64,000 nucleotides of DNA, taken from NCBI GenBank assembly GCA_963725665.1, contig CAVRZA010000008.1, forward strand, positions 160,001 through 224,000, given 5' to 3'. Of this stretch, positions 1 to 64,000 are shown one piece after another. The notes beneath the pieces are model-generated. The model was given only the letters and a program-made list of their open reading frames with translations, was not told the DNA's origin and did no database searches. Position 1 is the first letter of the stretch. Each line of letters begins with the position of its first letter. The translations under genes were made by a program, and so were the position numbers. Source of the DNA: an uncultured Actinomycetes bacterium. Its GTDB lineage: Bacteria > Actinomycetota > Thermoleophilia > UBA2241.

Positions 1-54
1 CTCGTGGCGGGCGCCGTTTCGGCTGCCGTCGCGCGGGCGAAAGAGCACCCATGA
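1..54 (+). CDS. proC: 3' end of probable pyrroline-5-carboxylate reductase (truncated by window)
   Basis: Frame 1 reads LVAGAVSAAVARAKEHP*, like the ProC C-terminal helix; ATGA overlap with yggT; proC-yggT is a common gene order. Confidence 0.5.
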   Translation, partial: LVAGAVSAAVARAKEHP

Positions 55-323
55 CCTTCATCATCAGGCTGCTCGAACTGGCCATCAGCATCTACATCCT
101 CCTCGTCCTCGCACGCGCGGTGCTGTCGTGGTTCCCGCTGCGTTCCGGCACGCCGATGTACACGGTCTACAGCTACGTGTACGACGTCACCGAACCGTAC
201 CTGCGGCTCTTCCGCCGCATCCTGCCACCCGTTCGCATGGGGAACGCGGCACTCGACTTGAGCCCGATCGTGGGCTTCGTCGTGCTCCTCGTGGTCCAGC
301 GCCTGCTGTATCTGATCGTCTAG
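51..323 (+). CDS. yggT: YggT family membrane protein
   Basis: AVLSWFP..., VTEPYLRLFRRILPP and LDLSPIV motifs. Confidence 0.93.
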   Translation: MTFIIRLLELAISIYILLVLARAVLSWFPLRSGTPMYTVYSYVYDVTEPYLRLFRRILPPVRMGNAALDLSPIVGFVVLLVVQRLLYLIV

Positions 324-341
324 GCCTAAGGGGGCTGCCTC

Positions 342-1157
342 ATGAAGCTCACACCGCTAGACATCCGCCACAAAGACTTCAAGCGCGGCCTGCGCGGGTA
401 CGTCGACGGCGAGGTCGACGAGTTCCTCGATGAGGTGGCCGACGAGTTCGAACGCCTCTTCAAGGAGAACATCGAGCTGGGCGAGCAGGTGGAGTCGCTG
501 CAGGAGCGCGTCGATCAGTACCGCAACCTCGAGGAGACGCTGCAAAAGACGCTGGTCTCAGCACAGAAGAGCGCCGAAGAGCTTAAGGTCAACGCCGAGA
601 AGGAGGCGCAGCTGATCCTGCGCGAGGCCGAGATGAAGGCGCGTCAGATGGTCAACGACTCCTACGCCGACAAGCAGACGGTCGAGAAGACCATCGTGAT
701 GCTGAAGGGCACCGAGGAGGAGTTCCGCTTCAAGTTCAAGGCGATGCTGCAGGGCTACATGAAGCAGGTCGACGAGCTCGACGAACGGGCGAAGAGGGCA
801 CGCGACGAGGCCGACGAACGCGCCAAGGTGGCACGCGACGAGGCCCATGCCGCTGCGCCGGCGGCTACCGAGCCGCCTGCGCCGGAGCCTTCGGACGAAG
901 CGAAGCGCGCCATCGCCGCGCAGGAGACCGTGGCTGCCGCACCGACTCCAGCCGAGGGTGCGCTGGGCGGCACAGCGCGTCCGGCGGAACCCGACAAGAG
1001 CCCGTCCTCGGGTGGCGTGTTCGGTAAGCCGATCGCCACGCCGGAGACGACGGCGCCCGAAGAGGCGCCCACGGGTGATGCCGGGCCCGCACCCAGCGGC
1101 GACGACTTGCTCGGCGACATCGAGACCGAGGTGCGCGACGACGAGTTCAAGTGGTGA
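342..1157 (+). CDS. divIVA: DivIVA domain protein
   Basis: MKLTPLDIRHKDFKRGLRGY...EVDEFLD N-terminus, coiled coil, low-complexity tail. Confidence 0.95.
   Translation: MKLTPLDIRHKDFKRGLRGYVDGEVDEFLDEVADEFERLFKENIELGEQVESLQERVDQYRNLEETLQKTLVSAQKSAEELKVNAEKEAQLILREAEMKARQMVNDSYADKQTVEKTIVMLKGTEEEFRFKFKAMLQGYMKQVDELDERAKRARDEADERAKVARDEAHAAAPAATEPPAPEPSDEAKRAIAAQETVAAAPTPAEGALGGTARPAEPDKSPSSGGVFGKPIATPETTAPEEAPTGDAGPAPSGDDLLGDIETEVRDDEFKW
780..845 (+). repeat. 33-nt imperfect tandem duplication in divIVA
   Basis: Encodes DERAKRARDEA / DERAKVARDEA. Confidence 0.75.
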
Positions 1158-1167
1158 GCGGGACGCC

Positions 1168-1464
1168 GTGCGGCCCACGGCCGGCGGCGTCCTGCTCGCT
1201 CTTTGGGTCACGCCCGGCGCGCGGCACGCGACGTGCGAGGGCGAGCGCGACGGGTACGTGCGCGTGAGGTTGCGGGCCCCGGCGCGCGAGGGTCGCGCCA
1301 ATGAAGAGCTCGTGCGCCTGCTCGCGCAGCGTCTCGACGTGTCGCGCGCAGACGTGACAATCGTGAGCGGCGCACGAGCGAGACGAAAGGTGGCGCGCGT
1401 CGCCGGCCTTGCGGCCGACGACGCGCGCCTGGACTCACTGCTTCGGGGAGGTGAGCATGGCTAA
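1168..1464 (+). CDS. DUF167/YggU family protein
   Basis: WVTPGAR...VRLRAPAREGRANEELVRLLA...IVSGARARRK; GTG start at 1168 inferred. Confidence 0.88.
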   Translation: MRPTAGGVLLALWVTPGARHATCEGERDGYVRVRLRAPAREGRANEELVRLLAQRLDVSRADVTIVSGARARRKVARVAGLAADDARLDSLLRGGEHG

Positions 1465-1621
1465 GCTGGCGTATTGCGAGAGCTGCAGGGCGACCTATCC
1501 CCTGAACATCGTCTCCCACGAGGGATCGCGCGCGAGCAAGGGCAAGGAGTTCGCTTGCCCGCTGGGACACACCGACATCCGCACGGTCGAGGAGCCACCC
1601 GCCGGTGACGAGAAGAAGTAG
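1457..1621 (+). CDS. Small putative zinc-binding protein (54 aa)
   Basis: GGAGGTGA SD before ATG 1457; MAKLAYCESC...FACPLGH; host-like codon usage. Confidence 0.7.
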   Translation: MAKLAYCESCRATYPLNIVSHEGSRASKGKEFACPLGHTDIRTVEEPPAGDEKK

Positions 1622-2045
1622 GCGTCTGCTGGCCGCCGGCTTCGTCGTCGCGGGGGTCGTGGCGCTCGACCAGCTCACCAAGTGGCTCGTGCGCCGCGAT
1701 GTCGCCGAGCTCCCGCTCCATTTGACGAGCTGGCTGAGGCTCGAGGAGGTGCACAACAAGGGCATCTCGTTCGGCACCTTCGCCCAGGGAGGCACCTGGG
1801 TGGTCGCCGTCGTCTCCATCGTCATGGCGGTCCTGGTCGTGCTCCTCTTCTACTTGGGGCCGCGCTACTCGCTGCCGCTCGCCCTGATCCTGGCCGGCAG
1901 CCTGGGCAACCTCATCGACCGCCTGCGCTTCGGCTTCGTTTGGGACTTCGTCACCGTGCCCCATTGGCCGACGTTCAACGTCGCCGACGCCGCCATCGCG
2001 ACCGGTGCCGTCTGGCTCGGGTTGGTCGTCCTTACCGGCGATTGA
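1605..2045 (+). CDS. lspA: Lipoprotein signal peptidase II
   Basis: DQLTK, NKGISFG, GNLIDR, WDF and WPTFNVAD motifs. Confidence 0.95.
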   Translation: MTRRSRRLLAAGFVVAGVVALDQLTKWLVRRDVAELPLHLTSWLRLEEVHNKGISFGTFAQGGTWVVAVVSIVMAVLVVLLFYLGPRYSLPLALILAGSLGNLIDRLRFGFVWDFVTVPHWPTFNVADAAIATGAVWLGLVVLTGD

Positions 2046-2052
2046 GGCTGCC

Positions 2053-3084
2053 GTGACGCGCTCCTTCGTCGTTGGGCCGGAGGAGGCGGGCGAGCGCCTC
2101 GACGTGACGCTCGCCCGCCACGCCGGCCTCTCGCGCGCGCAGGCGCAACGCCTGCTCGCCGAGGGCTGGGCGCTCGTCGACGGTGTCGCGCGCGCCAAGC
2201 ACCACCAGGTGCGCCCCGGCGAACGCGTCGAGGTCGACGAGCCGCCGGCCGGCGAGACGGAGCTCGTCGCCGAGAACGTCGCGTTCACCGTCGTCTACGA
2301 AGACGACTGGCTCCTCGTCGTCGACAAGCCGGCCGGCGTCGTCGTGCACCCGGCGCCGGGCCACGAGCACGGCACCCTCGTGCACGGATTGCTCGGGCGG
2401 GGCATCGCCGGCGGCCACGAGCTTCGTCCCGGCATCGTGCACCGGCTCGACCGCGACACCTCCGGCCTGCTCATCGTCGCCCGCAGTCAGGAGTCCTATC
2501 GCCGCCTCGTCACTCTCCTCGCGGCGCGGCGCATCGCGCGTACCTACCTAGCGCTGCTCGAGGGACGCCTGCCGCAGGACGAAGGCACCATCGACGCTCC
2601 CATCGGACGTCACCTGCGCGACCGTACGCGCATGTCGCTGCACAGCGCGGCGGCGCGACGGGCCGTCACCCATTTCAGCGTGCTGCGCCGGCTCACGTGC
2701 GGCGCGCAAGACACGACCGCGGGCGGCGGACGGCAAGAGGCTGGCGAGGACTTCACCTACGTCGAGGTACGCCTCGAGACCGGGCGCACGCACCAGATCC
2801 GCGTGCACTTCGCGGCTCTGGGCTATCCCGTGGCCGGCGACACCGTCTACGGGCGAGGCCGGCGTCCCGCCGGCCTCGCCCGTCAGTTCCTGCACGCGTG
2901 GCGCCTGAGCTTCCCGCACCCTGAGGATGGACGCGAGCTGAGCTTCGAGGCGCCCCTGCCCGAGGAGCTGGCGTCGTTCCTCGCGGTCGCTTTCGCAAAC
3001 CTGAAAGCGGGCCTCCCAGAAACCTCCCTTGCGAACGGTGGCATACTGACTTCATGGGCATGGTCTTCCATAGACTGGCCATAG
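2053..3084 (+). CDS. rluD: RluA/RluD family pseudouridine synthase
   Basis: S4 domain, DKPAG, HRLDRDTSG, TGRTHQIRVH, QFLHA; last ~27 aa are atypical. Confidence 0.93.
   Translation: MTRSFVVGPEEAGERLDVTLARHAGLSRAQAQRLLAEGWALVDGVARAKHHQVRPGERVEVDEPPAGETELVAENVAFTVVYEDDWLLVVDKPAGVVVHPAPGHEHGTLVHGLLGRGIAGGHELRPGIVHRLDRDTSGLLIVARSQESYRRLVTLLAARRIARTYLALLEGRLPQDEGTIDAPIGRHLRDRTRMSLHSAAARRAVTHFSVLRRLTCGAQDTTAGGGRQEAGEDFTYVEVRLETGRTHQIRVHFAALGYPVAGDTVYGRGRRPAGLARQFLHAWRLSFPHPEDGRELSFEAPLPEELASFLAVAFANLKAGLPETSLANGGILTSWAWSSIDWP
3039..3047 (+). promoter_or_regulatory. Extended -10 element (TGgCATACT), probable leaderless start
   Basis: CATACT 3042-3047 lies 6 nt before ATG 3054. Confidence 0.45.
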
Positions 3085-3818
3085 GGTCGCTCGTTGTTCT
3101 CCTCATCGCGCTACCTGCCTCGTCGCTCTTAGCGTTCCTTGTCGGCGGAGCGGGTATGGCGTGGACACTCAACTCAAGTGGATGGCTTCTGTACGCGGTC
3201 ATGCTCGGCGCTGCCATGGCCTGCACCGTGGCGTCCCTGGCCGTGCGTCCCAACGTCCGGCTGACCGGCCTTGTGCTGACTCTCCTTCTCCTCACGCTGG
3301 TTCCAGCCGCTTCGAGCACTCTCGCCGTCGGAGTCATCGTCTGCGGCGTGGTCGGCTTGCTGGTCGCCTTGCTTCTACGACCGCCAATCGGAGGACCATC
3401 TGTCGCCGCAATCACGGTTGCAGTCGTCGTGTTCATGGCAGCCCTTGGCCTTCTTGCGGCGAGGGTCGAGCTCGGGAATCCGTTTGCGCGCTGGGACTCG
3501 CGAGAGACGTTCGCCACGCTCGTTTCCCCGGATGGTCGGTGGACTGCCAACAGCCAGCTGGTGGAGCAGTTCGCCATCCTCGGCGACATATGGTCAGAGG
3601 TGACGGTCGAGCGCAGCACGCTTGGTCTCTTCAGTCAGTCGGGCACCGTCTGGAAGGGAGAGGTCAACGCGCGCCGGCCGACGATGCGGTGGTTGAGCAA
3701 CGACGCCCTACTCGTGGACGACACCCAGGTGGCCCTCAACAGCGCCTCCGGCGGGGCGAGTACTGGGGCATTCTGCTCCTGGACCTTGTTGCAGCTGCTT
3801 TGTTCCGGGGTGGAATGA
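3054..3818 (+). CDS. Hypothetical multi-pass membrane protein
   Basis: About 5 hydrophobic segments then a soluble domain (SPDGRW); codon usage less GC3-biased than neighbours. Confidence 0.6.
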   Translation: MGMVFHRLAIGSLVVLLIALPASSLLAFLVGGAGMAWTLNSSGWLLYAVMLGAAMACTVASLAVRPNVRLTGLVLTLLLLTLVPAASSTLAVGVIVCGVVGLLVALLLRPPIGGPSVAAITVAVVVFMAALGLLAARVELGNPFARWDSRETFATLVSPDGRWTANSQLVEQFAILGDIWSEVTVERSTLGLFSQSGTVWKGEVNARRPTMRWLSNDALLVDDTQVALNSASGGASTGAFCSWTLLQLLCSGVE

Positions 3819-3934
3819 GCTGACTGGAGTGTCGGCGTCTGCTGATGAACCGGCGTAGGGGTCGTTTGAGCATGCGGGCGAAGAGGCAAGCGAAGGCCAG
3901 TTGAGACGGCGCCGTCTGCCAACCCGAACCGACC

Positions 3935-3963
3935 TTGACTGCCCGGTAGCGCACCGGTAGAGT
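3935..3963 (+). promoter_or_regulatory. Housekeeping sigma promoter of pyr operon
   Basis: TTGACT-N17-TAGAGT. Confidence 0.75.
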
Positions 3964-3971
3964 CGCCAAAA

Positions 3972-4056
3972 CCTTTAATCCAGGTCCTGTGAGACCGGAA
4001 AGGGGGCAGTATGTCACGCGCACACATCGCCGACGGCCCGAAGGCGGTGTTTTTTT
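3972..4056 (+). promoter_or_regulatory. PyrR-binding loop and attenuator
   Basis: CCTTT..AGGTCCTGTGAGACC..AAAGG resembles the PyrR ARUCCnGnGAGGYU stem-loop; then ACATCGCC/GGCGGTGT hairpin plus T-run. Confidence 0.85.
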
Positions 4057-4632
4057 ATGCCTAGAGCCGCCAAGGTCGTCATGACGGACGAGCTGCTCAC
4101 GCGCACCGTCACGCGCATCGCCCACGAGATCCTGGAGAAGAACACCGGCGACGAGAAGCTGGCCGTCGTCGGCATCCACACCCGGGGCGCCTTCCTGGCG
4201 CGTCGGCTGCACGCCATCCTCAAGGAGATCGCCGGGCGCGAGGTGCCTCTGGGCGAGCTCGACATCTCCTTCTACCGCGACGACGTGGCCGCTCGCGGCG
4301 CCTACGGTGTCGTGCCGGCGACCCCCAACCCCGTGGTCCAGAGCACCGACTTGCCGTTCGCGGTCGACGGCGCCACCGTGGTGCTGGTCGACGATGTGCT
4401 CTACACGGGGCGCACCATCCGCGCCGCCATCGACGCCCTTTTCGACTATGGGCGCCCCGGGCGCGTGCAGCTTGCCGCGCTGGTCGACCGCGGCCACCGC
4501 GAGCTGCCCATCCGGCCCGACTACATCGGCAAGAACCTGCCCACCGCGCAGCGCGAGCGCATCGAGGTCCACCTGACCGAGGTCGACGGCGTCGACGAGG
4601 TCGTGCTCAAGAGCCCCGCGGAGGAGGAGTGA
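4057..4632 (+). CDS. pyrR: Bifunctional pyr operon regulator/UPRTase
   Basis: RIAHEILE, LDISFYRDD, VDDVLYTGRT, DRGHRELPIRPDYIGKN. Confidence 0.97.
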   Translation: MPRAAKVVMTDELLTRTVTRIAHEILEKNTGDEKLAVVGIHTRGAFLARRLHAILKEIAGREVPLGELDISFYRDDVAARGAYGVVPATPNPVVQSTDLPFAVDGATVVLVDDVLYTGRTIRAAIDALFDYGRPGRVQLAALVDRGHRELPIRPDYIGKNLPTAQRERIEVHLTEVDGVDEVVLKSPAEEE

Positions 4633-4633
4633 G

Positions 4634-5578
4634 ATGGCCAAGCGCGACCTGCTATCGATCGACGACCTGACGCGCGCCGAGGCCGAGCTCGTCCTCGATA
4701 CGGCCGAGAGCTTCTTGCCCGTCTTGCAGCGCGACATCAAGAAGGTGCCGACGTTGCGCGGGCGCACGATCATCAACATGTTCTACGAGTCCTCGACGCG
4801 CACGCTGACGAGCTTCGAGCTGGCGGCCAAGCGACTGTCGGCCGACACCATGAACGTGCGCGCCTCGGGCTCGGCGGTCGACAAGGGGGAGTCCCTCAAG
4901 GACACCATCCTCACGCTCTCGGCCTACCAGCCCGACATCATCGTCATGCGCCATCCCCAGATCGGCGCCGGCCGCCTCGCCTCGCGCTACACGCCGGCCA
5001 GCGTGATCAACGCCGGCGACGGCAAGTTCCAGCACCCCTCGCAGGCGCTGCTCGACCTCTTCACCATGCGCCAGGCGCTGGGCAAGGAGCTCGACGGCCT
5101 CAAGGTGTGGATCGTCGGCGACATCCTGCACAGTCGGGTGGCGCGCAGCGACATCGCCGCCTTCCAGCTTCTGGGCATGGAGGTCACCGTGGCCGGACCG
5201 CCGCCGCTCATCCCCCGCGACGTGGAGACGCTGGGGGTGACGGTCGAGCACAGCCTCGATCGCCTCAAGGAGGCCGACGTCGTCTACCTGCTGCGCATGC
5301 AGATGGAGCGCATGCAGGAGGGGGCCAACTTCATCCCCTCGCTGCGTGAGTACTCGGCCCTCTACGGCATGACCCTGGAGCGCCTGCGGCCGGGGCAGAA
5401 GGTGATGCACCCCGGCCCGATCAACCGCGGCATCGAGATCAGCCCGGCCGTCGCCGACCACCCCGACACGCTCATCCTCGAGCAGGTCGAGAGCGGGCTG
5501 GCGGTGCGCATGGCGATCCTCTACCGCACCATCGTCGGCTACGACGAACGGTCGGCGAGCGAGAGGGGTGCGGCATGA
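4634..5578 (+). CDS. pyrB: Aspartate carbamoyltransferase
   Basis: FYESSTRT, HPSQALLD, MHPGPINRG. Confidence 0.97.
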   Translation: MAKRDLLSIDDLTRAEAELVLDTAESFLPVLQRDIKKVPTLRGRTIINMFYESSTRTLTSFELAAKRLSADTMNVRASGSAVDKGESLKDTILTLSAYQPDIIVMRHPQIGAGRLASRYTPASVINAGDGKFQHPSQALLDLFTMRQALGKELDGLKVWIVGDILHSRVARSDIAAFQLLGMEVTVAGPPPLIPRDVETLGVTVEHSLDRLKEADVVYLLRMQMERMQEGANFIPSLREYSALYGMTLERLRPGQKVMHPGPINRGIEISPAVADHPDTLILEQVESGLAVRMAILYRTIVGYDERSASERGAA

Positions 5579-6894
5579 GCGTGCGCGTCTGGTCGAAGGG
5601 CGGGGCGGGCGCCGACCTCGTCGTGCGCGGCGCCCGCGTCGTCGACCCGCAAGCCAAGCTCGACGACGTCTGCGACGTCCTGATCAAGAAGGGCAAGATC
5701 GCGGCGATCGGCGAGAACCTGGAGGCGCCTGAAGGGACCAGGACGGTCGACGGCGCCGGCCGCCTGCTCGTGCCGGGCTTCGTCGACTTGCACGCGCACC
5801 TGCGCACTCCGGGACGCGAAGACGAGGAGGACCTAGTCAGCGGCACGGCGGCCGCCGCGGCCGGTGGCTACGTCGCCCTCTTCTCGATGGCCAACACGGA
5901 CCCGGTGATCGACTCGGCGCCCGTGCTCGAGGGGCTCGCGCAGCGGGCCGGAGCCGAGGCGAGCGTGCCCACGGGCTTCTTCGCTTCTGTCAGCAGGGAC
6001 CTGGCCGGCAAGCAGCTCACCGAGATGTACGAGCTGGCGCAGGCCGGCGCGGTGGGCTTCAGTGACGACGGAAAGCCGCTGGCGACGGCGCAGCTTCTGC
6101 GCCGCGCGCTGCAGTACGTCAAGGTCACCGACCGCTTCGTCGCCCTGCACGCGCAGGACGACGCCCTCATGGGCGCGGGGGTCATGCACGAAGGGCCGGT
6201 GTCGGCGAAGCTGGGCCTGGGCGGCATCCCGGCCATCGCCGAGAGCGCCGACGTGGCCCGCGCCCTCGAGGTGGCGCGCTACGAGGACGGCCGCGTTCAT
6301 CTCTGCCACGTAAGCAGCGAGCTCTCGCTCGAGCACCTGGAGCGGGCCAAGAAGCTCGGCGTGCGCGTGACGGCCGAGGCGACGCCGCACCACCTGACGA
6401 TGACCGACGAGGCCGTCTACTCCCTCGACTCCGGCGTGAAGATGAACCCGCCGCTGCGCGCCGCGAGCGACCGTATGGCGCTCGTCGCGGCGCTCAAGAG
6501 CGGGCTCATCGACTGCGTGGCCACCGATCACGCGCCCCATGCGCAGCAGGAGAAGGAGGTGCCCTTCGAGGCGGCCGCCTTCGGCACCATCGGCCTCGAG
6601 ACGGCCTTCGCCTCGCTGTACACGCGCGCCGTGCTCACCAAGGAGATCTCGCTGCCGGTGCTCATCGAGCGCATGAGCCAGGCGCCGGCGCGCATCGCCG
6701 GCATGAGGCCGCCCACCATCGTCGCGGGGGAGACGGCCAACGTGTGCCTCATCGACCCCGAGGCGCGCTGGGTGGTCGAGGCGACGCAGCTGCGGTCCAA
6801 GTCGACGAACTCGGCCTGGCTCGGCGAGACGCTGCAAGGGCGCGTCGCGCTCACGGTCGCGGGCGGCCGGCTCGTGTTCGAGGGCGGCGCCTAG
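5575..6894 (+). CDS. pyrC: Dihydroorotase
   Basis: DLHAHLRTPG, KMNPPLR, ATDHAPH. Confidence 0.96.
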   Translation: MSVRVWSKGGAGADLVVRGARVVDPQAKLDDVCDVLIKKGKIAAIGENLEAPEGTRTVDGAGRLLVPGFVDLHAHLRTPGREDEEDLVSGTAAAAAGGYVALFSMANTDPVIDSAPVLEGLAQRAGAEASVPTGFFASVSRDLAGKQLTEMYELAQAGAVGFSDDGKPLATAQLLRRALQYVKVTDRFVALHAQDDALMGAGVMHEGPVSAKLGLGGIPAIAESADVARALEVARYEDGRVHLCHVSSELSLEHLERAKKLGVRVTAEATPHHLTMTDEAVYSLDSGVKMNPPLRAASDRMALVAALKSGLIDCVATDHAPHAQQEKEVPFEAAAFGTIGLETAFASLYTRAVLTKEISLPVLIERMSQAPARIAGMRPPTIVAGETANVCLIDPEARWVVEATQLRSKSTNSAWLGETLQGRVALTVAGGRLVFEGGA

Positions 6895-6907
6895 GGGCGC
6901 GGGGGCA

Positions 6908-8344
6908 GTGCCCAAGCCAGCCCTGCTTGTCCTCGAGGACGGCGCTTCGTTCGCCGGCGAGGCGCTCATCGGGTCCGGCACCGCCGGCGGTGAGCTCGTC
7001 TTCACCACGAGCATGACCGGCTACCAGGAGATCGCCTCCGACCCGTCCTACCACGGGCAGATCGTCGTCTACACGTTCCCCATGGTCGGCAACTACGGGG
7101 CGGCGCCGGGGCTCGACGAGAGCCCCGACGCCGCCCCGCCGGCCATCGTCGCGCGCGAGATCACCAACTACGCCTACAACCGCGCCGCGGAGGCTGGCTG
7201 GCTCACCTGGCTCTCGGCCCGCGGCGTCGTCGCCGTCACCGGCGTCGACACACGCGCCGTGACGCGCCACATCCGCGAGCGCGGCGCCATGCGCGCCATC
7301 GTGAGCACCGAGAGCGCCGCCGTCGAGACGCTGCGCGAGGCGGCGCTGCGCGTGCCGCCGATGGGCGGGCGCGACCTCGCCGCTGAGGTCACCTGCGGCG
7401 AGCGCCGCGAGGTCGTGCCCGCCGACCCTTCTGAGGCGCGCTTCCATGTCGTGGTCGTCGATCTCGGCGTCAAGCGCTCCATCCTCGACCTTCTCCTTGC
7501 CCAAGGCTGTCGCCTTACCGTCGTGCCCGCCTCGACGAGCGCCAAAGCGATCCTGAGACTCGAGCCCGACGGGGTGCTCCTCTCGAACGGCCCCGGAGAC
7601 CCGGCCGCCGTCACCTACGCCGTCAAGACTACGCGGGGCCTGCTCGGCCGCGTGCCGGTGTTCGGCATCTGTCTGGGCCATCAGCTCCTCGCCCTCGCGC
7701 TCGGTCTGCGCACGTACAAGCTGCCCTTCGGGCACCGGGGCGCCAACCACCCCGTCAAGGACCTGCGCACGGGGAGGGTCGAGGTAACGACGCAGAACCA
7801 CGGCTTCGCCGTGATGCAACCCGACCAGCTTCCCTCCGGCATCGAGCTCACGCATGTGAGCCTCAACGACGGCACCGTCGAGGGGCTGGCCGATGCGGCC
7901 CGCCATGCCTTCTCGGTGCAGTACCACCCCGAGGCCTCACCCGGCCCGCACGACGCGCAGCACCTCTTCGCCCGCTTCGCCGCCGAGATGCAGGCCTTTC
8001 GCGGCGCCGCCGAGGCGGATGACGGAGCGAGGCCAAGGCAGCGGCGCGCGCAGACGGCGGGCGCGCCGGCGACCACCTCTGGGCAGGCTGCTGACGCAAG
8101 TGACCTGCCGGCATCCGCTACGGAACTGATCGCAAAGGCCGCGGACCTTCCGGCTGATGCGGCGGCGACGCAGGCGGCGACATCGCACGCTCCCGTGGTC
8201 GACACTGGTGAAGGCGACTCACCGACCGATGGCGGACACGAGACGGACGAGGGCGGCGGCCGGCCGTACCGGCACCCGAGCCTCAAGGATGCGCTACGCG
8301 GGCACCTGGGCAGGCTTGGCGACCTGGGGCGCAGGGAGGGGTAG
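6908..8344 (+). CDS. carA: Carbamoyl-phosphate synthase small subunit with long C-terminal extension
   Basis: [34 protein letters not shown]. Confidence 0.96.
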
Positions 8345-8346
8345 GC

Positions 8347-11546
<3,200 letters not shown>

Positions 11547-11568
<22 letters not shown>

Positions 11569-12380
11569 ACCCAGACCGGGAGCATGAGCGCCGTGCCGTC
11601 AGCCGCGACTGCCGCGTCGTCGAGTCGCGCCGCTTCGGCGCCTTCTCGTTGCTCTCGCTGGCCGCTATCGAGATCGCCGCTCGCGCCGCTCCCGGCCAGT
11701 TCGTTATGGTAGGCGTGCCCGGCGGGCGCTTCCTCCTGCGCCGGCCCATCTCGCTGCACTCGGTCGACGGCGAGCGTGTGCGACTGCTAATCGAAGCTCG
11801 CGGCGAGGGGTCGGCCGTGCTCGCGGCCGCCGAGGTCGGCGACACGCTACCTCTGGCCGGACCACTGGGCAGTGGGTTCCGGCTGGAGGGGGTGCGCGCG
11901 GCGCTGCTCGTGGCCGGCGGCATCGGGGCGGCGCCGCTGCAGTTCGTCGCCGACGAGCTCGTCGCGGCCGAGGTGCCCGTCGTCGGCGCCTTCGGCTTTC
12001 GCGACGCCGCCCAGGCGCGCCTCGTGGGCGCCTTCGAGATCGACCCCCTGTGGGTGGCGAGCGACGACGGCTCGGTGGGGCGGCGGGGCACCGCCGTCGA
12101 CCTGCTCGACACCATCGACGTGCCCGACGGAGCGACCGTCTTCGCCTGCGGCCCGGCGGCGATGGTCGCGGCACTCGCGCCCTGGGTCACGGCGCGCGGT
12201 CTCCAGGGCTACGCGTCGCTCGAGGCGCACATGGCCTGCGGGACCGGCGCCTGTCACGGATGCGTCGTGCCCACGCGCGCCGGGTATCGTCGCGTCTGCG
12301 CCGACGGACCGGTGTTCGCCCTGAACGACCTGGCGACCTCATCGAGACCAGGTCCGGCGACGGCCGGGGAGGCTCCATGA
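11547..12380 (+). CDS. pyrK: Dihydroorotate dehydrogenase electron-transfer subunit
   Basis: [29 protein letters not shown]...VCADGPVF 2Fe-2S motif. Confidence 0.93.
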
Positions 12381-13348
12381 CCACGGCCCAGCGGGCGCGC
12401 GGCGGCCTCGAGCCCGACCTCTCGGTCGAGCTCGGCCCGTTGCGCCTGCCGCACCCGGTGCTCAATGCCAGCGGCACCTTCGACCTGCTCGAGGCCGCCG
12501 CGCGCTACGAGGGCGACCTGGTGGCCGAGTTCCCCTTCGCGGCCTACGTGCCGAAGACTGTGACTCTGGAGCGGCGCGAGGGCAACCCGCCGCCGCGCGT
12601 CACCGAGACGCCCGCCGGCATGATCAACTCGGTGGGTCTGCAGAACCCGGGGCTCAAGGGATACCTGCTCGACCTGGCGCAGCTCACTGCGCTCGTCGCG
12701 CCGGTGATCGTCAATGTCGGCGGCGGCCGCCCGGAGGACTACCTCGCTGTGATCGAGCGGCTCGAGGTGTGGCTCGAGGGCAGCTCGAAGCCGGACGTAC
12801 GCGCCTATGAACTCAACGTCTCCTGCCCCAACGTCGCTACGGGCCTCGCCATCGGCGCCGACGCGGCGGCGACCGCCGACCTCGTGGCGCGCGTCAAGGC
12901 GGTGACGAGACGCTTCGTGATGGTCAAGCTCACGCCCAACGTCACCTCCGTGGTCGAGATCGCGCTCGCCGCCGAGGCCGCCGGTGCCGACGGGCTCTCT
13001 CTCGTCAACACCTTCAAGGCGCTCGTGCTCGACGGCGATACGCTCCTACCCTTCCTCGGCGGTGTGACCGGCGGTCTCTGCGGCCCGGCGATCAAACCGA
13101 TCGCCCTGCGTATGGTGGCCGAGGTCGCGGGCGCCGTGCGTGTGCCCGTCGTGGGCATGGGGGGCATCGTCTCGGGCCGCGACGTGCTGGAGTTCATCGC
13201 TTGCGGCGCGACCGCAGTGCAGGTCGGGGCGGCCAACTTCGCCGGCATCGATGCAGCAGGCCGTATCGTCGCCGAGTTGGGCGACGAGATGCGGCGGCGG
13301 GGGATCGGCCGCCTGGACGAGGTGCGAGCACGAGCGGCGCTGCCGTGA
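12377..13348 (+). CDS. pyrD: Dihydroorotate dehydrogenase family 1B catalytic subunit
   Basis: NASGTF, ELNVSCPN, KLTPN, GGLCGPAIKP. Confidence 0.95.
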   Translation: MTTAQRARGGLEPDLSVELGPLRLPHPVLNASGTFDLLEAAARYEGDLVAEFPFAAYVPKTVTLERREGNPPPRVTETPAGMINSVGLQNPGLKGYLLDLAQLTALVAPVIVNVGGGRPEDYLAVIERLEVWLEGSSKPDVRAYELNVSCPNVATGLAIGADAAATADLVARVKAVTRRFVMVKLTPNVTSVVEIALAAEAAGADGLSLVNTFKALVLDGDTLLPFLGGVTGGLCGPAIKPIALRMVAEVAGAVRVPVVGMGGIVSGRDVLEFIACGATAVQVGAANFAGIDAAGRIVAELGDEMRRRGIGRLDEVRARAALP

Positions 13349-13431
13349 GTGTGCCCCTGAGAGCCTGAGGCATGAAGTTGGTAGGAGCCAAAATACCAGC
13401 ATCTCTCGGCCTTTTTTCGCTTCGCAGCGTC

Positions 13432-13460
13432 TTGAACTGACTCTGGCCCTCCTATAGAAT
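13432..13460 (+). promoter_or_regulatory. Promoter of mIHF, leaderless geometry
   Basis: TTGAAC-N17-TAGAAT ending 7 nt before ATG 13468; no SD. Confidence 0.7.
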
Positions 13461-13467
13461 CCCCCGC

Positions 13468-13800
13468 ATGTCAGCCACCGTGAAGCAGATCAACACCGCT
13501 CCCGCACGCTCGCTGAACCAGCGGATGGAGGCCCTGCTGCGCGCCAATCAGGTGCGCAGCAAGCGCGCCGCGCTCAAGGCCGACCTGAAGAGGGGCAAGG
13601 CGAGCATCGTCACGGTGCTGGGCGACCCACCTGAGTTCCTCGCGACGGCAAAGGTCATCGACGTGCTGATGGCCGCGCCGAAGTGCGGCAGGGTGAAGTC
13701 GGCGAAGATCATGGAGATGTGCCGCGTCAGCCAGAGCAAGACAGTGGGCGGCCTCTCCGATCGCCAGCGCCGGGAGCTCCTCGCCTACTTCGGAGGCTAG
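13468..13800 (+). CDS. mihF: Actinobacterial integration host factor
   Basis: QRMEAL..ANQVRSKRAALKADLK...KTVGGLSDRQRRELL; directly upstream of gmk. Confidence 0.9.
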   Translation: MSATVKQINTAPARSLNQRMEALLRANQVRSKRAALKADLKRGKASIVTVLGDPPEFLATAKVIDVLMAAPKCGRVKSAKIMEMCRVSQSKTVGGLSDRQRRELLAYFGG

Positions 13801-13803
13801 GGC

Positions 13804-14364
13804 ATCGCGCAGGTCTTCGTGATCTCGGGGCCGTCGGGCGCCGGGAAGGGGACCGTCATCGCGCGCGTGCTCGAGTCTCTCGACGGGCTGTCTCTGTCGG
13901 TGTCGGCGACCACGCGGCCGCCGCGTCCCGGAGAGATCGACGGCGTGCACTACCACTTCCTCTCCCGCGACCAGTTCGAGCGCGCTGCTGACGAGGGCAG
14001 GTTTCTTGAGTGGGTAGAGTATGGAGGTAACCTGTACGGCACGCTGCGTAGCGATGTCGAAAGCAGGCTGGCGGAGGGCAGCGACGTCATCCTTGAGATC
14101 GAGCTCCAGGGGGCGCGCAACGTGCGGCGCGCGCTGCCCGACGCGGAGCTCATCTTCATCGCCCCGCCGTCGTTCGGCGACCTCGCCGCGAGACTGCGTG
14201 GCAGGGGGACCGAGAGTGAGCACGCCATCGCGGCGCGCTTGCGCATCGCGCGCGACGAGGTCGCGGCGGCGCGAGAGTTCGATCACGTGGTGGTGAACGA
14301 CGAGGCCAACAAGGCGGCGCGCGAGGTGGTGGAGCTCATCGTCGCGCGCCGCACCGTGAGCTAG
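13804..14364 (+). CDS. gmk: Guanylate kinase (start ATC 13804 inferred; first canonical start GTG 13819)
   Basis: VISGPSGAGKGT, SATTRPPRPGEIDGVHYHF. Confidence 0.95.
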   Translation: MAQVFVISGPSGAGKGTVIARVLESLDGLSLSVSATTRPPRPGEIDGVHYHFLSRDQFERAADEGRFLEWVEYGGNLYGTLRSDVESRLAEGSDVILEIELQGARNVRRALPDAELIFIAPPSFGDLAARLRGRGTESEHAIAARLRIARDEVAAAREFDHVVVNDEANKAAREVVELIVARRTVS

Positions 14365-14381
14365 AAGAGAGAGGGAGACCA

Positions 14382-14618
14382 GTGGACCGTCCAAGCATCG
14401 ACGAGTTGCTCGGCCACGCCGGCGGGTCGCGCTACGCGCTCGCGATCATCGCGGCCAAGCGCGCTCGGCAGATCAACAACTACTACAACAGCCTCGGTGA
14501 GGGACTCCTCGACGACGACTTCCCGCCGCCGCTCGTTACCTCGCGCAGCAAGAACCTGCTGACGATCTCGCTCGAAGAGGTCGCCGAGGGCAAGATCGGC
14601 CTGTCGCACAGGGACTGA
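14382..14618 (+). CDS. rpoZ: RNA polymerase omega subunit
   Basis: SRYALAIIAAKRARQIN; gmk-rpoZ-coaBC order. Confidence 0.94.
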   Translation: MDRPSIDELLGHAGGSRYALAIIAAKRARQINNYYNSLGEGLLDDDFPPPLVTSRSKNLLTISLEEVAEGKIGLSHRD

Positions 14619-14683
14619 CGCCGTCGCTGCGTGGCGACCGGGGAGGGGGACGTGAGCGACATCGGCCAGCGAGAGGCGAGGGC

Positions 14684-15901
14684 GTGAACGAGGGTGAGCG
14701 GACCGTGCTGGTGGGGGTCACCGGCGGCATCGCCGTGTACAAAGCCGTGGAGCTGGTGCGTCTGCTGGTCAAGGACGGGTTCGCCCCCGTCGTGGTCGCC
14801 ACCGAGGCCGCCAAGCGCTTCGTGATGCCGCTGACCTTCGCCGCCATCTCGGGCTCGCCCGTCCTCGAAGAGGAGAGCGCCTGGCGGGCCGACGGCGGTT
14901 GGTTCCAGCACATCGAGGCCGCGCGCCGAGCTCAGGCGCTGGTCGTCGCCCCCGCGACGGCCAACACGCTGGCGAAGATGGCCGCCGGCATCGCCGACAA
15001 CCTCCTGACGGCGATCTACCTGGCGTTCCGAGGTCCCGTCGTCGTCGCGCCCAGCGCGAACTGGGCGATGTACGAGCACCCGGCGACGCAGGAGAACCTG
15101 CGCGTGCTGGCCGGACGCGGCGTCGAGGTGCTGCCGACGGGCGAAGGCGCGCTCGCCTGCGGCGAGACCGGTTCGGGGCGCATGGCCGAGCCCGACGAGA
15201 TCCTCGCCGCCGTCAAGCGCGCCTTCGCCGCCGCCGCCGCCGGGCCGCTGGCCGGGCGCAAGGTCGTCGTCACCGCCGGCGGCACGCGCGAACCGCTCGA
15301 CGCGGTGCGCTTCATCGGCAACCGCTCGAGCGGCAAGATGGGGCGCGCCGTGGCCGACGACGCCTACCTGCGCGGGGCCGAAGTGGTCCTCATCGAGGCC
15401 GTGCGCGCGACGCTGCAGACCGCCTACCGGCGGCTCGTTGTCGAGACCTGCGACGAGATGGCCGCGGCGGTGGCCGCCGAGACGGCCGACGCCGACGTGC
15501 TCGTCATGGCGGCGGCCGTCGCCGACTTCAAGCCGGCGCGGCCGCAGACGCACGAGAAGATCGACCGCGCCGGCCGAGACCAGCTCACCGTCGAGCTCGT
15601 GCCCACAGTCGATATCCTCGCGACGAGCGCCCGCGCGGGCCTCCTGCGCGTCGGCTTCGCCGCCGAGGCCGGCCCGCGCCTCGACCGCGCCCGCGCCAAG
15701 AAGGCCGCCAAGGGCGTCGACCTGCTCGTCTTCAACGACATCTTGGCGGTCGGCGTCGGCATCGGCTCCGACGAGAACGAGATCACCATCCTCGCCCCGC
15801 GCGAGGAGATCCGCATCGAGCGCAGTCCCAAGTCGGAGTGCGCCCGGGCCATCCTCGACCAGGTCGAGCTGTTGCTCACGAGTAGGAGAAGCGCTACATG
15901 A
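14684..15901 (+). CDS. coaBC: Phosphopantothenoylcysteine decarboxylase/ligase
   Basis: GVTGGIAVYKA, APATAN, VTAGGTREPLDAVRFIGNRSSGKMG. Confidence 0.96.
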   Translation: MNEGERTVLVGVTGGIAVYKAVELVRLLVKDGFAPVVVATEAAKRFVMPLTFAAISGSPVLEEESAWRADGGWFQHIEAARRAQALVVAPATANTLAKMAAGIADNLLTAIYLAFRGPVVVAPSANWAMYEHPATQENLRVLAGRGVEVLPTGEGALACGETGSGRMAEPDEILAAVKRAFAAAAAGPLAGRKVVVTAGGTREPLDAVRFIGNRSSGKMGRAVADDAYLRGAEVVLIEAVRATLQTAYRRLVVETCDEMAAAVAAETADADVLVMAAAVADFKPARPQTHEKIDRAGRDQLTVELVPTVDILATSARAGLLRVGFAAEAGPRLDRARAKKAAKGVDLLVFNDILAVGVGIGSDENEITILAPREEIRIERSPKSECARAILDQVELLLTSRRSAT

Positions 15902-16455
15902 GCCTGGATCGCGCGCAGCTCGCGGCGCTCGTCGACGAACGCGTCGCCAACGAGAACCTGCGCCGCCACATGCTCGCCAGCGAGGCCATCATGCGCGCAG
16001 TAGCCGTCCATCTCGGAAGGGATGCGGACGTCTGGGGTCTCGCGGGTCTCGGCCACGACCTCGATTCCGAGCAGACCGAGGACGACTTCAGGCGCCACGG
16101 GCGCGAGGCCGCCGATCTCCTGGCCGCGGCCGGCGCGCCCGACGACGTGGTCCACGCCGTCGCGGCGCACAACCCGGCCACCGGCGCGCCGGCCGATCGG
16201 CCCATCGACGTCGCGCTCATCGCCGCCGACCAGCTCAGCGGGCTGATCACGGCTGCCGCACTCGTGCGTCCCGACAAGGAGCTGGCCGGCGTGCAGGTGA
16301 AGTCGCTGCGCAAGCGCTTCCGTGAAGGCGCGTTCGCGCGGGGGGTCGACCGAGCCTCCATCCAGCGCTGCGAGGAGCTCGGCATCCCTCTGGACGACTT
16401 CTTCGCCCTCGGCCTCGCCGCGATGCAGGACATCGCACCCAGCTTGGGTATGTAG
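15898..16455 (+). CDS. HD-domain (HDIG) phosphohydrolase
   Basis: RRHMLASE, HDLD, AHN, D..SGLITAAALVRP. Confidence 0.85.
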   Translation: MSLDRAQLAALVDERVANENLRRHMLASEAIMRAVAVHLGRDADVWGLAGLGHDLDSEQTEDDFRRHGREAADLLAAAGAPDDVVHAVAAHNPATGAPADRPIDVALIAADQLSGLITAAALVRPDKELAGVQVKSLRKRFREGAFARGVDRASIQRCEELGIPLDDFFALGLAAMQDIAPSLGM

Positions 16456-16510
16456 CGTTAAGGCGTCCGCGACGCGGCCGCAAGGCGCCGTCGCGGTGGC
16501 AGGCGAGCGC

Positions 16511-16942
16511 ATGGACGACGAGAACAGACGACCCCGGGGCGACGAGCCCGCAGTACCGCACGACGAGGCCTACGACCTCTTCCAACGTGGGCAGACGTTC
16601 CTGCGCCACAATCACCCCGGCCAGGCGGCCGTCTTCTTCGAGCGCGCCCGGCGCCTCGCGCCCGGCAAGAACTCGATCCGCGAGGCGCTCGGGCGCGCGT
16701 ACTTCCATCTCGGCTGCTACGACCGTGCCGCCGCGGAGTTCTCGGCCATCGTCGAGCACGTGCCGACGAACGACTACGCGCGCTACGCTTTCGGACGCGC
16801 GCTGCTCAAGCTCGGCCGATTCGCCGAGGCGCGCGCCCAACTGCGCCTGGCGCTCGCCATGTCACCCGCCAATCACTGGTACCAGGCCGCGCTGGAGCGC
16901 TGCCTGGCCGAGGAGCAGCGCGCGGCAGACGCCGGTCGGTGA
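16511..16942 (+). CDS. Tetratricopeptide repeat protein
   Basis: TPR-like helices (EALGRAYF, YAFGRALLKLGR). Confidence 0.8.
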   Translation: MDDENRRPRGDEPAVPHDEAYDLFQRGQTFLRHNHPGQAAVFFERARRLAPGKNSIREALGRAYFHLGCYDRAAAEFSAIVEHVPTNDYARYAFGRALLKLGRFAEARAQLRLALAMSPANHWYQAALERCLAEEQRAADAGR

Positions 16943-16963
16943 CCGCCGTACCGGGGGGTGCGG

Positions 16964-17908
16964 TCAGACCGCCTGCGGGGCCGGCGCCCCCGGCGCCGGC
17001 CCCTCGTGCGCCATCGCCAGGAGCACCGCGATGCGCTTCTGGATGGGCGGGTGGGTGTCGAACAGGCCTTCGGTCTCGCGCAGCTTGCGCAGGGGGTTGG
17101 CGATGTAGAGGTGTGCCGTGGCCCTGTTGGCCGCGCGCAGCGGCCGCGGGTCGGCGGCGATCTTCTCGAGCGCGTGGGCCAGCCCGACGGGGTTGCGCGT
17201 GAGCTCCGCGCCGGAGGCGTCGGCGAGGTACTCACGCCGCCGCGAGACGGCCATCTGCACGAGCCACGCGAAGAGCGGCGCGAGGATGGCCAGCGCGATG
17301 GCCAGCAGGAAGATGAGACCTCCGCCGCCACCGCTGTCGTCGCCCGAGCGGCGGCCGAAGCCTCCCCAGAACGTCGAGCGCAAGAAGAAGTCGGCGACGA
17401 GCGCGATGAGCCCGACGAGGATGCCCACCAGCGTGGCGAAGCGCACGTCGTAGTTGCGCACGTGCGACATCTCATGCGCGATGACGCCCTGCAGCTCCTC
17501 GCGGTTCATCATCTGCAGCAGGCCGCTGGTAACGGCGACGGAGGCGTGCTGCGGGTCGCGGCCGGTCGCAAAGGCGTTGGGCGCCGGGTCGTCGATCACA
17601 TACACGGCGGGCATGGGTGTGCCGGCGGCGATGGTCATCTCCTCGACCACGTTCCAGAGCTGCGGCGCCTCCTCGTGCGTGACCCGACGCGCCCCGCTCG
17701 CCGCGAGGACCATGCCGGCGCCCGCGTAGTAGCCGATGATGCTCCACAGGATGGCGATCACGCCGAAGACACCCAGCAGGCCGAGGCCGCCGTACGGCCG
17801 CCCGGTGAGGGCGACGCCGATCACGAACCCAAGGAGGAGAAGGACGGCGACGACCGCAGCCATGAGCAGCCACGAGGCGCGCTTGTTGCGGGCGATCTGC
17901 TCGTACAT
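16964..17908 (-). CDS. htpX: M48 family zinc metalloprotease
   Basis: PNAFATG, AHEMSH (HExxH), SRRREYLAD, THPP. Confidence 0.93.
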   Translation of the reverse strand: MYEQIARNKRASWLLMAAVVAVLLLLGFVIGVALTGRPYGGLGLLGVFGVIAILWSIIGYYAGAGMVLAASGARRVTHEEAPQLWNVVEEMTIAAGTPMPAVYVIDDPAPNAFATGRDPQHASVAVTSGLLQMMNREELQGVIAHEMSHVRNYDVRFATLVGILVGLIALVADFFLRSTFWGGFGRRSGDDSGGGGGLIFLLAIALAILAPLFAWLVQMAVSRRREYLADASGAELTRNPVGLAHALEKIAADPRPLRAANRATAHLYIANPLRKLRETEGLFDTHPPIQKRIAVLLAMAHEGPAPGAPAPQAV

Positions 17909-17962
17909 GGTTCTCTCTTACCCTGGCGGCACGGCCTCGGATCAGACGTCGCGCCGTAGCCG

Positions 17963-18523
17963 CTAGCGCAGATCGACCTTGACCGGCTCCCTGTCGGCCT
18001 CGTCGCCCTGGAAGAACTGCCGTTCCTTGAAGTTGAAGAGCCCGGCGATGATGTTGGTCGGCACCGACTGGATCTTCATGTTGTAGGTCATCACGCTGTC
18101 GTTGTAGAACTGCCGCGCGAAGGCGATCTTGTTCTCGGTCGCCGTGAGCTCCTCCTGGAGCGACATGACGTTCTGGTTCGCTTTGAGATCGGGGTAGTTC
18201 TCGACCACGGCGAACAAGGAGCGCAGCGCCTGCGTGAGGCCGTTCTCGGCGGCCGCCTGTGCGGCGGGGCCCTGGGCCCCGGCCGCCACGGCCGCCGCCC
18301 TCGCCTGTGTCACGTTGGTGAGCGTCTCCTGCTCGTAGGCCATGTAGTCCTTGACGGCCTCGACCAGGTTCGGGATCAGGTCGTGGCGACGCTTGAGCTG
18401 CACGTCGATCTGGCTCCACGAGTTGTCGACCTGGTTGCGCCGTTTGACGAGGCTGTTGTACATGCCGGCGATGACCGCGACGATGATCACCACGATCACG
18501 ATGAGGATGATGGCTATGATCAC
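17963..18523 (-). CDS. lemA: LemA family protein
   Basis: IDVQLKRRHDLIPNLV, ENYPDLKAN. Confidence 0.95.
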   Translation of the reverse strand: MIIAIILIVIVVIIVAVIAGMYNSLVKRRNQVDNSWSQIDVQLKRRHDLIPNLVEAVKDYMAYEQETLTNVTQARAAAVAAGAQGPAAQAAAENGLTQALRSLFAVVENYPDLKANQNVMSLQEELTATENKIAFARQFYNDSVMTYNMKIQSVPTNIIAGLFNFKERQFFQGDEADREPVKVDLR

Positions 18524-18755
18524 GGATCACTCCTTTGTCGACTCGCCTGGCGTCTACTGCCCGACATGCCCCGGACGTCTGTAGTGTACGCCGCGCGCGG
18601 CGCGCTTACCTGCCCGTCGGGCGCGATGATGACCGGCGCAGGGGTGAGCGCCGCGCCGCCGGGCGGGTGAGGCGGGCGCGCGCGGCGGCGATGTACACCC
18701 CGAGAGGGGTGCTCTATCCTTGGGCCAGGATGCACGACCTCGGCGCATACGCCCC

Positions 18756-19559
18756 GTGACACCCGCCCGCCGTCGCGGCGCCCTCGCCCTGTTCGAGGCT
18801 GTCGCCCTCGTCGTCGCCCTCGCGAGCCTCGGCTACTTCGTAGTGCACGTGCGCGCCGCCGGGGGCGGCACGCTGAAGCCGCTCGCGGCCGTCAGCGCGC
18901 CGCCAGCCCCGTCGGGCTCGCCCTCCGCGAGCCCCGGCGCGGCCGACATCCATCACTGGATCGTGGCCAAGGCGGCGGGGCCGATCGTCGCCCGCACGCG
19001 GCCGAGTGCCTCGGCTCCCGTGCGGGCGACGTTCGGTACACGCACGGCGAACGGTTTCCCGACCCTCTTTCTCGTGAACGAGACGCGCAACGTAGACGGG
19101 CGGACCTGGTACCGGGTGTGGTTGCCGGTACCTCCCAACGGGAGCCGAGCCTGGATTGTCGAGGGCGGTCTGGCGACCTACCCGACCACGACCAAGATCG
19201 TCATCGACCTCTCAAGGCGGCGCCTGGCTGTGATCCGCGGCGACCATGATCTGGCCGGTTACCCGGTAGCGATCGGCACCTCCCAGTACCCGACACCGAC
19301 GGGGTTCTTCTTCCTGACGGAGAAACTGCGCCCTCGGACCCCGGGAGGGCCGTACGGAGTGCTCGCGCTCGCTCTGAGCGCCTTCCAGCCCAAGCTCTCA
19401 TGGTGGCCCGGCGGGGGACAGGTGGCCATCCACGGCACCAACCGGGACGAGCTCATCGGCCAGGCGGTGAGCCACGGGTGCGTACGCATGCACGACGCGA
19501 ACATCCTGAAGGTGAGCGAGCTGGTGCCGGCCGGCAGCCCGGTAGTGATCCAGCCCTAG
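18756..19559 (+). CDS. L,D-transpeptidase (YkuD domain), membrane anchored
   Basis: N-terminal TM helix; PTPTG, IHGT...SHGCVRM. Confidence 0.9.
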   Translation: MTPARRRGALALFEAVALVVALASLGYFVVHVRAAGGGTLKPLAAVSAPPAPSGSPSASPGAADIHHWIVAKAAGPIVARTRPSASAPVRATFGTRTANGFPTLFLVNETRNVDGRTWYRVWLPVPPNGSRAWIVEGGLATYPTTTKIVIDLSRRRLAVIRGDHDLAGYPVAIGTSQYPTPTGFFFLTEKLRPRTPGGPYGVLALALSAFQPKLSWWPGGGQVAIHGTNRDELIGQAVSHGCVRMHDANILKVSELVPAGSPVVIQP

Positions 19560-19625
19560 AGAGCGGGGAGCGGGGCAGGCCCCGCGGCGCCTGCCGCCGT
19601 CAGGGAACCTCTCAGGTGGTGGTCC

Positions 19626-19910
19626 TCACCAGTAGTCGCCCTGCAAGAGTCTCATGTCGTGGGCGTTGCACTTCGGGCAGGTGTACGAGGCCGCCTTCTC
19701 GAGGAAGAAGAGCTGGCTGCCGCACGCCAGGCAGTTGAACTCATCGACCATGATGTCGGCCCCGGTCAGGTCGACCTCGCAGATCGTCTTGCACTCTACG
19801 CAGAAGGCAGGCATGAAGCGGATGCGCGGATCCCTCATGCTGACGCCCCAGCGGATCTGTTCCGCTCTGTAGCCACACTCGCGGCACTCGAAGGTCGTGA
19901 ACTCTCCCAT
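19626..19910 (-). CDS. Hypothetical 94-aa protein with four CxxC motifs
   Basis: CREC, CVEC, CLAC, CPKC; purine-rich SD before ATG 19910. Confidence 0.8.
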   Translation of the reverse strand: MGEFTTFECRECGYRAEQIRWGVSMRDPRIRFMPAFCVECKTICEVDLTGADIMVDEFNCLACGSQLFFLEKAASYTCPKCNAHDMRLLQGDYW

Positions 19911-19957
19911 GACGTCCCTTCCCTTCCCTCTCGACTCCGCCGTCCGTGCCGCCAGTA

Positions 19958-19985
19958 GTATCGGCAGCAGGCGGCCGCTCGTTGA
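19958..19985 (-). promoter_or_regulatory. Candidate sigma28/WhiG-type promoter
   Basis: Minus strand TCAA-N16-GCCGATAC, 47 nt upstream of ATG 19910. Confidence 0.6.
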
Positions 19986-20257
19986 GCGCTCGGTGATCGG
20001 CCGGCGTGCACGGCGGGCGCACTCGCCGCGGGTGCCTCTAGACGCGCCTTGGCCGGCGCCTTGCGGCGGCAGCGCCTCCTGGCGGTTCCACCGCTGAGAC
20101 CTGCCTCCTTGAATGGCCGTTTTGCAGGGATGTTGCGCCCGAGGTGACGGCCACACGACGGCTGCGGGCACACGGCGCCATGCCTTGATTGCAGGCTATT
20201 CGGGGTATACAGTAGCGGGACTTAAACGACACACTCTTGGGAGGCGGACTCTTTCGG

Positions 20258-20281
20258 AAGTGGGTGCACGAGCCCACTTTT
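20258..20281 (+). promoter_or_regulatory. rimP leader hairpin
   Basis: AAGTGGG-loop-CCCACTT plus T-run just before rimP. Confidence 0.7.
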
Positions 20282-20288
20282 GTCTTGT

Positions 20289-20740
20289 ATGGAACGGCAC
20301 GCGCTGGCACATCTGATCGAACAGAAGATCTCCGAGCGCTTCGACGACGTCGAGGTGGTCGACTTCGAGCTGCGCAAAGGCAGAGACCCGCTGCTCACCG
20401 TCTACATCGACCGGCCGAGCGGGGTCGACCTCGACCTGTGCGTGGCGGTCACGCACGCACTCGATGCGTTGCGCGACACGTACCGCCTCGAGGTGTCGTC
20501 GCCCGGCCTCGATCGCCCGCTGCGCAAGCCGGAGCAGTTCGCACGCGTCGCAGGCAGTGAGGTGGCGGTCAAGACGGCGGCGCCGCTCCAAGGGCGCGCG
20601 TCGTATCGCGGCGTGCTCACGACGGCCGACGAGACCACGATCACGCTACGACTCGACGAGGGGCGCGACGTGACCATCCCCTACGCCGAGGTCGTCAGGG
20701 CGCGTCTCGTCCCCACCTTCGATTCGACTGGGAGGCCAAC

Positions 20741-20744
<4 letters not shown>
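20289..20744 (+). CDS. rimP: Ribosome maturation factor
   Basis: VYIDRPSGVDLDLC, YRLEVSSPGLDRPL. Confidence 0.95.
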
Positions 20745-22020
<1,276 letters not shown>

Positions 22021-22024
<4 letters not shown>

Positions 22025-22302
22025 CGGCGATGTCGGCGCCCACGCGTACGTGCCTTGGCTGCCGCGGCAGGCGAGCGCGCGACAAGCTGATACGATTGCA
22101 GCTGCGCGACGGGAGGGTAGCCCCGCTGGAGGGGCCCGCCGCCGGCCGAGGCGCCTACCTGTGCCCCGACCGGGTGTGCTTCGACGCGGCGTTGCGGCGC
22201 AAAGCCTTCGCGCGCGCCTTCCGCTCGCCGGCGCACGTCGACGAGCGCCTCTGGGAAGCTATCGAGGCTCGCGCAGCCGAGCCTAGTCGCGAAAGGCAGT
22301 GA
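22021..22302 (+). CDS. ylxR: YlxR/RnpM family RNA-binding protein
   Basis: PTRTCLGCR, GRGAYLC, RAFR. Confidence 0.88.
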
Positions 22303-22307
22303 GGCAG

Positions 22308-24419
22308 ATGGCGAAGAAGAAACGGATCGCCGACATCGCGCGCCAGCGCGGCACGAGCGTCGACGATGTGCTCGCCCGCCTCAAGCGAGTCGGCATCGAC
22401 GGGGTAGACGCGGAAGCGGAGGTCGACGAAGGCGACGTCGAACGTGCCTATGCGGCGCCGCAGGGCCAGCCGGCAGCGAGCCAGCCGGCAGCGAGCCAGC
22501 CGGCTAACACCCGGCCGGGCGGCGCCGGCGGTGGTAAGCGGCGCCGCGTCGTCATCGACGCCGGCGCATCGCGTCGCGGACCCGGACCGCAGCACGACAG
22601 GCGCAACCGGCGCGGCCGGCGCGGCGCGCCCGAGCAACTCGAGGAGCGCGCCGCGCCGGCCGTCACGGGCAAGGTCAAGGTGCCCTCGGGTGCTAACGTC
22701 AAAGAGGTCTCCCAGCTCCTGGGCATCTCCACCGGCGACATCATCAGGGCGATGATGGGCTATGGCGAGATGGTGACCATTACGCAGTCGCTCTCCGACG
22801 AGGCTGTCACCATCCTCGCCGACGACTTCAAGCGCCAGGTCGAGATCGTCCACGCTCAGGACGAGGTCGAGGAGGCCGAGGAGGCCTTCACCGACAAGCC
22901 CGAGGACCTCAAGCCGCGCTCGCCGGTGATCACCGTGATGGGTCACGTCGACCACGGCAAGACGAGCCTTCTCGACGCCATCCGCGAGACCGAGGTGGCG
23001 GCCGGCGAAGCCGGCGGCATCACGCAGCACATCGGCGCCTACCAGGTCAAACACGACGGCCGCCTCATCACCTTCCTCGACACCCCGGGCCACGAAGCCT
23101 TCACTGCCATGCGCGCGCGCGGCGCCAAGGTGACCGACATCGCCGCCATCGTCGTTGCGGCCGACGACGGCGTCATGCCTCAGACGGTGGAGGCAATCGA
23201 CCACGCCAAGGCCGCCGCCGTGCCGATCCTCATCGTGGTGAACAAGATCGACAAGCCCGAAGCCAACCCCGAGAAGATCAAGCAGCAGCTCACCGAGTAC
23301 GGCATCGTGCCCGAGGAGTGGGGCGGCGAGACCATCTTCGTCGAGACGAGCGCCAAGCAGCGCCTGGGCCTTGACAACTTCCTCGACATGCTGCTGCTCG
23401 TGGCCGAGATGACCGACCTGAAGGCCAACCCCGACGCCCCGGCCAGCGGCTACGTCATCGAGTCGAAGGTCGACCCCGGACGCGGCGTCGTGGCAACCAT
23501 GCTCGTCTTGCGCGGCAGCATCCGCGTCGGCGACGCCGTGGTCGCCGGCGAAGCCAGCGGCCGCGTGCGCGCCATGCGCGACTTCAAGGGTGCGCCGCTC
23601 GCGGAGGCCACGCCGGCGACGCCGGTCGAGATCGTCGGCTTCGACTCTTTGCCGCCGGCCGGAGAGTTCTGCCGCGTCGTGAAGGATGAGCGGCAGGCGC
23701 GCTCGTTGGCGCAGAAGCGCGCCAACCGGCTGCGTGCGGAGGAGCTCGCCAAGCAGCGCTCGCTGACCCTCGACGATCTGTTCGCGCGCATCGCGCAGGG
23801 CGAGGTCCAGGACCTCAACCTCATCGTCAAGGCCGACGTGGGCGGCAGCCTCGAGGCGGTCGAGGACGCCCTGAGGCAGATCGAGCACCCCGAGGTGCGC
23901 ATCGGCATCATCCACTCCGGCGTCGGCGGCATCACGGAGTCCGACGTCATGCTCGCCAGCGCCTCGAGCGCGATCATCATCGGCTTCAACGTGCGCCCCA
24001 ACCAGCCCGCGCAGGCGCTCGCAGAGCAGGAAGGCGTCGACATCCGCACCTACAGGGTGATCTACAAGGTCACCGAGGACGTGCGCGCCGCACTCATGGG
24101 CATGCTCAAGCCAGAGTTCGTCGAGCAGGTCATCGGCTCCGCGGAGGTGCGCCAGACGTTCAAGGCGTCGCGCCTGGGCACCATCGCCGGCTGCTACGTG
24201 ACCAACGGCAAGATCACGCGTACCGCCAGCGTCCGCGTCCTGCGTGACGGCGCCGTCGTCCACGACGGCAGGTTGGCGTCGCTGAAGCGGTTCCAGGAGG
24301 ACGTGCGCGAGGTGCTGGAGGGTTACGAGTGCGGTATCTTGCTCGACGGCTTCAACGACATCAAGGAAGAAGATGTCCTCGAAGCCTACGAGACCAAGGA
24401 AGTCGCTCGTGGCGGCTGA
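22308..24419 (+). CDS. infB: Translation initiation factor IF-2
   Basis: [18 protein letters not shown]. Confidence 0.98.
22465..22504 (+). repeat. 15-nt tandem repeat (2.7 copies) in the infB N-terminus
   Basis: GCCAGCCGGCAGCGA repeated; encodes QPAAS. Confidence 0.85.
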
Positions 24420-24732
24420 GGCTTACATCGGCCTGCTCTTGGCCGACCTGCACTTCCCCGAGAACCGCTCGCTCAAGGACAAGCGCTCGCCTCTGGCTTC
24501 GCTGCGCGACGTGGTCCAGCTGCGCTTCAAGGCGTCGTTCAGCGAGGTGAGCCTCCAGGAGAGCTGGCAGCGGGCGCGGGTGCTCATCGTGCTTGCCGCC
24601 TCGTCGGCGAGCCAGGCGCAGGAACGTATCGACGAGATCGACCGCTACCTGCACGGGCAGGAGTTCGAGGTGGCCTGGGTCGTCCGCAAGTCGGTCGACG
24701 CGGTGGAGGTCGAATGGGACGCCGCCTTCTGA
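24409..24732 (+). CDS. DUF503/YlxP family protein
   Basis: SLKDKRS...RF..S.SEV..Q..WQRA; lies between infB and rbfA. Confidence 0.85.
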   Translation: MAAEAYIGLLLADLHFPENRSLKDKRSPLASLRDVVQLRFKASFSEVSLQESWQRARVLIVLAASSASQAQERIDEIDRYLHGQEFEVAWVVRKSVDAVEVEWDAAF

Positions 24733-25127
24733 AGGTGAACGAGGCGGTCCGCGAGGTCCTCTCGAGCGTGATCGCCGAGGGCCTCAAAGACCCCCGCATC
24801 GGGTTCGTCACCGTGACCTCGGTCGAGACTTCGACCGACCTTCGGCACGCCAAGGTGTTCGTGAGTGTGCTCGGTGGGCAGCGTGAGCGCGAGGAGACGC
24901 TGGCCGGGCTGCGCTCGTCGCACGGCTACCTGCAGGAGCGCGTGGCCGAGGCGGTGCGCCTGAAGCGGACGCCACAGCTCGAGTTCGTCTACGACGGATC
25001 GGTCGATCGTGGCATGCGCATCAACGAGCTCCTGCAGCGCTACGAGGCCGAGGTGCGCGAGGCGGACGGCGAGGACGGCGCGACGGGGGAGAGGGGCGCA
25101 CGGGACACCGCCGAGGAGACCGGGTGA
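24714..25127 (+). CDS. rbfA: Ribosome-binding factor A
   Basis: LKDPRIGFVTVT, DLRHAKVF, RTPQLEF. Confidence 0.96.
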   Translation: MGRRLLKVNEAVREVLSSVIAEGLKDPRIGFVTVTSVETSTDLRHAKVFVSVLGGQREREETLAGLRSSHGYLQERVAEAVRLKRTPQLEFVYDGSVDRGMRINELLQRYEAEVREADGEDGATGERGARDTAEETG

Positions 25128-26104
25128 CGAACTGTGCCGCGGCCGATCTCGACGCCGTCTGCCGCGCCATGAGAAGCGAGACGCTTGTCGCGGTGGCCGT
25201 CCACGAGAACCCCGACTACGACGCCGTGGGCGCCGCGGTCGGGCTCCTCGACCTGTTCGCGCAGCTCGGCGTCGAGGGCCACCTGTTCGTCGACGCCGAC
25301 GAGCGGCTGCCCGACGCCGAGCACATCGTGCCGCCCGGCGCGGTCGTCCGCAGCCTCCCCCCGCAGGAAGCCTCACTCTATGCCCTCGACTGCGGCTCCT
25401 TCGACCGCATCGCGCTGCCGCTCGACGTCTGGCGAGGGCGCCTGGTCGACATCGACCATCACCCCGACAACACCGCTTTCGGCGAGTTGAACCTACTGCG
25501 GCCTCAGGCGGCCAGCACCTCCGAGATCGTCTGCGAGCTCGCCGGTCGCCTCGGACTGACGCCGTCCGCGATCGCCGCGGCGGCCCTCTACACCGGCATC
25601 TCCTTCGACACGGGGCACTTCCGCCACGCGAACACGACCGCCGACACTCTGCGCTGTGCCGCGGACCTCGTCGCGGGGGGCGCCGCTCCCGACGAGCTCT
25701 ACCGCGAACTGTACGAGCGGCGTACCTTCGCCGGGCTGCAGCTCTGGGGGCGCGCCGTCGCCGGCGCCCGCCGCGTAGCCGGCGGACGGGCCGTGGTGAG
25801 CGTCCTGACACTCGCCGACTACGAAGCCACGGGCGCCGGGGAGGACGAGACCGAGGGCATCGTCGATTCGCTGCGCGCCCTCGACGGCGTCGACGCGGCC
25901 GCTCTCGTCAAGGAACAGACGAGGGGAGCACGGGTGCGCGTCAGTCTGCGCTCGCAGGAGCTCGACGTGGGCGCGCTCGCGGCGGCTCTCGGAGGAGGGG
26001 GCCACCGCAACGCGGCCGGGTTCTCGAGCGATGACGGACCGGAGGAGGTGGCCCGCTGGCTCAGTTCAGAACTCGCCGGGCGCCTGGCGACGGCATCCTC
26101 CTGA
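25124..26104 (+). CDS. nrnA: DHH/DHHA1 phosphoesterase (NrnA-like)
   Basis: HENPDYD, IDHH, DTG, GGGH. Confidence 0.88.
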   Translation: MTNCAAADLDAVCRAMRSETLVAVAVHENPDYDAVGAAVGLLDLFAQLGVEGHLFVDADERLPDAEHIVPPGAVVRSLPPQEASLYALDCGSFDRIALPLDVWRGRLVDIDHHPDNTAFGELNLLRPQAASTSEIVCELAGRLGLTPSAIAAAALYTGISFDTGHFRHANTTADTLRCAADLVAGGAAPDELYRELYERRTFAGLQLWGRAVAGARRVAGGRAVVSVLTLADYEATGAGEDETEGIVDSLRALDGVDAAALVKEQTRGARVRVSLRSQELDVGALAAALGGGGHRNAAGFSSDDGPEEVARWLSSELAGRLATASS

Positions 26105-26967
26105 TCGACAAGCCGAGTGGCTGCACCTCGCACGACGTGGTCGCGAGAGTACGGCGCCTGCTGCGCCCCGCAGTGAAGAAGGTGGGTCATGCCGGCACAC
26201 TCGACCCGTTCGCCACCGGGCTCCTCATCGTGCTCGTCGGCCGCGCCACCAAGCTGGCGCGCTTCTTCGTCGACTTGCCCAAGGAGTACGTGGGCACACT
26301 GCGCTTCGGCTTCACCTCCGACAGCGGCGACCGCACGGGCGAGCTCGACCGCACGGCGAAGACGGTGACTCTCGACGAGGTCTCCGCCGTGTTGCCGCGG
26401 TTCATCGGCCACGTCACGCAGACCGTTCCCATGACTTCGGCCGTGAAGGTCGACGGCGAACGCCTGTACAAGAAAGCGCACCGCGGCGAGGTGATCGAGA
26501 CACCCACCAAGGAGGTCGAGATCTCGTCGATCGAGGTGCTCGACTTCGACGGCCGGGCGCAGACGATGTTGGCCCGCGTCATCTGCTCGAAGGGGACCTA
26601 CGTCCGCCAACTGGCCATCGACATCGGCGAGGCGATCGGCGCCGGCGCCTACCTCGAGGAGCTGGCGCGGGCTGCGATCGGCCCGTTCAGGCTCGATGGC
26701 GCACAGCCGCTGGCCGAGTTCGAGGCGGCTGTCGTGGCGCGCGACGACGGCGACGAGCGCATCCCCGGACTGCTGACGCCTGGCGGGGCGCTCCAGTTCC
26801 TGCCCGCCGTGGAGATCGGCGCTGCCCAGGTCCCCGGTGTGCGCAACGGCGCGCGGCTGCCCGCGGCTGCGCAAGAGGCAGTGCGGGTCGTCCACCGCGG
26901 AGAGCTTCTGGCGGTCTACGGCCCAGCCGAGGACGGCCGTGCCTTGAAGCCGCTCGTCATGATGTGA
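26056..26967 (+). CDS. truB: tRNA pseudouridine-55 synthase (start CTG 26056 inferred)
   Basis: DGILLIDKPSGCTSHDVV begins upstream of first canonical start; GHAGTLDP, CSKGTYVR. Confidence 0.94.
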   Translation: MAQFRTRRAPGDGILLIDKPSGCTSHDVVARVRRLLRPAVKKVGHAGTLDPFATGLLIVLVGRATKLARFFVDLPKEYVGTLRFGFTSDSGDRTGELDRTAKTVTLDEVSAVLPRFIGHVTQTVPMTSAVKVDGERLYKKAHRGEVIETPTKEVEISSIEVLDFDGRAQTMLARVICSKGTYVRQLAIDIGEAIGAGAYLEELARAAIGPFRLDGAQPLAEFEAAVVARDDGDERIPGLLTPGGALQFLPAVEIGAAQVPGVRNGARLPAAAQEAVRVVHRGELLAVYGPAEDGRALKPLVMM

Positions 26968-27051
26968 GGGGCGGGAGATGGTGGCCACTCAGTCGTTCGA
27001 TGGGTGCTCCGCAACCATGAGCCAGAGACTTGTGGTGACGAAGGACGCGGG

Positions 27052-28056
27052 GTGGAGACCGTAAGGGACCTGGGCGCGCTGGCGCGCCGCCCCCGCGCGA
27101 TCGCCATCGGCACCTTCGATGGCGTGCACATCGGGCACCAGCGCGTCATCGGACTCGCCGTCGAGGCGGCGCGCGAGCGCGGTATCACGTCAGCCGCCGT
27201 CACGTTCGAGCACCACCCACTGGCCGTCATCGCCCCTCACCGTCAACCCCGCCTGCTGACGTCGCTCACGCTCAAGATAGAGTTCATCGCCGACCTGGGC
27301 GTCGATGAGACAGTCGTCTTGCCGTTCGACCATGCGATGGCGGCCATGACGCCGGAGGAGTTCTGCGCCCTCCTCGCCGAGCAGCTGACGGCGCGAGTCG
27401 TGGTGGTAGGCGGCAACTTCACCTTCGGCGCCGGCGCCAGGGGCACATCGGCCGACCTGGCGGGATGCGGCCGCGTGCACGGGTTCGAGGCCAAGATCGT
27501 CCCCCTCGTGCTGGCCGGCGGGCGACCGATCTCTTCGTCACGCATCCGCGAGCTCGTGCAAGGCGGCAGGCTCGCGGAGGCGCGTGAGATCCTCGGCCGC
27601 CCGCCGCGTGCCATCGGCAGCGTAGTGCGCGGCTTCGAACGCGGGCGACGCCTCGGCTTTCCGACAGCGAATATCGAGGCCCACACCGGCACGCTGTTCC
27701 CGGGCCTCGGCGTCTACGCGGCCCGGGCGCAAGTCGACGGTCGCTGGTACCGCGCGGCGGTCAACGTGGGCCACAACCCCACCTTCGTGCATCACGGCGA
27801 CGAGCTGGGCACTGTGCACGTCGAGGCCTACCTCATCGGCTTCGAGGGCGACATCTACGGCCGCGAGGTGCGCCTAGACTTCCTCGAGAAGATCCGCGAC
27901 GAGATCGCGTTCGAGTATGTCGACGATCTCGTCGCTCGGATGCACGCCGATGTCGCGCACGTCAAGTCCCTCGACGACGCCTGCTACGCCGACGTAGGCC
28001 TCGCAGTCGGCGAGTCGGCGCCGGGTGCGGCTCGCTCCGACGCACCCGGCGCGTAG
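27052..28056 (+). CDS. ribF: Riboflavin kinase/FAD synthetase
   Basis: [25 protein letters not shown]. Confidence 0.95.
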
Positions 28057-28244
28057 TGCCCGCCCAGACGGATCGCTCGCCCACGGCGACCGCGCCGCCA
28101 TCCACGCTCGGGCGGGCCGCTTCGCCGCCCGCCCTGTTTGTCGACCCGCGTCCGTGTGGTATGGTACCCGGCGACCGTCTCTCGGTCTGGGGCCGCCGAC
28201 CCCTCACTGGGTTTCCGGATCATCCCGCAAGGGAGGTGATTCCC

Positions 28245-28514
28245 CTGGCACTCACGAAGGACGCGAAGAGCGAGATCATCACCAAGCACGCCAAGCACGA
28301 CGGCGACACGGGTTCGCCCGAAGTGCAGATCGCTCTCCTCACGACGCGCATCAACACCCTCACGGAACATCTCAAGACGCACAAGAAGGACCACCACTCG
28401 CGCCGTGGCCTCCTGATGATGGTCGGCCACCGCCGCCGCCTGCTCGACTACCTGCAGGCGAAGGACGTGGAGCGCTACCGTTCTCTGGTGAAGGAGCTCG
28501 AGCTGCGCAAGTAG
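28245..28514 (+). CDS. rpsO: 30S ribosomal protein S15 (start CTG 28245 inferred)
   Basis: [24 protein letters not shown]. Confidence 0.97.
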
Positions 28515-28603
28515 CGGCCCCCGGGGGGAGCGCCCCACCGGCGATACGACGAAAGCCCGCGCGCATCGACGACGCTGCGGGCAAAGAAGGAAGAGAGAAG
28601 TAG

Positions 28604-30706
28604 ATGACAAGAGTAGAAGCTGAGATCGGCGGCAAGGCGATCTCCCTCGAGACGGGCAAGCTGGCGAAGCAGGCCAACGGCGCCGTTCTCGTCCGCTGCG
28701 GCGACACGATGGTGCTCGTCACCGCGGTCGGACGCGAGGAGGGCCGCGAGGGGCAGGACTTCTTCCCCCTCACGGTCGACATCGAGGAACGGATGTACGC
28801 CGCCGGCAAGATCCCCGGCGGTTTCATCAAGCGCGAATCGCGACCCAGCGAGAAGGCGATCCTCACGGCGCGGCTCATCGACCGCCCCATCAGGCCCTCG
28901 TTCCCCAAAGGTTTCATGAACGAGGTGCAGATCATCGGCACAGTGCTGTCGGTCGACCAGGAGAACGCCTACGACGTGCTCGCCATGCTGGGCGCGTCGG
29001 CGGCTCTGCACGTCTCCGAGATCCCCTTCTTGGGGCCCATCGGCTCGGTGCGCATCGGCATCATCGACGGCGAGTACGTCGTCAACCCCACGCTCGAGCA
29101 GCTCCAGACGGCCACGCTCGACATCGTCGTCTCCGGCTCGCGCGACGCGTTGAAGATGGTCGAGGCGGGCGCCCGCGAGGTCACCGAAGAGCAGGTCCTC
29201 GAGGCCCTGCGCTTGGCCCAGGCGGAGCTCGTCAAGCTCATCGACCTCCAGGACCGGCTGCGTAGCGAAGCGGGCAAGGAGAAGTGGCCCGTCCCCGAGT
29301 GGAGCATCGATCAGGGGATCTACAACCAGATCAAGGAGCGCTTCGGCGCCGAGCTCGACCGGGCGACGCAGGTCGAGGACAAGCGCGGGCGCTCGGAGGC
29401 GACCGTCGAGGTGCGCCAGCAGGCGCTCGAGGCCTTCGCCCCCGGCGATGGGGAGGAGCCCGACCCCGAGCGCATGCTCCAGGCGCGACGCGCCTTCGCG
29501 CAGCTCGAGAAGGACATCATCCGGCGGCGCATCGCCGTCGAGAAGCGGCGTCCCGACGGGCGCGGCCTCGACGAGATCAGGCTGGTGAGCGCCGAAGTGG
29601 GCGTCTCCCCGCGCACTCACGGCAGCGCCCTCTTCACGCGCGGCCAGACGCAGGCGATGACCCTGATCACGCTGGGGGCCACCGGTGAGCACCAGCGCAT
29701 CGACGGTCTCGGCCTCGAGGACTCGAAGCGCTACCTGCACCACTACAACTTCCCGCCCTTCTCGGTGGGTGAGACGGGGTTCATGCGGGGACCGAAGCGG
29801 CGCGACATCGGGCACGGCGCCCTCGCTGAGCGCGCCCTGCTGCCGATGGTGCCCGACGAGAAGGACTTCCCCTACACGCTGCGGCTCGTGAGCGAGATCC
29901 TCGAGAGCAACGGCTCGTCGTCGATGGCCAGTGTCTGCGGGTCGACGCTGGCCCTCATGGACGCCGGAGTGCAGATCAAGGCTCCGGTGGCCGGCATCGC
30001 CATGGGGCTGGTCAAGGAGGGCGACGACTACGTCGTCCTGACCGACATCGCCGGCGTCGAGGACCACCTCGGCGACATGGACTTCAAGGTGGCGGGCTCG
30101 AGCGAGGGCATCACCGCCTTGCAGATGGACATCAAGATCAGCGGCGTGTCGGTGGCGATGCTCCAGGAGGCTCTCGAGCAGGCGCGCAAGGCGCGTCTCT
30201 TCATCCTCGGCAAGATGCTCGAGGTGATCCCCGAACCGAGAGCTGAGCTCTCACCGTACGCGCCGCGCATCATCACGATGCAGATCAATCCCGACCAGAT
30301 CGGCATGGTCATCGGCAAGGGCGGCGAGACCATCAAGGGCATGGTCGAGGAGTTCGGCGTCACGATCGACATCGAGGACGACGGTACGGTCTTCATCTGC
30401 GCGCCCGACATGGCCACGGCCGAGGCGGTCACCGAGCGCATCACCAGCATGACCAAGGACGTCGAGATCGGCGACATCATCACCGGCAAGGTCGTCAAGA
30501 CGACCGCCTTCGGCGCCTTTGTCGAGCTCAAGAAGGGCGTCGATGGCCTCATCCACATCTCGAAGCTGGGCAAGGACGGAGAGCGCGTGGCACGCGTCGA
30601 GGACGTCGTGAACCGCGGTGACGTCGTCACCGTCGAGGTGGTCGAGGTTGACCAACAGCGGGGCCGCATCGGTCTCAAGCCGATCGACCTGAACGTGAAC
30701 CGCTAG
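28604..30706 (+). CDS. pnp: Polyribonucleotide nucleotidyltransferase
   Basis: FFPLTVD, ESNGSSSMASVCG, GDMDFKVAG, KH and S1 domains. Confidence 0.98.
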   Translation: MTRVEAEIGGKAISLETGKLAKQANGAVLVRCGDTMVLVTAVGREEGREGQDFFPLTVDIEERMYAAGKIPGGFIKRESRPSEKAILTARLIDRPIRPSFPKGFMNEVQIIGTVLSVDQENAYDVLAMLGASAALHVSEIPFLGPIGSVRIGIIDGEYVVNPTLEQLQTATLDIVVSGSRDALKMVEAGAREVTEEQVLEALRLAQAELVKLIDLQDRLRSEAGKEKWPVPEWSIDQGIYNQIKERFGAELDRATQVEDKRGRSEATVEVRQQALEAFAPGDGEEPDPERMLQARRAFAQLEKDIIRRRIAVEKRRPDGRGLDEIRLVSAEVGVSPRTHGSALFTRGQTQAMTLITLGATGEHQRIDGLGLEDSKRYLHHYNFPPFSVGETGFMRGPKRRDIGHGALAERALLPMVPDEKDFPYTLRLVSEILESNGSSSMASVCGSTLALMDAGVQIKAPVAGIAMGLVKEGDDYVVLTDIAGVEDHLGDMDFKVAGSSEGITALQMDIKISGVSVAMLQEALEQARKARLFILGKMLEVIPEPRAELSPYAPRIITMQINPDQIGMVIGKGGETIKGMVEEFGVTIDIEDDGTVFICAPDMATAEAVTERITSMTKDVEIGDIITGKVVKTTAFGAFVELKKGVDGLIHISKLGKDGERVARVEDVVNRGDVVTVEVVEVDQQRGRIGLKPIDLNVNR

Positions 30707-30730
30707 GGAGAGAGCGCGGAGGCCTCAGCT

Positions 30731-32005
30731 ATCGAAGGCTTCGAGCTCTCGACGCTCGAGGGCGGGCTCCGGGTCGCCAGCCAACGGCTGCCCGGGGTCC
30801 GCTCGATCGCGCTCGGCGTCTGGATCGGCGCCGGCTCGCGCCTCGAGACGGCCGCGCAGGCCGGTATCTCGCACTTCATCGAGCACCTGATCTTCAAGGG
30901 CAGCGAGCGCTACTCGGCCTGGGACATCGCGCGCATCTTCGACGAGATGGGCGGCGAGATCAACGCCGCCACGTCGAAGGAGTACACGATCGTCCACGCC
31001 CGCTTTCTCGACGAGCAGCTCGAGACGGCCCTGACGGTCATCGCCGACATGGTGCGTAACCCGCTGTTCGCCGACCTCGAGGCCGAGCGCGAGGTCGTGC
31101 TCGAAGAGGTCGCCATGTACGAGGACTCGCCGCAGGAGCTCGTGCACGACGTGCTGGCCGAGGCGGTCTTCGACAGCCACCCGCTGGGGCGAGCGGTCAT
31201 TGGCCGGGCCGAGTCGCTGCGCGCGACCGACAAAGCCGCCGTGCAGGCCTACCACGGCGCGTACTACGTGAGCCCGGCGATCGTGCTGGCCGCCGCCGGC
31301 AACGTCGATCACGGACGGCTCTGTGAGCTGACGCAGAAGCACCTGGCGGGCGGCGCGGCGGGTCCCTCCGTCGCGCCGCCCGCCATCGCGCCCGCCCAGC
31401 CCGCGCCGCGGCATGTGGCCACCTTCACGCTCAAGGAGACGGAGCAGTACCACGTCTGCTTGGGCGGCCTCGGGCTGGCCCGCAACGACCCGCGGCGCTT
31501 CGCCCTCTCGGTCGTCGACACGGCCATCGGCGGCTCGTCGAGCTCGCGCCTCTTCCAGGAGGTGCGCGAGAAGCGCGGCCTCGCCTACTCCGTGTACTCG
31601 TACACCTCGCTCTACGCCGAGACCGGCCTCGTGGCCGTCTACGTGGGCTCACGCCAGGAAGCGCTGGCCGAGGCTATGGGCATCATCCGTGAGGAGCTCA
31701 CCCAAGCCGACCGGCTCCCCGGGGCCGAGATCGCGCGAGCGAAAGCCCACCTCAAGGGCCAGATGGTCCTCAGCATGGAGAGCCCGTCGGCGCGCATGCA
31801 CCAGCTCGGCCGCTCTGTGCTGAGCGGCATCGAGATCCTCTCGCTCGACGAGCTCCTCGCCAAGGTAGAAGCCGTCACCTACGAGGAGGCCATCGAGACG
31901 GCGCGGGCCTACTACGGCCTCGAGCGCTGGTCGACCGTCTGCATCGGCCCCGACGCGGCGCCGTTCCGCGCCGCCGTCCCCGACTTCACCTGGGAGGGCG
32001 CATGA
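30731..32005 (+). CDS. M16 (pitrilysin family) zinc peptidase (start ATC 30731 inferred)
   Basis: HFIEH (HxxEH) at 30872-30886; SSRLFQEVREKRGLAY; pnp-M16-dapB order. Confidence 0.93.
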   Translation: MEGFELSTLEGGLRVASQRLPGVRSIALGVWIGAGSRLETAAQAGISHFIEHLIFKGSERYSAWDIARIFDEMGGEINAATSKEYTIVHARFLDEQLETALTVIADMVRNPLFADLEAEREVVLEEVAMYEDSPQELVHDVLAEAVFDSHPLGRAVIGRAESLRATDKAAVQAYHGAYYVSPAIVLAAAGNVDHGRLCELTQKHLAGGAAGPSVAPPAIAPAQPAPRHVATFTLKETEQYHVCLGGLGLARNDPRRFALSVVDTAIGGSSSSRLFQEVREKRGLAYSVYSYTSLYAETGLVAVYVGSRQEALAEAMGIIREELTQADRLPGAEIARAKAHLKGQMVLSMESPSARMHQLGRSVLSGIEILSLDELLAKVEAVTYEEAIETARAYYGLERWSTVCIGPDAAPFRAAVPDFTWEGA

Positions 32006-32799
32006 TCGACGTGCTCGTGAACGGCGCCAAGGGGAGGATGGGCTCCCTGGTAGCCGCGACCCTGGCCGCGCAGGACGACCTGCGCCCCGTAGCGCTCGTC
32101 GACCCCGGCTTCGCGCCGGGCGAGACGGTCGAGCTGTCGGGCGCCGGGGTAGTGCCGACGTTCGCCACGCTGCACGATGCGCTTGCCGTGGTGAGGCCGC
32201 AGGTCGGCGTCGAGTTCACCCTGCCGGGCACGGTCTTCGACAACGTCACGCAACTCCTCTCGGCCAAGGTGCACACCGTCGTCGGCACTAGCGGCCTCGG
32301 GGAGAGCCACATCGACCTGCTCGCCTCGGTCGCCGCCTCCAACCACGTCAACCTGTTCATAAGCCCCAACTTCGCCCTCGGCGCGGTCTTGCTCATGCGC
32401 TTCGCGCAGCAGGCGGCGGCGTTCTACGAGGCGGCCGAGGTCGTCGAGCTGCATCACGACCGCAAGGCCGACGCCCCGTCGGGTACCGCGCTGCGCACCG
32501 CTCAGCTCATCGACGAGGCGCGTCGCCGGGCGCGGGGCGGCGCCGCCGCGGCGCCGCCCCGCGCCGAAGACGCGCCCTCGCGGGGCCTGTCCATCGGCAG
32601 CGTGCACGTGCACAGCGTGCGCCTGAGCGGCCTCGTGGCTCATCAGGAGGTCCTCTTCGGCGGCGAGGGCGAGGTGTTCACCCTGCGCCATGACTGCACG
32701 GCCCGGGAGTCGTTCATGCCCGGCGTGCTCATGGCTGTGCGCGCGGTGCCCGGACTGAGCGGCACGGTGGTAGGGTTAGAGAACCTGTTGGGCATCTGA
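32002..32799 (+). CDS. dapB: 4-hydroxy-tetrahydrodipicolinate reductase
   Basis: GAKGRMG, ELHHDRKADAPSGTA. Confidence 0.96.
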   Translation: MIDVLVNGAKGRMGSLVAATLAAQDDLRPVALVDPGFAPGETVELSGAGVVPTFATLHDALAVVRPQVGVEFTLPGTVFDNVTQLLSAKVHTVVGTSGLGESHIDLLASVAASNHVNLFISPNFALGAVLLMRFAQQAAAFYEAAEVVELHHDRKADAPSGTALRTAQLIDEARRRARGGAAAAPPRAEDAPSRGLSIGSVHVHSVRLSGLVAHQEVLFGGEGEVFTLRHDCTARESFMPGVLMAVRAVPGLSGTVVGLENLLGI

Positions 32800-32827
32800 C
32801 TCGGGGCGAATGGAAGGGAGCCGAGAG

Positions 32828-33706
32828 ATGAAGCGCAGCCTTGGCACGGTCCTCACAGCCACGGTCACGCCCTTCACGGCCGACCTCCAGGTCGACCATG
32901 CGGCGCTCGCCGGCCTCGCCGACCACCTGCTCAGCAGCGGTTCCGACGGGATCGTCGTCGCCGGGACGACTGGCGAGTCGCCGACCCTGAGCAACGACGA
33001 GAAGACGGCCATGGTCCGCACCGTCGTCGAGGTCGCCCGCGGCCGTGGCACGGTCGTGGCGGCCACGGGCAGCAACGACACCGAGCACAGCGTCTCTCTC
33101 ACCAAGCGCGCCGAAGACGCCGGCGCCGACGCCGTGCTCGTGGTCACGCCCTACTACAACAAGCCGCCCGAGCGCGGGCTCCTGGCGCACTTTCGCGCCG
33201 TGGCGGCGGCGACGACCCTCCCTGTGATCCTCTACAACATCCCCGGGCGCTGCGTCGTGAACCTGCCGCCCGAGCTTCTCGCCCAGCTCGCCCAGACCGA
33301 GAACATCGTCGCCGTGAAACAGGCCAACCCCGACCTCGACCAGCTTGTGCGCCTCAAGCAGTTGTGCGACCTGGGCATCTACGCGGGCAACGACGACATG
33401 CTTTACGACGTCCTGGCGATGAACGGCTGGGGCGGCATCTGTGTCGCCACCCACCTCGTGGGTGAACGCATGCGCAGGATGGTCGAGCTCGCGCGCGCCG
33501 GCGACCTGCCGCGAGCGCGCGAGATACACGTCTCGCTCGTCCCGCTCTTCGAGGCGCTCACCGTGGCGACCAACCCGATCCCGGTGAAGGCGGCGCTCAA
33601 CCTCGTCGGACGCGAGGTGGGCGGGCTGCGCCTGCCGCTCGTCGAGGCCAGCGTCGAGGAGACACGCGTGATCCGCGTGGAGCTAGAACGGCAGGGCCTG
33701 CTGTGA
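32828..33706 (+). CDS. dapA: 4-hydroxy-tetrahydrodipicolinate synthase
   Basis: GTTGES, TPYYNKP, LYNIPGR, VAVK. Confidence 0.96.
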   Translation: MKRSLGTVLTATVTPFTADLQVDHAALAGLADHLLSSGSDGIVVAGTTGESPTLSNDEKTAMVRTVVEVARGRGTVVAATGSNDTEHSVSLTKRAEDAGADAVLVVTPYYNKPPERGLLAHFRAVAAATTLPVILYNIPGRCVVNLPPELLAQLAQTENIVAVKQANPDLDQLVRLKQLCDLGIYAGNDDMLYDVLAMNGWGGICVATHLVGERMRRMVELARAGDLPRAREIHVSLVPLFEALTVATNPIPVKAALNLVGREVGGLRLPLVEASVEETRVIRVELERQGLL

Positions 33707-33731
33707 GGCTGTCCTTGGCCGAGGTCGCGGG

Positions 33732-35393
33732 GTGACGCCGGCGCTGCGCATCGTGCCGCTGGGCGGCGTCGGCGAGTTCGGCAAGAACATGATCGCCGTC
33801 GAGTGCGAGGGCAAGATCCTCGTCATCGACTGCGGCCTTGCCTTCCCGCGCGATGAGATGCTCGGCGTCGACCTCGTGCTGCCCGACATCTCGTACTTGC
33901 TCGAGCGCGCCGACGACGTCCTGGCCTTCGTCATCACGCACGGTCACGAGGACCATTACGGGGCCCTTCCCTTCGTCGTCCGGCGGCTCAACGTCCCCGT
34001 CTACGGGAGCCGCCTCACCCTCGCCTTCGCCAAGTCGAAGCTCGACGAGCACGGGCTGATCAAAACGACCGAGACGAACGAGGTGAGCGCCGACTCCAGC
34101 CTTCGGCTGGGCCCGTTCGAGGTGAGCTTCGCGGCGATGAGCCACAGCGTGCCCGACGCCCTCGCGGTCGTGCTCAAGACGGCGGCCGGCACGCTGGTGC
34201 ACTCCGGCGACTACAAGTTCGACCACACGCCCATCGACGGACGTACGACCGACGTCGACAAGCTCGCCCGCCTGGGGCAGGAGGGCGTGCTGGTGCTGCT
34301 GGCCGACTCGACGAACGTCGAGGTCGAGGGCAGCACGGGGTCGGAGAGCCAGGTGGGACAGGCGTTCCACCAGATCTTCGCCGAGGCGCGCGGGCGCGTC
34401 ATCGTCTCCTCGTTCGCCTCGCATATTCACCGCATCCAGCAGGCGGTGCAGATCGCCCACCTGCACGGGCGCAAGTTCGCCGTCGCCGGACGCTCAATGA
34501 TCAAGAACGTCAACATCGCGCGCAACCTCGGCTACCTGAAGGTGCCCGACGACGCGATGGTCAAGCTGACCGACATCGACGACTACGCGCCGGAGCAGCT
34601 CCTAATCCTCTCGACGGGCACCCAGGGCGAACCCCTCTCGGCGCTGTCGCGCATGGCCTTCGACGACCACCCCCAGGTGGAGCTGGTGCCCGGCGACACC
34701 GTGGTCATTTCCGCGACACCGATCCCCGGGAACGAGCTCAGCGTGATGGACACGGTGAACCGCCTCCTCAAGGCGGGCGTGCGCGTGATCTACGGCGCCG
34801 AGACCGGCGTGCACGTCTCGGGGCACGCGGCGCGCGAGGACCAGCGCATGCTCCTCAACCTGTTGCGCCCGCGCTACCTCGTGCCGGTGCACGGCGAGTA
34901 TCGCCACCTGTACATGCACAGGGAGCTCGCCGAGCGCGCCGGCGTGCCGAGCGAACGCATCTTCCTGCTCGAGATCGGCGATGTGCTGGAGCTCACCGAG
35001 AACGGTGGCGAGATCGTCGCCAAGGTGCCCGCCGGCAGGGTGTTCGTCGACGGCCTCGAGATCGGTGACGAGGAGGCGGTCGTGCTGCGCGACCGCCAGC
35101 AGCTCTCCGGCGACGGCATCCTCATCGCCGCCGTGAGCGTCAACGTCCAGACCGGCGAGACTCTGGCGCCGCCCGAGCTCGTGGCGCGCGGCTTCCTCTA
35201 CGACGAGGACTACCAGCAGGAGGTCCTCGACGAGGCCGCGGCCGAGCTCGAGGAGCGGCTGCGGGAGCTGGCCCACGAGCACGTCACCGGGCAGCGCCTG
35301 ATCAAGGACGACATCCACGAGACGCTGGCGCAGTTCGTCTACCGCAAGACCAAGCGCCAGCCGCTGATCCTCCCCGTCGTCATCGAGGTCTGA
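33732..35393 (+). CDS. rnj: Ribonuclease J
   Basis: PLGGVGEFGKN, THGHEDH, HVSGH, PVHGE. Confidence 0.97.
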   Translation: MTPALRIVPLGGVGEFGKNMIAVECEGKILVIDCGLAFPRDEMLGVDLVLPDISYLLERADDVLAFVITHGHEDHYGALPFVVRRLNVPVYGSRLTLAFAKSKLDEHGLIKTTETNEVSADSSLRLGPFEVSFAAMSHSVPDALAVVLKTAAGTLVHSGDYKFDHTPIDGRTTDVDKLARLGQEGVLVLLADSTNVEVEGSTGSESQVGQAFHQIFAEARGRVIVSSFASHIHRIQQAVQIAHLHGRKFAVAGRSMIKNVNIARNLGYLKVPDDAMVKLTDIDDYAPEQLLILSTGTQGEPLSALSRMAFDDHPQVELVPGDTVVISATPIPGNELSVMDTVNRLLKAGVRVIYGAETGVHVSGHAAREDQRMLLNLLRPRYLVPVHGEYRHLYMHRELAERAGVPSERIFLLEIGDVLELTENGGEIVAKVPAGRVFVDGLEIGDEEAVVLRDRQQLSGDGILIAAVSVNVQTGETLAPPELVARGFLYDEDYQQEVLDEAAAELEERLRELAHEHVTGQRLIKDDIHETLAQFVYRKTKRQPLILPVVIEV

Positions 35394-35444
35394 AAGCCCA
35401 CGCTCGCCTAGGGTTCCGACCCCTGCGCGTCGAACTGTCCCTCC

Positions 35445-38024
35445 ATGGCGAACGTTCGCTCAGGTCAGCACGCGCCCGGCGGCGCGCGGCGTAGCGCAGG
35501 CGGTTCTTCGCGCTCGCGCGGCGAGCGCGAAGCGGCCGCGCCGCAGCCGACGCGCCGCGCGAGCCGGCGTTCCCGCGAAGAGCGCCGCCGCAAGCTCGAG
35601 CACGAGCTCGCCGCCGTCGTCTGCGCGGCGCTCGCGGCGCTCCTCTTCTTCGTCCTCTACGCGGGCTGGAACGGCGGCTACGTCGGGAGCTGGCTGGCGA
35701 CCGCCCTGAGGATCCTCGTCGGCCTTTTGGCGTTCCTCGCGCCGGCGTTGCTTGTCTACGCCGCCGTGATCCTCGCCACGAGCGAGGAGAGGCGGCCGGC
35801 GCGCGTCGTGACGGCCGGTATCGTCCTCTTGTGCGCCGTCTTCGTGCTGGGGGCAGCCGCCAACAGCTTCGGCCTCTTCGGAGGTGAGCGGCCCGCCGCG
35901 CTGTTCGACGCCGACTACATCAAGAGCCACGGGGGTGTGACGGGCGAAGCCCTCTGGGCCGCTACACGGCCGCTCCTGGGCGGCGTCGGCGTGGCCATCC
36001 TCGTCGTAGCCGGGACGGTCGCCGGCCTGTTGCTGGTCACGGGCTCGTCACTGGGACTGTGGGCTTCGCATTCGCGCCGCGGCGCCGCCGTGGCGGCGCG
36101 CGCGGCGCGCACCTCGGCCGAGACGATCGCCGAACGCAGCCGTCAGGCGCAGGAGCGCCTGCAGGAGCAGACCCGCGTGGCGCCAGGGCCCGGTGGGGCC
36201 GCGACGGCGGCGCGCGCCGGCGCCGTCGGCGGTCGGGCGCCGAGTGACGAGGTCTCGCGCGCGCAGCTCATCGACGCGGCCGTCGACCTGCCCGATCTCT
36301 ACGAGGCGCCGGGCATGCTGAGCGGGCCGCCCGTCGGCCACGTCGAACCGCCCAACCCGATCCAGATCCCTCTCGACGACGAGCATGTCGACCTCGGTGG
36401 CGCCGCCGACGAAGCGGCCCTGGCCGGCGAACCCGGCGCCGACGACGCGGCATTCCGCGAGGCCGAGGAGCGCGTCTGGGTCCTGCCCGACGCGTTCCTT
36501 CTGCGTCGCATGGGCGACGGCGAGGGTGAGTCCCGTACGAGCATCGAGCAGGTCTCGGTCACGCTTGAGCAGACGCTGGGCCACTTCGGCATCGATGCCC
36601 GCGTCGTGAACACCGTCTCCGGGCCGCGCGTCACGCGCTACGAGCTGCAGCTCGCACCGGGCATCAAGGTGAGTCGCATCTCGTCGCTCAAGGACGACCT
36701 CGCCTACTCACTGGCGGCTACGGAGATCCGCGTGCAGGCGCCCATCCCCGGCAAGCAGGCGGTCGGCGTCGAGGTGCCCAACCGCAACCCCAACTTCGTG
36801 GGTCTCGGTGACATCTACGGCGCCTTTCCCACGAACGCCTCCCCGATGGCCTTCTGGATCGGCAAGGACATCACCGGCAAGCCCGTCCTGGCCGACCTGG
36901 TGCGCATGGTGCACGTGCTCATCGCCGGCACCACCGGCTCGGGCAAGAGCGGCTGCATCAACTGCATCATCAGCTCCATCCTGCTGCGCGCCACGCCCGA
37001 TCAGGTGCGCATGATCCTCGTCGACCCCAAGAAGGTCGAGCTCTCGCACTTCGACGGCGTGCCGCACCTGCTCGCCCCGGTGGTCACCAACATGAAGAAC
37101 GCCCACCACGTGCTGCAGAACCTCGTGCACGAGATGGAGCATCGCTACGAGTTCATGATGAAGACCGACAACGCGCAGAACATCCGCGAGCTCAACAAGA
37201 GGCTCGAGCGCCGCGGAGAGAAGCCGCTGCCGTACGTCGTGCTCGTCATCGACGAGCTGGCCGACCTGATGATGATCTCGCCGGCCGAGGTCGAAGACGC
37301 CGTCATCAGGCTGGGCCAACTCGGTCGCGGCGTAGGCATCCACCTCGTGGTCGCCACCCAGCGTCCATCGGTCGACGTGATCACGGGCCTTATCAAGACC
37401 AACATCCCCTCGCGCATCGCCTTCGCCGTGTCGTCGCAGACCGACTCACGCGTGATCCTCGACACCGGCGGCGCCGAGAGCCTGCTCGGCGACGGCGACA
37501 TGCTCTTCCACCCCTTCGGCAGCTCGCGCATGCTGCGCGTGCAGGGCGCCTTCGTCACGCCCGAGGAGATGAAGCTGATCACCGAACACTGGAGGGTCCA
37601 GGCCGCGCCCGAGTTCCGCGAGGATCTGCTCGAGGTACCTGGCGACGGCATCGGCGAGGGTGGTCCGGCGGGCAGCGGCGAGGACGAGCTGCTGAGCGAG
37701 GCGATCACGACCGTGGTCAACACCGGTGCGGCGTCGGTGGCACTTCTGCAGCGGCGGCTGCGTGTGGGCTATGCCCGCGCGGGACGACTCATCGATGTCA
37801 TGGAGAGCCGCGGCATCATCTCGGGCTACGACGGCAGCAAGGCGCGCAACGTGCTGATCAGCGAAGACGAGCTGCCGCGCGTGCTCGCCGCGCTGCGTGG
37901 TGAGCCCCTGAGAGCCGAACCCGTCGCGACGCCGCCGGGCGGCGGCGGTCCGCCGGTCGCGGACGAGCCCGAGCTTGCTGAGGGCGACCAGGAGGTCGAC
38001 TCCCACCGGGTCCCGCCCGTCTGA
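35445..38024 (+). CDS. ftsK: DNA translocase FtsK/SpoIIIE
   Basis: 4TM domain, AGTTGSGKS, IDELADLM, gamma domain LQRRLRVGYARAGRLID. Confidence 0.97.
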   Translation: MANVRSGQHAPGGARRSAGGSSRSRGEREAAAPQPTRRASRRSREERRRKLEHELAAVVCAALAALLFFVLYAGWNGGYVGSWLATALRILVGLLAFLAPALLVYAAVILATSEERRPARVVTAGIVLLCAVFVLGAAANSFGLFGGERPAALFDADYIKSHGGVTGEALWAATRPLLGGVGVAILVVAGTVAGLLLVTGSSLGLWASHSRRGAAVAARAARTSAETIAERSRQAQERLQEQTRVAPGPGGAATAARAGAVGGRAPSDEVSRAQLIDAAVDLPDLYEAPGMLSGPPVGHVEPPNPIQIPLDDEHVDLGGAADEAALAGEPGADDAAFREAEERVWVLPDAFLLRRMGDGEGESRTSIEQVSVTLEQTLGHFGIDARVVNTVSGPRVTRYELQLAPGIKVSRISSLKDDLAYSLAATEIRVQAPIPGKQAVGVEVPNRNPNFVGLGDIYGAFPTNASPMAFWIGKDITGKPVLADLVRMVHVLIAGTTGSGKSGCINCIISSILLRATPDQVRMILVDPKKVELSHFDGVPHLLAPVVTNMKNAHHVLQNLVHEMEHRYEFMMKTDNAQNIRELNKRLERRGEKPLPYVVLVIDELADLMMISPAEVEDAVIRLGQLGRGVGIHLVVATQRPSVDVITGLIKTNIPSRIAFAVSSQTDSRVILDTGGAESLLGDGDMLFHPFGSSRMLRVQGAFVTPEEMKLITEHWRVQAAPEFREDLLEVPGDGIGEGGPAGSGEDELLSEAITTVVNTGAASVALLQRRLRVGYARAGRLIDVMESRGIISGYDGSKARNVLISEDELPRVLAALRGEPLRAEPVATPPGGGGPPVADEPELAEGDQEVDSHRVPPV

Positions 38025-38051
38025 GAGCCGGGGCGCTTGCTCCTGCCGAAA

Positions 38052-38080
38052 TTGTCTTTGTCGCGGGCGGCCTCTAGACT
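38052..38080 (+). promoter_or_regulatory. Candidate promoter of rodZ
   Basis: TTGTCT-N17-TAGACT. Confidence 0.5.
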
Positions 38081-38162
38081 CTAGGGTTGCGCGTCGGACC
38101 GCTTACCGGCCGGCGCGACGGCCCGGTGGGGATCCTAGACGCTCCGGGGGACCAGACCCGAG

Positions 38163-38900
38163 ATGTTCGAGATCGGCTCGACACTGCGCGAGGCACGCGT
38201 GCGCCGCAAGCTCACGCTGCAGCAGGTCGAAGAAGACACCAAGATCCGCGTCAAGTACGTACAGGCGATGGAGAACGAGGACTTCGACGTCATCCCCTCG
38301 CCGACGTACGTCAAGGGCTTCCTGCGCACCTACACCGAGTACCTCGGCCTAGACCCGCGCATGATCCTCGACGAGTACCACAGCCGTTTCATGCCCAACG
38401 AGGAGATCGAACCCTTCTCCGGTTCGTCGGCCCTCGGGCGGCCGCGGCGTCAGCGGCGGCGATCCAACCTGGCCTTCGTCGCCGTGGCGGCGCTGCTCGT
38501 GCTGGCGCTCGTCTGGATCCTCGGGCGTACAAGCGGGGAGGAGGGGTCGGGCGCTCCGCCACCCGTCGCCGTCGTGACATCGACGCCGTCACGGTCGGCC
38601 AGCCCCAGCGTGCTGCCGACGAAGTCGGTCGTCCCTTACGAGGGAGCCCAACTCGTCGTCCTCACAGAGAACCCCTGCTGGCTCGAGGTACGCCGCCGAG
38701 ACGCCACCGGTACAGTGGTCTACCTGGCCACACTCCCCGGCGGCGCCAGCAGGCGCTTCCGCGACCGGCAAGCGCTCTACGTGCGCTTCGGCGATCCCGT
38801 CGGGGTGCGGGTCAGGGTGAATGGCGGAGCCGCCAAGGGACTCGACGCGACGGTGGCCGCGAGCTACCTGGTCACCAGAGAGGGGATGACGAGGCTCTGA
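38163..38900 (+). CDS. rodZ: RodZ-like HTH/TM/DUF4115 protein
   Basis: IGSTLREAR..., YVKGFLRTY, TM helix, CWLEV. Confidence 0.88.
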   Translation: MFEIGSTLREARVRRKLTLQQVEEDTKIRVKYVQAMENEDFDVIPSPTYVKGFLRTYTEYLGLDPRMILDEYHSRFMPNEEIEPFSGSSALGRPRRQRRRSNLAFVAVAALLVLALVWILGRTSGEEGSGAPPPVAVVTSTPSRSASPSVLPTKSVVPYEGAQLVVLTENPCWLEVRRRDATGTVVYLATLPGGASRRFRDRQALYVRFGDPVGVRVRVNGGAAKGLDATVAASYLVTREGMTRL

Positions 38901-39391
38901 TGGCCAAAGAAAGCTCCTTCGACATCGTCTCGCAGGTCGACATGAACGAGGTGCGCAACGCCGTGAACCTGGCGCAGAAGGAGCTGCGTCAACGCTACGA
39001 CTTCAAGGGTAGCGTGAGCTCGGTGGCGCTCGACGACGAGACACTGGTGCTGGTCTCCGACAACGAGGGCAAGCTGCGCTCCGTCGTCGAGCTCCTGCAA
39101 GAGAAGCTCGTGCGTCGCAAGGTGCCGCTCAAGGCGCTGCAGTACGGCAAGATCGAGGCGGCATTGGGGGGCACCGTGCGCCAGCGCGTGGCCGTGAACC
39201 GCGGCATCTCCGACGAGAAGGCGCGCGCCATCACCAAGCTCCTGCGGCAGCGCTTCAAGAAGCTCAAGGTGAGCGTGCAGGGCGACGCCGTGCGCGTGTT
39301 CTCGTCGAGCAAGGACGAATTGCAGGCTGTCATCCAGACGCTGCGTGACGAGGACTTCGGTATCCCCCTACAGTTCATCAACTACCGCTAG
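38900..39391 (+). CDS. yajQ: YajQ family nucleotide-binding protein
   Basis: SFDIVS, RYDFKGS, QGDAVRV, LQFINYR. Confidence 0.95.
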   Translation: MAKESSFDIVSQVDMNEVRNAVNLAQKELRQRYDFKGSVSSVALDDETLVLVSDNEGKLRSVVELLQEKLVRRKVPLKALQYGKIEAALGGTVRQRVAVNRGISDEKARAITKLLRQRFKKLKVSVQGDAVRVFSSSKDELQAVIQTLRDEDFGIPLQFINYR

Positions 39392-39415
39392 GGCGCCGGG
39401 GACACGTCTTCGCTC

Positions 39416-40870
39416 GTGGTCCCATCGCGCGCCAGCCCGCCGCCACCGTCGCGTCCCGCTGGGTTCGCCGTCGTGACGCTCGGTTGTCCGAAGAACGAGG
39501 CCGACTCCGACAGCCTCGCCCGCCGACTTGTGGCGGCCGGCCACCGCGTCGCGCCGCTGGAGCGCGCCGAGGTCGTGGTCGTCAACACCTGCGGCTTCAT
39601 CGACGCCGCCAAGGAAGAGTCGATAGGGTCCATCCTCGGAGTCTGCGCAGCCGCCCACGCGCGCGGCGCGCGGGTCGCCGCCGTCGGCTGCCTCGTGGAG
39701 CGCCACCGTGCCGAGCTGACCCGCGAGCTGCCGGAGGTCGACCTCTGGTGCGGTTTCGAGTGGGACCCGCTCGCGCGCCTCCTCGACGAGGTGGCGCGCG
39801 AGCGGGTCGCCGACCCTGCACCGCGTAGGCTACGAACAAGACTCCCGGCCGACTCCGCCAGCGGTGGCGGTGGAGTGCTGCCGGATCCAGTGGAGAGCCT
39901 GCAGGAGCCTGCCGGCGGACGTCGCGAGCCGCGGCCGGTGTCGGCCTACGTAAAGGTCTCCGACGGCTGTGACCGGCGCTGCAGCTTCTGCGCCATCCCG
40001 CTGATCAAGGGACGCTACGAGCTGGTGCCGCCGGCCGCAGTGGTCGCCGCGGCGCGCGCCGCGCTCTCGCGCGGCGCGCGCGAGCTCGTGCTCGTCGGCC
40101 AGGACACCTCGCGCTACAGCGTCGCGGGCTGGGGCGGGCTCGAGCGCCTGCTCGCCGCGCTCGCCGCGCTCGAGCCCGCCCCAGCCTGGCTGCGTCTGCT
40201 CTACCTGCAGCCGGAGAACGTCGACGAGCGTCTGCTCGGCTCGCTCGCGGCGCACGCCGTGCCCTACCTCGACGTCCCCTTCCAGCACGCCTCGAGACGC
40301 ATCCTGAAGGCGATGGGACGCCAGGGCGACGGAGAAGCGCACCTCGCGCTTCTGGAGCGCGCGCGGCTGATCCTGCCGGGTGTCGCCGTGCGCTCGACCT
40401 TCATCGCCGGGTTCCCCGGTGAGACCGAGGCCGACTTCGATGAGCTGCTCGCCTTCGTGCGCGAGGCGGGCCTTGCAGTGGGCGGCGTCTTCGTGTTCGA
40501 CCCGCAGGAGGGGACGCCCGCCGCCACGCTGCCCGGGCGGCCGCCGGCTGAGGTGGCGGCCGGCCGCGCCGCCGCCCTGGCCGCGGCGATCGAGCGTGCC
40601 GCGGCGCCCTTCTGGGAGGCCCAGGTGGGCCGCCGCGTCGAGGTGCTCGTCGAGCGCGGCTGCCGCGCCGGGGGAGAGGCGCTGGGGCGCGTCGCGGCGC
40701 AGGCGCCCGACATCGACGGGCGTACATATGTGAGCGGCGGTCGCATGCGCCGCGGGGACCTCGTCGAAGCCATGGTCACGCAGACGCTCGGCTTCGATCT
40801 CGCCGCCGCGGCAGCGCCCCGGGCGACTGCCGGCGTGGCCGCGGTCCGGCGACTCAAGGAGAGCCGGTGA
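39416..40870 (+). CDS. rimO: Ribosomal protein S12 methylthiotransferase
   Basis: LGCPKN, NTCGFIDAAKEESI, CDRRCSFC, QAPDIDG. Confidence 0.92.
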   Translation: MVPSRASPPPPSRPAGFAVVTLGCPKNEADSDSLARRLVAAGHRVAPLERAEVVVVNTCGFIDAAKEESIGSILGVCAAAHARGARVAAVGCLVERHRAELTRELPEVDLWCGFEWDPLARLLDEVARERVADPAPRRLRTRLPADSASGGGGVLPDPVESLQEPAGGRREPRPVSAYVKVSDGCDRRCSFCAIPLIKGRYELVPPAAVVAAARAALSRGARELVLVGQDTSRYSVAGWGGLERLLAALAALEPAPAWLRLLYLQPENVDERLLGSLAAHAVPYLDVPFQHASRRILKAMGRQGDGEAHLALLERARLILPGVAVRSTFIAGFPGETEADFDELLAFVREAGLAVGGVFVFDPQEGTPAATLPGRPPAEVAAGRAAALAAAIERAAAPFWEAQVGRRVEVLVERGCRAGGEALGRVAAQAPDIDGRTYVSGGRMRRGDLVEAMVTQTLGFDLAAAAAPRATAGVAAVRRLKESR

Positions 40871-41199
40871 AGCGCGCGCGCCTGCGCCGCGAGAAGAAGA
40901 CCATCGCCGCGATGGTCGCGATCTACTGCGAGGACCACCACGGCGGGACGCCGTATTGCGACGACTGCCGTGAGCTCCTCGACTTCGCCCTAGCGCGCCT
41001 CGACCGTTGCCGTTTCGGCGAAGACAAGCCCGTCTGCGCGCAGTGCACGGTGCACTGCTACAAACCGGCGATGCGCGAGCGGGTGCGCGAGGTGATGCGC
41101 TACGCCGGTCCGCGCATGACGCTACGCCACCCGGTGCTCGCGGCGGCGCACCTGGTAGAGAGCCGCAAGGGCCGCGCCCAGGGCCCGGGCTCCGGGTAA
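40867..41199 (+). CDS. YgbA family (nitrous oxide-stimulated promoter) Cys-rich protein
   Basis: REKKTI..M..IYC..HH, C..C, KPVCAQCTVHCY, MRYAGPRM..RHP. Confidence 0.88.
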   Translation: MKRARLRREKKTIAAMVAIYCEDHHGGTPYCDDCRELLDFALARLDRCRFGEDKPVCAQCTVHCYKPAMRERVREVMRYAGPRMTLRHPVLAAAHLVESRKGRAQGPGSG

Positions 41200-41215
41200 G
41201 GGTAGAATCCCTTCC

Positions 41216-41773
41216 GTGATCAACGCCGCCAACACCATCACCCTCGCGCGCATCCTCCTCGTGCCCGTCTTCGTGGTGCTCCTCTTCGTGAACATCCCGC
41301 ACGGGGACATCCTCGCCATCGCCGTCTTCTCGTTGGCGGCGGCCACAGACAAGCTCGACGGCTACTTGGCTCGCTCGCGCAACTCCGTGACCGTGTTTGG
41401 ACAGTTCCTCGACCCGCTGGCCGACAAGCTGCTGATCTCGGCGGCGCTCATCTCCCTTGTCGCCCTCGACCGCCTGCCAGCTTGGGTGGCCATGGTGATC
41501 ATCGCCCGCGAGATGGCCGTCAGCGGCCTGCGTATCGCCGCCATCGCCCAAGGCGTGAGCATCCCCGCCGACACGCTGGGCAAGTGGAAGACGACGGCGC
41601 AGATCGTCATGGTCCTCGTGCTGCTCTTCCCGCAGCTGAGCGACCAGCCCGGCCGCAGCGTGCTCGAGAGCGTGCTCATCTGGGTCGCCGTCATCCTCAC
41701 CGTCGTCTCCGGGGTGCAGTACTTCGCCAACGCGCGCAACCGGTTGCACGTCCCCTGGAGCCAGCCACGCTAG
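41216..41773 (+). CDS. pgsA: CDP-diacylglycerol--glycerol-3-phosphate 3-phosphatidyltransferase
   Basis: TDKLDGYLAR...GQFLDPLADK; TAGAAT 7 nt before GTG (leaderless geometry). Confidence 0.95.
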   Translation: MINAANTITLARILLVPVFVVLLFVNIPHGDILAIAVFSLAAATDKLDGYLARSRNSVTVFGQFLDPLADKLLISAALISLVALDRLPAWVAMVIIAREMAVSGLRIAAIAQGVSIPADTLGKWKTTAQIVMVLVLLFPQLSDQPGRSVLESVLIWVAVILTVVSGVQYFANARNRLHVPWSQPR

Positions 41774-43013
41774 CGCGCCCTCTGGCAGCCATCCTCCTCA
41801 GCGGCAGCGAGCTGCTCGACGGGCGCCTGCGCGACCGCAACGGGCCCTATTTCGCCGCCTCGCTGGCCGCGCGCGGGGCGCGCGTCTCGCACCTTCTGGC
41901 GGCTCCTGACGACCTCGACACCCTCGTCGACGACCTGCGTTTTCTGCTCGCCGGCGAGCCCGACGTGCTCGTCGTGAGCGGCGGTTTGGGCACGACGCAC
42001 GATGACCTCACGAGCGAGGCAGTGGCACGCGCGCTGGGCCGAGACCTCGTCGAGGACCCCGACGCGCGCAGTATGGTCGAGGACCGCCTCGCCGACGTCG
42101 CCCGCCGCCGTGGCATCGACTCGCGGCCGCTGCTCGAGCAGGCTCTCAAGCAGGCGCGGCTGCCCGAGGGCAGCCGCGCCCTGGCGCCGGGCGGCGTGGC
42201 GCCCGGTTTCGCCCTACGCGAGGGCGCCACGCGCCTCTTCGCGCTGCCCGGGCCGCCCACCGAGCTCGAGCTCATGTGGCCGCCGGTCCTCGACGAGCTC
42301 GAGGCCGAGGGGCTCTTTCCGTCCGTCGTGGCGCGTATCGTGCGCATCTACGGCTTCAGCGAGATGCAGCTCGTGCCGCTCCTCGAGAGCCGTCTGCACG
42401 AGCTGCTCGAAGTCGCCGTGACGGCGAGCGACGGCGAGCTCACCGTGGTGCTGCGCTACGAGTTCTCCGCGGCGAGGCAGACACAGGCCGATGCGCTCGT
42501 GCTGGCTCTCGAAGCGGGGGCTCCGGTCTTCTCGACCGACGGCCGCACCGTCGACGAGCTCGTCGCCGACGAGCTGCGCGCCGCACGAGCGACGGTGAGC
42601 GTCGCCGAGTCGTGCACGGGGGGCTGCTCGGCGGCCGTCTCACCGAGCGGCCGGGCAGCTCCGACTATGTGCAGGGAGGCGTGATCAGCTACGCGAACCA
42701 AGTCAAGGAGGGGGTCCTGGGTGTACCGGCGACGCTGCTGCGCGACGTGGGCGCGGTCTGTCCCGAGGTGGCGCGTGCGATGGCCGACGGCGTCAAGCGG
42801 CTCATAGGCAGTACCTACGCGCTCGCCGTCACCGGGGTCGCCGGACCGGCCGGCGGCTCTCCCGACAAGCCGGTCGGGCTCGTCTATCACGCCTGTGCCG
42901 GCCCGCAGGGCACGTCCGTGCGCCGCGAGCTCTTCCTGGGCAATCGCGAGGCGGTGCGGCGACGAGCCGTCGTCGCTGCGCTACACCATCTCCGGGAGGC
43001 GCTCGAGGCATGA
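41767..43013 (+). pseudogene. cinA: CinA/PncC protein with single-base frameshift near 42620 (probably assembly error); start non-canonical
   Basis: GSELLDG, SGGLG.T.DDLT and AESCTGG in one frame; LLGGRLT..PGSS..Y.N..K and TGVAGP in another. Confidence 0.85.
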
Positions 43014-43564
43014 CCCGGCCGGTAGCTGAACCGCTGGTGCGGCTCTTCGTGGCCGCCGACCTGCCGCCCGAGGTCCTCGAGGCTATCGCAGAGTGGCAGC
43101 GAGCCCAGATCGGCTCGCACGCAGAGCTTCGCCTCACGCGTACGCTGCATCTCACCCTCTGCTTCCTCGGCAGCGTCCCGGCGTCGCGCAGCGACGACAT
43201 CGTCGCGGCACTCGGTGCTGTGCAGCTGCCGCCGCTGCCGACGGGGCTGGGTGAGGTGCTCTTCCTTCCCGAACGAGGCCGAAAGCGCGTCGTAGCACTG
43301 CGTCTTCACGACCTCGGCGAGGCCATCGTCGCCACGCAACGCGAGCTTTCGCAGGCGCTGACCGCGATCAAGGTCTACAAGCCCGAGAGGCGAGCCTACC
43401 TGCCGCACGTGACGGTCGCCCGCTATCGCCGGCCGGGATTCGAACTCTCCCTGCAAAACGTCAACTTCCTGGAGTTTGGACTGCCCCAGGTAACGCTGTA
43501 TGATTCGGTCCTGGCGAGGGGCGGAGCGGTGCACACTCCTCTCGCCTCGTTCCCCGCCGGTTAG
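43010..43564 (+). CDS. thpR: RNA 2',3'-cyclic phosphodiesterase
   Basis: RLFVA, HLTL and PHVT 2H motifs. Confidence 0.93.
43476..43504 (+). promoter_or_regulatory. Candidate recA promoter inside thpR
   Basis: TTGGAC-N17-TATGAT. Confidence 0.5.
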
Positions 43565-43581
43565 CCAGAGAGGAGTCCTCG

Positions 43582-44727
43582 GTGGACAAAGAGAAGGCTC
43601 TCGACGCCGCCGTCACCCAGATCGAACGCCACTTCGGCAAAGGCAGCATCATGCGCATGGGCGACCATCCCAGCGGGGTCGACGTGGGCGTGGTCCCCAC
43701 AGGCTCGCTGGCGCTCGACATCGCCCTCGGGGTGGGTGGTATCCCACGCGGCCGCATCGTCGAGATCTACGGGCCGGAGGCGTCGGGCAAGACGACCCTC
43801 GTCTATCACATCATCGCCGAAGCCCAGAAGCTTGGCGGCCAGTGTGCCTTCATCGACGCCGAGCACTCGATGGACCCGATCTACGCCAAGGCGATCGGGG
43901 TCGATGTCGACGACCTGCTGGTCTCGCAGCCAGACTACGGCGAGCAGGCGCTCGAGATCGCCGAGATGCTGGTTCGCAGCGGCGCCCTCGACGTGGTGGC
44001 CATCGACTCGGTCGCGGCGCTCACCCCGCGCGCCGAGATCGAGGGCGAGATGGGCGACAGCTTCGTCGGTCTGCAGGCGCGCCTCATGAGCCAGGCTCTG
44101 CGCAAGCTCGCCGGCACGCTCAGCAAGTCGGGCACTATCGCCGTGTTCACCAACCAGCTGCGCGAGAAGATCGGCGTCATGTTCGGCAATCCCGAGACGA
44201 CCACCGGCGGCAAGGCGCTCAAGTTCTACGCCACCATCAGGCTCGACATCCGCCGTATCGAGACCCTCAAGGACGGCGCCGAGGCGATCGGCAACCGCGT
44301 GCGCGTCAAGGTGGTCAAGAACAAGGTCGCGCCGCCGTTCAAGCAAGCCGAGTTCGACATCATGTACGGCGAGGGAACCTCGCGTGAGGGGACCCTCCTC
44401 GACCTCGGCGTGACCAGCGAGGTCGTGCAGAAGAGCGGCGCCTTCTTCAGCTTCAACGACGAGCGCCTGGGGCAGGGGCGCAACAACGCCCGCCAGTTCC
44501 TCAAGGAGAACCGCGACATCGCCGACGCCATCGAGGTCCGTATCCGCGAGAAGGCAGGACTCGCGCCGGTCCCCGAGCGCGCAGGGTCGTCGCCCAGCGG
44601 GGCCGCTGCTGCCGCCGGTCGCGGCAAAGCCGCGACCGGCGGCGACTCGCCGGCAGCGGCTGCGGTGGGCCGTGAGGCGGGCGTCACCGCAAACGCCACC
44701 GACGACGCGAGCGCCGACGACCGCTAG
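43582..44727 (+). CDS. recA: Recombinase A
   Basis: [34 protein letters not shown]. Confidence 0.99.
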
Positions 44728-44785
44728 CCGGCCGCGCGCGCCAGCACGAACGCCGGCCCGCGGCCGAGGCGGGGAGGAGGCCGAA

Positions 44786-45508
44786 GTGCCGTCGGTGACC
44801 GCGCTGCGAGCGACGAAGCGCGGGCGCATCGCGCTTCACATCGACGGCGAGTTTGCGTGCACCGTCACCGAAGCGCTGGTCGCGCGCCACCACCTCTTCG
44901 CCGGCAAGGAGCTCAGCGCGACCGAGGTCGAGGCGCTGCGCGCCGAGGCCTCGGTCGCGCGCGCGCTCGCCGACGCGTACCGCCTCTTGGGTCATCGCCC
45001 GCGCTCCCAGGCCGAGCTGCGCCGCCGCCTGCTCGACAAGGGCCACAGCGAGCGCGAGGTCGCGCAGGCCCTCGATCGCCTGGCTACGGACGGGTTCCTC
45101 GACGACGCCGCCTTCGCGCGCGCCTTCGCCGCCGACAAGCGCCGCCTTTCAGGCTGGGGCAGCGAGCGCATCGCGCGCGCCCTGGCTGAGGCCGGGGTCG
45201 CCGCCGAGGCCGTCCGGGTGGCGCTTGCAGCGACGGCGGCCGAGGGCGCAGTAGGCGCGACCGCCGGCGGCGGCGCGCAAGGCAGCGACCGCGGTGAACA
45301 CCACGACGACGAACCCGACCCCGACGAAGCCGAGCTGGCGCGGGCCCTGGCCGCTCTCGGGCGGCGCGGCAGAGCCGCGCCGCCGCTCGACGCTGCCCGG
45401 GCCCGCGCCTTTCAGTTCTTGCGCCGCCGCGGCTACGCCACCCACGTAGCCTACGAGGCCGTGCGCCGCTGGTCGGCGAACGTCTCCGAGCCCGAGCGCG
45501 ACGACTGA
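44786..45508 (+). CDS. recX: Regulatory protein RecX
   Basis: RSQAELRRRL, LDDAAFA, FLRRRGY; GGAGGAGG SD. Confidence 0.92.
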   Translation: MPSVTALRATKRGRIALHIDGEFACTVTEALVARHHLFAGKELSATEVEALRAEASVARALADAYRLLGHRPRSQAELRRRLLDKGHSEREVAQALDRLATDGFLDDAAFARAFAADKRRLSGWGSERIARALAEAGVAAEAVRVALAATAAEGAVGATAGGGAQGSDRGEHHDDEPDPDEAELARALAALGRRGRAAPPLDAARARAFQFLRRRGYATHVAYEAVRRWSANVSEPERDD

Positions 45509-45587
45509 CCGCATCGGCGACGCGCCACCGCCGGGGCAGGCCTGACCATGCGGGCACGGCGCGCCGGCCGTTGCGCCGTGTCGCCGT

Positions 45588-45617
45588 TTGACACTCCGTC
45601 TCGGGCGTCACTACAAT
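45588..45617 (+). promoter_or_regulatory. Near-consensus housekeeping promoter
   Basis: TTGACA-N18-TACAAT. Confidence 0.8.
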
Positions 45618-45623
45618 GAATCC

Positions 45624-45860
45624 TGAGCAACTCGCTCCTGGATTTGTGACTCAAGTCATTGGCACTTGCAGGGTGATGCACTCCGGCGCCGCAGTTGAGC
45701 GCCGGTCTGTCGAAACGGTGAGCACGACGGCCATCTCGAGCTAGCAGGCAACGACCTTCGCGACACCCCTACGGGGCGACCCTCGCGTCGCCTAACGACA
45801 GAAGCAGAGACCTCGCAGGCGGCCGTACGTGGCACAGAGCCGGGCAGTTGCCCGGCTTTT
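45624..45860 (+). ncRNA. Candidate structured RNA (sRNA or rny leader)
   Basis: Bounded by promoter and terminator; nested stems; no credible ORF. Confidence 0.55.
45838..45860 (+). terminator. Intrinsic terminator upstream of rny
   Basis: AGCCGGGC-AGTT-GCCCGGCT followed by TTT. Confidence 0.7.
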
Positions 45861-45883
45861 CTCATTTCGGGCAAGGGGAAGAA

Positions 45884-47416
45884 ATGACGACAGTACTGTT
45901 GATCGTGGTGACGATCGTCGCCGTCGTCCTGGCCGCTCTGCTGGTCCGCCGTTACCTCGGCGACGCCAAATCAGCCGCGGCGCACCAGGAGGCGGAGAGG
46001 GTCGTCGGCGACGCGCGCCGGGAGGCCGACGCGATCCTCAAGGAGGCCAACCTCGAGGCCAAGGAGCAGGTTCATCGCGTCCGCCAGGAGGTCGAGGAGG
46101 AGCTTGCCGACCGGCGCAACGAGGTCGCCAAGTCCGAGCAGCGCATCACGCAGCGCGAGGAGCTCATCGAGCAGCGCGCCGCCGAGCTGGAGCGGCGCGA
46201 GCAATCGCTGGTCGACCGCGAGGCCGACAACCTGAGGCTCAACGAAGAGTTGAAGGACGTCGTCGCCGAGCAGCGCGCGACCCTGGAGCGCATCGCCGGT
46301 ATCACGGCCGTGCAGGCCAAGGAGATGCTCCTCAAGCAGGCCGAGGACGAGTCCCGCCACGAGATGGCGAAGATGGTGCGTCAGATCGAGGAGGAGACAC
46401 GGCGCGAGGCCGACCGGCGGGCGCGCAACATACTCTCGCTGTCGATCCAGCGCACCGCGGCCAACCACGTCGCCGAGACGACCGTCTCGGTCGTCAACCT
46501 GCCCTCGGACGACATGAAGGGGCGCATCATCGGCCGCGAGGGGCGTAACATCCGCGCCCTCGAGGGCCTGACCGGCATCGATTTCATCATCGACGACACG
46601 CCCGAGGCCGTCGTGCTGTCGGGCTTTGACGGCGTGCGTCGCGAGACGGCCCGGCTGACGCTCACCAAGCTGCTCGCCGACGGCCGCATCCACCCGGCGC
46701 GCATCGAGGAGATGTACGGGCAGGCGAGAGCTGAGGTCGAGGCCACCATCGAGGAGGCGGGCGAGCAGGCCTGCTTCGATACCGACGTGCACGGCTTGGC
46801 GCCTGAGCTGGTCAAGCTCCTCGGGCGGCTCAAGTTCCGGACCAGCTACGGCCAGAACGTGCTCAACCACTCCATCGAGGTGGCCCACCTCGCCGGCATC
46901 ATGGCCTCCGAGCTGGGCGCCAACCCGAAGATCGCCCGCCGCGCCGGCCTGCTGCACGACCTCGGCAAGGCAGTCGACCACGAGGTCGATGGCTCGCATG
47001 GGCAGATCTCCGCGCAGCTCGCCAAGAAGTACCGCGAGTCGCAGAGCGTCATTCACGCCATCGAGGCCCACCACCAGGACGTCGAGCCGCAGACGATCGA
47101 GGCGGTGCTGGTGCAGGCCGCCGACGCCATCTCCGCGGCGCGCCCGGGAGCCCGGCGCGAGACACTCGAGAACTACATCAAGCGGCTCGAGTCGCTCGAG
47201 AAGATCGCCGAGGGCAAGAAGGGCGTCGAGAAGTGCTACGCCATGCAGGCGGGACGCGAGGTGCGCGTCATGGTCAAGCCGGCCGAGATCGACGACGACG
47301 AGGCCGTGCTGCTCTCCAAGGAGATCGCCAGGGAGATCGAGGACCAGCTCGATTACCCGGGCCAGATCAGGGTGACGGTGATCCGCGAGAGCCGCGCCGT
47401 GGAGTACGCCAAGTAG
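45884..47416 (+). CDS. rny: Ribonuclease Y
   Basis: N-terminal TM, coiled coil, [13 protein letters not shown] (KH), LLHDLGK (HD). Confidence 0.98.
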
Positions 47417-47521
47417 GATGAATACGCCCCTGGCGGCGGGCGGTGCCGCTCGTCCGGCGCCGCCCGCCACCGAGGATCCCCGCGACCGCTTGGCGCCGCT
47501 GCCGGCGGTCGCGAGACGACC

Positions 47522-48871
47522 GTGAGCGAGCGAACAGTCACAGAGCAGCGCGACGATCCCGCCGGGCGCCTTCGGACCTACTACCTGCGCACCTTCGGCT
47601 GCCAGATGAATGAGCACGACTCGGAACGCATCCGGGCCACGCTCGAGAGCGAGGGCCTGCGCCGCGTCGCGAATCCCGACGAAGCCGCCGTGCTGGTCTA
47701 CAACACCTGCACGGTACGGCAGAGCGCCGACGAGCGCCTGGCCGGTCACCTAGGCACCGCCGCCCGGCTCAAGCGCGACGACCCCGGGCGCCTCGTCGTG
47801 GTGACCGGCTGCCTACCGCAGGCCGAGCAGGCCGCCTTCTTCTCGCGCTATCCGTTCGTCGACGTGGCCCTCGGCCCCCAGAGTCTCGATCACCTGCGCG
47901 AGGCTCTGCGCGGCGACCGCCTCGAGCCGCGTGGCTTCTTCGCCGACGAGCCCTTGCTGAGCGGGCGGCTCCCCGGCCGCCGCGAGCGACCCTTTCAGGC
48001 CTGGCTGCAGGTCATGGCCGGCTGCACCAACTTCTGCTCCTACTGCGTCGTGCCCTTCGTGCGCGGCCCCGAACGCAGCCGGCCGCTACCCGAGGTCGTC
48101 GCCGAGGCGCGGGCGCTGGTGGCCGACGGGGTGCTCGAGCTCACGCTCCTCGGGCAGAACGTCAACGCCTACGGGGCCGACCTCTCGCACAGCGGCGATG
48201 GGCCGACCTTCGCGGGGCTGCTCGCCGCCCTCGACGGCATCGAGGGCCTCGCGCGGCAGCGTTTCATGACTTCGCACCCCAAAGACCTCTCCGACGAGCT
48301 CATCGCGGCGATCGCCGAGCTGCCGACCGTGTGCGAGCACGTGCACCTCCCGGCCCAGTCGGGCTCCGACCGCGTGCTGGCGGCGATGAACCGGGGCTAC
48401 ACACGCGGGCGCTACCTTGAGCGCGTGCGGGCTCTGCGGGCGGCGGTCCCCGACGCTTCGCTGACCACCGACCTCATCGCCGGCTTCCCCGGCGAGACCG
48501 ACGGGGACTTCGAGGAGACCCTCTCGCTGGTCGGGGAGGCGCAGTTCGACGCCGCCTTCACGTTCGTGTACTCACCGCGTCCGGGGACCGCCGCGGCGGC
48601 GCTGCCGGAGCAGGTCCCCGAGGAGGCGCGACGAGCGCGCGTCGAGCGCCTTGTCGCGGCTACGCAGGCGCAGGCGCGCGCTCGTCGCCGACGCCTGATC
48701 GGGCGCACGGTCGAGGTGCTGGTCGAGGGGCGAAGCCGTCACGGGCAAACGCTCCGCGGCCGCACGCGGCAGCATGTCACGGTAAACTTCACGGGAAGGG
48801 CCCAGCCGGGCGAGCTCGTCGCCGTGACGGTCACGGGGGCGACCTCGACCACACTGTCGGGTAGAACCTGA
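47522..48871 (+). CDS. miaB: tRNA-2-methylthio-N6-dimethylallyladenosine synthase
   Basis: TFGCQMNEHDSE, CTNFCSYC, FMTSHP, TRAM domain. Confidence 0.96.
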   Translation: MSERTVTEQRDDPAGRLRTYYLRTFGCQMNEHDSERIRATLESEGLRRVANPDEAAVLVYNTCTVRQSADERLAGHLGTAARLKRDDPGRLVVVTGCLPQAEQAAFFSRYPFVDVALGPQSLDHLREALRGDRLEPRGFFADEPLLSGRLPGRRERPFQAWLQVMAGCTNFCSYCVVPFVRGPERSRPLPEVVAEARALVADGVLELTLLGQNVNAYGADLSHSGDGPTFAGLLAALDGIEGLARQRFMTSHPKDLSDELIAAIAELPTVCEHVHLPAQSGSDRVLAAMNRGYTRGRYLERVRALRAAVPDASLTTDLIAGFPGETDGDFEETLSLVGEAQFDAAFTFVYSPRPGTAAAALPEQVPEEARRARVERLVAATQAQARARRRRLIGRTVEVLVEGRSRHGQTLRGRTRQHVTVNFTGRAQPGELVAVTVTGATSTTLSGRT

Positions 48872-48885
48872 CGCAGGGAGGGGTC

Positions 48886-49668
48886 ATGGCAGCCGTCGGG
48901 TGCGTGTGTCCTCATCCACCGCTTCTCGTGCCCGCGATCGGACGCAGCCACCGTGAGCCGGTACGACGTACCATCACAGCCATGGAGGCGCTCGCCGCGG
49001 CGGCCGGCGAACCGGAGACGATCGTCGTCATCTCGCCGCACACCGACGGTTCGGCCTCGCGTTTCTTCGTGAAGCGCCCGGCGACCCTGTGGGGCGACTT
49101 CTCGGCCTTCAACTGTCCGCAGGTCGCCATCGAGATGGAGAACGATCGCGAGCTCGTCGACTGCCTCCTTGCGGCGGCCGCCGACGACCCTGAGGTGACC
49201 ATGGTGCCGGCCGACGACGACTACCTCGACCACGGCGTCCTGGTCCCGCTGGGCTTCCTACGCGGCCGCCACCTCGTGTCGCTCTCGATCGTCGCCGACT
49301 ATCAGGTCCACCGCGCGCTCGGCCGCCTCGTGCGCCGCTGCGCCGAGGAGCTCGAGCGCGACGTGCTCTTCCTGGCCTCGGGCGACCTCTCCCACCGGCT
49401 CACGCGCGACGCGCCGGCAGGCTACGACCCCAAGGGGGCCGTGTTCGACGCCGAGGTCACGACCCGGCTGGGCGAGGGACGGTTCGCCGAGCTCGGCGAC
49501 CTCGACTCGGGTCTCGTGCGCGCCGCGGGTGAGTGCGGTCTGCGTTCGTTGTTCGCGCTCGGCGGCTTCCTCGGCGCTGAGGCGGCGAGCAAGCCGAAGC
49601 TCCTGAGCTACGAAGGTCCCTTCGGCGTCGGCTACGCCGTGGCCTCGTACGGCCTCGACGTGTCATGA
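48886..49668 (+). CDS. Memo/LigB-fold protein (AmmeMemoRadiSam B-like)
   Basis: PHPPLLVP, ISPH, DHG, SGDLSHRL, ECG, YEGPFGVGY. Confidence 0.85.
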   Translation: MAAVGCVCPHPPLLVPAIGRSHREPVRRTITAMEALAAAAGEPETIVVISPHTDGSASRFFVKRPATLWGDFSAFNCPQVAIEMENDRELVDCLLAAAADDPEVTMVPADDDYLDHGVLVPLGFLRGRHLVSLSIVADYQVHRALGRLVRRCAEELERDVLFLASGDLSHRLTRDAPAGYDPKGAVFDAEVTTRLGEGRFAELGDLDSGLVRAAGECGLRSLFALGGFLGAEAASKPKLLSYEGPFGVGYAVASYGLDVS

Positions 49669-50354
49669 GCTCGCCCCCCGTCTCGCCGGCCGCCTACGCT
49701 CGCTCCTGCGTCGAGGCGCTCGTCGGCGGCCGGCCGGCTCCGCGGCCGCCTGTCGACGAGGCTTACGAGGTCGCGGCCGCGTGCTTCGTCTCCATCAAGA
49801 CCCAGGGGGGAGACCTGCGCGGCTGCATCGGCACGCTCACGCCGTGCGAGCCCTGTCTCGGCGACGAGATCGCCCGCAACGCCTACGCGGCCGCCTTCTC
49901 CGACCCTCGGTTCTACCCGATACGTCCCGCAGAGCTCGGCGATCTCGTCTACTCGGTCGACGTGCTCAGCGACAGCGAACCGACGACGCTGGACGGTCTC
50001 GACCCGGCACGGTTCGGGGTGATCGTGAGTCGCGAGCACCGCCGCGGCGTGTTGCTGCCCGACCTGCCGACGGTCACGACGGCAGGCCGGCAGGTGGCCA
50101 TCGCCCTGCAGAAGGCCGGCATCTCGGCGAACGAGGACTACGAGCTCGCGCGCTTCACCGTGCGGCGCTATCGCGAGACCGAGGGCGCCGAGGTCGGCGT
50201 CTGCTGGACCGACGAGCGCACAGCGGAGGGCGAGGTGACCTGCGCACCCGAAAGCGAGGCGCAGGAGCTCGCGACCGACGGTCAGGTTGCAGACCGTGCG
50301 ACCGAGACTCTCGCAGCGACAGGCGAGGCGCTGCCGCCGGAGCCCGAGGGGTAG
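49665..50354 (+). CDS. AMMECR1-domain protein (AmmeMemoRadiSam A)
   Basis: FVSI...LRGCIGT, AAFSDPRF, GVLLP. Confidence 0.92.
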   Translation: MSSPPVSPAAYARSCVEALVGGRPAPRPPVDEAYEVAAACFVSIKTQGGDLRGCIGTLTPCEPCLGDEIARNAYAAAFSDPRFYPIRPAELGDLVYSVDVLSDSEPTTLDGLDPARFGVIVSREHRRGVLLPDLPTVTTAGRQVAIALQKAGISANEDYELARFTVRRYRETEGAEVGVCWTDERTAEGEVTCAPESEAQELATDGQVADRATETLAATGEALPPEPEG

Positions 50355-50359
50355 CGCGC

Positions 50360-51331
50360 ACGAAGGCGCAGCCGCCGGTCATCGCCGTCTTCGGGCCCAC
50401 CGGTCTCGGCAAGACCGAGGTCGCGCTCGCCCTTGCCCGGCGACTCGAGGGCGAGATCGTGTCGGCCGACTCCATGCAGGTCTACAGGCGTCTGCCTATC
50501 CTCACGAACCAGCCGACTGAGGAGCAGCTCGCCGCGGTCGCCCACCACCTGGTGGCGATCGTCGAGCCCGACGTCGAGTTCTCAGCAGCCCAGTATGCGC
50601 AGCTCGCCGCGCGCGCGCTCGATGCGCTCGCCACGCGCCGGCGGACGGCCATCATCGAGGGCGGCAGCGGCCTGTACCTGCGCGCAGCGCTGGGCGGCCT
50701 CGCCTTCGGGCCGCCGCCCAGCGCCGCGCGCGCCGAGCTCGAGGCGCTCGCGGCGCGCGACGCGCAGGCGCTCGTCGCGCGCCTCGAGCGCCTCGACCCG
50801 GACGCGGCGGCAAGCATCGACCTGGAGAACCCGCGGCGTCTTGTCAGAGCGGTCGAGAGAGCCCTCCAGAAGGCGCCTGACGGCGCTGGGCGGGGTTCCG
50901 AGGGGGAGGATTCCATGACTGCAGCGGGCACGGCTCCTGCGGCGCCCTCCGGCTCGCTGCTCTGGGCCTCGGGCGAGCGCGACGCGCGCGTGGTCGCGCT
51001 CGAGCCCGACCGCGAGCGCCTGCGCGAGCGCGTCGACGCGCGCGTCGACGAGATGTTCGCCCGCGGGCTCGTCGACGAGGTGCGCACGGTGCGCGACAGC
51101 TTCACGCTCTCGCGCACCGTGCGTCAGGCCATCGGCGTGCGCGAGATCTGCGCCTTGCTCGATGGGGAGCTCAGCCTGGAGGACGCGAGACGGCGCATGC
51201 AGGCGCGCACGCGCGCCTACGTGCGCCGTCAGCTCACCTGGATGAGAAAGCTCCCCGATACTGCTAGAATCCCTGTCTCCGCACGCTCGGCCGATGAGGT
51301 GGCCGACGAGATCGTCCGACGCCTGTCGTAG
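50360..51331 (+). CDS. miaA: tRNA dimethylallyltransferase (start non-canonical: ACG 50360 or GTA 50351)
   Basis: GPTGLGKT, SADSMQVYR, GGSGLY, RRQLTW. Confidence 0.93.
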   Translation, partial: TKAQPPVIAVFGPTGLGKTEVALALARRLEGEIVSADSMQVYRRLPILTNQPTEEQLAAVAHHLVAIVEPDVEFSAAQYAQLAARALDALATRRRTAIIEGGSGLYLRAALGGLAFGPPPSAARAELEALAARDAQALVARLERLDPDAAASIDLENPRRLVRAVERALQKAPDGAGRGSEGEDSMTAAGTAPAAPSGSLLWASGERDARVVALEPDRERLRERVDARVDEMFARGLVDEVRTVRDSFTLSRTVRQAIGVREICALLDGELSLEDARRRMQARTRAYVRRQLTWMRKLPDTARIPVSARSADEVADEIVRRLS

Positions 51332-51345
51332 AAGGAGGGACCCCA

Positions 51346-52245
<900 letters not shown>

Positions 52246-52255
52246 CGTCGCACCA

Positions 52256-53422
52256 GTGAAACGCCTCTCACAGCGCGTCGAGAGCCTGCCGCCGTACCTG
52301 TTCGCCGAGATCGAGCGCAAGGTCGCCGCCAAGAGGGCGGCCGGCGTCGACATCATCAGCCTCGGCATCGGCGATCCCGACACGCCGACGCCGGCGCACA
52401 TCATCGCGGCCCTGGTCGAGGCCGCCCGGGACCCCGCCACGCACCAGTACCCGTCGAACCAAGGCTCGCAGATCTTCCGCGAGGCGGTCGCGGGCTACTA
52501 TCGGCGGCGTTTCGGCGTCTCTCTCGACCCCGAGCGCGAGATCATGGCTGCCCTCGGTGCCAAGGAGGCCATCGCCCACATCTGCCTCTGCCTGCTCGAC
52601 CAGTCCGACGTCTGCCTTGCCTCCGACCCCGGCTATCCGGTCTATGTCGCGGGCCCGCTGCTCGCCGACGGGCACGCCGTGCGCCTGCCGCTGCTGCCCG
52701 AGCTCGGCTTCCAGCCCGACCTCGAGGCCGTCGGGCCGGCGGCACTCGCGAGGGCCAAGATGGTATTCGTGGGCTATCCCAACAACCCCACCGGCGCCGT
52801 GATCGAGGACGACTTCTTCGCGCGCCTGGTGGCTTTCGCCAGGGAGCACGACCTGGTGGTCGTGCACGACAACGCCTACGCCGACATCACCTACGACGGC
52901 TACGTAGCGCCCAGCTTCCTCGAGACGCTGGGCGCGAAGGACGTCGGCATCGAGGTCTTCTCGCTCTCCAAGACCTACAACATGACCGGCTGGCGCACGG
53001 GCGCCATCGTCGGCAACCCGGAGCTCATCGAAGCCTTCTGGCGTCTCAAGACGAACATGGACTCGGGCATGTTCGAGGCTGTGCAACGCGCCAGTGCGGC
53101 GGCGCTGGAGGGCCCGCAGGACGGCGTCGCCGCGCTGCGGGCTCTCTACCAGCGCCGCCGCGACCTGCTCGTCGCCGCGCTGCGCACCATCGGCCTCGAG
53201 GCCTCACCGCCCAAGGGCACCATCTACCTGTGGGTGCCTGTCCCCGAGGGACACACATCGGCGAGCCTCTCGAACCAGATCCTCGAGCAGGCGGACGTGA
53301 TCGTCTCGCCTGGGGCCGCCTACGGGCCCAGTGGCGAGGGCTACGTCCGCTTCTCTCTCACGCTCCCCGACGAACGCCTGCAGGAGGCGGTCCGGCGCAT
53401 CGAGGAGCGGGTACAACTCTAG
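52256..53422 (+). CDS. dapL: LL-diaminopimelate aminotransferase-like class I aminotransferase
   Basis: LPPYLFAE, LGIGDPD, YPNNPTG, SLSKTYNMTGWR; follows dapF. Confidence 0.82.
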   Translation: MKRLSQRVESLPPYLFAEIERKVAAKRAAGVDIISLGIGDPDTPTPAHIIAALVEAARDPATHQYPSNQGSQIFREAVAGYYRRRFGVSLDPEREIMAALGAKEAIAHICLCLLDQSDVCLASDPGYPVYVAGPLLADGHAVRLPLLPELGFQPDLEAVGPAALARAKMVFVGYPNNPTGAVIEDDFFARLVAFAREHDLVVVHDNAYADITYDGYVAPSFLETLGAKDVGIEVFSLSKTYNMTGWRTGAIVGNPELIEAFWRLKTNMDSGMFEAVQRASAAALEGPQDGVAALRALYQRRRDLLVAALRTIGLEASPPKGTIYLWVPVPEGHTSASLSNQILEQADVIVSPGAAYGPSGEGYVRFSLTLPDERLQEAVRRIEERVQL

Positions 53423-53429
53423 TCAGCGC

Positions 53430-54737
53430 ATGCCCACCATGGAGACATCCGTCGACCGGCCGCTGGCCGTCCTCTTCGCCGTGCTGCCCGGCGGCAGCAA
53501 GGCCGAGGACCAACGCGGCGAGGCCCTCACCGAGATCCGCGAGCTCCTCGAGTCGGCCGAGATCGGCTTCGCCGCCGAGGTCGTGCAGCACAAGGCACAT
53601 CCCGATCCGCACTCGTACCTCGGCCCCGGGAAGCTGCAGGAGCTCAAGGCGACCGTGAAGCAGACCAAGGCCACGGTCGCGGTCTGCGAGGACAACCTCT
53701 CGCCCGCGCAGGTGGCCGCCGTCCTCGACGCGGTCGCCGCCGACGTGCTCGATCGCACGGAGCTGATCCTCACTGTCTTCTCCAAGCACGCGCACTCGCT
53801 CGAAGGCACCCTCCAGGTCCACCTGGCCCAGCTGGAGTACGAGCTCACCCGCGTGCGCGGCAAGGGCCTGGTGCTGTCGCGGCTCGGCGCCGGCGTCGAC
53901 ATGCGCGGCCCCGGAGAGACGAAGCTCGAGGTCGACCGGCGCGTCATCCGCCAGCGCATCCAGGTGCTGCGACGGCGCATCGAGCGCATGGCGCAGACGC
54001 GGCGTACGCAGCGCCAGCGCCGGCTGAGGGCGGAGGCGCCGCTCCTGGCGCTCGCCGGGTACACCAACGCCGGCAAGTCGACCCTGCTCAACAGCCTGAC
54101 CGCCGCCGACGTGTCGGTGCGCGACCGCCTCTTCGAGACCCTCGATCCGACGACGCGCAGCTTCCGTTACCGCGACCGCGACTACGTGATCACCGACACC
54201 GTCGGCTTCATCCGCAAGCTGCCCCACCAGCTCGTCGACGCCTTCGCCTCGACGCTCGAGGAGACGCGGGTCGCCGACCTCGTGCTCGTCGTCGCCGACG
54301 CCGGTCTCGACGCCGGTGAGATCGAGGCGCGGCAGCAGACAGTCGCCGAGGTGCTCGACATGATCGGCTCCGATGTGCCGCGCCTCACGGTCTTCAACAA
54401 GATCGACCTCGTCGAGGATGCCGCCCTGAGGCGACTCGAGGCCAGGTACCCGCAGGCCGCGTTCATCTCGGCGCGCGACGGGGAGGGCCTCGGCGACCTG
54501 CAAGACCGCATCGCACGTTTCTGCGCCCGTCACCTCGTGTCGGTGAGCCTGCTGGTGCCCTACGATCAGGGCCGTCTCGTCCACCGCCTGCGCGGAGTCG
54601 CCTCGGACATCGAGCAAGAGAACACGCCCGAAGGCGTTCTGCTCAGGGCGCGGGTGCCCGCGGCCGAGGCGGCACGGTATCGCGAGTTCCGCGTCGACGG
54701 CGACGTTCACCACAGCGAGGAGCCCGCGGTCGAGTGA
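53430..54737 (+). CDS. hflX: GTPase HflX
   Basis: RGPGETKLEVDRR, GYTNAGKST, DTVGFI, NKID. Confidence 0.96.
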   Translation: MPTMETSVDRPLAVLFAVLPGGSKAEDQRGEALTEIRELLESAEIGFAAEVVQHKAHPDPHSYLGPGKLQELKATVKQTKATVAVCEDNLSPAQVAAVLDAVAADVLDRTELILTVFSKHAHSLEGTLQVHLAQLEYELTRVRGKGLVLSRLGAGVDMRGPGETKLEVDRRVIRQRIQVLRRRIERMAQTRRTQRQRRLRAEAPLLALAGYTNAGKSTLLNSLTAADVSVRDRLFETLDPTTRSFRYRDRDYVITDTVGFIRKLPHQLVDAFASTLEETRVADLVLVVADAGLDAGEIEARQQTVAEVLDMIGSDVPRLTVFNKIDLVEDAALRRLEARYPQAAFISARDGEGLGDLQDRIARFCARHLVSVSLLVPYDQGRLVHRLRGVASDIEQENTPEGVLLRARVPAAEAARYREFRVDGDVHHSEEPAVE

Positions 54738-55189
54738 CGGGCGAGCCCCTCAAGATACCGGTGATGCTCCTCGCCCCCGGCGCGCGTCTGCCCCAGCGTG
54801 CCTACGAGCACGATGCCGCCTTCGACCTGTTCGCCGTCGAGAACGCGATCGTGGCGCCGCAGCAGCGCCACGTGGTCGGCACCGGCGTGGCGCTCGGCCT
54901 GCCGCCCGGGATCGCGGCCTTGACGCTGCCGCGCTCGGGGCTCGCGGCCGAGTACGGCGTAGCCCTGGTCAACGCGCCGGGGCTCATCGATCCCGGCTAT
55001 CGCGGCGAGGTGCGCATCATCCTGCTCAACACCGACCGCCACCATCCCTTTCACGTCCATGCCGGCGACCGTATCGCGCAGCTGCTCATCGTCAACCTGA
55101 CTGCCGTGAGCTTCTTCGAGACCGTGCGGCTCGACGAGACCGACCGGGGCGAACGCGGGTTCGGCTCGAGCGGCATGGCGGCTCCCTGA
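54734..55189 (+). CDS. dut: dUTP diphosphatase
   Basis: PRSGLA, GLIDPGYRGE, RIAQL, RGERGFGSSG. Confidence 0.96.
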   Translation: MTGEPLKIPVMLLAPGARLPQRAYEHDAAFDLFAVENAIVAPQQRHVVGTGVALGLPPGIAALTLPRSGLAAEYGVALVNAPGLIDPGYRGEVRIILLNTDRHHPFHVHAGDRIAQLLIVNLTAVSFFETVRLDETDRGERGFGSSGMAAP

Positions 55190-55202
55190 AGGAAGGTTAG
55201 GA

Positions 55203-55778
55203 GTGACTGGAGACACTAAACGCGCACGCGAACTGGGGGAGGGGGAGGGGGCCGCGCGCATGGTCTACGGGAGCGCCGACGCGCGCCCGACGGTGCGCGT
55301 CGGCGCCGTCACCGTCATCGACGGGCGCTTGTTGCTCGTGCGCCAGGCCCGCGGTCGCGAGAGCTACTGGCTGCTGCCCGGCGGCGGCGTACGCTTCGGC
55401 GAGACGTTCGCCGAGGCGCTCGGGCGCGAGTTGCGCGAGGAGCTGGGCGCGGATGCGACGCACATGCGGCCGATCGCCTTCATCGAGTCGATCTCACCCG
55501 ACATGGAGGCCTACGCGAAGCACGTCGTGCACGTGCTGCTCTGGACCGAGCTCGCCAACGCGGACGCTCTGCGCGACCGCCTGCTGCTGCACGACGTCTC
55601 GCCCGAGGCGTCCGTTCTCCGCGAGGAGCGACTCGCCGACCCGGCTGTGCTCGATGCAGCGCTTGTCGCGGCAGACGATCTCGCGCACATCCACTTGCGT
55701 CCGCCGATCAACGACTTCGTTCTCGACTGCCTGGAGAAGGCGCCGGGCGGCGTGGCTTTTCTCGGCCGGCGCTGGTAG
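55203..55778 (+). CDS. NUDIX hydrolase
   Basis: LPGGGVRFGETFAEALGRELREELG Nudix box; start could be ATG 55260. Confidence 0.88.
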   Translation: MTGDTKRARELGEGEGAARMVYGSADARPTVRVGAVTVIDGRLLLVRQARGRESYWLLPGGGVRFGETFAEALGRELREELGADATHMRPIAFIESISPDMEAYAKHVVHVLLWTELANADALRDRLLLHDVSPEASVLREERLADPAVLDAALVAADDLAHIHLRPPINDFVLDCLEKAPGGVAFLGRRW

Positions 55779-55849
55779 GCGCTCGACCGTCTGGATGACC
55801 GTGGTCGGTCTGGCGGACTGCTGGGGAGGCTCGTCGAGCCTCGTGTGTA

Positions 55850-55877
55850 ACGCGCGATAATCTACGTTATGTAAAGT
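55850..55877 (+). other. dif-like XerCD chromosome dimer resolution site
   Basis: ACGCGCGATAA-TCTACG-TTATGTAAAGT, 11-6-11 layout resembling known dif sites; intergenic and AT-rich; gene orientation changes after it. Confidence 0.85.
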
Positions 55878-56328
55878 AAGATCAGACGAGGCCCTTTTGA
55901 GCGCTGCCGCCGGCCCCACCGGCGTCCCGGATTCGGCATCCCCCACCGCTGTCACTTTGGTGACTGTCGGCCGGCATCAGACGAAGGGTGGCGTCACGCG
56001 GTAGTCGCCGGCGTGCGATCATCCGTCCGCTCGTTATCGACGCCATCGCCGTGTTGCTCTGTGCGCAGCTGCTCATGAGTGCGGCGGAGATCCGATTCCT
56101 GAGGTCGTGTGCGTTCGGCGTCCTTCGTTCGCCGCTCCGTCAGCGACGGCCCCACCCAACGTCGGCCTCACCTACGATACTGATCGCGAGGCTGAGCCCG
56201 GGTACTGGGTCTCGGCGCGGTACGCACGGAGGGCAAAGCTGGCGCCTGGATCGCCGCTGGCCATGTCGCGGCATCGGACATCGTTCGGAGCCGGGCGTTG
56301 CGGGAGGGCGCAAACACGCCACGGTACA

Positions 56329-56342
56329 CGAACATATGTTCG
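56329..56342. promoter_or_regulatory. LexA (SOS) box, Gram-positive type
   Basis: Perfect palindrome CGAACATATGTTCG (GAAC-N4-GTTC). Confidence 0.8.
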
Positions 56343-56529
56343 CTACCGGCCAAGGGCGGCGCGGAAGTCCGCCGCGGAGGTGCTCTCGCAGGGACGAAGG
56401 CCTAGACGCTATGGCGGTTCTTTGACCGCCGAGCTTGCTGACGAAGGCCGGACCCTGTTCGCATATCTCGGGGGTTTGTCTGGCCGGAGACGAGCTCCGG
56501 CTGACCCCATACGAAGGGAGGGTCCGACC

Positions 56530-57612
56530 ATGACCACGTTGACATGGGTTGGGTTGGATGTCCACGCCCGCTCCGTCGAAGCCGCTGCTCTGGACGCCCT
56601 GACGGGCGAGATCAGGCGAGCTCGCTTTGGTGGCAGTGCGGAGCCGGTCGTTGAGTGGCTTGCCAGGCTGCCCGCTCCGGTGCACGCTTGCTACGAGGCG
56701 GGACCGACGGGCTACGGCCTCTACCGAGCCGCTCAGCGGGCCGGTATTGAGGTCGATGTCGTCGCCCCCAGCAAGACGCCCCGGGCCAGTGGCGACCGCG
56801 TCAAGAGCGACCGCAAGGACGCCCAGCTGCTCGTGCGCCTGCTCTCTGCCGGCGCGCTCACCGTTGTCAGCGTGCCGCCGCCCACCTTGGAGGCCGCCCG
56901 CGACCTGGCGCGGGCTCGCGAGCAGCTGCGCGGCGACCTCATGCGCGCCCGCCACCGCGTCTCCAAGCTGCTTCTGCGTCACGGCCGCCTCTATGAGCGC
57001 CAGAGCAGCACCTGGACGCAGGCGCACCATCGCTGGCTTGCCGCCCAGCGCTTCGATGAGCCGGCGACCGAGCTCGCCTACCTCGACTCCCTGGCCGCCG
57101 TGGACGGCCTTATCGCGCGCAAGGCGGCCCTCGAGGAGCGCCTCTCGCAGCTGGCCGTGGCGCCCGAGATCTGGCCCACGGTGGCCCGCCTGCGCGCCTT
57201 CCGCGGCATCGACACCCTCTCGGCCCTGGTGCTGCACCTGGAGGTGTGCGACTGGGGGCGCTTCGCGCGCGCCCCGCAGCTGGCCGCCTGGCTGGGCCTG
57301 GTGCCCTCGCTGTGCCAATCGGGCGAGAGCGCCACACAGGGGGCGATCACCAAGACCGGCTCGCGCTACGCCCGCCGCATCCTGGTCGAGGCCGCCTGGC
57401 ACTACGCCCGCCCACCGCGCATCGGCGCCACCCTGACCAATCGCCAGCAGGGCCAGCCCGACCACGTGCTGCAGATCGCCTGGCGGGCCCAGCTCCGCCT
57501 GTGGCACCTGCAGCGGCGCCTTGCGCAGCGCGGCAAACCGGCCAACGTGGTGACGGTCGCCCTGGCACGCGAGCTGGCCTGCTTCTTGTGGGCGGCAGCC
57601 GTGGCCCCCTAA
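56530..57612 (+). CDS. IS110-family DEDD recombinase/transposase
   Basis: WVGLDVH, CYEAGPTG, KSDRKDA, WLGLVP...QSG, ITKTG. Confidence 0.96.
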   Translation: MTTLTWVGLDVHARSVEAAALDALTGEIRRARFGGSAEPVVEWLARLPAPVHACYEAGPTGYGLYRAAQRAGIEVDVVAPSKTPRASGDRVKSDRKDAQLLVRLLSAGALTVVSVPPPTLEAARDLARAREQLRGDLMRARHRVSKLLLRHGRLYERQSSTWTQAHHRWLAAQRFDEPATELAYLDSLAAVDGLIARKAALEERLSQLAVAPEIWPTVARLRAFRGIDTLSALVLHLEVCDWGRFARAPQLAAWLGLVPSLCQSGESATQGAITKTGSRYARRILVEAAWHYARPPRIGATLTNRQQGQPDHVLQIAWRAQLRLWHLQRRLAQRGKPANVVTVALARELACFLWAAAVAP

Positions 57613-57619
57613 GGGCGGC

Positions 57620-57830
57620 TGATCGACCCCCCGTTCGGAGGGCAGGCGTCGGGCCGGCAGTCTGCCGGCATGCGCGACCGTACTATGGGCAGCCGCAAGG
57701 CAGCACCCGTTCCTAGAGAAGCGCCAAGCCGGTGACGAAGTAGCGCACCGGGGTAGCCAACCCCCGCATATCAGATTGACCGACCGTCGTATCCGCGCCC
57801 GGCGCCTGCCATCCGAACTCCTCGCTACCC
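57620..57830 (+). ncRNA. Candidate bridge/seek RNA of the IS
   Basis: Short matches to both strands of the target and to the circle junction, flanking hairpins; boundaries approximate. Confidence 0.65.
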
Positions 57831-57880
57831 GCGTCGAACGGGAGGTTCAGCCCTGCCTGCTTGACAGGATGAGCGCCATA

Positions 57881-58411
57881 TCAGTACTGCACCAAGCTCA
57901 GCAGGTCGTACCCAGGAAGCTTGTCGCGGCCGCGCAGGTCGACGAGCTCGACGATGAAGGCGAGCCCCACGACCACGCCGCCGAGGCGCTCGACCAGCTC
58001 GCACTTGGCCTTGGCCGTCCCCCCCGTCGCCAGCAGGTCGTCGTGGACCAGCACGCGCATGCCGGGCTTGATCGCGTCTTCGTGCATCTCGAGACTGTCG
58101 GTGCCGTACTCGAGGGCGTACTCGGCGGAGATCGTCTTCCACGGGAGCTTGCCGGGCTTGCGCGCCGGCGCGAAGCCGATGCCGAGCTTGTAGGCCATCG
58201 CGGCGCCGAGTATGAAGCCCCGCGACTCGGCGCCGACGATCAGCTCGGCGTCCTTGCTCTGCGCGTAGTCGGCGAGCTTGTCGACGGCGAAGCGCAGCGC
58301 CTCGGCGTCGAGGAGCAGAGGCGTGATGTCCCGGAAGAGGATCCCCTCCTTGGGGAAGTCGGGGATGGCCCGAATCTTGCCCGCGATGTCTACTGCAGCC
58401 CTCTGCTCCAT
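57881..58411 (-). CDS. apt: Adenine phosphoribosyltransferase
   Basis: PDFPKEGILFRDITP, ESRGF, RKPGKLP, DDLLATGGT. Confidence 0.97.
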   Translation of the reverse strand: MEQRAAVDIAGKIRAIPDFPKEGILFRDITPLLLDAEALRFAVDKLADYAQSKDAELIVGAESRGFILGAAMAYKLGIGFAPARKPGKLPWKTISAEYALEYGTDSLEMHEDAIKPGMRVLVHDDLLATGGTAKAKCELVERLGGVVVGLAFIVELVDLRGRDKLPGYDLLSLVQY

Positions 58412-58430
58412 GCCTTTGTCGCCCTCCGCC

Positions 58431-59159
58431 TCAGTGCCCCTGGGTGCCCACCGTGCGACGTATGTTCTTCGTCAGCAGCAGCTGCTGCAGCTGCGAGGTC
58501 GCCTGCACGATCTCCTCGAGTGAGTCGAGCGCCTCGCGACGGCGCTCCGGCCGCCGCGAGCGCAGCGCGGGCAGAAGAAGCTGCTCGATCAGGCCCCACT
58601 CCCTGTCGATCGAGCTCTTGAGGGCGCGCAGGTTCTTCGGTCGCAGACCCGCCGCGGCGAGCTGCTGCGCCGTCGCGATGATGGCGGCGTCGGTCTCGGC
58701 GTAGCGCTTCACGCCGCCGACCTGACGCGTGCTCACGAGCTCGTAGTCCTCGAGCTCGTCGAGAAGCCCGCCGTCGGCGCCGGTCATCTCGCGGATCTCC
58801 TCGGAGGAGTACTCGCGCTCCTCGCCGGAGGGCACGAAATCGGCCTTGCGCAGACCGGTGCGCGCCGGAGTCGGAACGGCCGCTGCGGGTCGCTCCAGCT
58901 CGCGCCGGATCACCTTCAGCGGCAGGTACTCGTCGCGCTGCAGTGAGAGCACGCGCACCAGCCGCCGGTAGTCCTCGGGCGAGAAGAGGCGATAGCCTCC
59001 TTTGGTGCGCCGCGGCGAGATGAGGCGCTGCTCCTCGAGATAGCGCAGCTTGCTGACCGTCACGTCGGGGAACTCGTCCCTCAGGCGGTCGACGACAGCG
59101 CCGATCGTCATCAACCTGTCGTCGCCGATATCGAACAGGAGCTCGGTCTTCTCGCTCAC
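58431..59159 (-). CDS. MerR-family regulator, FtsR-like
   Basis: MTIGAV...EFPDVTVSKLRYLE..LISPRRTKGGYR; downstream of an FHA gene as in odhI-ftsR. Confidence 0.88.
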   Translation of the reverse strand: MSEKTELLFDIGDDRLMTIGAVVDRLRDEFPDVTVSKLRYLEEQRLISPRRTKGGYRLFSPEDYRRLVRVLSLQRDEYLPLKVIRRELERPAAAVPTPARTGLRKADFVPSGEEREYSSEEIREMTGADGGLLDELEDYELVSTRQVGGVKRYAETDAAIIATAQQLAAAGLRPKNLRALKSSIDREWGLIEQLLLPALRSRRPERRREALDSLEEIVQATSQLQQLLLTKNIRRTVGTQGH

Positions 59160-59608
59160 GGGGTGATGAAGGTGAACTTGTACTTGCCGATCTGCACGTC
59201 GTCGCCGTCGAGAAGCGAGTGGCGGTCCGCTCGCCGCCGGTTCACGTAGGTGCCGTTGAGACTGCCCTCGTCGGTGAGCACGTAGTCGCCGTCGGTCACC
59301 GTCACGACGGCGTGGTTGCGTGAGACGGTGACGTCGTCGAGGAAGATGTCGGAGTCGGGGTGGCGACCGATGGTAGTGCGCGGCTTGACCAGCGCGTAGG
59401 TTTCGCCCGCCCTGCCGCCACCGCTCCTTATGACAAGGGTCGGGCGCTCGAGCACGAGCTCGCTCAGCGACTGCGCCTCGTGCTCCTCGTCACCGAGTGA
59501 GAAGCTGGCGGTGGTCTGCCCCTCCTCCTCCGTGAGAAGCCGGGTGCCGCAGCGAGCGCAGTAGTTCACGCCCTCCGAGTTCTTGAAGCCGCAGTTCGGG
59601 CAGAACAT
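59156..59608 (-). CDS. Zinc-ribbon + FHA protein (GarA/OdhI-like)
   Basis: CPNCG..CARCG, QTTASF, GRHPDSDIFLDDVTVSRNH, GSLNGTYVN. Confidence 0.92.
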   Translation of the reverse strand: MFCPNCGFKNSEGVNYCARCGTRLLTEEEGQTTASFSLGDEEHEAQSLSELVLERPTLVIRSGGGRAGETYALVKPRTTIGRHPDSDIFLDDVTVSRNHAVVTVTDGDYVLTDEGSLNGTYVNRRRADRHSLLDGDDVQIGKYKFTFITP

Positions 59609-59622
59609 GCGCGCCGGCGCCT

Positions 59623-59910
59623 TCAGTCCTTGGGCTCGGAATCGGACTCGCCGGTCTCGGGCTCGCCCCCGAAGGGCCCCTTGCCAGCGAGGATCTCGGA
59701 GAGGCGCTCCAGATCGTCCCCGGAGATGATGGACTTGCCTTCCCCGTGCTGGCGCTGCAGCCGAAGCACGAGCTCCGCGCGGAGGATGTCGATCTTGCCC
59801 TGCAGGATGCGTCGCCGCTGGGAGATCTCGCGCTCCTCCGCGACGAGCTCGTTGATCATGGTCTTGAGCTCGCCGTCTGAGAGCGAGACGAGGTCGACGA
59901 TGTCGTCCAT
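59623..59910 (-). CDS. rsiG: Single-motif RsiG-like c-di-GMP-binding anti-sigma factor
   Basis: E26-x3-S30-x2-R33-x3-Q37-x3-D41 (EREISQRRRILQGKID) exactly fits the RsiG signature. Confidence 0.8.
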   Translation of the reverse strand: MDDIVDLVSLSDGELKTMINELVAEEREISQRRRILQGKIDILRAELVLRLQRQHGEGKSIISGDDLERLSEILAGKGPFGGEPETGESDSEPKD

Positions 59911-59943
59911 CGGGGTTGCCTCCCGGTCGGTCGAAGAGGACAT

Positions 59944-59978
59944 AGACTACCGGACCCAGAGTCAACCTTCAAGTTGAC
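59944..59978 (-). promoter_or_regulatory. Promoter of rsiG-FHA-merR-apt with overlapping inverted repeat
   Basis: Minus strand TTGAAG-N17-TAGTCT; GTCAAC-N6-GTTGAC at 59961-59978 surrounds the -35. Confidence 0.65.
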
Positions 59979-60074
59979 CTTGAGGCCGCGCGGAGTGACC
60001 GCCCAAGTGACCGTCGCGGCCGTCCTCGGCCTACGGGCGTTCGGTCGCCCAGGGCGGTCGCTGCGACACTCGTC

Positions 60075-60678
60075 CTACGGTGGCTCGGTCGCCGCGGGCG
60101 GACCCGTCGGCGGCAGCGGAGGCTGCCCCGTTTCGGCTTCGCGTGCGGCGACGCGCACCACGCCGCGCTCCACGAGTCGCAAGAGCGCGCGCAGCGCGTC
60201 GTACTCGTCGGCCAGACCCTCGAGCAGCATGCCGGCGACGATGTCGCCGACATCGCGCGCTCCGGGCCCGAGGTAGCCCAGAATCCTCTTCTCGACCGCG
60301 TCGTCGGACTCGCCGCCGATGAACGTGGCGCGGCTCGTCGCCGGCAGCGCGTCGCGCAGCCTGAACACTTCGTCGACACGCCGCATGCCCTCCATGAGCA
60401 GGGACGCCGGTGGGCAGGTCGAGCGTCTCCTCCCCGGGGTCGGCCTCGGTGTCGAAGGAGAACGAGCCCTCACGAAAGGCGAGCACGGCGTAGAAGGCTC
60501 GCTCGCCCCGCAGCGCGCCGGCGCTGGCGTTGATGAGCCGTCCGGCCTTGAACGAGAGCGTCGCGGCCGCCTCTCCGTCGCCGCCGATGATCTGGAGCCG
60601 GCCGGACTTGCCGCCCAGCGAGATGACCTCTATGAGATCCGAGAGCGCCAGCTCCGACAACGTGCCTTTGAGACTCAA
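60075..60678 (-). pseudogene. DUF4388/PATAN domain protein, frameshift near 60409
   Basis: LKGTLSELALSDLIE..GKSGRLQI...EGSFSF in one frame; SLLMEGMRRVDE in another; one extra base joins them. Confidence 0.8.
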
Positions 60679-60774
60679 GGGGCCAGCCTTCCTCCCGAGG
60701 GCGTCGAGTCGCGTGGGATGGTATCACACGACCCCGCGCACAGTTGGTCTCCCACTCGCGCTTGCGAGCAGGGC

Positions 60775-60802
60775 TAATGGTGGCCGCACCGACGGTCGAT
60801 AC
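60775..60802 (+). promoter_or_regulatory. Candidate sigma28/WhiG-type promoter of mglBA
   Basis: TAAT-N16-GTCGATAC; a TATACT -10 is also present at 60845-60850. Confidence 0.45.
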
Positions 60803-60886
60803 AAGCTAGGCAGGGCGCTGCCCGGCCGGGCAACGCCGTAGTGTATACTCCCGCGTGGTGCGGGCGCGGCAATACGAGGAGTCGGC

Positions 60887-61399
60887 GTGGCCAAGCGCAA
60901 GGGTCTCGTCATCAACGATCGTCAACTCGACCTCTGCGACGACCTCCTGCGCAAGCTCAAGGAGGTCTCCGGATCGACTTTCCTCGCCCTCATCTCGACC
61001 TCCGGACAGCCCATCACGACGGCCTCCGACGACTACCATCCCGAGACGCTCTCGCTGGCCTCGCTCGCGGCCGGCTCCTTCGCCGCGACGCAGCAGCTCG
61101 CCAGCATCCTCGACGAGAAGGAGTTCACGCTCCTCTTCCACGAGGGCAAGAACTCGAACCTGCACGTGTCGCAGGTCTCCGACCAGGTGCTGCTCATCGT
61201 CACCTTCGGGCGCGACACGCAAGTGGGCAAGGTCCGCCTCTACACGCAGCGGGCGGTCGACATCCTCAGGCCGATCTTCGAGAACCCCGACGAAGAGAAC
61301 GATTCGCTGCACGTTGACGAGGACTACGAAGCCTCAGCCGGCAAGATGATCGACGACCTCTTCGCTGACGTAGAAGGGGAGGCGGATGCCGCTCATTAA
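60887..61399 (+). CDS. mglB: Roadblock/LC7 protein, MglB-like GAP
   Basis: LISTSGQPI, LASLAAGSFAATQQLA, EF..LFHEG. Confidence 0.9.
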   Translation: MAKRKGLVINDRQLDLCDDLLRKLKEVSGSTFLALISTSGQPITTASDDYHPETLSLASLAAGSFAATQQLASILDEKEFTLLFHEGKNSNLHVSQVSDQVLLIVTFGRDTQVGKVRLYTQRAVDILRPIFENPDEENDSLHVDEDYEASAGKMIDDLFADVEGEADAAH

Positions 61400-61964
61400 C
61401 TTCGCCGCCCGCGAGATCAACTACAAGATCGTCTACTACGGTTGCGGGCTCTGCGGCAAGACCACCAACATCCAGTACATCCACCGCAAGATCAACCCGC
61501 AGGCGCGCGGCAAGCTGGTCTCGATCGCCACTGAGGAAGAGCGCACCCTGTACTTCGACTTTCTGCCCTTGAGCCTCGGCACCGTCAAAGGCATGCAGAC
61601 GCGCTTCCACCTCTACACCGTGCCCGGACAGAGCTACTACAACGCCAGCCGCAAGCTGGTGCTGCAGGGCGTCGACGGCATCATCTTCGTCGCCGACTCG
61701 CAGATCACCCGCCTCGACGAGAACGTCGAGAGCTACCTCAACCTCTGGGACAACCTGCTCGCCCAGGGCGACGATCTGACGAAGCTCGGCTTCGTCGTCC
61801 AGATGAACAAACGCGACCTCTCCGACGTGTTCTCGATCGAGGACCTCAACGAGCTCCTCAACCACACGGGCTCCGCCGTGACCGAGGCTTGCGCGGTCAG
61901 CGGCTTGGGCGTTTTCGAGACGCTCAAGATCGTCTGCAAGCAGGTCATCGCCAAGACGGCCTAG
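61386..61964 (+). CDS. mglA: Small Ras-like GTPase MglA
   Basis: INYKIVYYGCGLCGKTTN, ERTLYFD, TVPGQ, NKRD. Confidence 0.95.
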   Translation: MPLINFAAREINYKIVYYGCGLCGKTTNIQYIHRKINPQARGKLVSIATEEERTLYFDFLPLSLGTVKGMQTRFHLYTVPGQSYYNASRKLVLQGVDGIIFVADSQITRLDENVESYLNLWDNLLAQGDDLTKLGFVVQMNKRDLSDVFSIEDLNELLNHTGSAVTEACAVSGLGVFETLKIVCKQVIAKTA

Positions 61965-62004
61965 CTCGCGGTAGCCCGGCCGTCTGGCTGTCTCACTGAG
62001 CACG

Positions 62005-63369
62005 GTGGGTAGCCTGAAGAGCCTCATACCTCCGGCATCCCCACGCGCATGGACGGTGCTCGCGGGCGACGCGATCGCGCACGCGGGCTTCGGGCTGGTC
62101 TTTCCCTTCCTCGTCATCTACCCGAGCCAGGGTCGCGGTCTGAGTCTCTCACTGGCCGGACTCTGCCTGGGCGTGCTGGCGCTGGGAGACTTCGCCGCAG
62201 GGCCGGTCGCCGGCGCCATCGCCGATCGCGTCGGGGCGCGACGCGTCCTGATCGCCAGCGTGGTCCTCACGGGGTGTCGACGGCCGCGCTCTCCCTCGTG
62301 GGGGCCGCTTGGCAGGCGCTCGTCGTAAGCCTCCTCATCGGACTGGGCGCAGCCGGCATCCACCCCTCCATGAACGCCGTGCTGGCGACCTCGGTGACGG
62401 CGGCGCGTCGCTCCAACGTCTTCGCCCTCGAGCACGCTGTCGGTAACGCGGGGTTCGGCGCGGGGGCGATCATCGGCGGCCTCGCCGGCGACGTCTCGCA
62501 CCCGCGCAGCTTCGTGGTCCTGTTCGTCGGCGCCGGCCTGGCGCTGGGCGTGTGGGCGTTGCTCTTGGTGAGGATGGGGGGGCGAGCCCGCCACAGCTGC
62601 GCCCGATCACGAGCCGGGCATGAGCCCTGCCGGTATTGGCGCTGACGCTGCGGCGAGCGAGCGGTCGGCTGCGACGGCGCCGCGGCCCGTCGTCAAGACG
62701 GGCTACCGCGCCGTCGTAGCCGACCGCGTCCTCGTGCGCGTGTTGGCGATCGTGGCCCTGCTGGTCGCCGTCTCCGGCGCGCAGCTCGACGCGGCCTTCC
62801 CGATGTACGCGACGACGAGCGCCGGCGTCGGTACGCGGGTCATCGGCATCGCCTTCGCCGCGAACACGCTTACCGTCGTCCTCTTGCAGCTGGTCGTGCT
62901 GCACAAGCTGCGCGGCCGACGCCGCACACGCGCTCTGATGATCACCTGCCTGCTGTCGGCCGTCTGTTGGCTCCTCACGCTGCTGGCCGGACACGTGGGC
63001 GGTGGCGCTCCGGCCGCCGCCGCGCTCATCCTGGCACTCGTCGTGGTCGGTATCGGCGAGACGTTCTGGTCGCCGAGCACGCCGGGCATCGTGAACGACC
63101 TCGCGCCGGACCGGCTGCGGGCACGCTACAACGCGATGTTGGGCTTCGCCGACGCCGGCGGCGCCCTCATCGGACCCCCGCTTGCCGGCCTGGTCATCGG
63201 CGCCGGCGTCGGCGGGCCATTCCTAATCGCCATCGCCGTGGCCTGCGTGCTCACCGTCCTGGCCGTGCGGAACCTCGAGCGTGTGTTGCCCCACGCCGCG
63301 AACATCGTCGGAGGCGAGGAGGCGGTACGGGCGACCGCCGTTGCTGAGCCGCTCTCCCCCACGCTCTAA
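62005..63369 (+). pseudogene. MFS transporter with two frameshifts in G-runs (about 62274 and 62580)
   Basis: GAIADRVGARR motif A; TM helices spread over three ORFs. Confidence 0.8.
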
Positions 63370-63472
63370 GGATCACGCGCGCTCGCGAGCGGCCGCCCTC
63401 ATCGTCCGTGTGCGGCCACTCCGACGGCCACGCGCGCGGGCCACTGACGACACGCTCCCGTGTCGCTGTCGC

Positions 63473-64000
63473 TCAGCGGAGAAACTTCGACACGAAGGGC
63501 GAGGTCTCGCCGCGACGCAGGTAGTGACCCGAGGGCCCCTCGCCGAGGAACTCCGAGAACCAGGACTCGTGCTCGATCTCCTCGTGCAGGATCGAGAGTG
63601 ACAGGTCGTAGGTTCGGTGATCCTTGCCGGCGGTCAGGTTGCAGATCTGCGTGTAGCCTTTGACGGCGCAGCGCTCGGCGTTGACCAACACTGTCAGCAT
63701 CGCCGTGATGTCGGTGGGATCTTCGGGCAGCGCTGCCGGCGGGCAGGCCGACTGGTCGTGGAACTCGTTCATGTGGCCCGGCAACGCACCGCCCAGCTCG
63801 TAGATGCGCGGCACCAGCGCCTCGAAGTGGTTGCGATCTTCGATGCGAGCCGTCTCGGCGATCTCCTTGATGCCCTCGCCCTCGAGACCGATGAGGTTCA
63901 CCCTGAGGATGGTGTAGTAGTAGAAGGTAGTGAGCTCCGCACCGGCGTTCGCGACCAGCAGCCTGACCACATGATCGACGTCGACTCCGGCCTTCTCCAC
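63473..64000 (-). CDS. DPS-like (DPSL) ferritin-family protein, 5' end outside window
   Basis: AELTTFYYY, EDRNHFEALVPRIYELGG, SACPPA, AERCAV, EEIEHE. Confidence 0.9.
   Translation of the reverse strand: MEKAGVDVDHVVRLLVANAGAELTTFYYYTILRVNLIGLEGEGIKEIAETARIEDRNHFEALVPRIYELGGALPGHMNEFHDQSACPPAALPEDPTDITAMLTVLVNAERCAVKGYTQICNLTAGKDHRTYDLSLSILHEEIEHESWFSEFLGEGPSGHYLRRGETSPFVSKFLR

Follow-up and report, generated by a model that had tools for sequence, protein, structure and literature searches.

The question raised by this locus, part of a 64,000-nucleotide stretch of DNA from an uncultured Thermoleophilia bacterium (the window), is whether the non-coding DNA behind a transposase gene encodes an RNA that directs the transposase to its target and to the ends of its own element. 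The original prediction, made from the letters alone, had proposed that the recombinase is intact, takes its direction from an RNA encoded behind its gene, and uses an AG core and a target centred on CTAG. In the reading favoured here, to which we assign a probability of about 0.88 on sequence evidence, the locus would be an active or recently active IS1111-type element with a downstream RNA of ~180 nt acting as a bridge/seekRNA.

An intact insertion sequence and its recombinase

The stretch 56406-57884 is an intact insertion sequence of the IS110 family, IS1111 type, and its parts and right-hand neighbour are as follows.

56406-57884, plus strand: insertion sequence, 1479 bp including the right core copy, delimited by the end architecture common to related elements
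56404-56405, plus strand: left AG core copy, with AG at both junctions and the left half of the target, CT, at 56402-03
56410-56416, plus strand: left sub-terminal inverted repeat TATGGCG, complementary to 57874-80 and preceded by the 4-nt extension ACGC at 56406-09
56530-57612, plus strand: transposase/recombinase gene, intact, 360 aa, recognised by Pfam, NF033542 and its match to solved recombinases
57874-57884, plus strand: right end, consisting of the inverted repeat CGCCATA (57874-80), the extension TC and the right core copy AG (57883-84)
57885-57887, plus strand: right target half TAC, common to both genomic copies and to two metagenome contigs that have different sequence further out
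57881-58411, minus strand: apt, an adenine phosphoribosyltransferase-like gene, identified from its open reading frame, the Pfam domain Pribosyltran and its orthologues

The boundaries follow from comparison with other copies, a check that had been proposed together with the original prediction. A second copy on another contig of the same genome is at least 99.9% identical over 56402-57887, the two differing at ~1 base in 1486, and their identity begins at 56402. The window copy is flanked as ...GGCCTAG / element / TACTGC... and the second as ...CCTCTAG / element / TACGACG, so that the flank common to both is CT-AG-TAC, and the ends of the copies are the same. Metagenome contigs also diverge at 56402, with three different sequences ahead of it; these environmental variants stop at the same end bases and add three left and two right flanks to those of the genomic copies. 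Each of the two genomic copies, like every multi-copy relative, has AG at either junction. Thus, as in the IS110 family generally, a short core is repeated at the junctions, with neither a long target duplication nor terminal inverted repeats.

The sub-terminal inverted repeat of 7 bp is near the lower limit published for IS1111 elements, the range being 7-17 bp in passages of Durrant (PMC11208160) and usually 11-13 bp in those of Siddiquee (PMC11187229). Among 45 relatives the perfect repeat measures 4-11 bp, with 18 distinct compensating pairs. The terminal extensions are 4 + 2 nt without the core, and 6 + 2 or 4 + 4 according to the side that takes the core; those published for IS1111 measure 7 bp at the left end and 3 bp at the right.

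The recombinase carries the Pfam domains DEDD_Tnp_IS110 (PF01548, E = 3e-14) and Transposase_20 (PF02371, E = 1.2e-16), and scores 214 bits against a cutoff of 140 with NF033542 ('IS110 family RNA-guided transposase'), covering profile positions 1-337 of 343. It is a distant match to the solved ISCro4 and IS621 recombinases, in which the D, E, D..D and SG positions line up; against the ISCro4 recombinase the alignment retains GLDV/GIDV, YEA/MEA, SDRKDA/TDAVDA and QSG/ESG. We take the aligned D, E, D, D and the SG serine to be the catalytic positions of IS110-family recombinases. Plasmid-borne relatives that were found reach at most 50% identity, with ISSso6 at 42% and ISEc45 at 39% among the named ones. 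Upstream and downstream of the gene lie 124 and 272 nt of non-coding DNA, respectively. GLVPSLCQSG in the translation fits GL-P----S(t)G, which passages of PMC11187229 describe as the C-terminal motif of the IS1111 group; read from sequence, the assignment to the IS1111 type rests on this motif together with the RNA position, the sub-terminal repeats and the guide order.

A conserved RNA fold downstream of the gene

The non-coding DNA downstream of the gene contains a predicted structured RNA, in which four parts can be distinguished besides the right-hand donor segment described below.

57635-57816, plus strand: structured non-coding RNA of the long bridge/seekRNA form, from the consensus fold, the single-sequence fold and a covariance model
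57664-57733, plus strand: target-binding arm, with P2 (57664-69/57728-33), P3 (57672-75/57721-25), an internal loop, P4 (57686-90/57705-09) and P5 (57692-94/57699-57701)
57742-57745, plus strand: donor guide AGCG, complementary to left-end positions +2 to +5 (CGCT) and extendable to 57740-45 in the window copy
57749-57766, plus strand: hairpin P6 between the two donor-matching segments, with 5 pairs, 99.6% paired, 2 of them with both-sided changes
57777-57789, plus strand: hairpin P7 (TGAC...GTCG), structural and not a guide, with a compensatory A-U/G-C switch; it includes CGTC

An outer stem, P1, closes the RNA, with counted pairs joining 57644-54 to 57797-57807 and a direct reading extending it to 57635-39 with 57812-16. 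The original prediction had placed the guide RNA downstream of the transposase gene and proposed folding the region and looking for covariation, and the conserved fold at 57635-57816 agrees with it. In the consensus fold of 48 distinct sequences, 32 pairs are formed and 97.7% of 1532 cells are paired; both-sided, compensatory changes occur at 13 of the 32 pairs, which 0 of 500 shuffles matched, and shifting the pairing partners along the alignment drops pairing to 28-44%. The single-sequence fold has z = -2.8, and the covariance model R1 scores 138.9 bits at the window locus (match 57637-57811). The strand that folds can also be told, as U-G pairs are invariant in P4 (48/48) and nearly so in P6 (47/48), and on the opposite strand these would be C-A; the folding strand is therefore the sense strand of the recombinase gene. 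One pair of P7 (alignment A1 columns 181-196) is A-U in 23, G-C in 24 and G-U in 1 of the 48 sequences. A closing stem for the donor loop, between the GACG region at 57734-37 and CGTC, was dropped because group-B relatives are unable to form it and the P7 hairpin is compensated instead.

When the single genome (3.7 Mb) was scanned with the covariance model, three places were found, each directly behind an IS110-family recombinase gene, and no solo copy of the RNA. The third place belongs to a diverged element, whose guide GGTG-CTA faces the right flank CACC. A scan of 56000-58300 against Rfam, with E up to 10, returned only two matches at chance level (E = 4 and 10), both outside the RNA region.

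Target guides that follow the insertion site

Target recognition was assessed in 78 related loci, comprising 75 distinct insertions and 35 guide types; the relatives come from soil and wetland actinobacteria, and their recombinases are 62-78% identical to the window protein. Two segments in the internal loop of the target-binding arm match the target.

57680-57685, plus strand: right-target guide GTA-CT-A, the complement of T-AG-TAC in the target top strand, with GTA as the programmable triplet
57713-57717, plus strand: left-target guide CTAG, the same as the target top strand, with an invariant A after it that matches the first base of the left end

The RNA triplet at 57680-82 is Watson-Crick complementary to right-flank positions +1 to +3 in 64 of 75 insertions (66 when wobble is allowed), with at least one mismatch in 11; position by position, pairing holds in 67, 73 and 73 of the 75. 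Eighteen different triplets occur in these insertions, and an equal match was reached in none of 10,000 permutations. Counted by guide type, 29 of 35 match the right flank, against a maximum of 11 in 10,000 permutations. Of all column pairs, those between the triplet and the right flank have the highest mutual information. As the sequences are related and not independent, these counts overstate the number of events, but 18 different triplets require many separate changes despite that kinship. The CTA that follows the triplet is invariant (48/48), and flank position +4 is paired in 37 of 71 insertions, which 0 of 10,000 permutations reach.

On the left, the flank in related insertions is (C/T)TAG and tracks 57713-16, a segment that, being identical to the top strand, is able to pair with the bottom strand. 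At flank position -4 the RNA is identical in 68 of 71 insertions and mismatched in 3, and in both TTAG-flanked elements (L030 and L078) the RNA has TTTAGA; the TAGA itself is invariant (48/48). The segments named in the original prediction, GTACTA at 57680-85 and CCTAG at 57712-16 on either side of a GCC-GCAA-GGC hairpin at 57692-57701, are all present at these positions. CCTAG holds as a target guide in its CTAG part, while its first C (57712) equals the flank base in 22 of 71 insertions and drops out. With the NF033542 match of 214 bits and guides that covary with the flanks, the proposal of an RNA-guided recombinase whose core is AG and whose target is centred on CTAG is upheld.

Donor guides for the joined ends

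The joined ends of the element are matched by two segments on either side of P6, namely AGCG, listed above, and the following.

57767-57775, plus strand: donor guide CATATCAGA, identical to the right end, the core and the first left-end base

CATATCAGA lies where it had been reported, and its suggested role on the donor side is supported: the right end varies between C and G (CATATCAG or CATATGAG), the RNA varying with it in 45 of 45 relatives, and in all 45 the RNA matches the joined ends exactly over 6-10 nt. For AGCG, pairing with the left end holds at +2 in 44, at +3 in 44, at +4 in 40 and at +5 in 25 of the 45, so that the AGCG column is complementary to left-end +3 in 98%; variant pairs of left end and guide are CCCT/AGGG and CGAT/ATCG. 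The core is not paired by this 5' donor guide, and in the window copy CAC lies between AGCG and P6. Separately, RNA column 144 of alignment A1 (57746) correlates with inverted-repeat position 10, which may be phylogenetic.

The reconstructed circle junction and its candidate promoter

57861-57866, plus strand: TTGACA, candidate -35 box of a junction promoter, conserved and facing the right end

The original prediction had noted that this TTGACA, found where it had been reported, would face the left end after circularisation. Its conservation stands, since it lies exactly 18 nt from the element end in 45 of 45 relatives; the -10 box at the junction is weak. Joined ends would place GAC(C/G)CT beyond a 17-nt spacer, a hexamer that fits NANNNT in 44 of the 45 relatives and TANNNT in none, and so a weak, non-canonical -10. 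A promoter scan found no sigma-70-like site in the linear element; one terminator-like site inside the gene was ignored. Among the sequencing runs listed, none is of RNA. The contigs of four metagenome DNA runs, compared with 55900-58400, contained neither the circle junction, which is a reconstruction, nor a joint skipping exactly the element. A joint skipping 2083 (56157 to 58241, side 20) has other letters in between and was judged unrelated.

The apt gene and the empty site

The element sits at the end of apt, and the TGA stop codon of this gene now comes from the right end of the element. The target half TAC (57885-57887) falls in the last codons of apt on the minus strand, and the C-terminus ...VQY is kept in orthologues. 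A scan with the apt protein picked out three orthologues among metagenome contigs, 96%, 93% and 84% identical. At the stop codon of the 84% orthologue stands GGCCTAGTAC, the empty site as reconstructed; the closest, at 96%, reads TAC-TGA without CTAG at the site, and the 93% contig stops before the stop codon. The empty site reconstructed in the original prediction is therefore found at the 84% orthologue, and neither at the 96% orthologue nor in the same strain, for which the nearest genomes, sister metagenome genomes and the contigs of the four runs were searched. The 30 nearest genomes, which belong to other genera, contained no empty site; their apt DNA is at most 78% identical and apt ends in TGA or TAA. 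A flank search between two sister metagenome genomes with the same relative likewise found no syntenic empty site. Long spurious open frames occur in this DNA of 68% GC.

Proposed mechanism and alternative explanations

In the mechanism that we propose, an RNA spanning 57635-57816 would be transcribed in the sense of the recombinase gene. Its two target guides, both in the internal loop of one arm, would be GTA-CT-A and CTAG, which together define CT-AG-TAC as the recognised site and AG as the exchanged core. The donor guides would lie in the multiloop around P6, with AGCG (57742-45) pairing with left-end positions +2 to +5. By analogy with IS621 and ISEc11, the complex of recombinase and RNA would then bring together the ends of the excised circle and the target, and strands would be exchanged at AG. 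Of this scheme, sequence matches, covariation with flanks and ends, and a conserved fold are observed directly, and we infer RNA production, RNA-protein binding, a circle intermediate and the order of strand exchange.

One alternative retains most of this scheme and takes the full guide map of the original prediction to be right, with CGTC (57785-88, likewise found in place) guiding the left-end side of the junction. In the window copy CGTC is indeed complementary to G-ACG, that is, to the second core base and left-end +1 to +3, but all four pairs hold in only 8 of 45 relatives, the base facing left-end +3 pairing in 8 and that facing +1 in 22. Left-end +3 alternates between G and C while the CGTC column stays C, and the change between CGTC and CGCC is offset by an A/G change in the upstream TGAC/TGGC, which points to a local hairpin. 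As CGTC forms half of P7 and it is AGCG at 57742-45 that follows the left end, the role claimed for CGTC must be given up, and the complete map is very unlikely to be correct. Still less credible is a target choice made by the protein or through DNA-DNA contacts, with the region behind the gene serving as a protein-binding or regulatory DNA or RNA element. The left half-site CTAG is nearly invariant throughout the clade, like a protein-read motif, and the sub-terminal inverted repeats suggest that the ends are recognised by protein; against this, 18 flank triplets each find their complement at a single, fixed place in the RNA of elements whose proteins are 62-78% identical to that of the window, the stems contain G-U pairs specific to one strand as well as compensatory changes, and relatives within the IS110 family have been shown by experiment to be RNA-guided, as passages of PMC11187229 and PMC11208160 report.

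It is also improbable, if less so than these two, that the element is a dead relic in which old guide-like segments remain and movement has been lost. The two copies are ~1 base apart in 1486, the reading frame is full-length with its catalytic positions aligned, near-identical variants occupy at least three other sites in environmental contigs, and the guides fit the actual flanks exactly. What speaks for a relic is that the circle junction and excision joint are absent from the four metagenome runs, that the junction promoter is weak, and that there are two copies only, despite 19 perfect CTAGTAC sites free in the genome; this last number implies either low activity or that something beyond the 7 bp matters. 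On balance, an active or recently active, RNA-guided element remains the preferred reading.

Comparison with known systems

With the IS1111 seekRNA elements ISEc11, ISPa11 and ISKpn4, as described in passages of PMC11187229, the window element has in common a DEDD recombinase with GL-P----SG and, behind its gene, a long non-coding region containing the RNA. Both also have sub-terminal repeats followed by short extensions, which in the window element are asymmetric or equal according to the side that takes the core, and a -35-like box that is conserved close to the right end. Their target segments overlap at the insertion point and come in the order of the IS1111 type, in which the more 5' of the two segments is complementary to the top strand and the other to the bottom strand. 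The same passages give 145-170 nt for the long RNA form against ~180 nt here, a usual inverted repeat of 11-13 bp against 7 bp, recombinases of 330-350 aa against 360 aa, and targets of 12-20 bp in the elements studied against 7-8 bp recognised here. Donor-matching segments, evident in the window element, are not described in those passages; donor-binding bases in a multiloop are mentioned for many IS1111 orthologues in passages of Durrant 2024 (PMC11208160).

With IS621 and ISCro4 (passages of PMC11208160), the common features are a single recombinase with a single RNA that has separate target and donor parts, and a 2-nt core, and the programmability of their guides is seen in the window clade as natural covariation. 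In contrast to them, the RNA lies in the right rather than the left end, the order of the target guides is reversed, the donor guides occupy a multiloop rather than a simple internal loop, the core is AG rather than CT, and the 5' donor guide does not include the core. Similarity to their recombinases is marginal (E = 7e-6 and 1.5e-4). The window RNA thus works like an IS621-type bridge RNA but is not a member of that type. ISPpu9 of Pseudomonas putida, with its Ssr9 RNA, likewise belongs to the IS110 family and has its small RNA gene behind that of the transposase; according to passages of PMC12288879 its targets are REP sequences and additional solo copies of the RNA exist, whereas the covariance model found no solo copy in the genome of the window.

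Implications

The element extends the known bridge/seekRNA principle, which itself is unchanged, to a new group of actinobacteria, from Thermoleophilia. Among the matches listed, no paper links bridge/seekRNA to Thermoleophilia or to a CTAG target; Supplementary Table 5 of Durrant and Supplementary Figs 1-2 of Siddiquee may already list relatives of the clade or assign it to a group. For the annotation of this locus, the analysis supplies the correct ends, core and target and adds an RNA gene of ~180 nt with no matching Rfam model.

The recognised target, 7-8 bp, is unusually short, and the natural series of retargeted guides is rich. At somewhat less than even odds, the Thermoleophilia clade can tentatively be viewed as an instance of minimal-guide RNA-guided recombination, in which 7-8 bp would be read (a fixed, palindromic CTAG including the core, plus three and sometimes four changeable bases) and retargeted at least 18 times by triplet, and in which the donor would be recognised partly through very short RNA segments, of 4 nt and 7-10 nt, and partly through sub-terminal repeats read by the protein. 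In that case, either specificity per guide base would be far above that of the IS621 type, or the depletion of CTAG (~five-fold in high-GC genomes) would limit spread.

More broadly, RNA-guided recombination of the IS1111 type appears to be widespread and actively diversifying in uncultured Thermoleophilia, including genomes of Solirubrobacterales and Gaiellales. IS1111 is the less-studied branch. The 35 guide variants and 18 triplets, with their known insertion sites, constitute a natural experiment on the minimal number of guide bases, on mismatch tolerance and on donor recognition in IS1111.

The element, its insertion site and its copies

The IS110-family element at window 56406-57884 carries a reading frame (56530-57612) for a recombinase of 360 aa, which contains both IS110-family Pfam domains and scores 214 bits against the NCBIfam model NF033542 'IS110 family RNA-guided transposase' (cutoff 140). 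The solved recombinases of ISCro4 and IS621 align to it distantly, and these alignments preserve the D, E, D..D and SG positions; the closest plasmid-borne proteins are at most 50% identical. The sequence flanking the element is ...GGCCTAG to the left and TACTGC... to the right, and AG is present at each junction. A guide RNA downstream of the gene had been proposed from the sequence alone, and a sequence check located every string named in that original prediction at the coordinates given there. These strings and the predicted helices (P1-P7) are as follows.

Strings and predicted helices of the downstream region (window coordinates)
57644-54 with 57797-57807: outer stem P1, extended by direct reading to 57635-39 with 57812-16
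57664-57733: target arm, comprising P2, P3, an internal loop, P4 and P5
57680-85: GTACTA
57692-57701: GCC-GCAA-GGC hairpin
57712-16: CCTAG
57749-66: hairpin P6
57767-75: CATATCAGA
57777-89: hairpin P7
57785-88: CGTC
57861-66: TTGACA

Downstream of the element, the minus strand encodes an adenine-phosphoribosyltransferase-like protein (gene apt), and the stop codon of this gene overlaps the right end of the element. As the C-terminus ...VQY is conserved in apt orthologues, the bases to the right of the element belong to apt rather than to the element. No empty site from the same strain was found, the nearest genomes being those of other genera. The reconstructed empty site does appear in metagenome contigs: an apt orthologue with 84% protein identity ends in ...AAG TAC TAG GCC, which reads GGCCTAGTAC on the other strand, at the same codon. 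Another orthologue from such contigs, with 96% protein identity, ends in ...CAG TAC TGA GGC and has no CTAG. The insertion point (57881-57887) is exactly the apt stop codon, which changes from TAC-TAG in the reconstructed site to TAC-TGA after insertion; because the right end ..TCAG supplies TGA at the same codon, the length of the apt protein is unchanged. Relatives with the right end ..TGAG would not restore the stop in this way.

A second copy lies on contig 6 of the source genome (3.73 Mb in 12 contigs); it matches window 56402-57887 and is flanked by ...CCTCTAG and TACGACG.... The two copies differ at about 1 position in 1486 bases, and all that their flanks have in common is CT-AG to the left and TAC to the right. 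Variants of the element also occur on contigs of three wetland or sediment metagenome runs, in which the left match ends at 56402 behind three different preceding sequences, and the right match ends at 57887 or 57888 before two different following sequences. In the second copy and the metagenome variants alike, the ends are those originally predicted and the targets match the guide segments.

In a scan of one genome per species, 78 distinct related loci were recovered, with proteins 62-78% identical to the window recombinase, hosted nearly entirely by Solirubrobacterales, Gaiellales and other Thermoleophilia metagenome genomes, many of them with several copies. Across window 57628-57810, conservation of the non-coding region in these loci is about 70-75%. 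Element ends, fixed by within-genome copy comparison independently of motif search, are uniform: (C/T)TAG followed by AC(C/G)CTATG-like sequence always marks the left junction, and CATAT(C/G)AG, followed by a flank varying with element type, the right. The sub-terminal repeat, of 7 bp in the window copy, forms a perfect run of 4-11 bp in relatives, with 18 compensating variants.

Several relatives show further rearrangements. At L068 3857-3865 and L067, two copies stand in tandem with only GGCTAG between them, which fits either two adjacent CTAG-GGC sites that were both hit or a circle inserting beside an existing copy. The left flank at L047 (~2260-2320) includes a repeat of ~50 nt that recurs at least 17 more times in a sister genome, and some members of the clade may therefore sit in or near dispersed repeats. 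At L057 (3689-5150), the RNA gene is interrupted directly after the CCTAGA guide segment by an insert of ~1.46 kb, with a 6-base alignment overlap; this foreign DNA is probably a further mobile element with a preference for CTAG as well.

Target guides

To the right of the element, the six flanking bases were set against the six-base RNA stretch on the 5' side of the invariant CTA in 75 distinct insertions, drawn from 80 right ends with a recognizable guide region (a further one, in L057, lacked such a region) after removal of 5 duplicates. Watson-Crick pairs were formed at 67, 73, 73, 39, 15 and 8 of the 75 at positions +1 to +6, respectively, and +1 to +3 were fully paired in 64 (66 including wobble), which bears out GTACTA as a target guide. 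These insertions comprise 35 six-base guides and 18 triplets; when each guide type is represented by a single flank, the match is complete in 29 of 35, as against a maximum of 11 in 10,000 permutations. Among all pairs of RNA column and DNA position examined, the +1 to +3 pairs have the highest mutual information.

The left side was counted in the 71 insertions with both flanks available, where positions -1 to -3 carry no weight, being set by the left-end search pattern, and are backed independently by within-genome copy comparison. The -4 base equals the RNA base in 68 of 71, and the RNA of the two TTAG-flanked elements contains TTTAGA; from -5 outward the match is at chance (22/71 at -5). 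Thus the CTAG part of CCTAG, the second proposed target guide, stands, and its first C does not. In the same set +4 pairs in 37 of 71, a value reached in 0 of 10,000 permutations. From these counts the site read by the RNA is C-T-[AG]-N-N-N, with a weaker fourth base, and the predicted read site of the window element is CT-AG-TAC.

The predicted RNA fold and a third element

A consensus fold of 48 distinct sequences was computed with RNAalifold, and pairs were then counted on the named structure. This fold has six helices and 32 pairs, 13 of them with changes on both sides, and 97.7% of 1532 cells are paired. None of 500 column shuffles reached these values, and sliding the partners by 1-3 columns left 28-44% paired. 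Because the invariant U-G pairs would turn into C-A on the other strand, the folded molecule is the sense strand; a single-sequence fold of the whole region gives z = -2.8. In the predicted fold, the strands of the internal loop are the two target guides, and the multiloop carries the donor segments on either side of P6.

When the whole genome was scanned with a covariance model derived from the alignment, three sites matched: the two copies, at 138.9 bits each, and one on contig 4, at 84.7 bits, immediately downstream of a diverged recombinase gene. This third IS110-family element (contig 4 ~338300-339800; L182, a stretch of that contig, 1420-2880, minus strand) is 67% identical at the DNA level across part of the recombinase gene and appears to be present as a single copy. 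Its guide GGTG-CTA, right flank CACC, left flank CCCTAG and right end CCATATCAG provide an independent in-genome confirmation of the match between guide and flank with a different triplet.

Donor guides and the joined ends

Donor-side counts cover the 45 elements with both ends found, 3 of the 48 distinct RNA sequences having no recognizable left end. The right end occurs as CATATCAG or CATATGAG, and the RNA segment equivalent to 57767-75 mirrors the variant in 45 of 45, with an exact match of 6-10 nt to right end, core and left end in all; its proposed match to the junction is thereby supported. For the left end, CGTC (57785-88) had been proposed, and this proposal fails: the base facing +3 pairs in 8 of 45 and that facing +1 in 22. 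CGTC covaries instead with TGAC (57777-80), at one pair with 23 A-U, 24 G-C and 1 G-U, and because the T/C change is offset by A/G, it belongs to a small structural hairpin.

The left end is matched elsewhere. The RNA base in the column of 57744 complements its +3 base (G or C) in 98%, and the equivalents of AGCG (57742-45) pair with +2, +3, +4 and +5 in 44, 44, 40 and 25 of 45, with the matched left-end/RNA variants CGCT/AGCG, CCCT/AGGG and CGAT/ATCG. In the window copy, the three bases that separate AGCG from the following stem form no pairs with the core, so that the core seems to lie outside the donor 5' guide, unlike in the target loop. Among these three bases, the variant from metagenome run X9 has G for A at 57747, where most relatives have C.

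One copy of a relative, at L008 (3743), is missing 124 bp that are present in L012/L037 (3867); the lost stretch runs from the internal CATATGAG, which is the donor-guide segment of the RNA gene, to the terminal CATATGAG. Its right flank is the same as in those full copies, and the flank TGATCA mismatches that element's guide; the loss is a deletion between the DNA copy of the guide and the true end.

In all 45 elements, TTGACN stands exactly 18 nt from the end. If the junction keeps a single core copy, GAC(C/G)CT follows after a spacer of 17 nt; this hexamer retains the A of position 2 and the T of position 6 in 44 of 45, and never the first T. The linear element contains no sigma-70-like site. 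A candidate junction promoter in the joined ends is plausible, by analogy with ISEc11 in the available text of PMC11187229.

Relation to known systems and significance

In the available text of Siddiquee et al. (PMC11187229), IS1111-type elements combine an RNA encoded downstream of the gene with sub-terminal inverted repeats and a top-strand match 5' of the bottom-strand match, and all three traits recur in the window element. The corresponding text of Durrant et al. (PMC11208160) describes bridge RNAs with left and right target and donor guides, each including the core, and for 93% of IS1111 elements a bridge RNA predicted in the right end, with donor bases often in a multiloop, as in the window element. 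Judged by these shared traits rather than by phylogeny, the element is of the IS1111-type bridge/seekRNA kind.

The target read is short, at 7-8 bp. In this genome of 68% GC, CTAG is depleted about five-fold (2089 found, 10,912 expected from base composition) and CTAGTAC about ten-fold, with 19 free sites against ~187 expected, and these 19 perfect sites stay unoccupied. The clade as a whole presents many natural retargetings through three-base changes. The short target, the free CTAGTAC sites and the natural retargeting are modestly noteworthy, the underlying principle being already established.
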